Part shown: positions 1-64,000 of the stretch, one piece after another
Layout: every line of letters begins with the position of its first letter
How positions within the stretch are numbered: position 1 is the first letter of the stretch
Assembly (NCBI GenBank): GCA_039589615.1
Contig: JBDHHA010000002.1
Coordinates: 25,190-89,189 of the forward strand
Origin: Gemmatimonadota bacterium
GTDB lineage: Bacteria; Gemmatimonadota; Gemmatimonadetes; Gemmatimonadales; GWC2-71-9
Direction of reading: 5' to 3'
DNA length: 64,000 bases
Program-made: the position numbers and the translations under genes
Notes under the pieces: model-generated
What the model was told of the DNA's origin: nothing
The model's input: only the letters and a program-made list of their open reading frames with translations
The model's database searches: none

Positions 1-2
1 CC

Positions 3-788
3 CGAGACGGCCAAGTGGTCCCCGAGAACGTCACACTGATCGCGGAAGACAGCGTGGAGTTCTGGAACCAGCTCTTCCTGCCCCCTGACCTTCGGAGGGG
101 AGAACGCCGGCCGGCCCTCATCTTCATCCACGGTGGGTCGCGGCGCCAGATGCTGCTCGGCTACCACTATATGCACTTCTACCACATGGCGTACGCCCTC
201 AACCAGTATTTCGCGAATAAGGGTTATGTCGTTCTGTCGGTGAACTACCGCAGCGGCATCGGGTACGGCCAGGAGTTTCGCAATGCGCCGGGCAGGGGCA
301 GAGAGGGGAACACCGAATACCAGGATATCTTGGCGGCTGGAAAATATCTGCAGTCCCGACCCGATGTCGATCCAGAACGAGTCGGACTGTGGGGGCTGTC
401 GTATGGTGGCATCCTCACGGCACAGGGGCTCGCCCGGAATTCTGATGTCTTCGCTGCCGGTGTGGACATCGCGGGCATCCACCTGTGGGGGAATACCATC
501 AATGCGGACAGCGTGTCGTACCAATCATCGGCCATTGCCGCCATCGACAAGTGGACGTCCCCGGTGTTGTTGATCCACGGCGATGATGATCGCAACGTCG
601 CGTTCTCGCAAACCGTCGGTCTGGTGCAGCTTCTCAGAGCCTACGACGTGTACCACGAACTGATCGTGTTCCCAGACGACGTGCACGACTTCCTGATCTA
701 CGAGCGCTTCCTGAAGTCGTTCAACGCCGCCGATGACTTCTTCGACCGGTTCTTGATGCAGAAGCCGGCGAACACCGGAGGACGATGA
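3..788 (+). CDS. S9 (prolyl oligopeptidase family) peptidase, 5'-truncated by window edge
   Basis: FIHGG, GLSYGG nucleophile, HGDDDRNV Asp motif, DDVH His motif; frame open to window start. Confidence 0.9.
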   Translation, partial: RDGQVVPENVTLIAEDSVEFWNQLFLPPDLRRGERRPALIFIHGGSRRQMLLGYHYMHFYHMAYALNQYFANKGYVVLSVNYRSGIGYGQEFRNAPGRGREGNTEYQDILAAGKYLQSRPDVDPERVGLWGLSYGGILTAQGLARNSDVFAAGVDIAGIHLWGNTINADSVSYQSSAIAAIDKWTSPVLLIHGDDDRNVAFSQTVGLVQLLRAYDVYHELIVFPDDVHDFLIYERFLKSFNAADDFFDRFLMQKPANTGGR

Positions 789-2656
789 TGCGCATGCGAC
801 TCTGCACGGCATTCGTGATCGTCGCGTCGACACTGCCCGCAAGTCCGGCAGGGGCGCGCCAGGAAGCCCCATACGATGTTCGCGCCAACTACGACAAGCA
901 CGAGTACATGGTGCCGATGCGGGACGGCACGCGACTCTTCACGATCGTGTACACGCCAACAGACCAGTCTCAGCAATACCCGGTGTTGCTCTACCGCACA
1001 CCATACTCGATTCCCCCATACGGGCCCGACCAGTACCGGGCGATGCTGGGGCCGAGTCCCGAGTTCGATCGTGACGGGTACATCTTCGTGTTTCAGGATG
1101 TGCGCGGGAAGTTTCGATCCGAAGGAGCATTCGAGGTCATGCGGCCGTTGGCGCGTTACGTGCCCGACAGTCACGGCGTGGACGAGAGCACGGATAATTA
1201 CGACACGATCGAGTGGGTGCTGGCCAACGTGCCGAACCACAACGGGCGGGTGGGCCAGTGGGGGATCTCCTACAGCGGGTGGCAGACGGTCATGGGGATG
1301 GTGGACGCCCACCCCGCGCTCAAGGCATCGTCGCCGCAGGCGTCACCGTCGGACATGTTCATCGGTGACGATTGGCACCATAACGGAGCGTTTCGTTTGA
1401 TGTACGCGTTCTCGTGGTTGTCGGGCAATGCACGCCTTCGTGCGGGACCGACGGAGTCGCGCGGCGCCCGCTTCGACTATGGAACGCCCTGGGGATACAA
1501 GTTTTTTCTCGACCTCGGCACGGTGGCCGAGATCAACGACCGGTACTTCCACGACCAGGTGCCAGCGTGGAACGAGTTCATGGAACACGGGACGTACGAT
1601 GAGTACTGGACTCGCCAGGTTGCGCTGCGGGATTTGGACGGCATCTCCCACCCCATTCTGAATGTCGCCGGGTGGTTTGACGCGGAGGATTTCTACGGTC
1701 CGATGTCAATCTACCGGACACTGGAGGAGGAAAACCCGGGCAACCAGAGTACCCTCGCCGCGGGCCCCTGGCTCCATGGCGGGTGGCGGTCCATGGACGG
1801 CGACCGGCTGGGCTGTATCGATTTCGGGTCGGCCACTTCTCGGTACTTCCAACAGCACATCCAGTATCCGTTCTTCAGTCATTACTTGAAGGACACGGGG
1901 GATTGGGACGCTCCAGAAGCGGTGCTGTTCGAGACAGGCGGCAACCAATGGAGGCGGTTCGACGCTTGGCCGCCCCGTGACGCGGTACCCACGGACCTCT
2001 ATTTTCGTACCGGCGGCCGGCTCTCCTTCGACCCCCCCACGGGCGACGGAGTCGACACCTATGTTTCCGACCCGGCAAAGCCCGTTCCGTTTTCGGCGGA
2101 GATTCGCACCACACAGGGACATCTGTGGATGATCGAAGACCAACGGTTCGCTTCGACTCGCCCTGATGTGTTGGTGTATCAAACCGAGCCACTCGAAGAG
2201 GACATCACGATCGCGGGTCCTATCCTGGCGAGACTCTTCGCGTCCACCACGGGGACCGACGCAGATTGGATCGTGAAGCTCATCGACGTGTACCCCGGCG
2301 ACGCGCCGGAGGACCCACAGTGCGCGACGGCGATGGGCGACTTTCAGATGCTCCTCGCGGGAGAGATCCTGCGGGGCAAGTTCCGCAACAGTTTTGCCGA
2401 CCCCGAACCAGTGGTCCCAGGGGAGATCACCGCCTACGAGATCGACCTGCGGGATCGGTTCCACACATTCCGGCGGGGTCACCGCATCATGGTACAAATC
2501 CAGAGCACGTGGTTTCCGGTGTACGACAGGAACCCACAGCGATTCATGGACATCTACCGTGCACGGCCGTCGGACTTCCAGTCCGCCACGCAAGCGGTTT
2601 CCCGCTCGGGGGAACACCCGTCACGCCTGGTGCTACGTGTCCTCCGGGATCGGTAG
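785..2656 (+). CDS. CocE/NonD family hydrolase (S15-like), secreted
   Basis: Signal peptide; RTPY, QDVRG, GISYSG, GWFDAED, GPWLHG motifs; C-terminal PepX-like domain; ATGA overlap with upstream stop. Confidence 0.92.
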   Translation: MMRMRLCTAFVIVASTLPASPAGARQEAPYDVRANYDKHEYMVPMRDGTRLFTIVYTPTDQSQQYPVLLYRTPYSIPPYGPDQYRAMLGPSPEFDRDGYIFVFQDVRGKFRSEGAFEVMRPLARYVPDSHGVDESTDNYDTIEWVLANVPNHNGRVGQWGISYSGWQTVMGMVDAHPALKASSPQASPSDMFIGDDWHHNGAFRLMYAFSWLSGNARLRAGPTESRGARFDYGTPWGYKFFLDLGTVAEINDRYFHDQVPAWNEFMEHGTYDEYWTRQVALRDLDGISHPILNVAGWFDAEDFYGPMSIYRTLEEENPGNQSTLAAGPWLHGGWRSMDGDRLGCIDFGSATSRYFQQHIQYPFFSHYLKDTGDWDAPEAVLFETGGNQWRRFDAWPPRDAVPTDLYFRTGGRLSFDPPTGDGVDTYVSDPAKPVPFSAEIRTTQGHLWMIEDQRFASTRPDVLVYQTEPLEEDITIAGPILARLFASTTGTDADWIVKLIDVYPGDAPEDPQCATAMGDFQMLLAGEILRGKFRNSFADPEPVVPGEITAYEIDLRDRFHTFRRGHRIMVQIQSTWFPVYDRNPQRFMDIYRARPSDFQSATQAVSRSGEHPSRLVLRVLRDR

Positions 2657-3331
2657 GGGGTCACAGGAGTAGACGCGCGGGCCGTCGCGGTTCGACGGCC
2701 CCCCGCGCGCCCCCCACACCACCAACGCCACGACGATTGACCCCACGGCTATGGCGGCCATGATCCTGAGGTCCACACCCCACCACACGCCCAGCGCGGC
2801 AAAGAACCACAGCCGGGGGAACCGGCCGAGGAACGTTGCCAGGAGGTGGCGCGAGACGGGAAACCCCGTGAGGGGAGACAGGAATCGCACCGACCAGTAG
2901 GGCAGCGGAGACCAGCTGCACAACCACACCGTGAAGAACGGGGCCCGGGAAAAGAGCCCATCCAGCTTCCGAATCACATTGGACGCGCGGACCGGCGCCA
3001 AGGTCTGGGTGGTGAGAATCCTCCGGTACAAGGCGTAGTTCAAAAACTCGACGTAGAGGGTGCCGGCGATGCCGAGGAAACCGACCGCCAAAGGTGGATA
3101 CAGTCTCCCGTACATCATGAGCACCGGCTCGTATGTCGCCGGGAGTAACGGCGCGATCGGTCCGTTCACCCAGATGGTCACGAGCACGAAGGCCACGAGC
3201 GCCCCCGATGCCGGCACTAGATAGACCAAGGGGATGGCGGTCAGTGCGGCGACGCCCGAGCCGCGCACGATCCCATCCCACACCAGGTCGCCGTAGCGAC
3301 GCTTAAGAGGATGCGGCGGGCTGGAGGGCAC
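2633..3331 (-). CDS. VTT/DedA (SNARE-associated)-like membrane protein
   Basis: Several hydrophobic helices; SPLPY..VR and ATFLGRFPR motifs typical of YqaA/VTT proteins; overlaps upstream gene end. Confidence 0.7.
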   Translation of the reverse strand: MPSSPPHPLKRRYGDLVWDGIVRGSGVAALTAIPLVYLVPASGALVAFVLVTIWVNGPIAPLLPATYEPVLMMYGRLYPPLAVGFLGIAGTLYVEFLNYALYRRILTTQTLAPVRASNVIRKLDGLFSRAPFFTVWLCSWSPLPYWSVRFLSPLTGFPVSRHLLATFLGRFPRLWFFAALGVWWGVDLRIMAAIAVGSIVVALVVWGARGGPSNRDGPRVYSCDPLPIPEDT

Positions 3332-4820
3332 GTTTGGGATCGGTCACGAGGACACCATCGATTCCTTCGGGCACCGCGTGGCCCAAGTGTTGCATGACGT
3401 AAGGAAAGAGATCCACGGTACGCATCGGTCCTGTAACCGGGTGGTTGAGCGCCATGAGGCAGCGCATGTGTTCGCCCACGAGACTCCCGTGTCCGGAGCG
3501 ATGCTCCGGAATCTCCCATTCTTCTCGGAGATCGGCTAGGGGTCCCGCCGAAATGACGAGGTCCCCGCATCGCGCCGACCGAAAGATCTGTGTGAGTTGT
3601 GTGGGGGCGTCGGGGAACGGACCGTTGTACGTGCGGTTGAGCCAATCACGCGACGAGTGTACGGCCGCCATGCATTTCATCTGGAGAACGTCAGCCGTGA
3701 TTGGGGTGTAGGCGATTGCGCCACTCTCCAGGGTACGGAGTCTCGCTCGGCCGGCGCTGGAAACCAGGAGGATGTCGTCGCCGTCCGTGCCGGCGACGAA
3801 GGCCACTCCGTCGAGGTCGGCCAAGTGCGAGACGAGCCAACGAGGGCTGTCCGGGACGTCACCACTCTCGATCTCCGGAATGGACCACCGCTGGTGCCGC
3901 GGACGACCCGGAGTGAGGTACACCTGCGCCGCTCCGTTGCCCGAGACCATCACGGCCACGTCCGGATTGCGACGCCACAGTTTGGGGTGTCGCAGGACAC
4001 GGAGTCCTACCGCCTCGAGCTCTCGGCTGATGCATACGTGACGATCGATTCGGGTCATGCCGTGGTCGGATGCGACGGCCAGCAGGTGGTCGCCGCCCAA
4101 CCCCCCGGCCTCCGCATAGCGACCCAACGCCTGGTCGAACCGGCGATAGAGATCCAACACCCGCGGATGCCAAGGATCGTAGGAATGGGTCATGCCGTCG
4201 ATGCCGGGAAAGACCGCGAACACCAAGCGATGGTCCTCTCCCGCCACCTTGAGAAAACCCCGCGCCACGGCCGCGTCGAACGTCTTGTAGGCCTTGGGCG
4301 CGTAGTGCGCCAAGCCGCCGAACACGAGGCGCGGCAACGCGGTGTGGGCACGCTTTGGACCCAGGCCCCGTGTGAACGGGGTGCAGAGGGCAACCGAGTC
4401 GAATTCCGCCTCGAAGAGACTGGGGACGCCTTCGGACACGTCGGTGGTGAAGCAGCCGCCCTGTGGCCCGCAGTAGTTCCGCACGTAGGACCGGTCGCGT
4501 ATCCATCTCCCGGTGTACCGGGCTCGGTCCAGCCACCGGATTCCCGGCACGCCGCAGGTTCCGGGATAGCAGCCCGTGAAGAACGGCAGGTAGGCCACCC
4601 CCGTTGTGGATGGAAAGGCCGTGGTGGCCGGAACGGGCCCGCCGCTTGCGAGGTAGCGGCACGAGTTGGGAAGGTCCCCCGCGTTTGCCAGGAACTTGAA
4701 GACATCGGGGCGGGCCCCGTCCAGCAATGCGACGGTGGCCCGGCGGGTGGCCTGATCTTCCCAGTGGTGGATTTCGCTCATGCCCCTGTCCAATGTAGGC
4801 GTCGGTGGGTGGGATGACAT
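3303..4820 (-). CDS. Alkaline phosphatase superfamily, nucleotide pyrophosphatase/phosphodiesterase-like protein
   Basis: LLDGAR, FPSTT (Thr nucleophile), DGMTH, SDHG, SGHG metal motifs; start uncertain (4820 or 4781). Confidence 0.85.
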   Translation of the reverse strand: MSSHPPTPTLDRGMSEIHHWEDQATRRATVALLDGARPDVFKFLANAGDLPNSCRYLASGGPVPATTAFPSTTGVAYLPFFTGCYPGTCGVPGIRWLDRARYTGRWIRDRSYVRNYCGPQGGCFTTDVSEGVPSLFEAEFDSVALCTPFTRGLGPKRAHTALPRLVFGGLAHYAPKAYKTFDAAVARGFLKVAGEDHRLVFAVFPGIDGMTHSYDPWHPRVLDLYRRFDQALGRYAEAGGLGGDHLLAVASDHGMTRIDRHVCISRELEAVGLRVLRHPKLWRRNPDVAVMVSGNGAAQVYLTPGRPRHQRWSIPEIESGDVPDSPRWLVSHLADLDGVAFVAGTDGDDILLVSSAGRARLRTLESGAIAYTPITADVLQMKCMAAVHSSRDWLNRTYNGPFPDAPTQLTQIFRSARCGDLVISAGPLADLREEWEIPEHRSGHGSLVGEHMRCLMALNHPVTGPMRTVDLFPYVMQHLGHAVPEGIDGVLVTDPKRALQPAASS

Positions 4821-4900
4821 CCCCACTCTTCCCGCCCGTCCGTGGCTCACAGTGAGGCCGGTGGCTTCCCGGACCGGCCGTCTTGGGCTCAACCGGTCAA

Positions 4901-4947
4901 TATAGCGTTCACACTATAATAATATGGCGTAAACGCTATATTGTCAA
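4901..4947 (-). promoter_or_regulatory. sigma70-like promoter with two tandem TATAGCGT-N2-ACGCTATA-like operators
   Basis: Minus strand TTGACA-N17-TATTAT; palindromes 4901-4918 and 4923-4940 each one mismatch from consensus. Confidence 0.8.
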
Positions 4948-5225
4948 GGGTGCGCCGTACGACAGTGTGTGAGCCCTGGCGCGCTCCTGAACGTGAAATT
5001 GGTGTGAGAGTCTCTTGGGTTGTCGATCGCGTCCGCCAGAAGGCGTCGGCCTGCGGCGGCGACCCGGGAGGGCCTCCGCCACCTCCCGCGATCCATCCAA
5101 CTCAGCTGTCCGGCCTGTTCTGGCATCGTGTTGCCCCGGCGGTCGTCGTGGGGCTCGCGTCTCGATTGGAATAAACCCTAACGCGGCGGACGACCGAAAG
5201 AGACAAGGCGCCGTGATGGGAGGGC

Positions 5226-7907
5226 CTACTCGTCTCGCAACACCGTCATGGGATCCACGCGGCTTGCGCGCCGCGCGGGGATGTAGGTTGCCAGGAGTGC
5301 CACCGCACAGAGTACCGCGGTGACCGCGCCGTAGGTCAGCGGATCGACCGCCTCGACACCGTAGAGCAGACTCGCCTGAAAGCGTGTGAAGAGGATCGCC
5401 CCCGCCAGACCCACCGCGACCCCAACACCGAGGAGCTTCATGCCGCCCAGCAGGAACTGCCCCACGATGCGGGGGGGCTCCGCGCCGAGGGCGATGCGCA
5501 CGCCGATCTCCTGGCCTCGTTGTCCCACCGAGTAGGAGATCACGCCGTAGATGCCCACGACGGCCAGCGACAGCGCGACCGCGGCAAACACTCCCAACAG
5601 GATCATCGCAAAGCGAGACCGGGCCACCGACCGCGAGACGTTGTCGCGCATGGTCTGCACCTCGCTCACCACGATCGTCGGATCGATGGTGCGGATCACC
5701 CGGCGGACGGACGACATCATGGCGACGGGGTCGCCGTCGGTGCGCACCACGAGGTTCATGACGCCGAGAAACCAGTTCCACGGTACCTGTGTGTACGGTC
5801 CGTAGTAGGCCGGAAGCGGCTCCATGTCCAACGAATAGTGGTGCACGTCCTCCACGACGCCGATGATCTCCATCCAAATGGATTCCCGGCCGTTGATGCT
5901 CATCCGCTGCCCGACGGGGGATTCCCCGTTGGGGAAGAAACGCTGCACAAACGATTCGTTGACGATCATGACCGGCGGCGCCCCGGCGCGGTCGAAGTCC
6001 GTGAACGCTCTGCCCTGCTTGAGGGCGATGCCCATCGTCTGGAAGTAGTCGGTGCTCACCCCGTGGTATCCGTAGTCGCGCTTGACGCCCTCGCGGTCCA
6101 TGGGTTGGCCCTGGATGAAGGCGCTCCACGTGGCCTCGTCGTCGCGCAGCGGCAGGAAGTTCGTCGCCGCGGCCTGGCGGACCTGGGGCAGGCTCGCCAA
6201 CTCGAGAATCAGGCGGTCGTAGTGGGCGGTCTGCTCCTCCACCGTGGGATAGTCGCGGCCCATGGGGGTGATCTGCAGCGTGAGCGTTCCACCTGGGTCG
6301 AAACCCGGATCCACCCGCATGAGGCGGGCGAAGGTCGTCATCATCAGGCCGGCGGAAATGAGGAGCACCAGAGAGAATGCGAGCTGTGTGACGACAAACC
6401 CGGCCCGCAAGCGCTGGTGCCCGCGCCCACCCGTCGACCCGCGGCTCCCCTCCTTGAGGTAGGACGAGACCGCGGGGCGCGACGCCTGGACTGCCGGGAT
6501 CACCCCGAAGAGCAGGCCCGTCACCACCGACAGGAGGAGCGCGAACCCCAGGACCCGTCCGTCCACGCCGATTTGATCCACTTGGGGGAGGCCCGCCGGA
6601 GCGGCAGCCAGGAGTGCCCGGGTTGCCACGGAGGCCACGAGGACCCCGGCGGCGCCCCCTGCGACGGCCAGGATGATGCTCTCCGTGAGCTTCTGCCGTA
6701 CCAGCCGACCACGTGCCGCGCCGAGCGCCGCCCGGATGGCCACTTCCCGCTGCTCCGCGGACGTCCGGGCCAGCATCAGATTCGCTACGTTCACCGTGGC
6801 GATGAGCAGCACGAACGCCACGGCGCCCAGCAATACCAGCAGGGCAGGGCGGATGTTGCCCACGACCGCGTCGGTCAAAGGCTCGACGTTGACACCCCAC
6901 CCTGAGAGGAACTCGGGATAGGCCTCCCGTAACCCGTCCACCACGCGGTCCATGTCCTGCTGCGCGGTCTGGCGCGTGACACCAGGCTGCATTCGGGCGA
7001 CCACCCAGAGAATATGCGATCGCCTGTTCTGGTACATGTTCGAGCTGAGAGAAAGTGGAGTGAACACGGCCTGATCGCGGTCGAGGAAGTCGAACCCGGC
7101 AGGAAGCACTCCGACGACGGTGAAGCTCCCGGACCCGATGCCGACCCCCTGACCCACGATCGACGAATCACCACCGAAGTGACTTTGCCAGAATCGGTAG
7201 CTGAGGAGGACGACTCCGCTGTTGGCGGGCTCCTCTTCCTCGGGGAGAAAAGCGCGTCCGAGGATCGGGGTGATCCCCAAGACCTCGAAGAAGTTGGACG
7301 ACACCGACGCATGGGACACGCGCTCCGGATCGCCGTCCCCCCTGAAGGTGACGGCCCAATCCTGAAATCCGGCCATGCCCTGGAAAGTCCGGTGCTGTTC
7401 TCTCCAATCGGCGAAGTTGGCCGCCGTGACCCGGTTGCGCAGCTCGAGGAATCCCGAGCGGGCGTCGACCTCGTGCACCAAGACCAGTTGTTCCGGATTG
7501 GGGTGCGGCAGCGGATGCAGCAACACGCCGTTCACGACGCTGAAGACGGCCGTGGTTGCCCCAATGGCCAGGATGAGCGTGAGGACTACCGCTGAGGTGA
7601 ATCCCGGCCGGTTGACGAGTGTCCGGACGGCGTAACGGATGTCCTGCCACATTGCGCTCATCGCGGCTTTCCCTTGTTGAGTAAGTGCGCTGCGTTCCAC
7701 TCCATTCGCACGGCGACACTGCGAGGCGATGTGGTCCAGTTCTCCAAACCGCTCCATGGCCAGCCGCCGTGCGTCGTTTTCCGTCATGCCCGTGGCGACG
7801 TACTCTTCAACCCGACCCTCGAGATGCAACTGCAGCTCCAACTCGATGTCGCTCTCGGGATCGCCGATCTTGTGGTGCACCGGCCGCCATCCGGGTCGGG
7901 AATTCAT
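5226..7907 (-). CDS. ADOP-family duplicated ABC-type permease (MacB/FtsX-like) with permease-prefix N-terminal domain
   Basis: WQDIRYAVRTL...PGFT, NVANLMLAR, REVAIRAALGA, EIGVRIALGA, VDPMTVLRDE; N-terminal ELELQLHLE...GM...ARRLAMERFG. Confidence 0.93.
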   Translation of the reverse strand: MNSRPGWRPVHHKIGDPESDIELELQLHLEGRVEEYVATGMTENDARRLAMERFGELDHIASQCRRANGVERSALTQQGKAAMSAMWQDIRYAVRTLVNRPGFTSAVVLTLILAIGATTAVFSVVNGVLLHPLPHPNPEQLVLVHEVDARSGFLELRNRVTAANFADWREQHRTFQGMAGFQDWAVTFRGDGDPERVSHASVSSNFFEVLGITPILGRAFLPEEEEPANSGVVLLSYRFWQSHFGGDSSIVGQGVGIGSGSFTVVGVLPAGFDFLDRDQAVFTPLSLSSNMYQNRRSHILWVVARMQPGVTRQTAQQDMDRVVDGLREAYPEFLSGWGVNVEPLTDAVVGNIRPALLVLLGAVAFVLLIATVNVANLMLARTSAEQREVAIRAALGAARGRLVRQKLTESIILAVAGGAAGVLVASVATRALLAAAPAGLPQVDQIGVDGRVLGFALLLSVVTGLLFGVIPAVQASRPAVSSYLKEGSRGSTGGRGHQRLRAGFVVTQLAFSLVLLISAGLMMTTFARLMRVDPGFDPGGTLTLQITPMGRDYPTVEEQTAHYDRLILELASLPQVRQAAATNFLPLRDDEATWSAFIQGQPMDREGVKRDYGYHGVSTDYFQTMGIALKQGRAFTDFDRAGAPPVMIVNESFVQRFFPNGESPVGQRMSINGRESIWMEIIGVVEDVHHYSLDMEPLPAYYGPYTQVPWNWFLGVMNLVVRTDGDPVAMMSSVRRVIRTIDPTIVVSEVQTMRDNVSRSVARSRFAMILLGVFAAVALSLAVVGIYGVISYSVGQRGQEIGVRIALGAEPPRIVGQFLLGGMKLLGVGVAVGLAGAILFTRFQASLLYGVEAVDPLTYGAVTAVLCAVALLATYIPARRASRVDPMTVLRDE

Positions 7908-7911
7908 GTCG

Positions 7912-8265
7912 TCATACCCTGCGGAGGCCCAACACCTTGCTCACGGCATCTGCGTGCGCGATCCAATTCTCGAGCTCGCTCCTGAGTGCTTTCTTCCCGG
8001 CCGTGGTGATCTGGTAGAACCTGGCCCGGCGCCGTTTCTCGGAGATGTGCCACTCACCCTCAATGAGGCCCTGCCGCTGGAGGCGGTGCAGGGCCGGGTA
8101 GAGGGCGCCCTCCTCGACCTGAAGCACCTCCTCCGACCGATCCCGAATGAGCCGGGCGATCTCCAGTCCGTGGAGGGTCCCGTGGTCCTTGAGGGTGTTG
8201 AGGATCAAGACTTCGAGGGTGCCGTAGAGGGCTCCCGCGCCGGCTTTTCTGTCTGGGGTCGTCAT
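7912..8265 (-). CDS. PadR family regulator (acidobacterial type)
   Basis: GTLEVLIL, HGLEI, EEGALYPALHRL, RRARFYQIT; directly upstream of ADOP. Confidence 0.93.
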   Translation of the reverse strand: MTTPDRKAGAGALYGTLEVLILNTLKDHGTLHGLEIARLIRDRSEEVLQVEEGALYPALHRLQRQGLIEGEWHISEKRRRARFYQITTAGKKALRSELENWIAHADAVSKVLGLRRV

Positions 8266-8287
8266 GTGTTCTTAGATCTCCCAATGA

Positions 8288-8328
8288 CCTAAATGGTTTA
8301 CATAAACTATTTACGTAAACTGTTTAGG
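8288..8328. promoter_or_regulatory. Putative PadR operator array
   Basis: Three 11-bp TAAAC-N-GTTTA-like palindromes at 13-bp period (8290, 8303, 8316). Confidence 0.7.
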
Positions 8329-8431
8329 GAAAGTTTCACCGCACGTTCCAGTGCGTGAAACTGCCGTAAGGCCGTGCCGTATGGTGGTTTGGCAGGCTAT
8401 TCTTACTCAACCGATCTTCTGAGAAAGACCC

Positions 8432-8917
8432 ATGCTCATCGAGTGTCCTGAATGCGGGAGGGAGGTCTCCAGCAAAGCCGCGGCGTGTCCCGAATGCGCC
8501 TACCCGGTGGGGAGCGGGAAATCTCGACACCTGGCCCATGGGGGTGGGGGCTCGAGGGGAGGGGGTGGTCTGGAGGTCGCCAAGCAGCTCCTCGGGCGCA
8601 CCATTTTTGGTGGAATCCTGCTCGCAAGCGGCGTCGCCTGGGAAGCGCCCCCGGTGATCCTCTCCGCCATGTTCGTGTGGGCGACCTGCGCGCCGATCTG
8701 GATCAAAGCCCGGCGCGCCGACAAGCTGGGGGCCGGTGGAGAGGTGAGCCGCATCGAGAAACAGCTCGACGGGCGGATCGCTGAGCTCGAGGACCGGCAC
8801 ATTCAGCAGATCGCCGAGCTAGAGGATCAGCAGTCGAGGCACATCGGCGAGTTGGAGGAACGTCTCGACTTTACCGAGCGCCTGCTCACGAAACAGCGGG
8901 ATAGCGAAGCCGTTTGA
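8432..8917 (+). CDS. Zinc-ribbon + 2 TM + coiled-coil hypothetical protein
   Basis: CPECG..CPECA ribbon, two hydrophobic segments, C-terminal ELEERLDFTERLL. Confidence 0.8.
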   Translation: MLIECPECGREVSSKAAACPECAYPVGSGKSRHLAHGGGGSRGGGGLEVAKQLLGRTIFGGILLASGVAWEAPPVILSAMFVWATCAPIWIKARRADKLGAGGEVSRIEKQLDGRIAELEDRHIQQIAELEDQQSRHIGELEERLDFTERLLTKQRDSEAV

Positions 8918-8946
8918 TTGACACCGGAGGACCTATCCGGTAGGCT
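8918..8946 (+). promoter_or_regulatory. sigma70-like promoter of cold-shock gene
   Basis: TTGACA-N17-TAGGCT. Confidence 0.65.
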
Positions 8947-9004
8947 TTCATTATCTGGCGAGGACCGCCGGTGCGGTTTGTGGACACTACCAGCGAACAG
9001 TTTG

Positions 9005-9046
9005 GAACGGGACCTGGTCAATGGCCGGGTCCCGTTCTTCTTTCTT
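9005..9046 (+). terminator. Terminator-like hairpin in csp 5' leader (or terminator of 8432-8917)
   Basis: GAACGGGACCTGGTC-aat-GGCCGGGTCCCGTTC stem followed by TTCTTTCTT. Confidence 0.6.
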
Positions 9047-9077
9047 GCAGGCCACTAGTTCAGACCAGGAGCGGGCA

Positions 9078-9278
9078 GTGCGAACCACAGGCACGGTGAA
9101 ATGGTACAATGAGACCAAGGGCTTTGGTTTCATCAAGCCGGACGAGGGAGACAAGGACTGCTTCGTGCACCACTCGGAGCTCTCAGAGGGTTCTTCCCTG
9201 AATGAGGGTGACAAGGTGGAATTCGAGATCGTCCAAGAGGAGAAAGGGCCTGCGGCCCGCGGCGTAACCAAGGTTTAG
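9078..9278 (+). CDS. csp: Cold-shock protein (CSD)
   Basis: GTVKWYNETKGFGFI (RNP1), DCFVHHS (RNP2), KGPAA; GTG start after AGGAG. Confidence 0.95.
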   Translation: MRTTGTVKWYNETKGFGFIKPDEGDKDCFVHHSELSEGSSLNEGDKVEFEIVQEEKGPAARGVTKV

Positions 9279-9295
9279 CTCGCACATCCGTCCGC

Positions 9296-10297
9296 TCAGC
9301 GTTTCGAGGCCAACGGCGAGTACACGATACCGTCGGGGCCCGCTCCAGTCTCGATGTACCGGGTGACCGTCTTGGTCTCCAGGTCGATGACTGCCACACG
9401 ATCCTGCTGATTGAGAGACAGGTAGAGTGTCCGACCGTCCCCACCCATGGTGAGCCCCTGCGGACCGGCGCCTGGCATCTCCAGCATATCGAGCTCGCGT
9501 TTGGTTCCCCGGTCAAAGAAGCGGACGGTGTGCAACCGCAGGTCCGGGATGATGGCCAGGCCGTCGTCCGGGGTGATGAAGATGCGGTAAGGCCAGCTGA
9601 AGTCGGGAATCGTCTCCTCCACTACGCCAGTCTGCGTGTTCACCACGCTCACCGTTCCCCGTTGGTTACTTCCCACCCAAACCTCCCGACCGTCTTGCGT
9701 AACCGTGATGGCCTCGAGTTGTGGAGCCACATCGAGGATACGAGTTCGCCGGCCGTTCACCACATCCAACTCGGAGACCGTCCCCGCGCCGTTGCTGGTG
9801 TAGATCCATCTCCCGCCGCCGACGACGGCGAGCATGTGGGAGCCGCCCTGACCGGTGGAGATGGCGCCCGTAATCGCTCCGTCGGCAACACGTACGAACA
9901 CGACGTTCTGCGAAGCTTCTGAGGTCACGGCCACCAAGCTGTCACCCGGCAGGAATGCAATGCCGTGGGGTCTGGGATAGCGGGAGAGATCGACAGTTCG
10001 CACGACCGCGGGTTGTGCGACGTCGATGATGGTGAGGGAATTCCCGCTGGAATAGTCGGTGATCACGACCCACCGGCCCTCGCTGGAGATGGCGGCCTCG
10101 TGAGGCCCCCTCCCGGTCGGGAGTGTAGCAACCGTCTCGCCCGACATGATGTCGATGACGCTGGCGGTGTTGGCGCGCTTATTGACTACCACCAAGGTCC
10201 CGGCTTCGGGGCGGAGTTGGGCGGCAAGGGTACCGGCCAGGACATGGGTGGCGACTATGGCGCTTGTCCCCAGTCGGAATAGTGTACTGCGGATCAT
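9296..10297 (-). CDS. YncE/YVTN-type beta-propeller protein, secreted
   Basis: Signal peptide; repeated TG.GPH/PHGIA/GPDGI blades. Confidence 0.85.
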   Translation of the reverse strand: MIRSTLFRLGTSAIVATHVLAGTLAAQLRPEAGTLVVVNKRANTASVIDIMSGETVATLPTGRGPHEAAISSEGRWVVITDYSSGNSLTIIDVAQPAVVRTVDLSRYPRPHGIAFLPGDSLVAVTSEASQNVVFVRVADGAITGAISTGQGGSHMLAVVGGGRWIYTSNGAGTVSELDVVNGRRTRILDVAPQLEAITVTQDGREVWVGSNQRGTVSVVNTQTGVVEETIPDFSWPYRIFITPDDGLAIIPDLRLHTVRFFDRGTKRELDMLEMPGAGPQGLTMGGDGRTLYLSLNQQDRVAVIDLETKTVTRYIETGAGPDGIVYSPLASKR

Positions 10298-10393
10298 CGG
10301 TGACCTCGTTCAAGGGCTGCGGGTGTAGCTAATGACTACCCGCGAGTGCTTCGGAGGAGCCCTCGTCGGCTGTACGGGGTCGTGCTTGAGGCG

Positions 10394-11368
10394 CTACCGC
10401 TGGATCCTCGCGATGGCGATTCTCGTTGGGGACGCTCCCACCCGGACCGTCCGTACCACGGTGTGGAACCGTGTATCGATCACGGCAAGGCTGCTGTCGG
10501 GCATGCTAGTGGCGTAGACGAGGTTATCACCGGGTATCGGGGCCAACCCCCACGACTTGACCGTCACGGTTGTGAGCAGCTCGTTTCTCGCAAGGTCCAG
10601 CACCGCAATAGGGAAGTTGGCCAGCGGAACATACGCCATTCCCCCGTCGTGGACGGGGGCAATCTGCAGCGCATATGGGGTGCCGATGATACTGTCGACC
10701 ACGGTGTGACCTGCGGTCTCGATGACCGCGATCCAACCGTTCCGGTCATAACTCCCGACATAGAGGAGGCTGTTGTCGGGCGAAAACGCCAGGCCGAGCG
10801 GTTGCGCCATGACATCGCGGAGATCGATGTCACCAATGACGGTATGGGTGGTCGTTTCGATGACGGACAAACCGGAGGTGTGGGCCACGTAAGCCCGCGA
10901 CTCGTGCGGCATGAACTCGATGTGTTCGGGATGTCCTGCCACACCAACGGTTGCCGACACGGTATTGGTGGCCGTGGCGATCACCGCCACCGCCTCCCGA
11001 TCACCGCGGAGGGCTTGGTAGACGAAGTCACCAGTGGGGTCCGCCGCTATCCCAAGGCTTGCCGGTCCCGTGGCGATGGTGGCGACCACTGTGTGGCCCG
11101 CTGTCTCGATGACGCTCACATCTTCCGAGAGACGGTTGCCGACATAGACGAAGCGCCCGTCGGGTGTTGCGGTAATTGCGAGCGGCTGGGTGCCGACGGA
11201 GACGGTCGCGATGACAGAGTCGGTGTGGGCGTCGATCACCGATACGGTGTTCGACCCGAAGTTGGCCACGTAGGCGATCAGGCGCTCCGAGTCCGGCCCC
11301 GTCGCATCACCACATGCGACCAGCATCATACCGCCGATTACGGCGCGTAGAGATTGGCGGTAGATCAC
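10394..11368 (-). CDS. YncE/YVTN beta-propeller lipoprotein
   Basis: LVAC lipobox; AYVANFGSNTVSVID repeats. Confidence 0.85.
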   Translation of the reverse strand: MIYRQSLRAVIGGMMLVACGDATGPDSERLIAYVANFGSNTVSVIDAHTDSVIATVSVGTQPLAITATPDGRFVYVGNRLSEDVSVIETAGHTVVATIATGPASLGIAADPTGDFVYQALRGDREAVAVIATATNTVSATVGVAGHPEHIEFMPHESRAYVAHTSGLSVIETTTHTVIGDIDLRDVMAQPLGLAFSPDNSLLYVGSYDRNGWIAVIETAGHTVVDSIIGTPYALQIAPVHDGGMAYVPLANFPIAVLDLARNELLTTVTVKSWGLAPIPGDNLVYATSMPDSSLAVIDTRFHTVVRTVRVGASPTRIAIARIQR

Positions 11369-12420
11369 TGCGCACCCCCGCAGTCGTCGGATGACGTGAG
11401 CCAGGCCAGTGCCGCATCCACGACGGCGTCTCCTGACGCAGGGTCGTCGGCAACCTCGCCGTCGACGAACTGGTCGGGCTCGATCACTCCGCCATAGATG
11501 TGTCGGGTGCGGTCAGCCAACGTCGAGACGGTGAGGATGAGCTCGGCGCCGTCGCTCAAGGTAAAGAGAGAATTGGCGGTAGAGACTCCGTACGTCCCCT
11601 GTCCAAAGCTCCGTGTCTTGGGCCGCTCTCGAAAGGCCACAACCACCGCCTCGCCCGAGCTTGCGGTTATAGGGCCGGTAAGAACGGCAACGGTGGGTTC
11701 CGGGGTGTTGAGCTCGTAAGCAGTCCCGCTCACGCTGACCCGTGTATTCGGAACCACACCCGCTCCACCGTTGTCGTAGAACCAGTGGGTCCATATGCTG
11801 TCCGGGTCCACGAAGGCTCCAACTTGCCCTTCTCCCAAAATTGGTCCGATGCCGGCCACCATGGGCCACATGTTGCCACCGGTGTTGAGGCGGACGTCGA
11901 CGATCCACCCGCAGATGGCCGGAGAATCGAGCTGCCGTATCGTCCCCTGGATTGTGTCGGCATGCTGGACCGATTCGGATCCGGAGAATCCGTAGAGTCG
12001 CACGTAGCCGATCCGCCCCTCGAGGAGCTGTCCATCTGGATTGGGCGGGGTGCCGGACGGTGGCGCGGGCGGTGCGGCCTGGCCGGCGCCGGATGGCTCG
12101 CGAAAAGAACTGTGGTTGTCGCCGAGCTGATATACGGCAAAGCGGATGGCGTCGTAGGTGTCACCGGGGGTCTGCGCCCCCACGGCGAAGAGAAACGCGC
12201 GCTCGCGAAACGGCCCCCACTCTATCGTGTACCGGTTGATGGAGTGCTCTTCCATCACGTCGAGTGCGCGATCGAGATAGGCGGCCGCCGCCTCGGAGAT
12301 CGGAGGGGGTCCAAGGGGGTCACCGCATCCGGAGAGGGCCATCGCACAGCAGAGGGCCGCGGTCTGTGAGACCTTCCGAGTGGCGGTCCCACTGCTCTGT
12401 TGGATCACGTGAATCACCAT
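11365..12420 (-). CDS. S41 family peptidase, lipoprotein
   Basis: LSGC lipobox; IVDVRLNTGGN, TASSGE, GQGTYG, IEPD motifs; start approximate. Confidence 0.88.
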   Translation of the reverse strand: MVIHVIQQSSGTATRKVSQTAALCCAMALSGCGDPLGPPPISEAAAAYLDRALDVMEEHSINRYTIEWGPFRERAFLFAVGAQTPGDTYDAIRFAVYQLGDNHSSFREPSGAGQAAPPAPPSGTPPNPDGQLLEGRIGYVRLYGFSGSESVQHADTIQGTIRQLDSPAICGWIVDVRLNTGGNMWPMVAGIGPILGEGQVGAFVDPDSIWTHWFYDNGGAGVVPNTRVSVSGTAYELNTPEPTVAVLTGPITASSGEAVVVAFRERPKTRSFGQGTYGVSTANSLFTLSDGAELILTVSTLADRTRHIYGGVIEPDQFVDGEVADDPASGDAVVDAALAWLTSSDDCGGAQ

Positions 12421-12563
12421 CAGCCTTTCATGGACGTGCGGTTCCTACAAAGGCTGGGCGCTGTGTGACCTTTGCTACCGGGTCAGCGAAGTCCGGCCAT
12501 GCTTGCTAGCCGTTCCGCGGCCGAGGGGATAGGTTAGCACTCCCCACTGTTGTGAGTACCGCA

Positions 12564-13994
12564 ATGATCCCTTTGCGTTCCATTCGGCCGAAATTCAATC
12601 CCCTCACCTTGCTCCTCGTGGCAGCGCCCGTGCCAGGGGTGTACGCGCAAAGCCCTACGCCCGAGCAGCGCGAGTACGCCGCGGCCATCGGTGCACACCA
12701 CATCTGCTCGGGCGTCTTTGTCGTGGGGCGCGACTACCAGCGAACGCCGGACTCGGTGTTGGCGCAGGATCTGGCTCGTTTCCCTGCATTTCTCTGGCAA
12801 GCGGATTTTGAATATGATGTGGATTGGGACCGTACCGCTGTCACCGTGACGGGGGAGGGGATCCCGGCCCGTTCGGCCAGATACCACGACGACCAGGGGT
12901 GCACGATCCTCCCCCGCGGGGAATCGGACGTGTTCTTCACACCGGTGGACGTGTCGTCGATTCTGCGGGATCCCCTGACGCAGCCCTGGCCCATGGGCGA
13001 TCTGCATGCCACCGAACCGCTGCCTGGGGATCCCGGACGAGTGGCACTCGACGAGGCCCTGGACTGGGGCATGGCGCAGCCGGAGCAGAATACCCGAGCC
13101 ATCGTCGTCGTATATAAAGGAAGGATCGTGGGCGAGCGCTATGCACCAGGCTTCACCGAGGACACTCCCCAGATCAGCTGGTCCATGGGAAAGAGCATTA
13201 CGGCGGCGCTGGTGGGAGTCTTGGTGGAGCAGGGGCACTTCCACTGGAACGATCCCGCGCCCGTTCCCGAGTGGCGCGCGCCGGGTGACGACCGGGGAGC
13301 GATCACGATCGCTCACCTCCTCCGGATGAGCAGCGGGTTGGATTTCAAGAACTACGGCTTGAACGGACCCGAGTCCTATTCACCCGAGAACGAACACTTC
13401 CTCATTTACTTCGGCGCACCCCACGTTTTTCGGCACGCGGTGAACCAGCCTCCCGCCTTTGCACCAGACGAGGAGTGGCGGTACAAGAACAGCGATCCGC
13501 TGACATTGGGCAGCATCGTCCGTCAAACCGTAGAAGGCCGCGGTGAGAACTACCTCACGTTTCCCCAGCGCCATCTCTTCGACAAGATCGGCGCCCGCAA
13601 CTACGTGTTGGAGACCGATTCCTACGGCAACTTCATCATGACCGGGTATGACTTCGGGAGCGCCCGGGATTGGGCACGCTTCGGCCTGTTGCACCTGTGG
13701 GGTGGCGTGTTCGAGGGAGAGCGGATCTTGCCGGAAGGTTGGACCGAGTTCATCACCACACCGGCCCCCGCCCACCCGCGTCAGGGGTACGGTGGACTTT
13801 GGTGGTTGAATCGCGGCGGGGCGATGAGCCGGGCACCGGCAGACGCCTATTGGGCGGCCGGATACATGGGCCAACGCACGATGGTGATCCCGTCAAGGGA
13901 CATGGTGATCGTACGGTTGGGACCGAGCGCGCAGGGGTTCAATCGCTACTTCAACACCTTGGTGGGAGACGTGTTAGAGGCGGTCGGGAGGTAG
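12564..13994 (+). CDS. Serine hydrolase, beta-lactamase/AmpC-like family
   Basis: SMGK (SxxK), YKN, LLRMSSG, AAGYMGQ; signal peptide. Confidence 0.9.
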   Translation: MIPLRSIRPKFNPLTLLLVAAPVPGVYAQSPTPEQREYAAAIGAHHICSGVFVVGRDYQRTPDSVLAQDLARFPAFLWQADFEYDVDWDRTAVTVTGEGIPARSARYHDDQGCTILPRGESDVFFTPVDVSSILRDPLTQPWPMGDLHATEPLPGDPGRVALDEALDWGMAQPEQNTRAIVVVYKGRIVGERYAPGFTEDTPQISWSMGKSITAALVGVLVEQGHFHWNDPAPVPEWRAPGDDRGAITIAHLLRMSSGLDFKNYGLNGPESYSPENEHFLIYFGAPHVFRHAVNQPPAFAPDEEWRYKNSDPLTLGSIVRQTVEGRGENYLTFPQRHLFDKIGARNYVLETDSYGNFIMTGYDFGSARDWARFGLLHLWGGVFEGERILPEGWTEFITTPAPAHPRQGYGGLWWLNRGGAMSRAPADAYWAAGYMGQRTMVIPSRDMVIVRLGPSAQGFNRYFNTLVGDVLEAVGR

Positions 13995-14007
13995 ATCGTC
14001 GTAACCG

Positions 14008-14043
14008 AGGGGGCCCCTGCCCGGCCGATCGCGGGGGCCCCCT
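14008..14043. terminator. GC-rich hairpin between convergent genes
   Basis: AGGGGGCCCCTGC / GCGGGGGCCCCCT; no U tract. Confidence 0.5.
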
Positions 14044-14063
14044 GCTGTCTGGTTGTTGGGGTT

Positions 14064-16748
14064 TCACCGTTCCAGCTTCAGCGCCTCCACCGGAGGAATC
14101 TTGCTGGCGCGACTGGCGGGTAGGAGAATCGCCACCACGACCACACCCAGGAGGATTCCGGTGGCGGCCGTGAGCGTAGCGACGTCCCACGGCGTGACGT
14201 TGAAGAGCAACGAGGTGAGCACTCTGGATCCAACCAGAGTTCCGGCAATGCCCAATGCTACGCCGATCGCCGCCGGGCGGAGGCCTTGCACGAGCACCAT
14301 GCGCACGACGTTGCGGCCGTTGGCGCCTAGCGCCATGCGGATACCGATCTCCCGGGTGCGCCCCGACACGAGGTACGCGATCACCCCGTACAATCCAATG
14401 GCCGCCAACGCCACGGCTACTCCTGCGAAGATCATCAGCAGGAACAGATAGAATCGTGCAGGTCCGAATGAACGCTCCACCGCTGTCGTGAGCGTTTCCA
14501 CGTCGCGCATCGCAATGTTGGCGTCCACCTGGCGGACGGTAGCGCGAACAGCAGGGAGGGGATCGCTCAGGCTGGGATTCGATTGCACCACCACCGTGAG
14601 AAAGCCTGCTCCCGATTGGGCATAGGGCACGTAGACCTCCGGCTGGGGCTCTCTCCGGACGCTCGCAGAGCGGATGTCCTTTACGACCCCGACGATCGTG
14701 CGGGGTTCGTGTTCGGGATACCCGAGGCTGACATGCAGCTCCAACTGCTCGCCCACGGGGTTCTTGTCCGGATAGTACCGTGCCGCAAAGGATTCGCTCA
14801 CTAGCGCAACCGATGCTGTACCGTACCGGTCCGCCGGGCTGATGGCACGGCCGTTCAGCATGGGAATCCGCAGGGCATCGAAATAGCCGGAGGTGACATA
14901 GCGGACCCTTGCAACTTCTTCTCGACCCGACGGGGGCGGAGGTCTGTCGAGCATCTCGAAGGAACCGGCCACATTGTTGCCGCCCATGGGACTGCCCACC
15001 GCTCCCCCTACGGCTTCGACACCTGGAATTCCCCTGAGTTGCTCCTCGAGGGTGTCGAAGAACAGCACGGCGTCAGTCGGCGTCTCGTACCGAATGTCCG
15101 GCAAGGCGATCACGAACGTGAGCACTTGTTGGTGATCAAAGCCGAGCTCGACGGCGTTCAGCTCCGAGAAGGTGCGGAGCAGGAGGCCGGCGCCAAAGAG
15201 CAACATCAAGGACATTCCGACCTCGCCGACCAACAGCGCCGAGCGCGCCCAACTCTGGGGGCTGTTGCCCCCGCTCCCTCCACGACCGCCGTGGTTGAGC
15301 GCCTCGGCCACCGGGACGCGCGACAACCGAAAAGCCGGGGCCAAGCCAAAGAGAAAGGTCACCACCGTGACGGTGCCGAGGGCGAATAGGAGCACGGTCG
15401 TGTCGATGGTGATTTCGTCGGCGCGAGGAAGCGTCGACGGCGCGAGCCGCAGCAGGAAGCCGAGCCCCGCCCGCGCGAGTCCCAGTCCCACCACGCCCCC
15501 CAACACGGCCAGCACGGTGGCCTCGAGGAGCAACTGCCCGATCAACCGCCCGCGACTGGCGCCCAGGGCCGCCCGTACGGCCACCTCGCCGGTCCGTGTG
15601 GAAGCCCGCACGAGAAGCAGGTTCGCAACGTTGGCGCACGCGATCAACAGGACGATACCCACGGCACCGAGGAGCATGAGGAGACCCGCCCGTACGTCTC
15701 CGTACACCGTCTCGGTCAACGGCTCGAGACGGAAACCCGTTCCCGTGTACTCTCCGGGGTAAGCCTCGCGCAGGCGGGCGACGAGGGTGCTCAGCTCCGC
15801 CTCTGCCGCCTCGGGTGTTGCGTCGGGGTCGAGTCGAGCGATCACTCTCAGGAAATTGCAGCCCCGGCCGCATTCTTCCGTATTGACGTACAGTGGCAGC
15901 CAGAGCTGGGAACCGTTTGGAAAGTCGAATGCCGGCGGCGCCACGCCGACGATCTCGTAGGGTCGACCCGCCAACTCGATGGTGGCTCCGAGCACTTCGT
16001 CCCGTCCGCCGAAACGCTCCTGCCAGAACGCGTTGCCGATGAGCACGACGCGGGGCCCGCCGGACACGCTTTCTTCCGTGCGGATGTCTCGTCCGAGCAC
16101 CGGGGCCACGCCGAGGACGTCCAGGAGCCCGTCCGTGACCCGGGCGGCGGTGACCACCTCCGGATCTCCCGACCCCGTCACGGTAGTGGTCGATCGCTGA
16201 AACGCCGCTGCCCGGAGTGACTCCATGCTCGTTTGGATGTCCCGGGTGTCCGGCTGCGACATGACGCCGTGTGACACGCCACGCTCGAGGTCGGTCTGCC
16301 AGATCATCGCCAGCTGATGCGGTGCCGGGTAGGGCAGGGGCTTGAGCATGACGCCGTTCACCACGCTGAAGATGGCGGCGTTGGCGCCTACGCCCAGGCC
16401 CAGGGTCGCGACCGCAACGATCGTGAACGCCGGGGTGCGTCTGAGGTTGCGCAACGCGAACCGAATGTCCCGGAAGAGGCCGCCCAATGACAGGCGGTCC
16501 CGTTCACCGCGTCGGTACATCGCCGCGAACGGTGTCCGGTACGTCCGGATGCCGGGGCGAATGACACCCATCCATGCGGCGGGGATCGTGCGGGCGGCGT
16601 CTTTGGCCACCGACCACCAGAAACTCCCCGTCGTCTGGAGCGTCCACCGGTGCTGAAGGAGCGCCATCATTTCGGGACCGAAACGGCGTCGGAAACTCGG
16701 TGGGTAGAGCCACAGGAGGAATCGGAACACACGCATTGTGGTCGTCAT
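14064..16748 (-). CDS. ADOP-family duplicated permease with FRFLLWLYPPSFRRRF N-terminal domain
   Basis: RDIRFALRNL, NVANLLL, EVAVRAALGA, REIGIRMALGA; start ATG 16748 overlaps PadR stop (ATGA). Confidence 0.92.
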   Translation of the reverse strand: MTTTMRVFRFLLWLYPPSFRRRFGPEMMALLQHRWTLQTTGSFWWSVAKDAARTIPAAWMGVIRPGIRTYRTPFAAMYRRGERDRLSLGGLFRDIRFALRNLRRTPAFTIVAVATLGLGVGANAAIFSVVNGVMLKPLPYPAPHQLAMIWQTDLERGVSHGVMSQPDTRDIQTSMESLRAAAFQRSTTTVTGSGDPEVVTAARVTDGLLDVLGVAPVLGRDIRTEESVSGGPRVVLIGNAFWQERFGGRDEVLGATIELAGRPYEIVGVAPPAFDFPNGSQLWLPLYVNTEECGRGCNFLRVIARLDPDATPEAAEAELSTLVARLREAYPGEYTGTGFRLEPLTETVYGDVRAGLLMLLGAVGIVLLIACANVANLLLVRASTRTGEVAVRAALGASRGRLIGQLLLEATVLAVLGGVVGLGLARAGLGFLLRLAPSTLPRADEITIDTTVLLFALGTVTVVTFLFGLAPAFRLSRVPVAEALNHGGRGGSGGNSPQSWARSALLVGEVGMSLMLLFGAGLLLRTFSELNAVELGFDHQQVLTFVIALPDIRYETPTDAVLFFDTLEEQLRGIPGVEAVGGAVGSPMGGNNVAGSFEMLDRPPPPSGREEVARVRYVTSGYFDALRIPMLNGRAISPADRYGTASVALVSESFAARYYPDKNPVGEQLELHVSLGYPEHEPRTIVGVVKDIRSASVRREPQPEVYVPYAQSGAGFLTVVVQSNPSLSDPLPAVRATVRQVDANIAMRDVETLTTAVERSFGPARFYLFLLMIFAGVAVALAAIGLYGVIAYLVSGRTREIGIRMALGANGRNVVRMVLVQGLRPAAIGVALGIAGTLVGSRVLTSLLFNVTPWDVATLTAATGILLGVVVVAILLPASRASKIPPVEALKLER

Positions 16749-17107
16749 ACGGCGGGCCGTTCCGGGAGGACTGCTTTGTCGCGGACGGCGGCGAGGACAC
16801 GGTCCAGACGTCGGGCTTCTTCCTCGAGCAGCTTGCGACCGATCCGCGTGATGCGGTAGTAGCGTCGCCGCGGATCGTCGTGCTCCGGATCCGGGCGGTT
16901 GGCCGGCTCTTCGATGAGCCCGGATTCCAGCATCTTGCGGATGGCGTTGTATAGGGTGCCGGGTCCAATCTCGACAGCGCCTCCGGTGCGCCGCTCTACC
17001 TCCTCGGCGATCCCCAGGCCGTGGCGCTCCTCGTCGGCCAGGGCGAGGAGAATATGGAATACCGAACTGGTGAGGGGCTTGGCCCCGGTGGCTCCCTTGG
17101 GTGACAC
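16745..17107 (-). CDS. PadR family regulator
   Basis: FHILLAL, HGLGI, GPGTLY, RRRYYRIT; GTG start inferred. Confidence 0.9.
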   Translation of the reverse strand: MSPKGATGAKPLTSSVFHILLALADEERHGLGIAEEVERRTGGAVEIGPGTLYNAIRKMLESGLIEEPANRPDPEHDDPRRRYYRITRIGRKLLEEEARRLDRVLAAVRDKAVLPERPAV

Positions 17108-17125
17108 GGCGTTTCTCGCAGGTTG

Positions 17126-17161
17126 AATTATCGAAAGACAATATATTGTCTTTCGATAATT
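17126..17161. promoter_or_regulatory. Perfect 36-bp palindrome, putative PadR operator
   Basis: AATTATCGAAAGACAATA-TATTGTCTTTCGATAATT. Confidence 0.8.
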
Positions 17162-17242
17162 TTGCAACCCGGCCAGGCTGTGTCCGTAGGGTGGAGCGGG
17201 TGCCGGCAGCGGAACCCTGGCCAGGGGCTTGTGAAGAAAATA

Positions 17243-17254
17243 TTTCAGATGTAA
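17243..17254. promoter_or_regulatory. BlaI/CopY-type operator candidate
   Basis: TTTCAGATGTAA, one mismatch from TTACA-N2-TGTAA, upstream of BlaI-family gene. Confidence 0.5.
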
Positions 17255-17287
17255 ATTTTCTTTCAGCTCGAACCTGAAGGAAAACAC

Positions 17288-17686
17288 ATGGGCAAATCAC
17301 TGCACGCCGACCTGAGCCGCCGCGAGCGCGAGATCATGGACGCCGTCTACCAGCTCGGGGAGGCCGGCGTCGCCGAGATCGCGCGGAGGATGGGCGACGA
17401 GGCGGGCTATGACTCGGTGCGGGTCACCTTGGGGATTCTCGAGAAGAAGGGGCACGTGGCCCATCGGGATGAGGGGCGCCGGTACGTATATCGGCCCACC
17501 GTGCCGCACGCCCGGGCCACGAAAACCGCCTTGCGCGACGTGCTCAAGACGTTCTTTGGGGGATCGCCGTCGAAGGCCATTCTCACTTTGCTCGATATGT
17601 CGGCGGCCCGCCTGTCCCCCGACGAGTTGGATCAGATCGCTGCCTGGATAGAAAAAGAGAAAGCTTCTGAAGAGGATACAGCATGA
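17288..17686 (+). CDS. BlaI/MecI/CopY family repressor
   Basis: LSRREREIMD, LEKKG.V, GRRYVY, TFFGGS. Confidence 0.92.
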   Translation: MGKSLHADLSRREREIMDAVYQLGEAGVAEIARRMGDEAGYDSVRVTLGILEKKGHVAHRDEGRRYVYRPTVPHARATKTALRDVLKTFFGGSPSKAILTLLDMSAARLSPDELDQIAAWIEKEKASEEDTA

Positions 17687-19425
17687 TGTCCTGGAGCCCC
17701 CCGTTATCGATAGTATTGGAAATCGCTTCCGACGTGTTGGTCAAAGGGAGCGTCGTGTTGGCCGTTGCTGCAGGGGTAGCGTGGTTGTTGCAGAACAAAT
17801 CGGCGGCAATCCGCCATGTCGTCTGGAGCCTGGCGTTCGCCATGTTGCTCGCACTGCCTGTGTTTTCCGCCGTGCTCCCGTCTTGGCGGATCGGAGCGGT
17901 GCGGATGAGTTTCGCGTCGGCAGTTGCCCCCGTCGCCCCTGACGTCACGCCGGCTGTAATTCCGGGCACCCTCCACACGGCCATTGCCGAGCTGGGTCAG
18001 GGCGTGGCCAGTCCCCCGCAGCCTGGGGGCAACCTGTCTGTGTATGCCGCCGTCGTCATGGCGATATGGCTGGCGGGTATCGGACTGATTCTCGGGCGGC
18101 TGGCTGTCGACGCAATTCGGGTTTGGGGACTTACCCGGCGTTCTGCGAGGCTCACGTCACCGGCTCTCGCGGCCACCACGGCCCGCCTCGCGAGGCAACT
18201 CGGGATTCGACGTTTCGTGGACGTGTTGGTCAGTGACGAGGTGTCGATGCCCTCCTCTGTGGGTGCGTGGAGGCCGAAGGTGATAGTCCCCGGCGAAGCC
18301 ACGGGGTGGTCGGAGGAACGGACCCGCACGGTTCTCGTGCACGAGTTGGCGCATGTCGCGCGCTGGGATTACATCGTGCACTGGGGCGTGGAGGTTGTTC
18401 GGGCGGCCTATTGGCTCAACCCACTGGTGTGGGTGGGGGCCCGGCGCCTCGAAATGGAACGGGAGCGGGCGTGTGACGATCAGATTCTGCGACACGGTAT
18501 TGGATCGGCGGATTATGCCACAACGCTTCTGGAAATGGCACGTGCGCATTCGGTCCCCACGGCGGCGCTGGCGATGGCGCGGGAATCGGGCCTCGAGGAG
18601 CGCGTCCGCAGCGTCATGCGGAGCGACGTGGATCGGTCCACACCGACCCGTGGGTGGCTCTCCCTTCTCACGCTCTCCGCACTTGTCGTAGCCCTGCCCG
18701 TCGCGGCGGTCGAGTTCCTGCAGGTCGACGAGATCGAGCAGTCCGTCGACCAATTGATCGAGCGCCTCCGGGACGATGACCCAACCGTGAGGCGTCGGGC
18801 GGCCTGGGCACTGGGCGAGCGGGAAGACCACCGCGGCGTGAGTCCTCTGATCGAGCGGCTGCAGGATGCATCGGTTGATGTCCGCTTGATGGCCGCCTGG
18901 GCGCTCGGCGAGATCAAAGACCATGACGCCATTCGGCCCCTGATGGACGCCCTGGACGGTGACGACAACGTGCTCGTCCGGGAAATGTCGGCCCTGGCAT
19001 TGGGCGAGATCGAAGATCCCGCCGCCGTGAGCGCTTTGGCGGCGGCATTCCGGCGAACCGACGGACTCCGTGGTTCCGTCGTATGGGCTTTGGGGGAGAT
19101 CGAGGGAGAGGCGGCGGCGGCGGCACGGGCAAGCGCCTTTGAGGAGTGGCAACGGATTCCTTGGGAGAATGACGAGGTCTGGGTTGGGGACTGGAGCCCC
19201 GAGGGCACGGTTCCGTTCTCGATGGACGTCGCCGGGTTGACCCGCCGGTTGCAGGATTCGGATGCCGGCACGAGGCGCTTGGCGGCGTGGAATCTGGGAA
19301 TGCTTGGAAATGCCGAAGCGCTGGACCCGATGCTCGACGCGCTGCGAGACCCCGATCCGGCGGTACGGGCGATGGTGGTGTGGGCGTTGGACGAGATCAA
19401 TCCGTCTCGCGAAGCCAGGAGGTGA
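17683..19425 (+). CDS. BlaR1-like M56 metallopeptidase with C-terminal HEAT repeats
   Basis: TM helices, HELAH, WLNPLVW, ERERACD; repeated VRxxAAWALGEI units. Confidence 0.92.
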   Translation: MMSWSPPLSIVLEIASDVLVKGSVVLAVAAGVAWLLQNKSAAIRHVVWSLAFAMLLALPVFSAVLPSWRIGAVRMSFASAVAPVAPDVTPAVIPGTLHTAIAELGQGVASPPQPGGNLSVYAAVVMAIWLAGIGLILGRLAVDAIRVWGLTRRSARLTSPALAATTARLARQLGIRRFVDVLVSDEVSMPSSVGAWRPKVIVPGEATGWSEERTRTVLVHELAHVARWDYIVHWGVEVVRAAYWLNPLVWVGARRLEMERERACDDQILRHGIGSADYATTLLEMARAHSVPTAALAMARESGLEERVRSVMRSDVDRSTPTRGWLSLLTLSALVVALPVAAVEFLQVDEIEQSVDQLIERLRDDDPTVRRRAAWALGEREDHRGVSPLIERLQDASVDVRLMAAWALGEIKDHDAIRPLMDALDGDDNVLVREMSALALGEIEDPAAVSALAAAFRRTDGLRGSVVWALGEIEGEAAAAARASAFEEWQRIPWENDEVWVGDWSPEGTVPFSMDVAGLTRRLQDSDAGTRRLAAWNLGMLGNAEALDPMLDALRDPDPAVRAMVVWALDEINPSREARR

Positions 19426-19492
19426 GCTGCTTGACCAAGAGGCGTGCTCAGGTCACCACGTTCGTTCCAACTCAGTGCACCGGAGTTTTCTC

Positions 19493-21757
19493 ATGTCCAT
19501 ACATGAAAAATTTTTTTCACTAAAGTGGTGGCGCCATTCACTGGTGGCCGCGACGGTTGTGGCGCCGATGGCGGCGGGGCCGTTGTCGGCGCAACAGGAG
19601 CGCCAGGGCGCCGCTGACGACGTCACGGAGCGAATGCTCCTTGTGGCGCTTCAGGGAACAATCGTTCTGGATGGTTGGAGTGACGAACCGGGATGGCAGG
19701 CTGCTGCGCCGCTGCCCATGACCATGTATGAGCCCACGTTCCAGGGCGGGTTGACGGAGCGGACCGAGATCCGCATCACCCACGACCGTGAGTACCTGTA
19801 CGTGGCGGGTCGCTTCTTCGATTCGGATCCCACTCGCATCCGGGTGAACTCCCTTTATCGAGACCGTGCTAGCGGTGACGATGCGTTCGCCGTGCTCATC
19901 GATCCATTCGACGACAATGATACGGGGCTCTGGTTTTGGACCAACCCGGCGGGTGTCCGCGGTGATGCCATCATCAGTGGTGACGCCCAAGGGTCCATTA
20001 ACGGGAACTGGAACACACATTGGGACGTCGCTACTGTGCGGGACGACGAAGGCTGGTTTGCCGAGATGCGGATTCCGTTCACCAGTCTAGGGTTCCAGGC
20101 GCGGGACGGATTGGTCAGAATGGCCGTTTCCGTTCAACGGTACATCGCTCGCAAGAACGAGCGCCAGATCTTTCCGGCGATTCCGCCGGAGTTCAGCTAC
20201 CTACGGCCGTCCCTGGCACGGGACGCGGTGTTGGCAGATGTGGACACGCACACACCGGTGTACGCCACGCCATATTTGTTGAGCGGTGTTGCGCACAATG
20301 CGGAACTGGATGCTCTCGACGACCAGTACGTTCTGGAGGGGGAGGACACGCGTGAAGCCGGGTTAGATGTGAAGTACAATGTGACCCCCAACCTCACCGC
20401 GGACTTCACCGTCAACACGGATTTCGCTCAAGTCGAAGCCGACGATCAACAGGTCAACTTGAGCCGCTTCTCACTGTTCTTTCCCGAAAAGCGCCAGTTC
20501 TTTCAAGAGCGCTCGGGGAGCTTCGACTTCTTCACGGGCGGCAGCACACGGTTGTTCCACAGCAGGCGTATCGGGCTGCACGAGGGCGAGCCCATTCGGA
20601 TCTTGGGGGGCGCGCGACTGGTTGGGCGGGTGGGGGACTGGGACCTTGGATTTCTCGACATGCAGACGGCGCGAAGCGACGAGTTGCCTTCGGAGAACTT
20701 CGGTGTGTTGCGCCTTCGTCGCCGAGTCTTCAACCAATACTCCACCGCCGGTGGCATGGTCACGTCTCGGATCGGCGATGACGGGAGCTATAATGTCGCA
20801 TACGGGCTCGATGGCTCATTCCGAATAGCCGGAGACGACTACCTGACCGTCAAGTGGGCTCAGTCGTTCGACGACTCCATCATTGCGAGCGATGCATTTG
20901 GATTCACGACGAGCGGGCTGGTGCACGTCACGCTCAACCGGGTGCGCAATCGAGGCTTTACCTACGGTCTGAGTGGGCGCTGGTCGGGCAGGGATTATCG
21001 CCCCGAGATGGGGTTCGTGACGCGACGGGATTTCTCCGATTTCTCGTATTCGTTCTCGTACTTTCACTACCCGACCGGCGACGGTCCATTTCGACGGATC
21101 GATCCGTTTCAGCTCTTCGGATCGGTGGCGATTCGCAACAGCGACGGGAGCGTCGAATCTGCATTCATGGAGCACGACTTCGACCTCCAGTGGAAGTCGG
21201 GCGCCAGTCTGGGCCTGGACCTCGAGCTGTATTACGAGGACTTGAGGCAACCGCTGTTGCTCCCCGGAGAGAGTAGGGTCCCTGCGGGGAGCTACCGGTT
21301 TCCGCGGTTCGAGGGGGATTACAGTACGGGCCGTGGCAATCTCGTCCGCGCTGGATTCAACTGGGGCATCCAGAAATTCTACGACGGCTGGAGGGCGAAC
21401 GTCGGAGTGGGCCCGGTCTGGAATGCGTCACGATTTCTCGAGCTGAGTGCCGGTTATCAGGTCAACATCGTGCGGTTTCCTGACCGGAATGAAGGATTCG
21501 ACGCCCATCTGCTTCGACTGCGCAGCCGCGTCTCGTTGAATACAAAATTGTCGGTCAACGCCTTTGTCCAGTTCAGCAACACGGCCGACTACGGTTCCGC
21601 CAACGTGCGATTTCGGTACAACTTCCGAGAGGGCAACGATCTGTGGGTGGTGTACAACCACGGCATAAACCTGGACCGCCAACGCACGGATCCGTTCCTA
21701 CCACTCACCAACGACCGGACCATGATGGTGAAGTACACCCACACGTTTGTGCGGTGA
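19493..21757 (+). CDS. DUF5916 / CBM9-like outer-membrane-associated protein
   Basis: LDG..DE..W, W.AEMRIPF, NTDFAQVEAD, FFPEKRQFF; ATG after GGAG. Confidence 0.88.
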   Translation: MSIHEKFFSLKWWRHSLVAATVVAPMAAGPLSAQQERQGAADDVTERMLLVALQGTIVLDGWSDEPGWQAAAPLPMTMYEPTFQGGLTERTEIRITHDREYLYVAGRFFDSDPTRIRVNSLYRDRASGDDAFAVLIDPFDDNDTGLWFWTNPAGVRGDAIISGDAQGSINGNWNTHWDVATVRDDEGWFAEMRIPFTSLGFQARDGLVRMAVSVQRYIARKNERQIFPAIPPEFSYLRPSLARDAVLADVDTHTPVYATPYLLSGVAHNAELDALDDQYVLEGEDTREAGLDVKYNVTPNLTADFTVNTDFAQVEADDQQVNLSRFSLFFPEKRQFFQERSGSFDFFTGGSTRLFHSRRIGLHEGEPIRILGGARLVGRVGDWDLGFLDMQTARSDELPSENFGVLRLRRRVFNQYSTAGGMVTSRIGDDGSYNVAYGLDGSFRIAGDDYLTVKWAQSFDDSIIASDAFGFTTSGLVHVTLNRVRNRGFTYGLSGRWSGRDYRPEMGFVTRRDFSDFSYSFSYFHYPTGDGPFRRIDPFQLFGSVAIRNSDGSVESAFMEHDFDLQWKSGASLGLDLELYYEDLRQPLLLPGESRVPAGSYRFPRFEGDYSTGRGNLVRAGFNWGIQKFYDGWRANVGVGPVWNASRFLELSAGYQVNIVRFPDRNEGFDAHLLRLRSRVSLNTKLSVNAFVQFSNTADYGSANVRFRYNFREGNDLWVVYNHGINLDRQRTDPFLPLTNDRTMMVKYTHTFVR

Positions 21758-21765
21758 GCGGCGCC

Positions 21766-23010
21766 TCAGGGTTTGACCAGCCGGTAGAATTCGATCCGTT
21801 CGATCTGCAGCTCGTCCAACGCACTGCCGAGGACGTAGTCGGCACCGATGTCGAGCACCGTCAGCCCGTACGGCACCTCGACTGAGCCGAGCATGCGGCC
21901 GTCGGGATCGAACACGTCCCATGTGTCACAAGGCTCGCCGGGGCGCTGGTACCGTCTTACCCAGAGGTGGTTCTGGATATCCGCCACGAGGTCGTCGTAT
22001 GGAGCGATGAATTCGGGCGGGTTCTGGCCCTGAAACACCGCGGCCATGTGGAGGTTGGCATCGTCCCACCCCGCTTCGAGCTCGGCGACGCGGTTTGCCA
22101 GGTCGGATCCGCGGGTCCGGCGCGGCTCGTACGCCGCGTTGCGAATCGACTTCACCCAATTCCCGTCCCGATCGTAACCGCGCAGCTCGTACGCCTCCCC
22201 GGTTCCGACCCACAGTGTCGATCCCGTGCCGGCCATGACGGTGCGCTTGCCGAACAGGTACCACTGTACGTGTGGGTGGTCTACATCGTAGCTGCTCCAG
22301 TTCTCGTCGTCGGGGAACGTCCCCAGCGTTCCCCATTCGGCACCGTCCGTGCCGAAGCGCCCAAACTCCCTGGTGCGCCGCACCACGGCGTCGAGGGGCA
22401 GTTCGGCTCCCGGTCCGGGATAGAGGGTCCGCATGTCGCTGGCGAGCAGCGTGCCGTCAGGGAAGAACAACTTGGCTTGATAGCCCATGCCGTTCGGCGT
22501 GGTCGTTCTGCTGAAGTTGCCGTCGCGGTCGAACACCGAGATGCGCCGGCCCCTCCGGTCCCAAGCGATGATGGAGTCGGAGCCGTACCGGGCGACGAGC
22601 TCGAGCATTCGGAACTCACCTGGCCCCTCGCCCTTGCCGCCCACCGCCTCGAGGAATCCGCCGCGCTCGTCGAAGAAGCGAATCTCCGACGTCCCGTTGT
22701 CTCCCACCACGATCCGGCCGTCGGGGAGTCGAAAGGCACTGTTGGCCTGGAAGAGCACCTGTCCGGGCTCCTCATCCGACCCTCCAATGACCGTCCCGGG
22801 ACCGTCGGCCAGCCGCCACTCCTCGCCTGGGCCCCAAGCGGCGGAGTGGGTCTCGACTATGGTGATTCCCGCGCTGTCCCGCACGGTGTTGGTCCCCTCG
22901 GACCCTCCGGCAGAACCGCAGGCGAGGTTCACGGTCATCCACAGGGCACAGCATCCGGCTGTCACGTGTCGCTCAAACGAACTCTTCATTATCCCGCGAG
23001 GGACGTCCAT
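21766..23010 (-). CDS. 6-bladed beta-propeller lipoprotein
   Basis: LAC lipobox, VRDSAGITIVE, GGKGEGPGEF, WDVFDPDG; start approximate. Confidence 0.85.
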   Translation of the reverse strand: MDVPRGIMKSSFERHVTAGCCALWMTVNLACGSAGGSEGTNTVRDSAGITIVETHSAAWGPGEEWRLADGPGTVIGGSDEEPGQVLFQANSAFRLPDGRIVVGDNGTSEIRFFDERGGFLEAVGGKGEGPGEFRMLELVARYGSDSIIAWDRRGRRISVFDRDGNFSRTTTPNGMGYQAKLFFPDGTLLASDMRTLYPGPGAELPLDAVVRRTREFGRFGTDGAEWGTLGTFPDDENWSSYDVDHPHVQWYLFGKRTVMAGTGSTLWVGTGEAYELRGYDRDGNWVKSIRNAAYEPRRTRGSDLANRVAELEAGWDDANLHMAAVFQGQNPPEFIAPYDDLVADIQNHLWVRRYQRPGEPCDTWDVFDPDGRMLGSVEVPYGLTVLDIGADYVLGSALDELQIERIEFYRLVKP

Positions 23011-23212
23011 TGCTCGATTCCTTTAATGACCTGGGACGGCGGTGTCTCCCGAAGGCCCGGCATCGCAGGGAGCGTGCCGGAACCGGCAACGTCACATAAG
23101 TCATTCTATTTCAATTTGTTATGGAGATATGAAAACGGGCCGCTACTTGGCTCATCCGGTTCGGATGTGGGATTGCGATCCCCCAAACGGATTGCTTCGG
23201 GCTTGCGGTAGA

Positions 23213-23248
23213 TATAATAAGTGATAGCTTATATAAGCTATGAGTTAT
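23213..23248 (+). promoter_or_regulatory. -10 box and ArsR operator overlapping start codon
   Basis: TATAAT at 23213; perfect palindrome ATAGCTTATATAAGCTAT 23224-23241. Confidence 0.7.
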
Positions 23249-23557
23249 GAATTGGCCCTGGAAGCCCTGGCCGACCCAACCCGCCGTGCCCTTTTCGAGC
23301 GCATCGGCAAATCGCCCAGCTCGGTGGGGGAGCTGGCCGGGGCCTTCCCCATCAGCCAGCCGGCGGTGTCCCAGCACCTTCGTGTTCTCCGGGAGGCGGA
23401 TCTCGTCCAGGTGCGGCGGGAGGGCACCCGGCGCATCTACACCGTGAGCCGGAAGGGGCTGGAGGCACTCAGGGCATATGTCGAGTCGTTCTGGAGTGAC
23501 GTGCTGGCGGCGTTTGCCGATGGCGCGTCTCAATCACCCGAAGGAGCAGCGCAATGA
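23240..23557 (+). CDS. ArsR/SmtB family regulator
   Basis: ALADPTRR, SQPAVSQHLRVL, GTRRIY; no Cys. Confidence 0.93.
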   Translation: MSYELALEALADPTRRALFERIGKSPSSVGELAGAFPISQPAVSQHLRVLREADLVQVRREGTRRIYTVSRKGLEALRAYVESFWSDVLAAFADGASQSPEGAAQ

Positions 23558-24009
23558 CCCAGCAACACATCGAGAACTCTCTCCCGCCCCTGGTGAAGGC
23601 CGTGACGGTACCGCTATCGGTGGATCAGGCGTTTTCCCGTTTCACCGAGCGGATGGCCGCGTGGTGGCCTTTGGAGACCCACTCCGTCGGCGAGCAAGAC
23701 GCGGACACGGTGACCTTCGAGACCTGCGCGGGCGGACGGATTGTCGAGACGCTGAAAAGTGGGGACACGTCGGTGTGGGGGACCGTCCAGGAGTGGGAGC
23801 CGCCCAGGCGGGTGGTGTTCACGTGGCACCCGGGCCGCGACCCGAGCAGTGCGCAACAGGTCGAGGTGCAGTTCAACGAAGGGGACGGTGTAACGGAGGT
23901 GGTGCTGACGCACCGGGGGTGGGAGACCTTCGGCGACGAGGCGCAGCAGATGTGGAACGGCTACGACAAGGGGTGGAGCCACGTGTTGGGCCGTTTCATG
24001 GGAGAGTAG
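23554..24009 (+). CDS. SRPBCC/AHSA1 domain protein
   Basis: AFSRFT..M..WWP, WEPPRRVVFTW, LTHRGW, GW..VL; ATGA-coupled to ArsR. Confidence 0.9.
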   Translation: MTQQHIENSLPPLVKAVTVPLSVDQAFSRFTERMAAWWPLETHSVGEQDADTVTFETCAGGRIVETLKSGDTSVWGTVQEWEPPRRVVFTWHPGRDPSSAQQVEVQFNEGDGVTEVVLTHRGWETFGDEAQQMWNGYDKGWSHVLGRFMGE

Positions 24010-24105
24010 TGTGTAACGGCTTCTTCATGGTGCAGGGCGCCGTTGGCCTCGCGGGGACTCCGTCCTATTCTTAGTCATTCCTGCCACGACGAAGATGGAG
24101 TCCCC

Positions 24106-26862
24106 ATGAAACGCAAATTCCAAGTCATTGCCATCGCGGCATTGTTCATCATTCCCTGGGGCGCCAGTGCCCAGGACAAGCCAGTCGTACAACCCGCCGA
24201 CTACGGTCAGTGGGAATCACTCGGCGCGCCGACGTTGTCATCGGATGGCGGTTGGCTGGCCTATCTCGTCCGTCGAGTGAACGAAGAAAACGAACTGCGC
24301 ATTCGTAACCTCGGCCGGGACTCCACGCGTGTCGTGGCGTACGGTACTGCACCACGCTTCGCGAACAATTCCCGATGGCTGGCGTACGCTGTCGGCGTGT
24401 CGTCCGACGAGCGGGAACGCCTCACGTCTCAGGAAGAACCCGTTCGGAACAAGCTGGAGATTCTGAATCTCGCCTCCGGGGAAGAGCTGGTGATCGAGGA
24501 TATTGCGTCGTTCTCCTTCAGCGAGGACGGGGCGTATCTCGCGGCGCGGGGATACCCACCGGAGGGTGGCCCGCGTGGCGTGGCCGACCTTCTCATCCGG
24601 GACCTGGAGGGTGGCACGACGTCGAACTTCGGCAACGTGTCGTCGTATGCCTGGTCCGACATCGGGTCGGTCCTGGCGATGACCATCACCACGGAGACCG
24701 GCACGGGCAATGGCGTCCACGTCTACGATCCGGCAACGGCGTCCCTGCGCGTTCTCGAGTCGTCTACGGCGACCTATCGTGGCTTGGCCTGGCGCGAGGA
24801 CGAGAACGACCTCGCCGTGTTGCGCAGCGTGGAGGACGAGGGTTTCGATGAGGACACGCACGTCATCCTCCTGTGGACGGACATCGGATCGAGCCGTCAG
24901 GCCGAGCAGGTCTTCGATCCTTCGGAGGCAGCAGAGTTCCCCGAGGCGATCCGGATTGCCGAACAGCGGAACCTGGAATGGGCGGACGATGGATCCGCGC
25001 TGTACTTCGGTCTACGGCCTCGGGAGAAATCGCCCGAGGAAGAGCCGGAGGAAGAGACCACCGAAGCAGATACGACGGATACGGCGCCGGACACCAAGGA
25101 GGAAGAGCAATCCGACGTGCAGATCTGGCATGCAGCGGACTACCGCATCATGCCGATGCAGCGGGCCCAGGAGCAACGAGATCTACAGCGGACGATGTTG
25201 GCTGTGTGGCACATCGATTCGGGTCGTTTCGTCCAGGTTGGCACCGATTTAATGGAGACGACCCGGATCGTGCCGGGCGACCGCTTCGCGACGGAGACGG
25301 AGAACGAACTCTATGCGTTCGAAACGATGTTCGGACGTACCTACAACGACATCCATCTGGTAGATCTGCAGAGTGGTGAGCGGAGGATGGTCATCCCTCG
25401 CGTGCGGCACTTCTACGGGGGAAGCCCCGAAGGGCGCTACCTCCTGTATTTCAAGGGCAGGGACTTCTGGCTGTACGATCTCGCGGCGGATGAACATCGG
25501 AAGCTCACGGAGAACGTGCCCACCGTGTTTGCCAACGTCGATTATGACTACCCGGTTGAACAGTATCCACCGAGGGGGTTGGCGGGATGGACGGCGGGAG
25601 ACCGCTCCCTCCTCGTGTACGACAAGTACGACATCTGGTCCTTGGAGCCGGACGGTTCCAACGCCCGGCGACTCACGGACGGTGCCGACGAGCAGGTAAT
25701 CCACCGCTACCTGCGGCTGGACCGGGAGGCGGAGAGTATCGATCCCGACGAGCCCCTCTATCTGCGTCTCTCGGGCGAATGGACCAAGAAGACCGGCTTC
25801 TCCAGGATGCGCATCGGCCGCACGCCGGAGCGACTGGTGTTCGAAGACCGGTTCGTAGGTGGGCTGACTCGAGCCGAGAACGCGGACGTGTTCGTCTATG
25901 GCAAGCAGAGCTTTGACGACTCGCCGGACTACTTCACGGCGGGGCCCGATCTCGCCCAGGCCACACAGGTCACCGAGTCGAATCCGTTTCAGCAAGACTT
26001 CGCGTGGGGCCGCTCCGAACTGGTGGATTTCGAGAGTACCACCGGTCGGAAGCTTCAGGCGGCGTTGCTGTATCCGCCGAACTACGACGCCTCCAGGCAG
26101 TACCCGATGATCGTGTACACCTACGAGATCCTCTCCTCGAGCGTCCACCGGTACGTGGCGCCTTCCGAGCGGAGTTACTACAACAATGCGGTGTTTACCA
26201 ACAACGGCTACTTCGTTCTGCTGCCGGATATCGTCTACCGCGGACGGGATCCCGGTCGGTCCGCTGTCGAGGCGGTGGAAGGTGCGGTGAAGGCGATCGT
26301 GGATCGAGGTATTGTCGATCCCGAGCGTGTTGGGCTGGTGGGGCACTCCTGGGGCGGATACCAGGCCACATACATTCCCACGCAAACCGATATCTTCGCA
26401 GCGTCGGTTGCCGGAGCGCCGATCACCAACTTCCTCAGTTTCATGGGGGCGATCCACTGGCGACCGGGCCTACCGGAGACCGGACACTGGGAAACCGGAC
26501 AGGCGCGGATGGGGGTCCCGTTTTGGGAGGACTTCGACGCCCACGTCCGCAATTCGCCGGCGGCGTTCGTCCACGAGCTCAACACGCCGATGATGATGAT
26601 GTTCGGGGACGACGACGGGACCGTCGATTGGCGCCAGGGCCAGGAGTTCTACAACTATGCGCGCCGGGCCGGCAAGACGGATTTCGTGCTGCTCGTGTAC
26701 CCCGGTGAGGACCATGGACTGCGGCAGAAGCAAAACCAGATCGACTACCAGCGGCGCATCCTCCAGTGGTTCGGACACTATCTGAAAGGTGAGCCGGCGC
26801 CGGAGTGGATGACGGACGGGGTCAGTTGGTTGGAGCGCAAGAGGATGTTGGAGGGCAACTAG
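24106..26862 (+). CDS. S9 family peptidase with N-terminal propeller, secreted
   Basis: Signal peptide, GHSWGG, DDGTV, EDHG. Confidence 0.92.
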   Translation: MKRKFQVIAIAALFIIPWGASAQDKPVVQPADYGQWESLGAPTLSSDGGWLAYLVRRVNEENELRIRNLGRDSTRVVAYGTAPRFANNSRWLAYAVGVSSDERERLTSQEEPVRNKLEILNLASGEELVIEDIASFSFSEDGAYLAARGYPPEGGPRGVADLLIRDLEGGTTSNFGNVSSYAWSDIGSVLAMTITTETGTGNGVHVYDPATASLRVLESSTATYRGLAWREDENDLAVLRSVEDEGFDEDTHVILLWTDIGSSRQAEQVFDPSEAAEFPEAIRIAEQRNLEWADDGSALYFGLRPREKSPEEEPEEETTEADTTDTAPDTKEEEQSDVQIWHAADYRIMPMQRAQEQRDLQRTMLAVWHIDSGRFVQVGTDLMETTRIVPGDRFATETENELYAFETMFGRTYNDIHLVDLQSGERRMVIPRVRHFYGGSPEGRYLLYFKGRDFWLYDLAADEHRKLTENVPTVFANVDYDYPVEQYPPRGLAGWTAGDRSLLVYDKYDIWSLEPDGSNARRLTDGADEQVIHRYLRLDREAESIDPDEPLYLRLSGEWTKKTGFSRMRIGRTPERLVFEDRFVGGLTRAENADVFVYGKQSFDDSPDYFTAGPDLAQATQVTESNPFQQDFAWGRSELVDFESTTGRKLQAALLYPPNYDASRQYPMIVYTYEILSSSVHRYVAPSERSYYNNAVFTNNGYFVLLPDIVYRGRDPGRSAVEAVEGAVKAIVDRGIVDPERVGLVGHSWGGYQATYIPTQTDIFAASVAGAPITNFLSFMGAIHWRPGLPETGHWETGQARMGVPFWEDFDAHVRNSPAAFVHELNTPMMMMFGDDDGTVDWRQGQEFYNYARRAGKTDFVLLVYPGEDHGLRQKQNQIDYQRRILQWFGHYLKGEPAPEWMTDGVSWLERKRMLEGN

Positions 26863-26869
26863 CCCCGCC

Positions 26870-28456
26870 ATGCGCCGCCCGAGCACGTCGTTCTCGATGA
26901 ATACCGATAGCCTCCCGGCGGAGATGTTGCGGGAGGCCAGCGATCGCATGGCGGTGTTGGCGTTGGTCTATGCGGTCGTCTACTTCACCGGCGCGTTTCT
27001 GATTCCCGTTCCCCCCGAGTTCGCCGAGCACGCGGGCCGGTTATGGGTGCGCGTCGCCAACGGGGCGTTCATCGCGTTGGCGCTGGTCTTCTTCACTGCG
27101 TTGCGAGCCGGGTGGGTCAGCCCCACGCACCTGCTGGTTTCCGGCTTCGTATTCGAGCTCGTCGGCGCGGTGGGCATTGAATGGGGGTTGCTGGCCTGGG
27201 AGTTTCTCGACGCCAGTATGCTCTCCTTGCCGTGGACCGCCTGGACCCCGGTGTGGATCGTCGTGTTCCCGCTGATTGCACCATCCTCGCCGTGGAAGGC
27301 CTTTTGGGCTGCCACCGCGGCGGCGTCGGCTCGGCCGGCGATGCTCGGGATCATCGCGCTGCAGGGTGCGCAGCTGCCGCCACTCACCAACCTCATCTCC
27401 TTCATCGCGCCGCCCTACATCTGTGTGGGGATCGCCATGGTGGCGGCCCACGTGGTGTATGGCTTGGGGCGGGACGTCGCCAAGGCGCGTCACATGGGGA
27501 GCTACCAACTCACCGAGAAGTTGGGTGTGGGGGGCATGGGTGAGGTGTGGAAAGCAAGCCACAGGCTTTTGGCCCGAGCGGCGGCGATCAAGCTCATCCG
27601 GAGCAAGGAGACCGATGGGAGGCTCGGGGCCACCCGACTTCGGCGGTTCGAGCGGGAGGTGCAGGCGACGGCGAACCTCCGGTCGCCTCACACCATCGAG
27701 GTGTACGACTACGGCCATGCCAGCGATGGAACTTTCTACTACGTGATGGAGCTGTTGGACGGGCTCGACCTCAGTCGGCTGGTCAATGAACACGGTACCC
27801 TGCCGCCGGGACGCGTGATCCACATCCTCCGGCAAGCGTGTCACTCCTTGGGGGAGGCGCACGAACAGGGGTTTGTGCACCGGGACATCAAGCCGGCCAA
27901 CATCTTCCTCTGTCGCCAGGGAAGGGATGTGGATGTCGTGAAGGTGTTGGACTTCGGTCTCGTCAAAGACGAGCACTTCGAAGCCGCCGATCAGCATCTG
28001 ACGGTCGAAGGATCGTTCTACGGCACACCGGCCTACGCCTCTCCGGAGGCGGCGCAGGGCCAACTCGATCGGATCGACGGACGCAGCGATCTGTACTCGC
28101 TGGGGTGCGTGGGGTACTGGCTCCTCACAGGCAGGCCCGTGTTCGAAGCCGCCACACCCGTCGAGATTCTGGTGCGCCACACGAAGGCGATGCCCGACCC
28201 ACCGTCGCGCCACGTGGGGGGGGACGGTTTTCCCGAGGGCTTGGATCGATTGATTCTGGATCTACTGGAGAAGGACCAGTCGGTCCGTATCGGCTCGGCC
28301 GATGCCCTCGATGCCCGCCTCCAGGAGCTACAGGCCACGATACCCTGGCCCAAGGAGGAGGCGGTCCGTTGGTGGAAGCGTCATCGGCCCGTCGTGCCGA
28401 CGACGCCTACCGAGGAGAGTCCACACCAGCCGCCGACGATGTTGAGCGTCGAATAG
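26870..28456 (+). CDS. Membrane-anchored Hanks-type Ser/Thr protein kinase
   Basis: N-terminal TM helices; GVGGMGEVW, AAIK, HRDIKPAN, DFG, SPE. Confidence 0.93.
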   Translation: MRRPSTSFSMNTDSLPAEMLREASDRMAVLALVYAVVYFTGAFLIPVPPEFAEHAGRLWVRVANGAFIALALVFFTALRAGWVSPTHLLVSGFVFELVGAVGIEWGLLAWEFLDASMLSLPWTAWTPVWIVVFPLIAPSSPWKAFWAATAAASARPAMLGIIALQGAQLPPLTNLISFIAPPYICVGIAMVAAHVVYGLGRDVAKARHMGSYQLTEKLGVGGMGEVWKASHRLLARAAAIKLIRSKETDGRLGATRLRRFEREVQATANLRSPHTIEVYDYGHASDGTFYYVMELLDGLDLSRLVNEHGTLPPGRVIHILRQACHSLGEAHEQGFVHRDIKPANIFLCRQGRDVDVVKVLDFGLVKDEHFEAADQHLTVEGSFYGTPAYASPEAAQGQLDRIDGRSDLYSLGCVGYWLLTGRPVFEAATPVEILVRHTKAMPDPPSRHVGGDGFPEGLDRLILDLLEKDQSVRIGSADALDARLQELQATIPWPKEEAVRWWKRHRPVVPTTPTEESPHQPPTMLSVE

Positions 28457-28476
28457 GAGACGCTTGCCTCACGTTG

Positions 28477-29367
28477 CTACCACGTGGTGGAGAAGTTCAC
28501 GATCGGTAGGAATCCCCCTTCACTGGTCGTCGCCGCGGCGACCTCCACCGTGATGCGGCTGCTGATGATGCGCAGGCCGAGGCTCCAGATCGACTCCTCC
28601 TCGCCGGGGGCGAACCAGTTCTCGGTGATGAGCTTCAGGTTCCTGGCAGCCCGCAGTTCTCCTCCCAACATGAGGAGTTGCTGCTCCAAAAAGCCGTCCT
28701 CCGACGAGAACGGGAACGCCAGGCCGCCGGAGAATGCCGCCCGCGCGGTGCCGGCCGTGACGCCGCTGTAGACCATGCCGAAGCTCTCATCGGAGGTACC
28801 GGTCTTGGCCCAGAATAGGCCCACCGCGCCCTGGACGTACTCGGTGTTGAACACCTGGGCCTTCGGCGCGATGTAGAAGACTTGTTCGTCGAGAGAGACT
28901 CCGGGGAGCACGGAGAACCCGCCTGAGATCATCCCGATCTTGCCCAGCCCGACGCCGAACGAGGGAATGACCAGCTCGTAGACCCCGAAGTACCCGTGCC
29001 CATGGCCCGGAACCCGCCCCGTGGGGGCCAGGAACAACCGGCTGTCGCTGGGATCTGCGGGCCAGAATTCACCCCGGTAGCGCTGGCCGCGGACGATGCG
29101 GATGCCCTTCACGTCGCGGCGTTGGAAGTCGATGTCGAATCCGCCCAAGGTGCGAAACGCGATGGCGGTTCCCTCGACACCCACGATACGGCCGAGGAGC
29201 TTCGTGCCGTCCATCAGCTCGACCTGCTGGACAGCGGTCGTGTCGGCGAGGACTCTCAGACCGTCCGAAACCGGCTGCTGCGCCGCTGCGGGACTGGCGG
29301 CCCACGATGTGGCGGCGGCTATGGTGATGGCCAGGGAGACAGCTCGCCAAGATTTCACAGTGTTCAT
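28477..29367 (-). CDS. Secreted hypothetical protein, probable outer-membrane beta-barrel
   Basis: Signal peptide AAAQQ; RLFLAPTGR; amphipathic strands; terminal Trp. Confidence 0.75.
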   Translation of the reverse strand: MNTVKSWRAVSLAITIAAATSWAASPAAAQQPVSDGLRVLADTTAVQQVELMDGTKLLGRIVGVEGTAIAFRTLGGFDIDFQRRDVKGIRIVRGQRYRGEFWPADPSDSRLFLAPTGRVPGHGHGYFGVYELVIPSFGVGLGKIGMISGGFSVLPGVSLDEQVFYIAPKAQVFNTEYVQGAVGLFWAKTGTSDESFGMVYSGVTAGTARAAFSGGLAFPFSSEDGFLEQQLLMLGGELRAARNLKLITENWFAPGEEESIWSLGLRIISSRITVEVAAATTSEGGFLPIVNFSTTW

Positions 29368-29405
29368 GCAATCCTGCCTTTGAGAACCGTTCATGTCTTC
29401 ATCGG

Positions 29406-30020
29406 TTAGAACGCAAACGACCCCGCGATACCCCCCCCCTCCCGGGTCCAGACCGGACGAATTCGCAACGCCCCGATCCCGACGGGGCGGATCCTCCTTG
29501 GTGGCCGTTGCGGTTGGGAGCGTACGCCGCGCTCGACCGCGACCATGCCCGCGAGTTGGACGATCGGGAGTGCCACCAGCCAGCCGTCGGGGGTTTCACT
29601 GGACATCAGGACCAATGTTCCAGCTCCCGACACCACGGCCCCGACCAGCAAATCGGCGACGAAACTGCCTTGTCTCTTGTTTCCCAGGTGCACACCCAAG
29701 GCCATGCCGAGCGTCGCCCCTGTGACGCTGCCATAGAAAGCTCCCGCCATCTCACACTCGTAGCAGTCGACGGCACTTGCTCCGATCAGCCCTCCGAGCA
29801 GGAGACCCGCCGCTCCCAAGGCGATCCCACCCCCGACAGTCGCCCCCAGCGAACCGGGTGGAGCGTGTGTCTGGGAAGGGAGGTGGTTGCCTGTGAAGTC
29901 CGTCCTGTCCCGGGACAGATGCTGGGCGACTGCAGGACGGGGGATGCAGGCCAGGGCGGCGACCGCGACGGTCGCGAAGGCTGACAGGCTGTAAGGGCCG
30001 CGGATTCTCATGAAAAGCAT
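29406..30020 (-). CDS. Hypothetical signal-peptide/Gly-rich membrane protein
   Basis: AVAQ cleavage site, glycine-zipper-like hydrophobic segments, CYEC, terminal Phe. Confidence 0.7.
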   Translation of the reverse strand: MLFMRIRGPYSLSAFATVAVAALACIPRPAVAQHLSRDRTDFTGNHLPSQTHAPPGSLGATVGGGIALGAAGLLLGGLIGASAVDCYECEMAGAFYGSVTGATLGMALGVHLGNKRQGSFVADLLVGAVVSGAGTLVLMSSETPDGWLVALPIVQLAGMVAVERGVRSQPQRPPRRIRPVGIGALRIRPVWTREGGGIAGSFAF

Positions 30021-30032
30021 CGCACCTGAGTC

Positions 30033-30085
30033 TATAGCGTTGACGCTATAATAATATAGCCTATAGCTAATATTGTCAATATAGC
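30033..30085. promoter_or_regulatory. Divergent control region with perfect TATAGCGT-tg-ACGCTATA operator and minus-strand promoter
   Basis: Palindrome 30033-30050; minus strand TTGACA-N17-TATTAT; further TATAGC/GCTA half sites. Confidence 0.8.
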
Positions 30086-30106
30086 CGTCCCGCCATATAT
30101 TTCAGC

Positions 30107-30496
30107 ATGGCCGCCATTCAGATTCGCCTCCGGGAGTTCCGGGTCGCCAAGGGACTCACGCAAGTCCAGCTCGCCGAGTTGTGCGGTATGCCTCAATCCA
30201 CCATTTCGCGGATCGAGTCAGGGTCGACGACGGGTGTGGACTTCGAGACCCTGGACAAGGTCGCTGCGGCGTTGGGGGTTCATCCGTCGGAGTTGATCGT
30301 CTACGGCAAGATTCCCTTCGACCTTCGCGGGAAGACGTACGTCATTTCCGACGCAACCGCCGATGCCGATGAGGTGCCGGAGGGCACGTCCGTGGTGTGG
30401 GGGATCGAGGGCCAGGGGATCACCTTCCCCTCGGAGCCTGGGGAGACCCCCGGGGATATCATCAAGCGGGCCAAACGACTGCTGGGGAAGGGATGA
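30107..30496 (+). CDS. Xre/Cro-C1 HTH regulator with C-terminal extension
   Basis: LREFRVAKGLTQVQLAELCGMPQSTISRIESG. Confidence 0.92.
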   Translation: MAAIQIRLREFRVAKGLTQVQLAELCGMPQSTISRIESGSTTGVDFETLDKVAAALGVHPSELIVYGKIPFDLRGKTYVISDATADADEVPEGTSVVWGIEGQGITFPSEPGETPGDIIKRAKRLLGKG

Positions 30497-30861
30497 ACGA
30501 GACCGCGGCAAACAGAGAGATCGTCGTCGAGCCGTACAAGGTTTCGGGATCGTGGGTCTTTGACTTTCCACCGGCCGGGATGATCGCCCAGCCCTTTGCC
30601 CGTGGCATCCCGGAGATGTTGGAAGTGGTGCTGAGCCGGAAGGGCTTCCAGGGCGTGAAGGAGTTCCGCCTCACCTTCTCCGACGCGCAGTTCTCCGACT
30701 GGGACGGCGAGCTGGTTCAGGTGGAGAACGAAGCCGGCGGCCCGCGGTACCGCCTGGTGGGTGTCGAGGGGGAGCTCACCGGGAGGCTCTTCCTGTTGGA
30801 TGCCTTCTTTCCCGAGCCGCCCCAACAGCTGTACTTCCGCGTCGAACGCATCGCGAAGTAG
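30493..30861 (+). CDS. DUF6717-like protein
   Basis: IVVEPYK..GSWVFD, PF..G..EM, F.LTFS..F, FF..PP.QLY; ATGA-coupled to Xre. Confidence 0.7.
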   Translation: MNETAANREIVVEPYKVSGSWVFDFPPAGMIAQPFARGIPEMLEVVLSRKGFQGVKEFRLTFSDAQFSDWDGELVQVENEAGGPRYRLVGVEGELTGRLFLLDAFFPEPPQQLYFRVERIAK

Positions 30862-30873
30862 TTCTCACGTAGC

Positions 30874-32019
30874 ATGAGGTGCTCCACGGCAGCGCTCGGT
30901 GTCATCCTCGTCCTCTGCGGTGGGGGCGCAGGCGGCGCCTCCGCGCTGCAAGTCGACCAACTGCCCCGTCCAACGGGACCCTTTGCGGTGGGTACCACCG
31001 TGAGGCAGTGGACGGACTCGACCCGCCTCGAGCGATTCACCGGAGATCCCCACGATCACCGAGTACTCGACGTGTCCATCTGGTATCCGGCGGCGTTGCG
31101 GTCGGAAAGATCTCCGACGCCGTATGTCCCGAGTCTCGAGGGCCTGGAGCGGGTCATGGGATCGGACTACGTGGTTCGTGTCGGAGGCGTTCGCGGGAAC
31201 TCGACGGTCGAGCCCGCACTCTCTCGCCAGCCGGCGCTCTTCCCCGTGGTCGTGTTGTCTCATGGGTTGGGCTCGCTCCCGATGCACTACACCATTCTGG
31301 GGGAAGAGCTGGCGAGCCAGGGGTACCTCGTCGCGGCGATCAACCACAGCTTCGGGAGTGCTGCAACCGTGCTGGGGAGGCGGGGAGCCCAGCCGCTCCA
31401 TCCCTCCTGGCGCTCTTCGTTCGGCGTGACCCAGGAGGCGCAGCACGCGTGGGAGGAAGGGGCCACGGAGTGGGCCGCCGACATCGTTTTCGTCGTGAAC
31501 CAGCTCAGTGCCGAGCATCGAGTGGGAACGGAGTTCTTCGGCGACCGTTTGGACCTCGCGCGGATCTTCGCGGTGGGTCACGCCTTCGGCGGGTCCGCGG
31601 CGCTATTTGCGGGTCAGATCGACACCCGGATCCGCGGGGTCGTGAACCTGGCCGGGACCACCCGGTCCGTCCACACCCGCTTCCCTGTGAACATCCCCGT
31701 CCTGTGGATGGACCAGCATCGGTCGATGCTGGACAGCATAGGAGTGGTGAGGCGGGATACGGTGATGGGTCGCGCCCGGCTGGGAAGCTATGTGGCCTCG
31801 ATTGCCGGAATCGTCCCGGACCACTTCTCCGACTTGCCATTGGTGTTCGGACCGGCCTCCCAGGGTGTGGGCGCCGTGGCCCCCCGCCGCGCCGTGGAAA
31901 TCGTGCGGACCTATGTGGTGAGGTTCTTGGCCGTGCTGATCGGCCGGGCCGACCCTCGTGAGATGGAGCGCCTCACCCAGCGATACCCCGAAGTGAGCCT
32001 GGAGGCCGCGGGAAGCTAG
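30874..32019 (+). CDS. PAF-acetylhydrolase-like alpha/beta hydrolase, catalytic residues altered
   Basis: LPRPTGPFAVG, IWYPA, LSHG, LASQGY; GHAFGG in place of GHSxGG. Confidence 0.85.
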   Translation: MRCSTAALGVILVLCGGGAGGASALQVDQLPRPTGPFAVGTTVRQWTDSTRLERFTGDPHDHRVLDVSIWYPAALRSERSPTPYVPSLEGLERVMGSDYVVRVGGVRGNSTVEPALSRQPALFPVVVLSHGLGSLPMHYTILGEELASQGYLVAAINHSFGSAATVLGRRGAQPLHPSWRSSFGVTQEAQHAWEEGATEWAADIVFVVNQLSAEHRVGTEFFGDRLDLARIFAVGHAFGGSAALFAGQIDTRIRGVVNLAGTTRSVHTRFPVNIPVLWMDQHRSMLDSIGVVRRDTVMGRARLGSYVASIAGIVPDHFSDLPLVFGPASQGVGAVAPRRAVEIVRTYVVRFLAVLIGRADPREMERLTQRYPEVSLEAAGS

Positions 32020-32090
32020 CCTCCGGACTCCTCTTGCGCGTGCCTTCTGGAAGCCGCATTCTGCCCTAAACCCTTTCAGGGGCTCGGGAA

Positions 32091-32507
32091 ATGGACTTCC
32101 TCTATTCCGACGGTTTTCGCACGGCGCTGCACGTTGCGGGGCGTGTGCTCTTCTGCATGTTGTTCATCATGAGTGGTCTGAACCGTCTCGTGAAGATGAA
32201 CGACATGTCCGCATCCGCGGCTTCGAAGGGCGTGCCGGCGGCCAAGGCATGGACGGCAGTAAGTGGAATCGTGTTCTTGGTTGGTGGGGTGCTGGTGCTC
32301 CTCGGATGGCATCGGTTTATCGGAGCGGGATTGCTCGCGATCTTCCTCTTCTTCTCGGCGGTGCTCACGCATGCCTTCTGGAAGGAGACGGAGTCCGGCG
32401 CACAGACGAACGAGATGGTGCATTTCATGAAGGACATGGCGCTTGCCGGAGCGGCGCTGATGATCGCCTACTACTCCGGACTCGCGTGGCCATTGAGTCT
32501 GGGGTGA
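32091..32507 (+). CDS. DoxX family membrane protein
   Basis: GRVLF..LFIMSG, HAFW, HFMKDMALAGAAL. Confidence 0.9.
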   Translation: MDFLYSDGFRTALHVAGRVLFCMLFIMSGLNRLVKMNDMSASAASKGVPAAKAWTAVSGIVFLVGGVLVLLGWHRFIGAGLLAIFLFFSAVLTHAFWKETESGAQTNEMVHFMKDMALAGAALMIAYYSGLAWPLSLG

Positions 32508-32556
32508 GATAGAGGCCCGCTCGTGAACGGGCCTTCATGAAGCGATAGCTCGGGTG

Positions 32557-32585
32557 GCCCCGGGGTGATTCACCTCGGGGTTTGT
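32557..32585 (+). terminator. Intrinsic terminator
   Basis: GCCCCGGGGTG-att-CACCTCGGGGT then TTGT. Confidence 0.55.
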
Positions 32586-32659
32586 CGTAGCATGAGGGAG
32601 CGGTGCGACGGGCTTTCGCGTGGACAGCCACTTCGAAAATCGCTAATGTGTGGGCTGAT

Positions 32660-33388
32660 ATGGCCGACTATCACCTGATCGTCTCCAACCCGCCGCACCG
32701 CGACATCCAGCATGATCACGCGATCATCGCGGAGTGTCTGGGGATCTCGCCGGCGGAGGCAGGCATGCGGGTGAGATTCCCGGCGCCGGAAATCTGGCAG
32801 GTGGATCTCGACCACGACGTTGCCAAGCAGAAGGCGGAGACGATGTACACGGCAGGTGTGAATTGTGCCGTGGTCAGCGGCTCAGTGCTGGGCGCGGTCC
32901 CCACGCCGCATCACGTTGTTTCGTTCTCCGTTTCGCCAACGGGGTTCACCGCCAAGGTCGACTCGGGTGAGATCGACCTTCCCCGGGAGTCACATGTCGT
33001 GGCGGTCATGTCCAATCCGCTTCCAGTGGAAGAGCGCATGCAACGGGGCAGCGAGTCGGGTAGCCGTGGCCACGTGACACTCCATGTGTTCTTTCGCATC
33101 GACAAGGGGTGGCACGCCGTCGTCATCGACACGGCCCATGTGGATTTTCGAGGATTGGGTGACCTCAAGATGCCTACGGCGATCGGTAACGTTCACAGCA
33201 TCGTGGAGGAATTCCAGAACAATTTCCGGAGTGCCATCGTTGACGAACGCATGATGGGCGTCGAATACCACTACATGGTTCTCGACGGCGTCGTGCTCTC
33301 GAAATTGCTCATCGACATCTCGGACGACTTCGAAAGGTTGGATCCCTTCGAGTTGGGCTCTATCCTCTCGTTCTTGACCGCCAAGTAG
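32660..33388 (+). CDS. Hypothetical protein
   Basis: Long ORF with protein-like composition filling the gap; no motif recognised. Confidence 0.7.
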   Translation: MADYHLIVSNPPHRDIQHDHAIIAECLGISPAEAGMRVRFPAPEIWQVDLDHDVAKQKAETMYTAGVNCAVVSGSVLGAVPTPHHVVSFSVSPTGFTAKVDSGEIDLPRESHVVAVMSNPLPVEERMQRGSESGSRGHVTLHVFFRIDKGWHAVVIDTAHVDFRGLGDLKMPTAIGNVHSIVEEFQNNFRSAIVDERMMGVEYHYMVLDGVVLSKLLIDISDDFERLDPFELGSILSFLTAK

Positions 33389-33398
33389 GCGGCCCGCC

Positions 33399-34490
33399 TC
33401 ACGCCGGCAAGAAGAAGAACGCCACCGCCAGGATAGCATACACGGCCAGGAGCTGCACGCCCTCCATCCAGTGCGTTTTTCCATCCTGCGATATCACTGC
33501 CATGATTCCCACCGACGCCGCAATGGCGACGACCTCCATGGTCGTGAACAACAGATCCATTGGTTCGGGACCGATGGCATAGCTCAAGAACACCAGCAAC
33601 GGGGCCACGAAGAGCGCGATCTGGAGGGATGAGCCCACCGCGATGTTGATCGAGAGATCCATCTTGTTTTTGAGCGCGACGAGAATGGCCGTGGAATGCT
33701 CGGCGGCATTACCGATGATTGCCACGAGGATGACCCCGATGAAGACTTCACTCATGCCGGCCGCCTCGCCGGCGTGTCCTACTGAGGACACGAGCAGCTC
33801 GCTCATGAGCCCCACGGCAGCGGCGGATGCCAAGAGGACGGTGGCCGATCGGGTGACCGACCAACCTCCACTGTGATCCATCTCGTCGGCATGTGGCTCT
33901 GCGGAGCCGACATAGAGGTGAGAGTGCGTCTTGAGTGTAAAGAGCAGGGAGAGAAGGTACGTGGTGATGAGGATGACGGCGATCACGAGACTCATCCGTT
34001 GTTCGCTCAGCAGCGCCGCTTCCCCGGCCACCCAATGGAAGATTGCCGGGATGACGAGGGCGATCGTGGCGAGAAGGAGCATCGTGGTTCCCAGGGCCGC
34101 CGCGATCCGGTTGAAATGCAGAGTGCCACGGCGCATGCCGCCTGCCAGAGCGGCCAATCCGAACACCAAGAGGATATTGCCGATGATCGATCCGGTGATC
34201 GAGGCCTTGACCAGGTCGTACAACCCCGCCCGTAGGGCCATGATGGCGATAATGAGCTCCGCGGCGTTGCCAAAGGCGGCGTTGAGGATCCCACCCACCC
34301 CCTCTCCCACGTGGGCCGCCAGGTGCTCCGTGGCCCGTCCCATCCAACCCGCCAAGGGGACGATCGCCAACGCGGACACGATGAACACCACCAATCCGCT
34401 CGCGTGAAAGACGAAATCCAGCACCAGGGCCAGCGGGACGAAAGCCAGCAGAAGAATCAAGACATTGTCAACAGTGAGGAGTCGCCTCAC
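33399..34490 (-). CDS. cax: Ca2+/H+ antiporter (CAX/ChaA family)
   Basis: GNAAEL and GNAAEH alpha repeats, GSSLQIALF; start 34490 or 34517. Confidence 0.93.
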
Positions 34491-34608
34491 GGAACCCCCA
34501 AGGGAATTAGGTGTCAATAATTTCTTTGCGGAGGCGGCGGACCGCTAGACCGCAGCCGCAAAGAGGCCAGGTGGGCGGCGTTGCCTGCACCTGGTACATT
34601 GCGACACC

Positions 34609-36036
34609 ATGACTGCACCGCGCGCGCAAGAGACTCAAAGAGAAGAGCAGCCGTTCAAGCTCTGGCCGGCCCTTCGGGAAGCCGTGAGGGGATCTCGCCA
34701 GGACTACACGGCCGGCCCCATCGGCCGGGCGATTCTGCTTCTCGCCGTCCCGATGGTCTTGGAGACGGTGATGGAATCCATCTTCGCGGTGGTGGACGTG
34801 TTCTTCGTGTCGCGGCTTGGCGCGGAGGCGGTGGCGACAGTCGGCCTCACCGAGTCCATGATGACGTTGGTGTACACCGTTGCGATGGGTCTGAGTATCG
34901 GTGTGACGGCCATGGTGGCACGACGCATCGGCGAGAAGGATCCGGATGGCGCTGCCCGCACCGCGGTGCAGGGGATCGTGTTGGGTGGGTCGGTGGCGGC
35001 CGTTCTCGGGATCCTCGGGGCGGTCTTCGCGCCCGGGTTGTTGCGCCTCATGGGAGCGACGCCGCAGATCATCGAGCCCGGCGTGAGCTATACCAGAATC
35101 ATGCTGGGAGGCAATGCGACCGTCCTGTTGCTGTTCATGATCAATGCTATCTTCCGGGGTGCCGGAGACGCGGCGATAGCCATGCGTGTGTTGTGGCTGG
35201 CGAACGCCATCAACATCGTGCTCGATCCCATGCTCATCTTCGGCGTGGGTCCGTTTCCGGAGTTGGGAATCAAAGGCGCTGCCGTCGCCACCAACATCGG
35301 CCGCGGCACGGCCGTGGTGTTCCAGTTCTACATGCTGGCTCGCGTATCGGAGCGGGTCCGAGTTGCCGCCCGCCACGTTGGGGTCCGGCTCGGCGTCATG
35401 TGGCAGCTAGTACGCCTCTCGGGCACCGGAACGTTTCAGGTGTTCGTCGGAACGGCGAGCTGGATCGGGCTCATCCGCATCCTCTCAGCGTTCGGGAGCG
35501 ATGTGCTGGCCGGATACACGATTGGAATCCGTGTCATCATCTTTGCCCTTCTGCCCAGTTGGGGCATGAGCAACGCCGCGGCGACGATGGTGGGACAGGC
35601 CCTCGGCGCGAAAAAACCCGAGCGGGCGGAGCGGGCTGTATGGCTGGCGGGTTTATATAACATGGCCTTTCTCGGAGTCGTTGGGGCGCTGTTCATCATC
35701 TTCGCGCCGCAGATCGTTACCGTATTCACGCGGGATGTGGAACCGGCGCGCTACGCCGTCATGTGTTTGCGGATCGTGAGCATGGGTTTCCTGTTCTACG
35801 CCTACGGCATGGTGCTCACGCAGTCGTTCAACGGTGCGGGCGATACGTGGACTCCCACCGTCATCAATCTCTTCTGCTTCTGGCTGTTCGAGCTCCCGCT
35901 GGCCTACGTGCTGGCGCACCCCTTGGGGATGGGCCCGCAAGGCGTGTTCCTCTCGCTGACCCTGGCCTTCTCCTCGCTCGCCGTCATCAGTGCGGTGGTA
36001 TTTCGCAAGGGGCGGTGGAAGCTCCGGAAGGTCTAG
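34609..36036 (+). CDS. MATE family efflux transporter
   Basis: LAVPM, VDVFFVSRLG, RGAGD, NIVLDP.LIFG, GAAVAT. Confidence 0.93.
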   Translation: MTAPRAQETQREEQPFKLWPALREAVRGSRQDYTAGPIGRAILLLAVPMVLETVMESIFAVVDVFFVSRLGAEAVATVGLTESMMTLVYTVAMGLSIGVTAMVARRIGEKDPDGAARTAVQGIVLGGSVAAVLGILGAVFAPGLLRLMGATPQIIEPGVSYTRIMLGGNATVLLLFMINAIFRGAGDAAIAMRVLWLANAINIVLDPMLIFGVGPFPELGIKGAAVATNIGRGTAVVFQFYMLARVSERVRVAARHVGVRLGVMWQLVRLSGTGTFQVFVGTASWIGLIRILSAFGSDVLAGYTIGIRVIIFALLPSWGMSNAAATMVGQALGAKKPERAERAVWLAGLYNMAFLGVVGALFIIFAPQIVTVFTRDVEPARYAVMCLRIVSMGFLFYAYGMVLTQSFNGAGDTWTPTVINLFCFWLFELPLAYVLAHPLGMGPQGVFLSLTLAFSSLAVISAVVFRKGRWKLRKV

Positions 36037-36038
36037 GG

Positions 36039-38954
36039 GTGCAACACGAACCGCTTTCCGCTCAGCGCCGCGCCATCGAGGCGCCCCTCGGGGCCGTGTT
36101 GGTCATTGCGGGCCCAGGCGCGGGGAAGACGTTTTGCCTCATCGAGCGTGTCAATTACCTCGTTGGGCAGGAGGGCTTCGCACCGGCGCGGATCTGTGCC
36201 GTGACCTTCACCAACAAGGCGGCCGAGGAGATTGCGGCTCGCTTGAAATACGCGCTTGGTGCCACGGCGGAGGACGTTACCCGCGGCACGCTCCACGCAC
36301 TCTGTGTGCAGGTTCTGCGGGAGCATGGAGAGGCGATTGGCCTCGCCAAGGGGTTCGGCATTGCGGACGAGAGCTACCAACAACAGACCCTGCGGCGCAT
36401 CGGAGTGCATCCCTCCCGATGGTCCAGCCTGCTCAACTCGTTCGGCCGCCACCGCCTTCGAGACTCCCCGCTGTCGGCGGAGGATGAGACACTGTTCCTC
36501 CGGTACAAAGCGATTCTGGCGCGCCGCAACCTGCTCGACTTTGACGACATCATTGCGCGTACCGCCGACCTCTTCGCCAAACACCGAGAGGTCGCTCGCC
36601 TCGTGGCCTCACGGTGGGACTATGTGCTCGTCGATGAGTTTCAAGACCTGAACCGCGCGCAGTACTTCGTGGTGAAGCAGCTGGTCGCGGAGCATGGCAA
36701 TCTCTTTGTTGTGGGCGACGAGGAGCAATCGATATTCTCGTGGACCGGGGCCGATCCGGAGATCCTGGTCCGGTTCCAAGACGACTTCGACATTCTCGAG
36801 CCGGTGGTATTGGAGAGCAATCGACGCTGTTCGCGCCAGATCTTCGACGTGGCGAGGACGCTGTTGGAGCACAATCCGACGTTGTTCGACAAGCAGCTTC
36901 GGGCGGAGAAGGAATCCCACTACGCGGTGACGGCGCACTCCTTCGCCGACGAAGCGGCCGAGGGTCGCTGGCTTCTCACTGACCTGCTCGTCGACCGGGG
37001 CGAGCACGAGGCCCGAAGGTGGGGTGACTACGCGCTGTTGTACCGCGGGCACCGGGTGGGCGAGCACCTCGAGAGGTTCTTGGTGTCGAACGGCGTCCCT
37101 TGCCGCCTCGCGCGAGGGCGGTCGTTGAGCGACGACAAGGTGATCAAGTTCGTCGTGGCGTCGTTGCGGCTCGTGAGCCTACCGGATGATCCCATAGCGG
37201 TGGAAGTGTTCGCCGAGCAAGTCCTGCCGGAATCGCTGATCCATCAGGTCCGGGCGGTCACGTCGGACGAGGAGAGTCTGGTCGCGGCTATGCGCACCTT
37301 TGCGCGGCAACGCACCAAGGGTGACCCGGATGGCAAGAAGGCGTGGCGCTTCATCTATCACGTTGAGAACCTGGAAGCACTCTATCAGTCCCATACAACA
37401 CTTGCGGGTTTCGTGGAGGAGCTGCTGGCGCAACGTGTGGGGAAGTACCGGAACGCGCTGGAAGAACGCCACGATGAACTGAGTGATCCAGCCGACCACC
37501 CCGAAGTGGCGGCCCTTGCCGAGCGTCTGCGGGTTGCCTTCGCGAGGAGCGCGCGCATCCTGGTAGAGCCACAACGAGGAGTGGAGATTGCGCTGCGAGG
37601 GATGCTGGTGGCGGCCGGGGTTTCCACGGAGATCGGCGGAGGCGGCGATCGAGACCAATCAAACGACGACGTGATCCTCGGAGCGGAAGAGGGGGGACGC
37701 TTGGGGTTGCCCGTGTGTCTCTTCAAGGCGCTCCAGCTCGTGCAGAGCCGTGACTTCGAATCCGTGTTGGAGGATTTCACCGCGTTTGACTTGGAGACCA
37801 CGGACAAGGACGTGGCCGAGTGCGATATCGTGGAGATCGGTGCGGTGCGAGTGCGGGGTGGGGAGGTGGTGGATCGATTCCACTCGCTGGTCCGGGCGAC
37901 GCGGCCGATCTCATCGGGAGCGCGGGAAGTCCACGGCTATTCAGAGGAGGACCTCCGTGACGCGCCGGCCTTCGAGGAGGTGTGGCGAGGGTTCGTGGAA
38001 TTCGTTGGGCACGACGTCCTCGTCGCGCACAACGGCCAACAATTCGATGTACCCGTCCTTCGGCGATCCGCAGAGCCGTTGGGTGGTACAGGGTCGATGG
38101 TGTTCTTCGACACGCTTCCCCTGGCCCGGTCGTTGTACGAGGACAGCGCCCGCCTGACCGATCTCGCCGAGCGCTTTCGGGTGGATGTGGGACGAGCGCA
38201 CCACGCACTCGACGATGCCGAGACACTAGCCACCGTGTGCCGTGAGCTCGGTCGGCAGAAGGTGATTCGGTCCCGCAAGTCCACACTGGTGAACCTGCTG
38301 GATTACCTTGGCTTGGCGCTGGCGCTCGACCAGCGGCCGGCCGATCCCGAAGAGCACCATGTCCTGCGAGACATCGCGCGCCCCTTTACGCTGGGTCGGT
38401 TTTCTGACTGTCTCGATTTCTATGCCACCGAGCGGGAACGGACCACAGCTGGCGCACCGTCCGTCGAGGAAGTCATCCATCGGCTCGGAGGCAAGGAGTT
38501 GATGGACAAGATTCGACGAACGAAGGATGCGGCGCAGCGCTATCCCACCGCCATGGCGCGGCTGCAAACCCTCATCGAGGCGAGTCGGGCCGAGTCGTTG
38601 GCGGCGAGTGTCGGGGCGTTTCTCGAGCACGTGGCGCTATCGACGTCTCGGGGTGCGGACGTCGATCCTCATCGAGTCAACTTGCTCACACTCCATTCGA
38701 CGAAGGGGCTGGAGTTCTCCCGGGTGTACGTGGTGGGGGTGGAGGACAATCAACTTCCGGGCTATTACGCGATGCGGGAGAACCGCCAATTGGAGATCGA
38801 GGAATCGCGCCGATTGCTGTATGTTGGAATGACGAGAGCAGAGGATCGTTTGGTACTCACCAGGGTGGACCGCCGGTTTGGGATGGAATCCGGGGCAAGC
38901 CGGTTCCTCGAAGAGATGGGAATCGAGGCGATGAGGGTGGAGAACGCATCATGA
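36039..38954 (+). CDS. UvrD/PcrA/Rep-type SF1A helicase with inserted DEDDh 3'-5' exonuclease domain
   Basis: AGPGAGKT, TFTNKAA, DEFQD, VGDEEQSI, TLHSTKGLEF, RRLLYVGMTRA; internal FDLETT, AHNG.QFD, AHHALDDA; GTG start. Confidence 0.92.
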   Translation: MQHEPLSAQRRAIEAPLGAVLVIAGPGAGKTFCLIERVNYLVGQEGFAPARICAVTFTNKAAEEIAARLKYALGATAEDVTRGTLHALCVQVLREHGEAIGLAKGFGIADESYQQQTLRRIGVHPSRWSSLLNSFGRHRLRDSPLSAEDETLFLRYKAILARRNLLDFDDIIARTADLFAKHREVARLVASRWDYVLVDEFQDLNRAQYFVVKQLVAEHGNLFVVGDEEQSIFSWTGADPEILVRFQDDFDILEPVVLESNRRCSRQIFDVARTLLEHNPTLFDKQLRAEKESHYAVTAHSFADEAAEGRWLLTDLLVDRGEHEARRWGDYALLYRGHRVGEHLERFLVSNGVPCRLARGRSLSDDKVIKFVVASLRLVSLPDDPIAVEVFAEQVLPESLIHQVRAVTSDEESLVAAMRTFARQRTKGDPDGKKAWRFIYHVENLEALYQSHTTLAGFVEELLAQRVGKYRNALEERHDELSDPADHPEVAALAERLRVAFARSARILVEPQRGVEIALRGMLVAAGVSTEIGGGGDRDQSNDDVILGAEEGGRLGLPVCLFKALQLVQSRDFESVLEDFTAFDLETTDKDVAECDIVEIGAVRVRGGEVVDRFHSLVRATRPISSGAREVHGYSEEDLRDAPAFEEVWRGFVEFVGHDVLVAHNGQQFDVPVLRRSAEPLGGTGSMVFFDTLPLARSLYEDSARLTDLAERFRVDVGRAHHALDDAETLATVCRELGRQKVIRSRKSTLVNLLDYLGLALALDQRPADPEEHHVLRDIARPFTLGRFSDCLDFYATERERTTAGAPSVEEVIHRLGGKELMDKIRRTKDAAQRYPTAMARLQTLIEASRAESLAASVGAFLEHVALSTSRGADVDPHRVNLLTLHSTKGLEFSRVYVVGVEDNQLPGYYAMRENRQLEIEESRRLLYVGMTRAEDRLVLTRVDRRFGMESGASRFLEEMGIEAMRVENAS

Positions 38955-39670
38955 GTTCCAAGCTCGTTGCCGGGGTGGACGGGTCGCGTTCCGGGTGGGC
39001 TTTCGTCATCGTCGACGCCGCCGCCGGCCGCGTTCAGGCGTGCTCGGTGGCGCCGACCTTTTCGGAACTGCTTCTCCAAACAACCTCGTGCGAGATCGTG
39101 GGCATCGCCGTTCCGATCGGCTTGCCCGACACCGTACCAAGGAGGGGCCGGTCGGCTGATCGTGAGGCGCGAGGCTTGCTTCGACCGATGCGCCACGCAA
39201 GCGTGTTCACCGTCCCACCTCGGGCCGTACTCCAGGCGCGCTCGTACGAAGAAGCTAATGAGTTGCATCGAGCCCACTCGGAGGGGGGCATCGGCATGTC
39301 ACGGCAAGCGTACGGTATCTTGCCGAAGATTGCCGAAGTGGACGATTTGATGACCCCGCGCCTGCAACGTCGGATCCTCGAGGTACACCCCGAGTTGTCA
39401 TTCATGGAATTGAATGGTGGGGCGCCGCTGCCCTTGGCAAGGTCGAATGCCGGAGGTGCGCTGGCACGGCTGCGCCTGTTGGGGGACGTCGGCCTAACAA
39501 GCGGGCTCAATGAGCTTGTGGGCGATCTGGGGCAGACGCGTCTCGACGACCTGCTGGATGCGGTGGCGGTCGCGTGGACCGCCGTTCGCGTGGTGTGTGA
39601 ACAAGCCGTGCGGATCCCCTCGGTCGAGGAGGTCGATGTGAGGGGATTGCGGATGGAGATGTGGCGGTAG
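38951..39670 (+). CDS. DUF429 family predicted nuclease (RNase H-like fold)
   Basis: VAGVDG..SGW, PIGL, R.AD..AR, SVF..PPR, EVHPE, DDLLDA; ATGA-coupled. Confidence 0.85.
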   Translation: MSSKLVAGVDGSRSGWAFVIVDAAAGRVQACSVAPTFSELLLQTTSCEIVGIAVPIGLPDTVPRRGRSADREARGLLRPMRHASVFTVPPRAVLQARSYEEANELHRAHSEGGIGMSRQAYGILPKIAEVDDLMTPRLQRRILEVHPELSFMELNGGAPLPLARSNAGGALARLRLLGDVGLTSGLNELVGDLGQTRLDDLLDAVAVAWTAVRVVCEQAVRIPSVEEVDVRGLRMEMWR

Positions 39671-39691
39671 GGCGGAGGCAACCCCTCCCCA

Positions 39692-40126
39692 TCAATCACT
39701 CTTCAGCGCCACCATGGGATCGACGTCCATCGCCCGCTTTGCGGGCAGGTAGCACGCGGCGGTCGTCACCACCACCAGCAGCACCGCCAGGACACCGAAG
39801 GTGATTGGGTCTGTGGCGGTCACACCAAACAGGAGATTGCCCATAACCCGGGTCACGCCGAAGGCGGCCACCAGCCCGAGGGCAATGCCCAGGCCGGCCA
39901 GAACCAAGCCCTGGCCGACGATCAGCCTCATGATGCTGTGATCTGCAGCCCCGAAGGCGAGACGGATACCGATCTCCCGCGTGCGCTGGCGCACTAAAGA
40001 CGAAATCACACCGTACAACCCCACCGATGCCAGCAACAAGGCCACCGCCGCAAACCGCCGCGGGTACATTCGGAGCAGCAGGCGGTACAGCCAGTGCCAC
40101 GGAGTGGATCGGAGCGTCACAGGCAT
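39692..40126 (-). pseudogene. Internally deleted ADOP permease (N-terminal motif fused in frame to last FtsX-like domain)
   Basis: LYRLLLRMYPRRF joined directly to AAVALLLASVGLYGVIS...REIGIRLAFGA...VDPMVALKSD; 144 aa versus ~900 aa paralogues. Confidence 0.8.
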
Positions 40127-40127
40127 A

Positions 40128-40487
40128 TCAGGCAGGATCGCTCAGCAGCTTACGGGCTTCAGCCTCGTCGACGAGCGCCTTGAGGCGACGAGCTTCCGCT
40201 GCGGCGACCCGCCTTCCCGTAGCCGTGATACGGTAGTAGCGGCGCCGAATCCCGTCTGATTCCCGGGCGGCCGGGTTGGCGGCCTCGGCAATGAGACCGA
40301 CGTCTATCAGGCGGTTGAGCATTGCATAGAAGTTGCCCGGCACGAGCTTGATGCGTCCATCGGTTCGGTCCGAGATGTCTTGGACGATCCCGTACCCGTG
40401 ACGCTTTCCGTCCAACAGCACCATCAGGACGTGAAAATCCACGGGCTTCAACGGGAGGAAGTCCTCGGGAGCGGATGGGTGCTTCAC
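40128..40487 (-). CDS. PadR family regulator
   Basis: PLKPVDFHVL, HGYGI, PGNFY, RRRYYRIT. Confidence 0.92.
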   Translation of the reverse strand: MKHPSAPEDFLPLKPVDFHVLMVLLDGKRHGYGIVQDISDRTDGRIKLVPGNFYAMLNRLIDVGLIAEAANPAARESDGIRRRYYRITATGRRVAAAEARRLKALVDEAEARKLLSDPA

Positions 40488-40532
40488 GGGATCCCCCTTC
40501 GGCGGCGGCCGCGGGGCCGTCCCCGGCCGACC

Positions 40533-40564
40533 ATACTGGAAATCAGCATACTGGTTTTCAGTAT
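40533..40564. promoter_or_regulatory. Tandem putative PadR operators
   Basis: ATACTG-gaaat-CAGCAT and ATACTG-gtttt-CAGTAT at 15-bp period. Confidence 0.7.
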
Positions 40565-40602
40565 AACACCGACCCGGTCCGCGGAGTTCCCGTGAGTGTT
40601 CG

Positions 40603-41493
40603 TCAGGTGGGAGGGAGTCCCAGGAGCCGTTCCAGTCCGGCGCTCTTCAGGGCGTCTTCTTGAACCCGCGTGGTTGTCTCGTTGATCTCTCGAATCCCGT
40701 CACCAGTTGCACCGACGACCGTCCGCAACGGCCGGCGGCCGGCCGGGGTCTCGATGAGGCCGACGATAGCGTCGGCCACCTTCCGGGGATCGGGGGCATC
40801 CCCACTTGTCACGAATGCCTCCAGGCCGCCGAGGACCTGCGCCTCCAGCGCCGCGAGGACATCGTAGTCCACCAGACGGTTCTCGTCGCCGGGGCGGACT
40901 TGTTTTTGGAAGATTGGTGTGGGGAATGCGCCGGGTTCGACGATGACGGAATCCACCCCGAGCGGTGCCAACTCGTAGCGATATCCCTCCGCCAGGGTCT
41001 CGAGGGCGCTCTTGGTGGCGGCGTAGGGCACGCTGAACGGGAACGGTGTGCGGGCGGCGACACTGGACACGTGGACGAGGAGCCCCGATTGGCGGGCCCG
41101 CAGGTTGGGAAGGACGGCGCGGTTCACCCGAAGGGCGCCGTAGACGTTGACGTCGAAGATCTCGTGGATCTGTCGGACGGGATATGCCTCCAGGGGCCCG
41201 CCGGTGAACACGCCGGCGTTGTTGACCACGGCGTCGAGGCGATCGGCCTCGGCAAACACGGTATCGACCGCGGCCCGCACCGAGGCGTCATCGGTGACGT
41301 CCATGTTCAGAGGCTCGATCGTTCCGGGCAATGACGTCGCGAGATCTCGCAGCATCGTGGCTGCCTGGAGGTTGCGATCCGCCGCGTGCCGCAGTCCGGC
41401 GAATACGCGGTGGCCCCGTGCGGCCAGACCCTCCGCCGTGAGCCGGCCGAACCCGCTGCTGGAGCCCGTGACGAGTATCGTCTGTACGTTCAT
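40603..41493 (-). CDS. SDR family oxidoreductase
   Basis: TGSSSGFG, NNAG, YAATK, VEPG. Confidence 0.93.
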   Translation of the reverse strand: MNVQTILVTGSSSGFGRLTAEGLAARGHRVFAGLRHAADRNLQAATMLRDLATSLPGTIEPLNMDVTDDASVRAAVDTVFAEADRLDAVVNNAGVFTGGPLEAYPVRQIHEIFDVNVYGALRVNRAVLPNLRARQSGLLVHVSSVAARTPFPFSVPYAATKSALETLAEGYRYELAPLGVDSVIVEPGAFPTPIFQKQVRPGDENRLVDYDVLAALEAQVLGGLEAFVTSGDAPDPRKVADAIVGLIETPAGRRPLRTVVGATGDGIREINETTTRVQEDALKSAGLERLLGLPPT

Positions 41494-41573
41494 GGTCCCT
41501 GTCTGTGGCTGAATTCACCCACCGGAGGCGGTCCCGAACGGTAACGAGTTGGATGGGGGTTGCGAAGAGACGG

Positions 41574-44500
41574 CTAGGCGAGATGACTCGCCAGGGTATC
41601 GGCCGCAAACAGCTGCGGTGAGTCGGGGGGGACGGCCTTACAGAAGAAATGGCCCTGGGCCCGCTCACACCCCAGCTCACGGAGCTTGGCGAGGTGCTCG
41701 GTCGTCTCGACGCCCTCGGCGATGACCTCCATGCCGAGTTCGTGAGCCAGGGTCACGATCGATTGGACGATCTCCACGTTCTTTTCGTCGTCGAGCATGG
41801 TCCGCACGAACGAGCGGTCGATCTTGAGGGTGTCGATGGGGAAGCGGTGCAGGTAGCTCAGCGAGGAGTAGCCGGTTCCGAAATCATCGATCTGGAGTTG
41901 CACGCCGACGGAACGCAGCTCCTCCAGCATCTCCGCCGCGGACGCAGCGTTTTCCATGACGACGCTCTCGGTGATCTCGAGGCCGAGGCGTTTCGGCTCG
42001 AGGCCGACGCGCTCGAGCGTGCTGCGGACGTGGTCGACCAAGTCCGGCTGCCGGAACTGGCGTCCCGACAGGTTCACGTGCATGGACACGAGCCGTTCGG
42101 TGGGGAGGAGCGGCAGCCAATTCTTCATCTGCTGGCAGGCGCGCTCGAGAATCCAATAACCGATCGGAATGACGAGGCCGGTCTCTTCGGCGATGGGGAC
42201 GAAGATGTCGGGGGCGATCATGCCACGCTCGGGATGCTCCCAGCGCACGAGGGCCTCATATGCCACGATGCTGCCGTCCGCCAACGAGAGGATCGGTTGG
42301 TAGTACACACTGAGTTGGTCGCGTTCGAGGGCGCGTCGCAGATCGCTCTCGAGTTCGAGTCGCACGAGCACGTGATGGTGCATGTCCCCGTCGAAAACCT
42401 CATGGCGCGACTTGCCACGGGTCTTCGCACGGTACATGGCGAGATCCGCATCGCGGAGAATCTGCTCGGGACGCTCGTATTTCCGGGAGCTGGCGGCGAT
42501 CCCGATGCTCGCCGAGGTCACCACCTCGTGCTCACCGAGCCGCACCGGGTCCTTCAGCGACTCATGAATCCGGTCGGCGATGGCTGTCGCCTCTTCCAGA
42601 TCCTGCACGTCATCGAGGAGCACGACGAACTCGTCACCTCCGAGCCGCGAGACCGTGTCTTCCGGCCGCACGCACTCATGCAACCGCCGCGCGATGGCGA
42701 TGAGTAGCTGGTCCCCCAGGGCATGCCCGAGGCTGTCGTTGATGAGCTTGAAGCGATCGAGGTCGAGGAAGAGCACTGCGAAGAGGTGGTCACCACGGCG
42801 CGTGACGCGGTGCAACGCGTGACTTAGACGGTCGACCAAGAGGGCCCTGTTGGGGAGTCCGGTGAGCGCGTCGTGGAATGCATCGTGATGAAGGCGTTCC
42901 TCGATATGTTTGCGGTCGGTGATGTCCGACAGCGACCCCGCGATCCGATAGACCGCGTCGCTCTCGTCATGGAGGGCGCTGCCGCGGCACAGGAACCAAC
43001 GATACCCGCCGTCCTTGTGGCGCAGACGGTGTTCGCTCTCGAAGTGCTCGCTCGCACCCCCAATGTGGGCGGAGATCTTGGCCTGGAGGATGTCGATGTC
43101 GTCGGGGTGCACCCGGCTCAGCCAATCGTCCGGCGTCGAGCCGATACCATCGTCGGCGTAGCCCAGCATGGCCTTCCAACGGGACGAATAGTAGACCTCA
43201 CTCGATCTGAGATTCCAATCCCAGAGGCCGTCGTTGGCGCCACGGGCGGCCAGAGCATAACGCTCCTGGCTATCGCGCAGCGCCTTTTCACTCTGGCGGC
43301 GCAACGTGATGTCCCGCACGGCGATCGTGATTCCCCCGTCCTCGAGGCGTGTAAGTGAGATCTCCTGCGGAGCCGTCGTGCCGTCCTGCCTCGTGCCGTA
43401 GCACTCGCCACGCCACTGGCCCTGGGCGAGCACAACGGGCATGATCTCCTCCTCGACGCGGGTCAGTTCGTCACCCGTGTAGAACATCTTCCAGCTCTTG
43501 CCGAGGAGTGCGGTCGCACTGGCGTAGCCGTAGATATGCACGATGGCGTCGTTCGCATACTCGACTCTGCCGTCGCGGTCGACAATCGCCATACCGTCCA
43601 TCGAGGCCTCGATGGCCGTCCACTGGCGCCGCATCACCTCATCGGCGGCTTTCCGCTCCGAAACGTCTCGTAGAATCCCGCGAAAGCCCTCGAGCTCGCC
43701 GTTCTTGTTGTGAATGGGTGAGACCGATCCTTCCACGCTCCGCCGGGTGCCGTCGCGCCGGATGATCTCCCAGTCCACGGCTCCCGAGGGCGCGCCGCCT
43801 CGGCTGATCCACTCGAAGAGTTCGTTGAGCTTTCCGGCGTTCTCGGCGTCCAGGTACTTGCGGCCGTCCATGCCGAGCAGTTCCTCGGGCCCATGGCCAA
43901 GGATCTTGCACAGCGCATGATTCAGGGCCACCAGCTTGCCCGACGAATCCAGCTCGTAATAGCCGTCGTCGATGTGATCGAGAATGGTGTGGGATTTCTC
44001 TTCGCTCTTTTGAAGCGCCCTTTCCGCGTTCTCGCGGTCGCTGATGTTGCGGTAGATACCGAATGCGGCGATCTCGCCACCGTTCACCTGAATCGGCGTA
44101 CGGGTGATCGAGACCGGGAGCGTGGTGCCGTCTTTGTGTTGGCGGACCGAATCCTTGCTCACGGTCTTACCTGTTTGGAGCGCCTCCCTCAGGAGGGTGC
44201 CGTCGGAGTTTCGGTCGGCGGGAATGATCAGATCTTGGACCGTCCGCCCGTGGGCTTCGTCCGCCGAATAGCCGAACATCCGCACGAACTCGGCGTTCCC
44301 GCGGAGCACCCGATCCTCGCGATCCATCAACGCGATGGCCTCGGGGGAGTGCTGGAACACCTGCTCGAGGAGCTCGGCCTCCCGCTTCATCACCTGTTGG
44401 CGCTCGGCCCCTCGCACGAAAAGGACGACCGCGAGAAGGGCTGCTCCGCTCAGCGCGAGCTCGGCCACGGCGCCGGCCGCGCCGGTGCTGCCGAGGGCGG

Positions 44501-44663
44501 ACATCCCGCCGCTGCTCACTGCGAGCACGACCGGCGCCAGGGAGAGGGCCAACAGAGCGGTCATCGATGCGATGCGCCAGTCACGCATGCGCCACGAGCC
44601 GATTGCCGTCCACCCCAGCGCCAGGATCCGCAGGAGGGCCGAAATGATGAAGACCAGACTCAT
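41574..44663 (-). CDS. Membrane PAS-GGDEF-EAL protein
   Basis: N-terminal TMs, four PAS/PAC-like units, HDALTGLPNR, GGDEF, EAL, DDFGTGYSS. Confidence 0.94.
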   Translation of the reverse strand: MSLVFIISALLRILALGWTAIGSWRMRDWRIASMTALLALSLAPVVLAVSSGGMSALGSTGAAGAVAELALSGAALLAVVLFVRGAERQQVMKREAELLEQVFQHSPEAIALMDREDRVLRGNAEFVRMFGYSADEAHGRTVQDLIIPADRNSDGTLLREALQTGKTVSKDSVRQHKDGTTLPVSITRTPIQVNGGEIAAFGIYRNISDRENAERALQKSEEKSHTILDHIDDGYYELDSSGKLVALNHALCKILGHGPEELLGMDGRKYLDAENAGKLNELFEWISRGGAPSGAVDWEIIRRDGTRRSVEGSVSPIHNKNGELEGFRGILRDVSERKAADEVMRRQWTAIEASMDGMAIVDRDGRVEYANDAIVHIYGYASATALLGKSWKMFYTGDELTRVEEEIMPVVLAQGQWRGECYGTRQDGTTAPQEISLTRLEDGGITIAVRDITLRRQSEKALRDSQERYALAARGANDGLWDWNLRSSEVYYSSRWKAMLGYADDGIGSTPDDWLSRVHPDDIDILQAKISAHIGGASEHFESEHRLRHKDGGYRWFLCRGSALHDESDAVYRIAGSLSDITDRKHIEERLHHDAFHDALTGLPNRALLVDRLSHALHRVTRRGDHLFAVLFLDLDRFKLINDSLGHALGDQLLIAIARRLHECVRPEDTVSRLGGDEFVVLLDDVQDLEEATAIADRIHESLKDPVRLGEHEVVTSASIGIAASSRKYERPEQILRDADLAMYRAKTRGKSRHEVFDGDMHHHVLVRLELESDLRRALERDQLSVYYQPILSLADGSIVAYEALVRWEHPERGMIAPDIFVPIAEETGLVIPIGYWILERACQQMKNWLPLLPTERLVSMHVNLSGRQFRQPDLVDHVRSTLERVGLEPKRLGLEITESVVMENAASAAEMLEELRSVGVQLQIDDFGTGYSSLSYLHRFPIDTLKIDRSFVRTMLDDEKNVEIVQSIVTLAHELGMEVIAEGVETTEHLAKLRELGCERAQGHFFCKAVPPDSPQLFAADTLASHLA

Positions 44664-44868
44664 CTAATCACAATTACTCGGAGTTCGGAGCTCTATGCCG
44701 TGTTCACGGCCCGACGCGAGGTCGCCGGCGGGGGCCAACATGCCACAGCCGTACGGGTCTCCGCCAGACCGTCCGATCAATATCAGGGGCCTGAGGGGTC
44801 CAAGCTGTGATGTGGGTAGGATGCAAGAATTCTTCATGAAACAGCGAAACCTAGACTGCGGTTGTCCC

Positions 44869-44910
44869 GTATATATATCGATCAGTACATGTACTCGTTG
44901 AGATATATAC
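44869..44910. promoter_or_regulatory. 42-bp imperfect palindrome, putative PadR operator
   Basis: GTATATATATCGATCAGTACA / TGTACTCGTTGAGATATATAC, 17 of 21 positions symmetric. Confidence 0.7.
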
Positions 44911-44960
44911 TCTGAAAACGACGTAAACTTAAGTAGTGATTGAACTTACGGGAGTCTCCG

Positions 44961-45299
44961 GTGACCGAAGCAGACCAGCCGCCCCAGCTCAAACCCCAGT
45001 GGTTTCAGATCCTGCTGGCTCTCGCCGACCAGAACCTCCACGGGTACGCCATCATGACGGAGGTCCTGGACCGCACCCAGGGGCGGATGCGCCTCTGGCC
45101 GGGCATGCTCTACGGCTCGCTCAAACGGATGGCCGAGACCGGGCTCATCGAGGAGGTCGAGGAGCCCTCACCCGCGGACAATAAGGAAAGACGCTACTAC
45201 ACGATCACGCCCACCGGGCGCCGCGCCCTGGCGGATGAGGTGAGGCGCCTCGCGGAATTCGTGGAGGTGGCCCGCATGAAGGACGTGCTGCGTGGGTAG
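44961..45299 (+). CDS. PadR family regulator
   Basis: LKPQWFQILLAL, HGYAI, PGMLYG, RRYYTIT; GTG after GGAG. Confidence 0.92.
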   Translation: MTEADQPPQLKPQWFQILLALADQNLHGYAIMTEVLDRTQGRMRLWPGMLYGSLKRMAETGLIEEVEEPSPADNKERRYYTITPTGRRALADEVRRLAEFVEVARMKDVLRG

Positions 45300-48009
45300 C
45301 ACCGGCCGGGCCCTGTACCGCCTCCTGCTCCGCTGCTACCCGGAGGCTTTTCGCCGACGCTACGCCGAGGATATGGAAGTGGTGTTTGCCAAGGCCCTCC
45401 GGCGAGAGCGGGACCGCCGTGGGTGGGTGGGGGTGGTCTCGGCATGGCTTGGCGCGGCGGTCGACGCCGTCGCGCGCGGTGCCACCGAGCGCGGAGACGC
45501 CGCCCGGCGATCCTGGCGGACCCGGCGAACGAACACAAATCCAACGCTCACTCTGGGAGATCGCATGACGCTGTTGTGGCAGGATATCCGGTATGCCGTC
45601 CGCGGGTTCATCAGACGTCCGGGCTTTGCGGTCGTTGCTATGCTGACCCTCGCCATCGGCATCGGCGCCAACACGGCCATGTTCAGTGTGGTCAACGGCG
45701 CGTTGTTGCGACCGCTGCCGTATGAGGAGCCGGATCGACTGGCCCTCATCTGGGAAACGTTCGAGCGGGCCGGCATGGACGCGGTGCCTTTCTCGGAGGC
45801 CGATTTCCTCGACTACCGGGACCAAACCGAGACGCTGTCGCACATGGCCATGTTCCGCCGCCTGGAGGATGCCGTCCTCGTAGGTGATGGCGAACCGGAG
45901 GTCCTCAACGCCCAGATGGTAACGCCGTCGTTGTTCCCGATGTTGGGGGCGGGGGCGTTGATCGGACGGGTGTTCGACCCCGAGGAAGAAGAGCCGGGCA
46001 GGGACGCCGTGGCGCTGCTGAGCCACGCGTTCTGGCAGGATCGTTTCGGCGGCGCGGGGGATGTCGTGGGTCGGACGATCAATCTCAGCGAGAGAAGCTA
46101 CACCGTCGTGGGGGTGATGCCCCGAGATTTTCAATTTCCTCCGCCGGTGAGCTTCGGCGATCTGATGATCAGCTCACAGCCGGATCTCTGGGTGCCGTTC
46201 GCCCTCGACGGGGCGAATGCGGACCGCATGCGGCACGCGTTCTTCGTACTGGGCCGCGCCAAAGACGGAGTCGATTTGGCTCGAGTGGACACGGAGATGA
46301 GCGCGATTGCCGCCCGGGTCGCCGAAGCCAATCCCCAGACCAATACGGGAGTCGGGGCGCGTATCGTCCCGGTCCACGAGCAGTCGGTCGCGACCATTCG
46401 CTCCGCCCTGCTGGTCCTCCTCGCCGCCGTTGGATTCGTGCTCCTCATCGCCTGCACGAACGTGGCGAATCTGTTGCTGGCGCGGGCCGGCGGCCGGCAG
46501 CGAGAGATCGCCGTGCGCGTGGCGGTGGGGGCGGGGCGCTCCCGGCTGGTCCGGCAGCTCCTGACGGAGAGCATGTTGATGGCGTTCGCCGGGGGAGCGA
46601 TCGGATTCCTCTTCGCGGTGATCGGCACCAGAGCACTGTTTCGCCTCAATCCCATGGACCTCCCGGTCATGTTCGACACGGGATTGGATCTCCGAGTGCT
46701 GGCGTTCACCTTTGCCGTCACCGGGATCACCGGGATGGCGTTCGGTTTGATCCCGGCCCTGCAAACCACGAAGACCGATCTCCAGGCGGGTCTCAAGGAG
46801 GGAAGCCGCTCGACGACGGACCAGGGCCAGCTCCGGATGAAGAACCTCCTCATCGTGGGGGAGATCGCCGTGGCGCTCATGCTTCTCGTGGGGGCCGGTC
46901 TCATGATCAAGAGCTTCGATCGCCTGCAGAGCGTCGATCCGGGTTTCGATCCCGAGAACGTGCTCACGTTCCTGGTGCCATTGTCAGAGGCGAGGTATCC
47001 GGAAGCAGAGCAGCGGCGGGTGTTCATCGACGCGGTAGTGGAGAATATCGGTGGACTTCCCGGCGTGCATCGAGTCGGAGGTGTGACCAACCTCCCGCTG
47101 ACGGTGAACCGGACCGGTTCCTCCTACACGGTGGAGGGCGAGCCGCCCCCAGAGCCCGGGGAGTTCCGCATCGCCGAGTTCCGGACCGTCACGCCGGGAT
47201 ACTTCGAGGCCATGGGGATGCCGCTGCTGTCCGGCAGGGGGTTTTCGAATCTGGATGGTCCCGACGCCCAATCCGTGGTGGTAATCAACGAGACCCTGGC
47301 CGGTCGGCACTGGGACGGCGAGGATCCTATCGGCAAGCAGATCACCGGAAGCGTCAACGGAGACAACGGGCCCCACACGGTGGTGGGCATCGTGTCCGAC
47401 GTGCGGTTCTTCGGCCTCGACGTGCCGCCCGAGCCCATGATCTACCGGCCCAACGCCCAAGCTTCGAACCGGGGGATGTGGATCTCGGTGCGGGCGACGG
47501 GGAATCCCGAAGCGTTGGGGAACGCCTCTCGGCGGGCGGTCTGGCAGGTGGATCCCAACGTCCCGGTGGAGCAGATGGAGACCATGCGCTCTCGCTTTGC
47601 CGACTCCATCGCCAAGCCCCGCTTTACCGCCCAGCTGTTCACCGGATTCGGTTTGGTTGCCCTGTTTCTGGCGGCTCTGGGGATCTATGGCGTGATGTCG
47701 TTCGCCGTGGCCCAGCAGACAAAGGACATCGGGATCAGAATGGCGTTTGGCGCCGAGCCCGGGAAGCTTCTCGCGATGGTGTTGACCCGGGGACTCACCC
47801 TGGCGGGGGTCGGGGTCGGCCTTGGCCTCTTGGGCGCGTTCGGAGCCACTCGTTTGATGCAGAGCCTGCTGTACGATGTCAGTGCGACAGATCCAGGCAC
47901 GTTTGCCGCGGTCGGATCGGTGTTGCTGGGAGTCGCGGCCTTGGCCACCTATTTGCCGGCGCGGCGTGCCACGAAGGTGAATCCCGTGGACGCCCTGCGT
48001 GGGGAGTAG
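45292..48009 (+). CDS. ADOP-family duplicated permease with LYRLLLRCYPEAFRRRY N-terminal domain
   Basis: WQDIRYAVR, NVANLLLAR, REIAVRVAVGA, IGIRMAFGA, VNPVDALRGE. Confidence 0.93.
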   Translation: MGSTGRALYRLLLRCYPEAFRRRYAEDMEVVFAKALRRERDRRGWVGVVSAWLGAAVDAVARGATERGDAARRSWRTRRTNTNPTLTLGDRMTLLWQDIRYAVRGFIRRPGFAVVAMLTLAIGIGANTAMFSVVNGALLRPLPYEEPDRLALIWETFERAGMDAVPFSEADFLDYRDQTETLSHMAMFRRLEDAVLVGDGEPEVLNAQMVTPSLFPMLGAGALIGRVFDPEEEEPGRDAVALLSHAFWQDRFGGAGDVVGRTINLSERSYTVVGVMPRDFQFPPPVSFGDLMISSQPDLWVPFALDGANADRMRHAFFVLGRAKDGVDLARVDTEMSAIAARVAEANPQTNTGVGARIVPVHEQSVATIRSALLVLLAAVGFVLLIACTNVANLLLARAGGRQREIAVRVAVGAGRSRLVRQLLTESMLMAFAGGAIGFLFAVIGTRALFRLNPMDLPVMFDTGLDLRVLAFTFAVTGITGMAFGLIPALQTTKTDLQAGLKEGSRSTTDQGQLRMKNLLIVGEIAVALMLLVGAGLMIKSFDRLQSVDPGFDPENVLTFLVPLSEARYPEAEQRRVFIDAVVENIGGLPGVHRVGGVTNLPLTVNRTGSSYTVEGEPPPEPGEFRIAEFRTVTPGYFEAMGMPLLSGRGFSNLDGPDAQSVVVINETLAGRHWDGEDPIGKQITGSVNGDNGPHTVVGIVSDVRFFGLDVPPEPMIYRPNAQASNRGMWISVRATGNPEALGNASRRAVWQVDPNVPVEQMETMRSRFADSIAKPRFTAQLFTGFGLVALFLAALGIYGVMSFAVAQQTKDIGIRMAFGAEPGKLLAMVLTRGLTLAGVGVGLGLLGAFGATRLMQSLLYDVSATDPGTFAAVGSVLLGVAALATYLPARRATKVNPVDALRGE

Positions 48010-48265
48010 GGGGTATTCGGGACGGTGGACAGGGCGAAGCCTCCGAAAACAGGGCCTTTTGACGGGACAAGCCCCCGCCGCGAGGCACCAAACTCTCTCA
48101 TCGGAAATTCATGGGAGCTTCACAGATGCCCGAGGATATTGGTTTCGCACCAGGGGAATGTGAGGTTGGTCGTGCGGGCGGCACCGAAGGAGCATGACCG
48201 GCGCTGCAGCCTCGATTTCCTCTCACCCGGATAAATCTTCGGTGAGGTGCTAACCGGGTCACCAT

Positions 48266-48358
48266 AAAAAACTCCGTAGGGAGTTCGCAACCCCGTCCTG
48301 TGTCGCCCCAGGGTCGGGGTTGCTTCCTTGTGGGAGGGTCGGGTCGGACCCTCCCACA
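48266..48358 (-). terminator. Three consecutive hairpins ending in U-tract terminator downstream of small Cys peptide
   Basis: Stems 48329-48358, 48287-48323, and AACTCC-ctac-GGAGTT-TTTT (minus strand) at 48266-48285. Confidence 0.65.
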
Positions 48359-48366
48359 GGGCCTCT

Positions 48367-48459
48367 CTAACAGCACTCACCACCGCCGTCGCAGCCACCC
48401 CCGTCGTCGTCCGTCTCGGGTCCGCAGCAGGTCGTGGGCTGCAGTTTCGGGTTGGACAT
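48367..48459 (-). CDS. 30-aa Cys/Gly/Asp-rich microprotein MSNPKLQPTTCCGPETDDDGGGCDGGGECC
   Basis: ATG preceded by GGAGGTGATC; TAG stop; 5 Cys as CC..C..CC; followed by hairpins; not in ORF track (<60 aa). Confidence 0.75.
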   Translation of the reverse strand: MSNPKLQPTTCCGPETDDDGGGCDGGGECC

Positions 48460-48470
48460 GATCACCTCCG

Positions 48471-48491
48471 TTGGTTGTTAGTAGCAACTAT
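48471..48491. promoter_or_regulatory. Second copy of MarR palindrome upstream of microprotein
   Basis: TTGGTTGTTAGTAGCAACTAT, 15/21 identical to 49023-49043; minus-strand TATAGT overlaps it. Confidence 0.6.
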
Positions 48492-48508
48492 ACCTCCAAA
48501 AAAAACAC

Positions 48509-49012
48509 TCACTCCAGTGCCGGCTTGGTGCAGCACATTCCGCCGGACACCTCCACGCCGGCCGCCGCACCCTGTGCCAGACGCCGGAGCAACGTCGCGA
48601 GAGATGCCCGTGTTTCGGGGTCGAAATCGCGCAACAGACGCTTCTCTTGCTCGATGATGTCCCTCCGGATTCGGTCGTGGAGCTCGCGCCCCGCTGGGGT
48701 GACCACCAGCTGGATCGCCCGACGGTCCTCGGGGTGGGGGCGGCGCTCCACGTATCCCTTGCGATCGAGGGCGCTCACCACCCGGCTGGCCGTGCTCTTG
48801 TCGAGAAAGAGATCCGCGGCCATGTCGTTCAAGGTTGCGCCGGAGCGCTTGGTGAGGGCCTCCAGGGCATAGCACTGTGTGATGGAGAGATCGTGGCAAC
48901 AGATCCGGTCCCGGTCCCTGAACTGGTAGACCCGGATGAGGTCCGACAGGGCGTCGTACAGGGCCGCGGCATCCTGATCGAGCCGGGGATCGGCAGTCTG
49001 GGTATCAGTCAT
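48509..49012 (-). CDS. MarR family regulator with Cys motifs
   Basis: DRICCHDLSITQCYAL, LDKSTASRVV..L.RKGYVER, DRRA, C-terminal GMCC. Confidence 0.92.
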   Translation of the reverse strand: MTDTQTADPRLDQDAAALYDALSDLIRVYQFRDRDRICCHDLSITQCYALEALTKRSGATLNDMAADLFLDKSTASRVVSALDRKGYVERRPHPEDRRAIQLVVTPAGRELHDRIRRDIIEQEKRLLRDFDPETRASLATLLRRLAQGAAAGVEVSGGMCCTKPALE

Positions 49013-49022
49013 CGAACGCCTA

Positions 49023-49067
49023 ATAGTTGGTGCTACCAACTATATTGGTCAGGGCACACGGTGTCAA
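49023..49067 (-). promoter_or_regulatory. marR promoter with overlapping operator
   Basis: Minus strand TTGACA-N17-TATAGT; perfect ATAGTTGGT-gct-ACCAACTAT at 49023-49043. Confidence 0.8.
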
Positions 49068-50029
49068 GCCTTCCGACTCAGCAGCCCGGTGAGCGTCCCC
49101 ACGGCGATGTTGCCACCCGAAACCACCGTCACGACCACGTCTCCCTCGGTCAGGGGGATGCGCCCGGCTAGGAGGGCGGCGGTGGCCGCGGCCCCCGCGG
49201 GCTCGGCCAGGAGCTTCGTATGGGACAGGAGGAGGCCCATGGCCTCCACGATCTCGTCATCGCTGACGAGCACCACGTCCTCCACGCATTCCTTGACGAA
49301 CTCGTAGGTCAGCTCGCCCGCCATGGGTGGGGCCAGGCCGTCTGCGATGGTGTGCACCGAATCGGCGTGGACGGCGTGACCTGCATCGAGGCTCTGCCGC
49401 ATGGTGCTTGCGCCCTCCGGCTCGACACCGAAGATCCGCACGCGGGGGTTGCGGGCCTTTGCGGCGCCGGCGACCCCGGCGATGTGTCCGCCGCCGCCGA
49501 TGGGCGCCACGATGGTGGTGACGTCGGGACATTGCTCCAGGATCTCGAGTCCGGCGCTGCCCGCCCCAGCGATGATTTGGGGGTCGTCGAACGGGTGGAC
49601 GAACGCGAGACCCCGCTCCCGCTCCAAGGTCCGGGCCTTGTCGAAGAGGTCGTGCACGGTTCCGTGCAGGATGACCTCGGCGCCGTAGGCGGCCGTGGCC
49701 TCCGCCTTGATCTTCGAGGCGCTCTCCGGCATGACGACCGTGCTGGGAATCCCAATCTCGGCCGCGGCCCACGCCAGGGCCTGGGCGTGGTTGCCTGCCG
49801 ACACCGTGATCACGCCCCGGGAGCGGGAGGTGGCGTCGAGTTGCATGAGCTTGTTGAGGGCGCCGCGCGCTTTGAACGAGCCGGTCTTCTGCAGGTTCTC
49901 ACATTTGAGATAGAGATCGGCGCCGATCCGCCGGCCCAAGAGGGTGGAGCGCTCGAGAGGGGTGTGGTGAACCCGGTCGGCGATGCGCGCCCGGGCGGCC
50001 GTGAAATCTTCGAGGGTCAATGGCAGCAT
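49064..50029 (-). CDS. PLP-dependent threonine/serine dehydratase (no ACT domain)
   Basis: ENLQKTGSFKARG, SAGNHA, PIGGGG, TIADG, SGGN. Confidence 0.92.
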   Translation of the reverse strand: MLPLTLEDFTAARARIADRVHHTPLERSTLLGRRIGADLYLKCENLQKTGSFKARGALNKLMQLDATSRSRGVITVSAGNHAQALAWAAAEIGIPSTVVMPESASKIKAEATAAYGAEVILHGTVHDLFDKARTLERERGLAFVHPFDDPQIIAGAGSAGLEILEQCPDVTTIVAPIGGGGHIAGVAGAAKARNPRVRIFGVEPEGASTMRQSLDAGHAVHADSVHTIADGLAPPMAGELTYEFVKECVEDVVLVSDDEIVEAMGLLLSHTKLLAEPAGAAATAALLAGRIPLTEGDVVVTVVSGGNIAVGTLTGLLSRKA

Positions 50030-50176
50030 GGTGGAAAATAGTGTGGGGACCTACCGCCGGCGACGGGAGCCGGTAATTTTTGGCTCGTCGCCCGGAGTGA
50101 ATGGCCACGGCAAACACGTGGCCATCCCGGGAGGGAAGGGTGCTGGTCGACGTCATCCGAGAGGCAACGCAAGAGC

Positions 50177-50635
50177 ATGGCAAACTACTGGCTGCTGAAA
50201 TCCGAACCCAATGTGTACTCCATCGATGACCTCGAACGGGATGGGCACACGTGCTGGGAGGGCGTCCGCAACTACGCGGCGCGAAACAACATGCGGGCCA
50301 TGGCGGTCGGCGACCTGGCGCTGTTCTATCACAGCAACGCAAACCCGCCCGGTGTTGCGGGCGTCTGCCGGATCAAGAAGGAGGCGTATCCCGACAACTA
50401 CGCGTGGAACAAGAAGAGCAAATATCACGATGCGCGATCGCCGAGGGACAAGCCTCGCTGGTTCATGGTGGACGTGGAGTATGTCGAAACCTTCGACCAT
50501 CTCGTGTCGCTGGAGACGATCAAGACAACGAAAGCCCTCGAGGACATGGTGCTGGTGAAACAGGGCCGCCTCTCGGTCCAGCCGGCCAAGAAGGGCGAGT
50601 TCGATCGGATTGTGCGTATGGGGAGGGACGGGTAG
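50177..50635 (+). CDS. EVE domain protein
   Basis: YWLLKSEP, WEGVRNY.ARN, FYHSN, RLSVQP. Confidence 0.93.
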   Translation: MANYWLLKSEPNVYSIDDLERDGHTCWEGVRNYAARNNMRAMAVGDLALFYHSNANPPGVAGVCRIKKEAYPDNYAWNKKSKYHDARSPRDKPRWFMVDVEYVETFDHLVSLETIKTTKALEDMVLVKQGRLSVQPAKKGEFDRIVRMGRDG

Positions 50636-50648
50636 TCCTCGAAGGGGA

Positions 50649-52430
50649 TTACCGCTCTCGGGGATGCTCCCGCAAGAAGACCGTCGCGGCGTCCTGCTCC
50701 ACCGGCGGGCAGAAGTGATTGCCTTGAGCGAGGTCGCACTCGAGCGTCCTCAACAAGTCGAGCTGTTCTTCCGTCTCAACGCCCTCGGCGATGGTGTGCA
50801 TGTTCAGGTTTTTGGCGAGGGCCACGATCGTACGGACTATTTCGGAGGCCCCGGCTCGTGTTCCCATACTTCCCACAAAAGAGCGGTCGATCTTCAGCGT
50901 GTCGATCGGGAAACGGTGCAGATAACTCAGCGACGCGTACCCCGTTCCAAAATCGTCCATGTGGAGCTGTACATTCAAAGCCTTGAGCTGTGAAAGCATG
51001 CGCAGAGCGGGCTCCGCGTCGTTCATGATCGCCGTCTCCGTCATCTCGAGCATCAAGTTTTCCGGCTCGAGCCCGGTCTCGTCCAGAATATTCCCGATGC
51101 GCTTCACGGCGTCCGGTTGCGTGAACTGCCGGCCGGAGAGGTTGACACTGAGTGTCAGCGGAGCTTCGTCACCAAGCATCGCCTGCCACTTCCGCGTCTG
51201 GGTACACGCCTCCCGGAGCACCCACCAGCCGATCTCCTGAATGAGCCCCGTTTCCTCGGCCACCGCCAGAAACTGGTCTGGAGCGAGCAACCCGCGGTGC
51301 GGGTGTTCCCACCGGACGAGCGCCTCCGTTCCGGTGATCTGTAACGTGTCCAAGGCGAAGATGGGTTGGTAGAACGTGCGAAATTCCTGGCGTTCCAGCC
51401 CGCGTCGCAGATCGGTCTCCAACTGGAGCAGCGCCACGGCCTTCTGGTGCATGGCCGTGTCGAATATTTCGTGGCTCGACTCACCTCGGGCCTTTGCACG
51501 ACGCAATGCGAGGTGGGCATCGCGGAGGAGTTGGTCCGGATGAGTGTATCCGTTGGTGCTCACGGCGATGCCGATGCTTGCCGAGACAAAGACCTCTTGC
51601 CCGTCGATGATGAACGGCGCCCCCAGCAGATCCTTCATGCGGTTGGCGACTCGTGTCGCGCCGGTCTCGTTGTTGATGTCCTCCGCCAGGATGCCAAACT
51701 CATCGCTACTCAACCGGGCGAAAGCGTCGGTCGGCCGCAGACAGGCGTGGAGTCGATGCGCGACAGAGATCAGTAGCTGATCGCCGAACGAGTGCCCGAG
51801 GCTGTCGTTGATGACCTGGAATCGATCGATGTTCAAGATCATGACGGCGAACATGTAATTCTTTTGGCGCCGCGCCCGGCCCAACGACCGCTCCAGGTGG
51901 TGGACGAGGAGTGGCCGGTTCGCCAGCCCGGTGAGCGGGTCATGGAGGGAGTCGTCGATGAGTTGTTGCTCGGCCCGTTTCCGCTCGGTGAGGTTGCCGC
52001 AGGTCGTGACCACGGCGACCGGTCCGTCGGGCCCTTGAACGCAGTCCGAGATGAGCAGGACCGGAAACGTGGTGCCGTCCTTGCGGGCATCGACGGCCTC
52101 TCGCTCCCACACCCGCACTTTCAGCACCTGCTCGACCGACTGCCTGTTGCGATCCTCGGGTGCCTCCAGGATGCCGATGTTCTCGCCGACCAGCTCATCC
52201 ACCGTGTACCCGTGCATCTCCGCGTCGGCGGGGTTGGTGTAGAGGATCTTGCCCTCGAGATCGGTGATCGTCACGCCAATGTGCATGCTCTCCACCGCCC
52301 GCTCGAGACGCTTCAGGGCGGTTTCCGCCTGCTGGCGGCCTTGTTCGGCGTTGTCGAGCTGCTCGAGCAACTCGCGCATGGCGGTCAGCTCGGCGGCTTT
52401 GTGCTCTTGTGCCTCGGATGGGAGAGTCAT
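50649..52430 (-). CDS. PAS-GGDEF(degenerate)-EAL protein
   Basis: PAS, HDPLTGLANR, SSDEF, EAL, DDFGTGYAS. Confidence 0.92.
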   Translation of the reverse strand: MTLPSEAQEHKAAELTAMRELLEQLDNAEQGRQQAETALKRLERAVESMHIGVTITDLEGKILYTNPADAEMHGYTVDELVGENIGILEAPEDRNRQSVEQVLKVRVWEREAVDARKDGTTFPVLLISDCVQGPDGPVAVVTTCGNLTERKRAEQQLIDDSLHDPLTGLANRPLLVHHLERSLGRARRQKNYMFAVMILNIDRFQVINDSLGHSFGDQLLISVAHRLHACLRPTDAFARLSSDEFGILAEDINNETGATRVANRMKDLLGAPFIIDGQEVFVSASIGIAVSTNGYTHPDQLLRDAHLALRRAKARGESSHEIFDTAMHQKAVALLQLETDLRRGLERQEFRTFYQPIFALDTLQITGTEALVRWEHPHRGLLAPDQFLAVAEETGLIQEIGWWVLREACTQTRKWQAMLGDEAPLTLSVNLSGRQFTQPDAVKRIGNILDETGLEPENLMLEMTETAIMNDAEPALRMLSQLKALNVQLHMDDFGTGYASLSYLHRFPIDTLKIDRSFVGSMGTRAGASEIVRTIVALAKNLNMHTIAEGVETEEQLDLLRTLECDLAQGNHFCPPVEQDAATVFLREHPRER

Positions 52431-52565
52431 CGGCGTCCCGGAGTCATGTATCTCGTCAGAGGTGGTTGACGGTAGGCCGCAAGCCCCCCTCCTGCAACGA
52501 TGTGGATCACACTCCGGCGCCTTGACGTCCGGGGTTTACCGAATATAACCCGAAATACTGAACGA

Positions 52566-53516
52566 TTATGGCGCCCTCGGAACCATTTCGGCCTCCGCCG
52601 CGATGAATCCAAACGCCGCCCACTGGCTGCCCGCCAAGACGGATTGCCAGGTCTCCTCGGCTTCCCCATCCCGCCCCCCGAACGCGTGCCACATGCCGAT
52701 GCCGTAGCCGACCGTGGCGTTGGCCAGCGGCGCGTCGTCCGCGGCGCCGGTGTCGAGCAGGGTCTCCTGTGAAAGCTCCCCTTTGTTGAGCAGCAGGAGC
52801 TGGTGGTACGACTGGTTCTCGATGATGTCCATGTCCGAAGCAAGGGACGCGAGGATGGCTCCCGCTTCCTCATCGTGCCCGAGCCGCCGCAACGTCATGT
52901 AGAGCCAGTACGACGTGGCAACCTGTGCATCGGGGTTGTTGGAAACCTGGAGGCACTCGCGATACGCCTGCAGGGCGTCTTCGAATTGTCCTTGGACGTA
53001 ATGCGCCAGGCCGAGGTGATACCAGATATTGAAGTGGAGGGTGCTGGTGGGAGTGTTCCGGGCGTTGGGGATGCCGTCCGGTTCCACCTCATCGTCCGTA
53101 CCGCGAATGAGCTCGGCGGCACGCCGCAGGTCCGTCACTGCCAGATCGAAACGGCGCACGCTGATGTAGCGGTGCCCCCGATGCCGATACAGACGTGCGT
53201 CGTTCGGGTGCTCGTCGATGCCCAAGCTGTAAATACCGATCGCCTCACGGTACTGCCCGAGGTAGGCGGTGCGGCGTCCGAACCAGATCAACGCGTCCGT
53301 GTTTCCGGGATCGGCTTCGTACTCTTCCCGTGCCGCGGCAAGCCGTTGCTCGTTGCCGAGCCGGACTTCATCGGTTTGGGGTGGCGGGTAGAGGGTGTCG
53401 CCGAACAAGGATACCGCCTGTGCACCGGGTGGGAGTGGCTGGAGGGTGGTCTCTCCTTGGTCACCCGCGCAGGCCGCGACGCCGAAAGCGAGGGGAATGA
53501 TGAGTGCGTGTCGCAT
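52566..53516 (-). CDS. TPR-repeat lipoprotein
   Basis: VAAC lipobox; YRHRGHRYI, WYHLGLAHY TPR-like helices. Confidence 0.82.
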   Translation of the reverse strand: MRHALIIPLAFGVAACAGDQGETTLQPLPPGAQAVSLFGDTLYPPPQTDEVRLGNEQRLAAAREEYEADPGNTDALIWFGRRTAYLGQYREAIGIYSLGIDEHPNDARLYRHRGHRYISVRRFDLAVTDLRRAAELIRGTDDEVEPDGIPNARNTPTSTLHFNIWYHLGLAHYVQGQFEDALQAYRECLQVSNNPDAQVATSYWLYMTLRRLGHDEEAGAILASLASDMDIIENQSYHQLLLLNKGELSQETLLDTGAADDAPLANATVGYGIGMWHAFGGRDGEAEETWQSVLAGSQWAAFGFIAAEAEMVPRAP

Positions 53517-53629
53517 GGGTCGAGAAGGCTCCGTCGGTGAGGGGATGGGGTCGGACGCTCGACAACCGACCTCAAAAGGCGTGGTCCGGAGTCTATCGTT
53601 TCGTCCCTGGACAATCCAGATTCCGTATC

Positions 53630-54625
53630 GTGTTTGTCCCGACTCCATTTCGACCCGCCCGGTGGCTTCCGGGCCGTCATCTCCAGACCCTCGGTGCCCG
53701 TTTGTTGCGGCGTCGAGGCGGGGTGCCCCTGTGGCGTGAACGGATCGAGCTGCCAGACGGGGATTTCGTCGATTTGGACTTTGCCGTCGACCCGGCCGGG
53801 CTGGCGCAGGACGGCGCACAGCCGCTCGTGCTCATCGTCCACGGGCTCGAGGGGAGTGCCCGCTCCAAGTACGCCTTCGAGACGTATCGCGCGCTCGAGC
53901 GCCGGGGCATCGCTTCTGTGGGCCTCAACTTTCGGTCCTGCAGCGGCGAGCTCAACCGGCTGCCCAGACTCTATCACTCGGGCGACACCGGAGACATCGC
54001 ATTCGTGGTGCGCCTCCTCGCCGAGCGATATCCTCGGAGCCGAAGGGGTGTCGTTGGGTTTTCCCTTGGGGGGAATGCCCTGCTCAAGCACTTGGGAGAA
54101 GCCGGAGCGGCGATTCGCCCGCATCTCGACGCGGCTGCGGCGGTTTCCGTTCCTTACGACTTGTCGGCAGGATCGGATCACCTCGACTGCCCAACCGGGC
54201 GGATGTACACGTGGTATCTCCTCCGCAAGCTCCAACGCAAGGTCCGGGCCAAGCGCGGCATCCTGCCGCCGGAGGTGAACACCGAGCGTGCCCTGACGGC
54301 GCGAACCTTTCGCGAGTTCGACGACGCAGCCACCGCCCCACTACACCGGTTCGCCGGCGCGGAGGATTACTACCGCCGCTCCAGTTCCCACGGGTTCGTT
54401 GAGAAGATCGCGATCCCTACACTGTTGCTGCAGGCGGCCAATGACCCGTTCCAGCCCGTCGATCGCATCCCCGTGGCGGCCGCCCGGGACAACCCAAACG
54501 TCGTGTTCGCGCTGACCCCGTCCGGCGGGCATGTTGGTTTCGTCGCGCGGAGTACTCCGTGGAATCCGGTGTTTTGGTGCGAGGGTGAGGTGGCGAGATT
54601 CATGGGCGCGATGCTTTGCAGGTGA
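53630..54625 (+). CDS. YheT-family alpha/beta hydrolase
   Basis: HLQT, LPDGDFVDLD, HGLEG, GFSLGG, NDPF, GGHVGF; start approximate. Confidence 0.9.
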   Translation: MFVPTPFRPARWLPGRHLQTLGARLLRRRGGVPLWRERIELPDGDFVDLDFAVDPAGLAQDGAQPLVLIVHGLEGSARSKYAFETYRALERRGIASVGLNFRSCSGELNRLPRLYHSGDTGDIAFVVRLLAERYPRSRRGVVGFSLGGNALLKHLGEAGAAIRPHLDAAAAVSVPYDLSAGSDHLDCPTGRMYTWYLLRKLQRKVRAKRGILPPEVNTERALTARTFREFDDAATAPLHRFAGAEDYYRRSSSHGFVEKIAIPTLLLQAANDPFQPVDRIPVAAARDNPNVVFALTPSGGHVGFVARSTPWNPVFWCEGEVARFMGAMLCR

Positions 54626-54626
54626 C

Positions 54627-56435
54627 TCACCGCTGCCGAACCTCGATCCGTTTCACGAGCTCCATTCGTCTTCCGTTCTCGAGCCTGGCCCGAAGCAGCA
54701 GCTCGTAGGTCCCGTTCGGGAGGTCGTCCGGGAGATCCACTGCTACGGCGCGCGGGTACGTGTTGTGAAGCGGTGATGGCGCATCGATCCATTCGAGGCT
54801 GACGGGGGGCTCGTCCGATCCCAAGCCAAACACGCCCCCGAGACGCTTCAGGAAGCTCTTACCGCGCTTCGTCAACGTCAGCGATGTTGCGACATGTTGG
54901 ACTGCAGGTCCCGTTCCGTAGAGCTCCCAGTACAATCCGATGCGCTCTCCAGGATGCATCCGAGTGTTCGATCGCGCCGAAGCAATGGCCGCGTGCAGTG
55001 TTTCCGGCAGCGAATCCCGGATGTTCGTGACAAGTATTCCGGAGAGCGCCGGGGTGATCTCCGTGCCGGATATCGGGTTCGGTGCCTCCGCATCCGGTGC
55101 GCCGTCGCCATCCGGTCGTGCCGAAGCGAACAGACGGGCCGGGTCGATGCCGTATCGCGCGCGAGCGGCCCGCTTCGGTTTCACCGCCAGGACCTCGTAG
55201 CTCATCAGATGAGGCTGGCTGGGGATCATGGCCGTCAACGTCCCCCGCTTGGTGGGGAACACGCGGCGAGCCATATGGGGCGCTGCGGTCTCGTCTCGAG
55301 TGAAGACGAGCGCCGCGCGCACATCGCCGTCCTCCGGGATGCTGTCGTGGGTGAGTTCGAACGTCGTCACGACGAGGAGGGAATCGCCGCGCCGGAAGGC
55401 GGCCAGTTGGTGCGTGAGGAAATCGAAGGCGGCCGAAGCATACGGCGGGACGTGCCCCGCCCGCGGGAGGTGCGGTTCCAGATCCCAATCGGTGCTGTCC
55501 GCGTCGGTTGGGTGATCGACGGCTGCCGCAGTGGGAAGAAAGTACTTCGCGCCGTGAGCGAGATGGCCGCGGATGGGTGGGCGCAGCTCCGACCGCGAGT
55601 TCGTTCGCACCCGTTCCCAACCGTAGGACCACCCGTAGCGGAGGACGATCCGATGCAGATCCGCCGCCCACCGATCGCCTTCCGGTGATTCGGCGTCTTC
55701 GAGGAGGACGCTGTGAACCTGGCGCGAGTAGTGCTCTGCGAGGAGCTCGTTACCGGGAATGCTATGGAACGGGTCTGCGAGCCACAGGATGCGGCGTTGC
55801 AGCGGTGCCCGTTCGGCACACGAGAGATCCCGGTAGCGATTCCGGATCGCTCCATCGAGGATTCGGGAAAGGTCCTCCCACTCGCATCGGTCCACCTCGT
55901 CCATGAGGCGCAGCGCCTCTCCGTACGCCGCCTCCGAATGCGCGAAATCGCGAGCGGCATAGTGGACAAACCCCGCCAGTGCCCGGCACCACCACGGTTC
56001 GGGGCCGCTGCAGGCCGACGCGACGCGAACCGCTTCGTCCACGTCTCCGGCTTCCACGAGATACCGCACCCGCTGGCCGGCAATCCACCCATCGCCGGGA
56101 AGCGAACCGGCGGCCGAGTCCAAGCGGGCGATCAACTCGGCGCGCGCCGCTCCGATTGCGGGATGCTCGTCGGTGTTGACTTGGTCGTCGCGGTCGCCCC
56201 AATCGATGCCGGTGAGGCAATAGCGGCCGATCCGCACGTCGCACCTTCCGTAGCTGGAGTGGCCCCACGGCAGGTAGCGCCGTCTGGTGCGTTCGAACTG
56301 CACCTGTGCCGACCGGGCATCCTCGAGCACCTGCTGGGAGTCCTGGGCGACTCCATCCTGCGCGCGGCGGAGCAGGGGATGCTCTACCGTCGTGGTCGCC
56401 CACAAGCTCACGGCGATCAGTTGCCAACCTGCCAA
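54627..56435 (-). CDS. Secreted hypothetical protein with GWxTD-like region
   Basis: WLADP...GNE..AEHYSR and W..D...IVLRYGW pattern; Ig-like C-terminus; start uncertain. Confidence 0.7.
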   Translation of the reverse strand: MAGWQLIAVSLWATTTVEHPLLRRAQDGVAQDSQQVLEDARSAQVQFERTRRRYLPWGHSSYGRCDVRIGRYCLTGIDWGDRDDQVNTDEHPAIGAARAELIARLDSAAGSLPGDGWIAGQRVRYLVEAGDVDEAVRVASACSGPEPWWCRALAGFVHYAARDFAHSEAAYGEALRLMDEVDRCEWEDLSRILDGAIRNRYRDLSCAERAPLQRRILWLADPFHSIPGNELLAEHYSRQVHSVLLEDAESPEGDRWAADLHRIVLRYGWSYGWERVRTNSRSELRPPIRGHLAHGAKYFLPTAAAVDHPTDADSTDWDLEPHLPRAGHVPPYASAAFDFLTHQLAAFRRGDSLLVVTTFELTHDSIPEDGDVRAALVFTRDETAAPHMARRVFPTKRGTLTAMIPSQPHLMSYEVLAVKPKRAARARYGIDPARLFASARPDGDGAPDAEAPNPISGTEITPALSGILVTNIRDSLPETLHAAIASARSNTRMHPGERIGLYWELYGTGPAVQHVATSLTLTKRGKSFLKRLGGVFGLGSDEPPVSLEWIDAPSPLHNTYPRAVAVDLPDDLPNGTYELLLRARLENGRRMELVKRIEVRQR

Positions 56436-56724
56436 CGCGGGTTCCTCCGAGGACCGTCACCGCAAGTTAGCAGGGTAGCCGCGCACCATAGGGAAACAGC
56501 GGCACAGTAAGCCCCCGTTCGCGCAACAAACCGCCCTAACGTCCCACCACATCGCCCACGACAGATAAGGGTGCGGGTTATTCGGGTGAGGTGAAAACCA
56601 AACCGCCCCTTGCGCGACGAACGCTGAAGGGCGGCTAAACCAGAAAGGCGGTTAGTTGGTGGTAACAACAATCTGTAGTGGTGGGTCCGACGCAAGGCCG
56701 GACCCGATACCGAAGAACCTGAAC

Positions 56725-56901
56725 GGGGCGGTGATGCGCGTGTGGTCTCAGACGTTGGACGTGAACCCCTGGGCGTTCAAGGTGTGGCAGGCGATGCTGT
56801 GGTTGGACCAGGGGCCGAAGGGTTGCCACATCTCGCCAGACAACCTCCCATCCCGCGGGTCCCTCCCGGTGGTCTCCTTGTGGTCCCGTGTACTCCGCTT
56901 C
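56725..56901. ncRNA. Candidate ~180-nt structured RNA, 6S-like layout
   Basis: End-to-end pairing (GGGGCGG..TGCGCG / CGTGTA..CCGCTTC), inner stems AGGTGT/ACAACCT, GGCGA/TCGCC, TGTGG/CCACA; strand unresolved. Confidence 0.3.
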
Positions 56902-57137
56902 ATAATGCTGTCTTAGACACGGCCTCGCGCCTTATGGGGACCACGGGCCGCTTCCCAGCACTCCGCGCTCCCCGAGCGAGCAATGGCGGCCGACTCCACG
57001 AATGCAAACCCGCGAGGCCGTGATCCGAGGATCGCCGGTGGCCGGAGCTGGCCCCGCCGCCTGACTGACGCCCTGCAGGACGCCCGCCCGACGGCGAGAC
57101 CGCAAGACCCGCCACGTCTCATCAAAAGGAGGCTGTT

Positions 57138-57821
57138 ATGCGTTCGCTCGTTTCCTCTATGCGCAAGCTCGGCGGTTGCGTTGCGGCACTCTGTGTTGCT
57201 GCACTCGCCGTTGCCTGCGACCAGCAGCAACCGACCGGTGTGACCGACGACCCGGGTATCCTACTGGCGAAAGGCGGTGTGAAAGGCGAGTGCACGGCGA
57301 TCCAGAGTGGGGAATTGTCCAACACCGCGGGTGAAGTGATCACACCCGGTTATGATGAGTGGGGGTACAACTACCAGGCCCACATCTTCAATGGCAAGTA
57401 CTGCGACGCCTATCGTGACGCCGATTGGTGCCAGCCTTACAAGGACGTCGATCTGCAGATGAAATGGAACGACGCCTGGTTGAGCAACAAGGATTGCGAC
57501 GGCGACGGTCTGTTGGATCGGCACAACGGGCATGAAACTTACATCGGCTCCGGTGCTTGGCTGACTAACCACCAGAGCGGTGAGTACGAGCTAGACGGAG
57601 AGACTTTCAAGTGGAGCTACTTCGTCAAGATCGTGGCCGCGCCGGCAGACGCCAACGCAGTCGGCGGTATTTGGTATGCTGCCGACGGGACTGAGATTGG
57701 CCCAGTGATCTGGGGATCTTTTGCCACAATCCAGCAAGTTGAGAACGATGCAGGCATCGGTGAGCACGGGATTTCTTATCTCAGTCCCGTCGGTCCCGGT
57801 TTTGGGAAGTTCAAGCCGTAG
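57138..57821 (+). CDS. Uncharacterised lipoprotein
   Basis: AGGAGG RBS, AVAC lipobox, Trp/Tyr-rich body, DCDGDGLLD acidic loop. Confidence 0.85.
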   Translation: MRSLVSSMRKLGGCVAALCVAALAVACDQQQPTGVTDDPGILLAKGGVKGECTAIQSGELSNTAGEVITPGYDEWGYNYQAHIFNGKYCDAYRDADWCQPYKDVDLQMKWNDAWLSNKDCDGDGLLDRHNGHETYIGSGAWLTNHQSGEYELDGETFKWSYFVKIVAAPADANAVGGIWYAADGTEIGPVIWGSFATIQQVENDAGIGEHGISYLSPVGPGFGKFKP

Positions 57822-57862
57822 AGACCGGTTGAACTTTCATCGCTTGAAACACATGCGTGAGT

Positions 57863-57896
57863 GAGCCCCCGAGCGTTCCTCCGGCGTTCGGGGCTC
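57863..57896 (+). terminator. Hairpin after lipoprotein gene
   Basis: GAGCCCC..GAGCG / CGTTC-GGGGCTC. Confidence 0.5.
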
Positions 57897-57995
57897 TGGC
57901 GTTTGAACGGTGGGAGTATTGGCAGGTCCCATCCGGCTGACGATGGCCTGACGGGTAGGGGTTACCAAGGGTCCACACCGCACAAGTAGGGACCC

Positions 57996-58395
57996 ATGAC
58001 CATCATACGACTCCACCTCGGTCGCTGTATCGCAATGATTCTGATGCCGACAGTTCTGGTTGTACCACGTGGCAAGTCACTCCAGTTGCTCCACGGGCCG
58101 TGGGGGGGATTCTCACCCAAAGTCCATGCGGGTGGCCCTTCGTGATGGACCTACCATCACCTTGAGAGACGCAATCATCAGGGGCGACAGCGTGGTTGGC
58201 CGCGTGCGCTTGAATGGTCGCTCCCAGCAATTCGGCAACAGGACAGTGGCGATTCCCTTGGGGGACGTAATCACCGCCAGAACCAGACGCTCCGACCCGG
58301 CCGCGACAGTCGGCGTCACCATCGTCGTGCTGGGGTTACTCGGTCTTCTGGTCTATTACGGGATTTCACAGTCGTTGGAGGTGGTGAAAGCATGA
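57996..58395 (+). pseudogene. Lipoprotein-like gene split over three frames
   Basis: Signal region from ATG 57996, then SGCTTWQVTPVAPRAV in a second frame, then DSHPKSMRVALRDG...TM tail in a third frame after a G7 run. Confidence 0.6.
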
Positions 58396-58557
58396 ATGGT
58401 CCCACGATATGCCCCACGACAGGGGTGGGGACGAGGTGAGATAACGAGTTGTGAGGCAGGGAGTTAGGGGTAAGCGGACAAAGGAACCGCAAGTTATCTT
58501 ACCTGGGTCCAACGGTCGACCGGACCGAGGGATCCTAACCTCCCGCACGAGGCACCA

Positions 58558-59619
58558 ATGGCTGTCAGTCTCAAGTCGCTCATCGAAGAGTGGGACGGTA
58601 TCGGTGTGGTCACGCGGTACGACCAGCCGACCGGTACTTGGATGTTCATCGCACTACACAACGATACGCTTGGCGTGCCCACGGGCGGTACGCGGATGAA
58701 GGCATATCCCAGCCCTGCCCACGGTCTCCAGGACGCGATGCGCCTCGGAGCCGGCATGACCCGCAAGTGGGCGGCAGTGGATTTCGACTACGGGGGTGGG
58801 AAGGCCGTCCTGGCGCTTACGCAGTCGGTGGAGGGACCGGAGCGTGTGGGACTGTTGACGCGGTACGGCCAGTTGCTCGAGTCCCTGCACGGCACCTTCG
58901 GGACCGGTGTCGACATGGGCACGACCCCCGAGGACATGCTCACCATCAGCCAGGTCACATCTCACGTGCATGGGGTCGATCGGGAGACGGGACGGACCAT
59001 CGACCCTGGCCCCTACACGGCTCGCGGGGTGTTTGCGGGAATCCGGGCGGCCGTCAAGCAAGAGTTCGGCACGGACGATCTCAGCGGTCGCGTCATTCAC
59101 GTTCAGGGAGTCGGTGACGTCGGGGATCCCCTCGCCAGGATGCTCAAAGAGTCGGGGGCGCATTTGGTGCTGAGCGATCTCGACACCCGCCGAGCCGAGT
59201 CGCTGGCGGAGGAGTTGGGGGGGACGGAAGCGTTCGAGCCCCACACGGCGTACGAAGCACCGTGCGACATCTATGCCCCCTGCGCGGTGGGAGCCACCCT
59301 CAACGGCGAGTCGATTCCCGAACTCAAGTGTCGGGTCATCGTCGGGTCGGCCAACAACCAGCTACAGGAACCAGAGGACGCCGGCCGGCTCTTCGAGCGG
59401 GGGATCCTGTACGCGCCGGATTACATCGTGAATGCCGGGGGCGCCTTGGCCTTCGGCCTCCGAAACCGCGGGATCACGGCCGACGCGGAGATCAACGAGC
59501 GCGTGGATGCCATCGGCACCTCGCTCACCGAGATCCTCACGGAGGCGAGCGCCGCCAACGAATCTCCGGTGAACGCGGCAGAGCGGGCAGTCGAAAGACG
59601 GCTGAACCCCATGGGGTGA
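58558..59619 (+). CDS. Glu/Leu/Phe/Val dehydrogenase (leucine dehydrogenase-like)
   Basis: GGTR, GMTRK, GGGKAV, TARGV, GVGDVG, GSANNQL, NAGG. Confidence 0.93.
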   Translation: MAVSLKSLIEEWDGIGVVTRYDQPTGTWMFIALHNDTLGVPTGGTRMKAYPSPAHGLQDAMRLGAGMTRKWAAVDFDYGGGKAVLALTQSVEGPERVGLLTRYGQLLESLHGTFGTGVDMGTTPEDMLTISQVTSHVHGVDRETGRTIDPGPYTARGVFAGIRAAVKQEFGTDDLSGRVIHVQGVGDVGDPLARMLKESGAHLVLSDLDTRRAESLAEELGGTEAFEPHTAYEAPCDIYAPCAVGATLNGESIPELKCRVIVGSANNQLQEPEDAGRLFERGILYAPDYIVNAGGALAFGLRNRGITADAEINERVDAIGTSLTEILTEASAANESPVNAAERAVERRLNPMG

Positions 59620-59638
59620 CGTCGCGGGCCAACCCGTC

Positions 59639-60376
59639 ATGGTGACGCCGGCCCGATTCGTCCGTACCGCGAAGGCCTCCTTGCGCGATGCCGGCAACCC
59701 CAAGGTGGCGGAGAGCAGCCGGCGATTCTTCAAGAAACACGACACCGCCTCGTTCTACGGCGTGACGACGCCCGAGCTTCGCCGTCTCGAGCGAGAGGCA
59801 TTTCGCCAGATCAAGGGCCAGTGGGAGCTGGCGCAGGCGGTGGCATTCGCCCAGGCGATGATCGAAGTGAAGCAGCTCGAGGCCAAATCCTTCGGACTTC
59901 TGACGCTGTCCCGCTTCAAGCCGAGCTATGAGCCCAAGCTGCTGCGAACCGCGAAGCAGTGGCTCGAGGACGGACACTGTGCCAACTGGGCCACGGTGGA
60001 CACGCTCTGTCCTTTCGTCCTCACCCCGTTGGTAACGGCGTTCCCCGATTTGACCTCACGGGTGGAACGATGGGTACGCTCGAGGAACTTGTGGGTGCGA
60101 CGGGCGGCAGCCGTGACCTTCGTGCCCCTCGCCCGCCGCGGCGAGCGGCTGGAATCGGCCTATGGTGTGTCGCAGGCGCTCTTCGGTGACGCCGAAGACC
60201 TCATCCACAAGGCAAATGGTTGGTTGTTGCGGGAGTGCGGGCGGACGAACCAGCAACGACTGACTCGGTTTTTGCTGCGGTTTGGACCGCGGATTCCGCG
60301 AACGACCGTGCGTTATGCCATCGAGCGACACCCGGAACCCCTGAGAAAGAAACTCCTGGTGCAAACCGCTGGGTGA
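59639..60376 (+). CDS. AlkD-like DNA alkylation repair protein
   Basis: FYGVTTPELR, NWATVD, LWVRR, DLIHKA.GWLLRE, RYAIER. Confidence 0.9.
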   Translation: MVTPARFVRTAKASLRDAGNPKVAESSRRFFKKHDTASFYGVTTPELRRLEREAFRQIKGQWELAQAVAFAQAMIEVKQLEAKSFGLLTLSRFKPSYEPKLLRTAKQWLEDGHCANWATVDTLCPFVLTPLVTAFPDLTSRVERWVRSRNLWVRRAAAVTFVPLARRGERLESAYGVSQALFGDAEDLIHKANGWLLRECGRTNQQRLTRFLLRFGPRIPRTTVRYAIERHPEPLRKKLLVQTAG

Positions 60377-60400
60377 GTGCAGCTCCGTGACGGGACAACA

Positions 60401-60430
60401 AAAAGGGACGTCCGGTAGGACGTCCCTTTT
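60401..60430. terminator. Bidirectional intrinsic terminator
   Basis: AAAAGGGACGTCC-ggta-GGACGTCCCTTTT between convergent genes. Confidence 0.9.
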
Positions 60431-60454
60431 GCGGTCCGGGATCCAGGGTGGAGT

Positions 60455-63400
60455 CTAGAAACCCGGTTGGAAACTGAACTGCCAGTGCGCTCCCTTCTCC
60501 GGGCGCTGGAAGGGCTTCACATAGTCGATCTCGGCGAGGAGGAAGCCGAAGAGGTTGATCCGGAATCCCGCCCCGGCGCTCGTCAGTGGCGTCCGGCCGC
60601 CCTCTTCCAAGAACCACGCCGGATTGCGGGCGTCCCATGCCAACCCCGCGTCACCGAACACGGCGAACTCGATGGGGAACACGCCGTACATGCCGGAGCC
60701 GATGCCCAGGGCGCCGAACAACGGGAACCGGAGCTCCAGGTTTCCCACGAGCATCTTCGAGCCGAACAGCCGGTCGATCGTCGTGCAGGCCCCCTGCGGC
60801 GGGCACTCGTCAAAGTCGAACGAGTTGAAATCGTATCCCCGGATGAGACTCCCATAGCCGATGTACAGCGGATTGAGGACGGGGTCGTCGGCGTCTCTCC
60901 CGTAACGCCCGAAGTGCATGAGCCTGGCGGCCAGTGTGAAGGGATGTTTGACCATCCAGTATTTCCGAGTATCGACCGTAACGCCCAAGTAGTTCAGGGA
61001 TCCTACCGTGGGGGTGGCCTCGATCCGGTAGCGCTGGCCCGTAATAGGACTGGTGGCCCCGAAGATCGAGTTATCGTATACGTACGCCATGCTCCCTGAC
61101 AGGAGATTGAGCGATTCGCCAAACGGCAGTGTCTGATTCACGTCCTCGAGCTGTTGACCCGTGATCAAGTTGAACCGCCGCTGTTTGATCTCCCGCTCGA
61201 AGCTGATGCGTTGTATGCCCCCGCTGAACTCCAGCCGGCGGACGCGGTCGAACGGGTACGACAAGACCCCGGACAGCTGCCGGTTGTACTGGCGGATCAG
61301 ATCGCGGGTTTCAACGTACACGGTACCGCTGTCCTCGAGACTGGCGAACAGTCCGCCGCGCACATAGGGCACCTGCCCGGCGATGACGCCCCAGTTCCAG
61401 CGATGGCGTTTGTTCTCGTATCCCACCAGCGCGGCGATGTCCTTGAAGCCACCGTTGATCTGGAATGTCGTGGCCAGGTTGTGCTGGCCCAGCATGTCGC
61501 TCCAGTACGCCGACGCGCCGCCGCCGATGAAAGTGCCGTACTGGTCGGTGCCCGCAGTCAGGTAGGGCTGTGAGATGAAATCCAACGAGAGGCTCGGCTT
61601 GTAGTCCGTCTCGGAGAACTCGCTGGGATCGGCGAGGCCGAACTCCGTGTCGTCGAGGAACGAGACGATCTCACCACGGTCCCGATTGTTGGGCGGAAGC
61701 ACACCCGCGCCCGAGAGGTCGCCGAGATCCTCGTCCGAGTCCACCAACGTGCTCGTTCCGAGCTCTTGGAGCACCGCCGTCACGAGCTCGCCACGCAGCA
61801 CGTTGGGATCGTCCACCCGATAGAGGTTGTACTCCCCGTTCTCGAACGCCGTGAAGACGATCTTGTCCGAGGCCAACGCTGACGACAACGCCGGGCTGAG
61901 GTCGGTAATGCCACTCACGCCGGTGTACAGATCGGTGATCTGATAGAGCAATCCCGTGGCCAGCTCGAGTCGAAAGACGTTGCTGATGCCCTTGCGGTCG
62001 GCCACGAAATAGAGGCTCTCGGCGTCACGCGACCACTGGGGGTTGATGTTCTTGGCGTTGGGGAAGCTCGGCGCCGGCTCGATGCGGCGAGTTTCCGGGT
62101 AGTAGAACGCCAACCGGTAATTTCCCATCCGCAACTCGCCGAGGTCGGACGAGAACCGGTCCGTCACAAAAGCGATGCGATTGCCGGCGGGCGACCATGA
62201 AGGTTGGAGATCCGCGTATTGATCGTCCGTGATCCGCTCCAGGCTGTCCAATTCGAGATCGTACAGGAACAGATCGGAGAGGCCGCCCACAATGGCGGAG
62301 AACGCTACGTACCGGCCGTCGGGAGACCATGTGGGGTTGATGACCTCGCCGAGCTCCTTGAATTCGACCTCTCGAATTTTCCTGCCACGCGTATCAACGA
62401 TGGAGATGGTCGGCTCCCCCTTTGACACGGCGCCGAATACGAAGAGCTCACCGTCGGGACTCCACGCCCCCGCCGAATTGAGGAATTGGAGGCTCTCGTA
62501 GTGGGGGTCGGAGGCGGTCTTGACGATCTTCCGTTCCACCTCGCCCGTGGCGACGTCCGCCAGAAACATCTCGATGGCGAAGAGGTCCTTCTCCGAGAGG
62601 AAGACGACCTGTTCTCCGTCGGGACTCAGTGCCGGGGCGGTATTGATGGTGCCGGAGTTATCTGCTGTAAGGATCGGAGTGCCAAACTCCGTCGCGGAGC
62701 GGGTGCCTTCGCGCACCGGATCGTACGCCCTGCGAATCGATTCGTGCCACTCGCTGACCAGCGAATCCACCGGAATGCGCAACACCATTTGGAGCGCCGC
62801 CTCTGCACTGCCGGTGCGTCCTGCCGCGTTCAGCACGCGCCCAACCACATCATCGCCCCATCGACCGGCTACGTACGCCCAGAACGCTTGGCCGAACCGG
62901 TAGGGGAAGAACCGCGGGTCGTACAGTTGCGCGATTGTGGGCAACCGGTCGTTGGCGGCCGCATCGCGGATCCACATGGAGGTGTGGGGGTCCGCCGGGC
63001 CGACCGAGAGATACTCGGCCATCCCCTCGATGAACCAGAGGGGCAGCCGCAGGGCCATTGGAATGGTGCTCTCGGTGATGGTCTTGCCCTGGCCGGTCAT
63101 GTCGAACTGGAATGCGTGCACCAACTCGTGGCCCAGGACGTGGTCGGTTTCCGCCAGTGGCCCGGCGAACGGCAACACCATGCGGCGCTTGAACACCTCG
63201 GTCACACCGCCAGTGGATTCTCCGGGTGCACCCCCGATGGCATTGGTCTGTGTGAAGTGAGGATGGCTGGCGTAGTAAATGATCTGCTGCCGGCCACGGA
63301 GCCTATGGTTCAACAGGCGAGAGAGCCGCGCATACCACCGCTCGGCGAGGACGCCGGCCTGAGCCGCTGCCTCCCGCTCCTCTTCGTAGAAATAGATGTT

Positions 63401-63556
63401 GAAGTGCTCGGTCTGCAGAACTTGAAAGTCGAAATTCTGGTACTGGACCTGATTGCGGCCGAAGTACTGCGCCTCCGCTGTCCGGACCCCAGGTCCGATG
63501 GAGACGGTGAGCACGCCGAGGACGGTTAACAGAGTAAAGCGGGATCTGCGATCCAT
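60455..63556 (-). CDS. Omp85 (BamA/TamA-like) barrel fused to zincin-like and TolB/PD40 propeller domains
   Basis: QYFGRNQVQY, HELVH, LWFIEGMAEY, SPDG/WSP repeats, IRGY, ELRFP, terminal Phe. Confidence 0.88.
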   Translation of the reverse strand: MDRRSRFTLLTVLGVLTVSIGPGVRTAEAQYFGRNQVQYQNFDFQVLQTEHFNIYFYEEEREAAAQAGVLAERWYARLSRLLNHRLRGRQQIIYYASHPHFTQTNAIGGAPGESTGGVTEVFKRRMVLPFAGPLAETDHVLGHELVHAFQFDMTGQGKTITESTIPMALRLPLWFIEGMAEYLSVGPADPHTSMWIRDAAANDRLPTIAQLYDPRFFPYRFGQAFWAYVAGRWGDDVVGRVLNAAGRTGSAEAALQMVLRIPVDSLVSEWHESIRRAYDPVREGTRSATEFGTPILTADNSGTINTAPALSPDGEQVVFLSEKDLFAIEMFLADVATGEVERKIVKTASDPHYESLQFLNSAGAWSPDGELFVFGAVSKGEPTISIVDTRGRKIREVEFKELGEVINPTWSPDGRYVAFSAIVGGLSDLFLYDLELDSLERITDDQYADLQPSWSPAGNRIAFVTDRFSSDLGELRMGNYRLAFYYPETRRIEPAPSFPNAKNINPQWSRDAESLYFVADRKGISNVFRLELATGLLYQITDLYTGVSGITDLSPALSSALASDKIVFTAFENGEYNLYRVDDPNVLRGELVTAVLQELGTSTLVDSDEDLGDLSGAGVLPPNNRDRGEIVSFLDDTEFGLADPSEFSETDYKPSLSLDFISQPYLTAGTDQYGTFIGGGASAYWSDMLGQHNLATTFQINGGFKDIAALVGYENKRHRWNWGVIAGQVPYVRGGLFASLEDSGTVYVETRDLIRQYNRQLSGVLSYPFDRVRRLEFSGGIQRISFEREIKQRRFNLITGQQLEDVNQTLPFGESLNLLSGSMAYVYDNSIFGATSPITGQRYRIEATPTVGSLNYLGVTVDTRKYWMVKHPFTLAARLMHFGRYGRDADDPVLNPLYIGYGSLIRGYDFNSFDFDECPPQGACTTIDRLFGSKMLVGNLELRFPLFGALGIGSGMYGVFPIEFAVFGDAGLAWDARNPAWFLEEGGRTPLTSAGAGFRINLFGFLLAEIDYVKPFQRPEKGAHWQFSFQPGF

Positions 63557-64000
63557 AGAACGGTCCTTACCAAGAGTTACTCAAGCAACAGCCTATCCCG
63601 GGACGGACAATCCCGAGTTGCCGATGCCTGTGAAACCTCAAATCGACTTCGCTGGTTCCGCTCGTCCGCTGCCGATTCGAGCGAGAGTCACTTCCTGCAA
63701 CCTCTACCAAGGAGCAAGTTGCGGACCGTCGGGATTCCGCGGGGTTCAGCGGGCCACCGTGTGCACCTTAACTATAAGTCTTCCAATAGCTTACACTATC
63801 CATGCTCGCCGAGCCGACCATCCGCCACCAGCGGGTCACCCCTACGCGTGTCCCATTGGGTGGACGTCGTGGAGCGAAGACGGTTAAGGCTCAGCCACCC
63901 CCTGTAATCTGGACCAGGCCGGGGAGTGGCGCCAGGTAGCGCGGTGACTTGCGGACCGGTCTTAGACACGATCGGCGAAACCGTAACATGGGAACACAAA

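Follow-up and report, generated by a model that had tools for sequence, protein, structure and literature searches.

The minus strand of the window (the whole 64-kb stretch of DNA that was analysed) carries, between positions 48367 and 49067, a compact unit in which a promoter, an operator, a marR gene, a second operator copy, a ribosome-binding site (RBS) and a 30-aa Cys-rich open reading frame (ORF) follow one another. All of these elements had been described in the first-pass annotation, down to the 15 of 21 bases common to the two operators, and all were re-found by reading the sequence (Table 1). One promoter-like site was found in the region 47900-49300, against 0.2 expected from shuffles, and its -35 hexamer and the stop codon of the PALP gene upstream overlap. 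Operator 2 is preceded by a T-run and ends one base ahead of the RBS of the peptide gene.

Table 1 Features of the marR-peptide locus and the adjoining non-coding element.
Feature	Position	Strand	Basis or remark
Sigma-70-like promoter of marR, TTGACA-N17-TATAGT	49039..49067	-	11/12 positions match
Operator 1, 21-bp palindrome with 9-bp arms, overlapping the -10 hexamer	49023..49043	.	One strand with 0 mismatches, the other with 1
marR_ars-type repressor gene, 167 aa, ATG at 49012	48509..49012	-	Pfam domain, invariant Cys, family context, published subfamily
Operator 2, second copy	48471..48491	.	Sequence comparison; 15/21 bases as in operator 1
RBS GGAGG, five bases 5' of the peptide ATG	48465..48469	-	Sequence
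Peptide gene, 30 codons and TAG, five Cys, C-terminal CC	48367..48459	-	Alignment, pN/pS, library members
GC-rich hairpin, 12-bp stem, without U-tract, immediately 3' of the peptide stop	48329..48358	-	Sequence
Conserved sRNA-like non-coding element	about 48094-48333		Also in two congeners without the cassette
Hairpin inside the non-coding element	48287-48323		Conserved element
Hairpin with T-run inside the non-coding element	48263-48286		Conserved element

The GC-rich hairpin directly behind the peptide stop codon is likely the 3' end of the marR-peptide unit. GC-rich hairpins also lie 3' of the peptide stop at five further loci (L002, L006, L008, L130 and L077), and the hairpin of the window is missing from the congeners that lack the cassette. 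Among the hairpins and terminator first assigned to the unit, this hairpin belongs to it, and the other two are located inside the separate conserved element. Since RNA folding of the spacer between marR and the peptide gene gave no significant structure (z -0.17), an internal terminator at this position was dropped for the window genome and is not claimed here; a hairpin with a T-run is present in the corresponding spacer of L003-L005.

Two congeners, G001 and G004, lack exactly marR and the peptide gene between otherwise identical flanks. The description of the locus as a self-contained unit is supported by this clean two-gene absence, because in both genomes the PALP gene is joined straight to the non-coding element. 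The upstream neighbours are the PALP dehydratase and EVE-domain genes, and the convergent gene downstream varies between an ADOP permease and a 320-aa membrane protein. An Rfam search of 47800-49200 at E up to 1 returned only a sub-threshold match to BjrC80 (21.6 bits, gathering score 80), and ARAGORN gave no match.

The MarR domain of the regulator is recognized by Pfam MarR_2 (5.8e-13, 49.2 bits, cut-off 27) and also by Pfam MarR (1.7e-11, above the cut-off). Its Cys residues comprise the pair C38-C39, C47 after seven further residues, and the pair C160-C161 six residues from the C-terminal end. All five are invariant in 8/8 orthologues, and a tail Cys is found in nearly all members of the MarR family that were read out. 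A preprint on the MarR_ars subfamily gives experimental evidence for an As(III)/Sb(III) response of such repressors, and the Cys36/Cys37/Cys157 triad of AdMarR_ars is required for the As(III) response (bioRxiv 10.1101/2021.08.12.456183). C38-C39 together with the C-terminal C160-C161 match this triad, a correspondence to AdMarR_ars by position number only. With its vicinal Cys pair and C-terminal Cys, the window MarR fits the published subfamily, and its regulator type is already known. The thiol-sensing MarR of the first-pass annotation thus takes a definite form, that of a Cys-bearing metalloid sensor of a type for which the preprint gives an experimental As(III)/Sb(III) response. By analogy with the one characterised relative, the window MarR is most likely specific for As(III)/Sb(III). 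The regulator is 56% identical to a MarR of Tahibacter caeni that is followed by a GNAT gene (L094); the preprint lists a marR-arsN pair of Tahibacter aquaticus, another species of the same genus (bioRxiv 10.1101/2021.08.12.456183).

Homologues with the same Cys motif were found in 175/202 matched stretches of genome contigs and in 357/532 matched stretches of metagenome contigs. In a census of 161 loci, the gene that follows marR was arsM at 73, another gene at 59, a short Cys peptide at 16 and a long Cys peptide at five, and the contig ended at the remaining eight. Of 44 scanned cargo ORFs, 28 match the arsenite methyltransferase family NF008823 of NCBIfam, with a best E of 3e-111. Further cargo genes encode an ArsP_1 permease, GNAT acetyltransferases and flavin oxidoreductases, and one plasmid-borne MarR homologue sits within an ars island. 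Other cargo genes of the family likewise have a site resembling operator 2 in front of them, which reads as L-L-L-T-T at extended ORF starts. Cys-rich tags are fused to the N- or C-termini of ArsM at loci of this family, and the flavin oxidoreductase of L143 carries a fused Cys-rich N-terminal tag.

The operator copies extend this picture beyond the cassette. The window contains exactly two copies of the operator core ATAGTTGNNANNNNCAAC, which turned up in 0/100 shuffles, and the sites equivalent to operator 1 before marR and operator 2 before the peptide gene are each conserved in 7/7 orthologous loci. The second palindrome copy noticed at first pass therefore gives the peptide ORF an operator of its own. 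Across the 6.2-Mb genome there is a single further exact site, ~15 bases 5' of the start codon of an arsM gene on contig C8 that is unlinked to the marR-peptide cassette. The operator also precedes arsM in the congeners G002, G003, G005, G006 and G008, with a one-mismatch site before arsM in G009; the arsM of G001, which has no MarR, shows no such site. Two operator-like sites with two mismatches (window 56652-56672, and contig C439 before a MarR-GNAT fusion) were left out of the regulon because, by our own estimate, chance alone would give about three sites of this quality. Occupancy of the marR, peptide and arsM copies by the repressor is predicted from these sites. The inducer is most likely a trivalent metalloid, As(III)/Sb(III), and not soft metals in general: arsM is the usual cargo of the family, and the operator recurs before the unlinked arsM.

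The peptide ORF follows marR in 7/7 orthologous loci of relatives, which answers the synteny search for small Cys ORFs behind homologous MarRs that had been proposed as a check. In total, 17 distinct versions of 27-32 aa were collected, 13 in the alignment and four more among five library matches; these five, each 30-32 aa long, are predicted proteins from a library of 1.84 billion proteins that was covered by an exhaustive profile search. The family is narrow, with five clusters in that library, and was seen in one MarR clade only. Every version retains the start codon, the RBS and a stop right behind the CC pair, and GGAGG or AGGAGG stands 5' of the ATG at each peptide locus read. The C-terminal CC is invariant in the 13-row alignment; the first CC pair is variable, with one Cys in L005 and none in L130. 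All length differences are in frame. The peptide varies in its N-terminal part, is rich in Cys and Gly in its C-terminal part and in Cys, Gly and Asp overall, and has a Gly-Gly-x-Cys-Cys ending in common with the MarR tail.

Purifying selection acts on this ORF. The closest pair, the window and L002, differs by 13 synonymous and four non-synonymous changes (pN/pS 0.09, binomial P 5e-6), and pN/pS is below 1 in 28/28 pairs (0.09-0.70), similar to marR. By these comparisons, the peptide ORF is a real conserved gene. Searches of Pfam and NCBIfam at E up to 1 matched the peptide to no family, the metallothionein families included; seven further peptides matched no Pfam family, and the ESM Atlas gave no usable match. 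Nine weaker MarR matches in relatives (L009-L017, E 9e-28 to 5e-11) had no peptide by a Cys-tail scan, L009 being also read. Among four sequencing runs compared at the level of contigs, the two RNA runs cover marR relatives and the neighbouring non-coding element and leave the peptide ORF uncovered, and are uninformative either way. The shares found in sequencing runs were small (0.08-0.15 of words), so no habitat is named.

We interpret the locus as a two-gene cassette in which an autoregulated MarR_ars-type repressor has a translated Cys-rich peptide of 27-32 aa as its sole cargo, with the peptide being induced by metalloid and binding trivalent metalloid as a buffer and/or a carrier for ArsM. 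We give this interpretation somewhat better than an even chance. It builds on the observed anatomy, conservation, purifying selection, family context and operator copies, with the As(III)/Sb(III) response taken from the preprint, for one family member. All properties of the peptide, metalloid binding included, are predictions from sequence. Without metalloid, a MarR dimer would occupy the palindrome that overlaps the -10 hexamer of marR itself, the copy before the peptide RBS and the copy before the unlinked arsM on the other contig. Binding of As(III) or Sb(III) to the Cys triad (C38/C39 and the C-terminal Cys) would release the repressor, and the peptide and ArsM would then be produced together. 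Through its vicinal thiols the peptide may bind the trivalent metalloid and serve as an As(III)/MAs(III) buffer, as an As(III) carrier to ArsM, or both. It would thus be the free-standing counterpart of the Cys-rich N- and C-terminal tails that many ArsM enzymes and flavin monooxygenases among the cargo carry in cis.

The relation to ArsM also raises the question of where the peptide came from. A sister lineage (L077/L180) has a 30-aa Cys-rich ORF that can be aligned, base for base, to the operator, the leader and the first ~25 arsM codons of sister loci before it diverges; by this alignment, the analogous peptide is demonstrably the 5' end of arsM, a detached ArsM tag. A more specific form of our interpretation extends this origin to the window: the peptide would be a dedicated trivalent-arsenic carrier that arose from a truncated arsM 5' end and was then fixed, a trans-acting ArsM Cys tag that is co-induced with the unlinked ArsM through MarR_ars and would take up As(III), or protect the cell against the MAs(III) product, while feeding the methyltransferase. 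We put this forward tentatively, as a possibility that is less likely than not.

The same observations can be turned the other way, so that the peptide ORF would be a functionless 5' remnant of an arsM once located behind marR, kept open by chance or through the overlapping operator and RBS. An arsenite methyltransferase remnant was among the outcomes named in the first-pass annotation as refuting a metal-binding peptide, and such an origin holds for L077/L180, where the ORF is a by-product of arsM truncation. Furthermore, arsM is the usual occupant of the slot, and ArsM N-termini of the sister clade contain similar CCGP...CC loops. For the peptide family of the window, however, hhalign against ArsM gave a probability of 3.3% over three aligned columns, with a query that is short and of low complexity, and tblastn with ArsM found no match directly downstream of marR in 16/16 short-peptide loci. 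A decaying remnant is further argued against because the family is conserved: its 17 versions keep the start, RBS, frame and stop after CC at MarR identities down to 55%, with in-frame length differences and the low pN/pS described above. We therefore regard a functionless remnant as unlikely.

Somewhat less likely again is a general soft-metal or redox role, in which the peptide would be either a thiol redox peptide or a miniature metallothionein that takes up Cu(I), Cd, Hg or Zn, without specificity for As/Sb. The Cys/Gly/Asp-rich composition resembles that of metallothioneins, and vicinal thiols bind many soft metals. The preprint also cites MarR proteins with a Cu or Zn response (bioRxiv 10.1101/2021.08.12.456183). 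The regulator with its MarR_ars Cys triad, the arsenic genes that form the family cargo, the same operator before arsM in six genomes of the genus and the lack of a metallothionein match in Pfam or NCBIfam all speak against this role.

About equally improbable is a regulatory role, whereby the peptide would compete with MarR_ars for the metalloid or hand it over, setting the induction threshold, or whereby its translation would modulate the operon in cis. The Gly-Gly-x-Cys-Cys ending of both proteins, the joint travel of the two genes and the second operator abutting the peptide RBS are in keeping with such a role. A leader peptide, however, would have no same-strand gene downstream to control, the spacer has no significant structure, and selection acts on the amino-acid sequence, beyond the mere act of translation. 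Least probable is that the ORF encodes a RiPP precursor, from which a thiol-rich natural product would arise by ribosomal synthesis and post-translational modification. A small ORF with a variable N-terminal and a Cys/Gly-rich C-terminal part might suggest this, but it is at odds with the absence of a conserved adjoining modifying enzyme, protease or exporter, the changing downstream neighbour and the clean two-gene indel.

In conclusion, the peptide likely represents a new arsenic-binding component, conserved across its clade and placed where the usual arsenic-detoxifying enzyme would stand. Arsenic resistance systems have been catalogued thoroughly, and the literature searched yielded no regulated ars component that is a small Cys-rich peptide. 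Binding of As(III), Sb(III) or MAs(III), if it occurs, would make the peptide a new part of the ars toolkit and would account for the Cys-rich tails on many ArsM enzymes; biosensors and metalloid capture would gain a genetically encoded binder of 30 residues that comes with a matching sensor and operator. Should the arsM-derived carrier prove true, no smaller gene-encoded metalloid chaperone would be known, and the birth of a microprotein from a gene remnant would have a documented example. The locus also illustrates the modularity of MarR_ars, whose slot holds arsM, arsP-like, arsN-like or flavoenzyme genes or a microprotein, and the operator copies suggest that MarR_ars can control an unlinked arsM in trans.

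The closest known system is the MarR_ars of Achromobacter sp. As-55 with its arsV cargo. By its published description, this repressor binds its own and the cargo promoters and comes off them in response to As(III)/Sb(III) but not to As(V)/Sb(V), and the family adjoins arsV, arsN, arsP and similar genes (bioRxiv 10.1101/2021.08.12.456183). The two loci have in common the vicinal Cys pair near residue 37, the C-terminal Cys and one operator, predicted in the window, at each of two promoters. They differ in that the cargo of the window is a 30-aa peptide and not an enzyme or permease, that the window genome has a further operator copy before an unlinked arsM, and that the host belongs to Gemmatimonadota.

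The Cys-rich ArsM tails and the tag of the flavin oxidoreductase resemble the peptide in having CC, a few residues and CC again (often CCGP), under the same regulator family and in the same slot behind the second operator. In contrast to the tails, the window peptide is free-standing across its whole MarR clade, and its homology to ArsM is unsupported by hhalign. ArsD, the As(III) metallochaperone of arsRDABC operons, passes As(III) through vicinal Cys pairs to a partner of the same regulon; its ~120 aa form a folded protein, and the partner it serves is the ArsA ATPase. It may offer a working analogy for the peptide and ArsM, but the peptide is too short for an ArsD-like fold and, matching nothing in Pfam or NCBIfam, has no sequence relation to it. 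The metallothioneins SmtA/BmtA and MymT are likewise small, Cys-rich and metal-induced under a metal-sensing repressor, and serve Zn/Cd or Cu(I). They are longer than the peptide and have other Cys patterns, the peptide matches no metallothionein family, and the regulator of the window comes from an arsenic-linked family.

The regulator and the Cys-rich peptide gene are arranged as a compact minus-strand cassette. Direct reading of window 48367-49067 confirmed all the sequence features listed by the first-pass annotation. Two copies of the operator core ATAGTTGNNANNNNCAAC are present in the 64-kb window (none in 100 shuffles), and the promoter is the only promoter-like site in 47900-49300, against 0.2 expected.

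Features of the marR-peptide cassette (window coordinates) and of the arsM gene elsewhere in the same genome
Feature	Position	Strand	Details
Promoter TTGACA-N17-TATAGT	upstream of marR	minus	11/12 matches
Operator 1	49023-49043		palindrome, 9-bp arms, over the -10 hexamer
marR, 167 aa	ATG at 49012, stop at 48509	minus	Pfam MarR_2, 5.8e-13
Run of eight T	between marR and operator 2	minus	
Operator 2	48471-48491		second copy of the palindrome core
Ribosome-binding site GGAGG	5 bases ahead of the peptide ATG	minus	
Peptide ORF, 30 codons	48459-48367	minus	Cys/Gly/Asp-rich, ends CC-stop
GC-rich hairpin, 12-bp	48329-48358	minus	
Unlinked arsM, 267 aa	G000 (own genome) contig C8, L098:1504-2360		366 bits vs NF008823, cut-off 263

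The peptide has no match in Pfam or NCBIfam. Of 61 related genomes, 7 encode clear MarR orthologues (E <= 2e-54); one of these belongs to a second genus, and the others account for six of the eight remaining members of the window's genus. At all seven loci, a short Cys-rich ORF occupies the same position, shares the ribosome-binding site, and terminates immediately behind CC. Scanning genome and metagenome contigs yielded further loci. When 1.84 billion representative proteins were searched exhaustively with a profile, six matched at E <= 0.001, comprising five stand-alone family peptides of 30-32 aa and one unrelated repeat protein. Altogether, 17 distinct family sequences of 27-32 aa were observed, and in a 13-row alignment the C-terminal CC is invariant and the central Gly-rich stretch largely kept. 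The window's peptide gene is separated from that of the closest relative by 13 synonymous and 4 non-synonymous substitutions (pN/pS 0.09, binomial P 5e-6). The ratio lies below 1 in 28/28 pairs (0.09-0.70), much like that of marR (0.17-0.51), which is the signature of a translated gene as opposed to drifting DNA; we consider the ORF very likely to be a real translated gene. In contigs from RNA runs, relatives of marR (one 529-nt contig, 90% alike) and the neighboring non-coding element are covered; the peptide ORF is not.

The boundaries of the cassette are revealed by the genomes that lack it. MarR is absent from two relatives, G001 (95% complete) and G004 (a single contig), where the conserved non-coding element found downstream of the window's peptide lies about 70 bases behind the same PALP dehydratase gene. 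The cassette-bearing and cassette-less genomes differ by exactly marR, the peptide gene, and the first hairpin; the cassette is thus a clean unit. Of the three hairpins previously assigned to this unit, only the first belongs to it, and the second and third both lie inside the separate conserved element. In a contig of a MAG labelled Planctomycetota (L020), the marR-peptide cassette of the Gemmatimonadota relatives recurs with a MarR of 69% identity, possibly through binning error or transfer.

The conserved element spans about 240 nt (window 48094-48333; also L183-L188 and L007) and separates the peptide gene from the convergent gene downstream, with one full copy per genome where found. It also occurs in the cassette-less G001 (82% identity) and, in part, in G004. 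No Rfam, tRNA, or tmRNA match was obtained. The consensus folds better on the plus strand (-52 vs -38 kcal/mol), where several G-U pairs occur and a terminal hairpin is followed by a U-rich tail; compensatory changes are seen at 10 pairs, and a 217-nt soil RNA contig aligns to 48159-48376 with 95% identity. The element probably represents an unknown sRNA gene that runs convergently to the peptide gene. Past it, a predicted membrane protein of 320-332 aa without a Pfam family lies convergent to the cassette (L019, L022, L036, L038, and L067); it is conserved in most relatives and replaced by an ADOP-type 905-aa permease in the window and in the related genome G007.

The regulator carries C38-C39, C47, and C160-C161, all invariant in 8/8 orthologues. 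According to the available text of a preprint (bioRxiv 10.1101/2021.08.12.456183), the founding member of the MarR_ars subfamily acts as a repressor of both its own gene and the arsV next to it, As(III)/Sb(III) release it, and the response requires Cys36, Cys37, and Cys157; Tahibacter and Luteitalea are among the orthologues named there. The Cys positions of the characterised member AdMarR_ars, as far as described in that text, correspond to those of the window MarR by number and context only. Among matched stretches, the same motif is present in 175 of 202 from genomes and 357 of 532 from metagenomes. Most are labelled as Gemmatimonadota and Acidobacteriota, and one comes from a cultured Tahibacter caeni, in which the MarR gene (56% identity) is followed by a GNAT gene. 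A homologue on a Pseudomonas plasmid (57% over residues 26-133) resides within an island with ArsR, ArsC, ACR3, and ArsH. We assign the window MarR to the MarR_ars family with high confidence; its presumed As/Sb specificity is drawn from one studied relative, which we count as a weakness. On plasmid NZ_CP026333.1, the PLSDB gene table for this stretch omits a GNAT (ArsN-like) ORF directly behind the plasmid's MarR_ars homologue (L232:5365-5997).

The gene directly behind MarR, here termed cargo, was recorded at 161 loci (the window and two sets of 80, with some duplicates between collections): it was arsM in 73, a short Cys peptide in 16, a longer Cys peptide (55-63 aa) in 5, and something else in 59; the contig ended in 8. 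When cargo ORFs were scanned singly, 28 of 44 matched the arsenite methyltransferase family NF008823 of NCBIfam (best E 3e-111), and other cargo includes ArsP_1 permease, GNAT acetyltransferases, flavin oxidoreductases, molybdopterin oxidoreductase, and PQQ-propeller proteins. Many cargo genes have an operator copy of their own upstream (read as L-L-L-T-T at extended ORF starts). The family layout is thus modular, with promoter and operator, marR, operator, and cargo in order, and the peptide as one kind of cargo. The 55-63-aa ORFs (metagenome loci L133, L140, L163, L165, and L179) contain three CC pairs 7-8 residues apart and CGC near the end, without a Pfam match in the four of five scanned. 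An ECF sigma factor comes next in L140; in L165 a flavin oxidoreductase lies further downstream with one ORF between, and in L179 the intervening ORF gave no Pfam match; in L143 the same module is fused to the N-terminus of a flavin oxidoreductase.

How such a peptide may arise is illustrated by a second, unrelated 30-aa Cys-rich ORF behind MarR_ars in a Thermoanaerobaculia MAG (L077:4440-4800, the same as L180). DNA alignment with L078, L082, and L083 revealed that it consists of the operator, the leader, and the first ~25 arsM codons including the CC...CC tag; beyond this point it departs from the sister loci and runs into a terminator hairpin. This peptide is a detached 5' end of arsM, so arsM truncation can leave a MarR_ars-controlled Cys peptide. 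In a MarR tree of 160 rows (quick search, SH-aLRT only), it is nested among Acidobacteriota arsM loci. All 14 rows with the window-type peptide belong to a single 18-row group (support 87), along with ArsP-like, GNAT, and GNAT-methyltransferase fusion cargo. That group stands in a polytomy beside a 17-row group (support 89) whose labelled rows are Gemmatimonadota with arsM cargo. A similar derivation of the window family is plausible because ArsM N-termini of the sister clade have similar CCGP...CC loops; hhalign between the peptide family and ArsM gave a probability of 3.3%, and an arsM origin is not demonstrable. The truncation at L077/L180 lends some credit to the view that the window ORF is a functionless remnant, but whatever its origin, the family is kept under selection across two genera, and we regard that view as unlikely.

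The operator links the cassette to an unlinked arsM. In the 6.2-Mb assembly, the sole exact core beyond the cassette's two lies on contig C8, where a near-perfect palindrome ends ~15 bases upstream of the arsM start codon with a TATAGT-like -10 over it, in the promoter-like site TTGCGG-N17-TATAGT directly upstream. This arsM has a porin-like ORF and an HTH/Fic-like pair as neighbors, with no regulator of the MarR_ars family, and the window MarR is the only homologue in the genome at E <= 1e-10. Five related genomes (G002, G003, G005, G006, and G008) each have one extra operator site, ahead of the arsM orthologue (70-72% identity), and G009 has one with one mismatch. In G007 the 5' end of arsM is off its contig; in G001, without this MarR, arsM (59%) has no operator site; G004 yields distant methyltransferase matches only. 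Given the operator copies at both places, peptide and ArsM are very probably co-regulated. Two operator-like sites with 2 mismatches were also observed, one at window 56652-56672, ~220 bases upstream of a 602-aa ORF, and the other on contig C439 (L200:483-503), just ahead of a gene for a 327-aa MarR-GNAT fusion that has a Cys motif of its own; they may reflect chance or belong to a paralogous regulator.

Regulators of the MarR_ars kind are released by As(III)/Sb(III), as described in the available preprint text (bioRxiv 10.1101/2021.08.12.456183). Upon induction, the peptide would be made together with ArsM, and its vicinal thiols would bind trivalent metalloid. It may buffer As(III) together with the ArsM product MAs(III), which is more toxic, or act as a carrier that supplies ArsM with As(III), in the manner of the Cys-rich tags present in cis on other ArsM proteins; the two roles are non-exclusive and both fit. 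We lean modestly toward this buffer/carrier class of function. Counted against it are the narrowness of the family and the first CC pair, which is usual, not invariant, and dispensable in two members. A general soft-metal or redox peptide appears improbable, as does a regulatory role for the peptide, and a RiPP precursor is highly improbable.

Within the accessible portion of the open-access PMC and bioRxiv literature, neither the peptide as MarR_ars cargo nor trans control of arsM was found; in PMC11653729, the sole MarR match is an author name in the reference list. Compared with that literature, the regulator is of a known type; what is new is the peptide in its cargo slot and the proposed control of arsM in trans. 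The Cys-rich tags of other ArsM proteins and of the L143 flavin oxidoreductase are provided in cis, whereas the window peptide is stand-alone.
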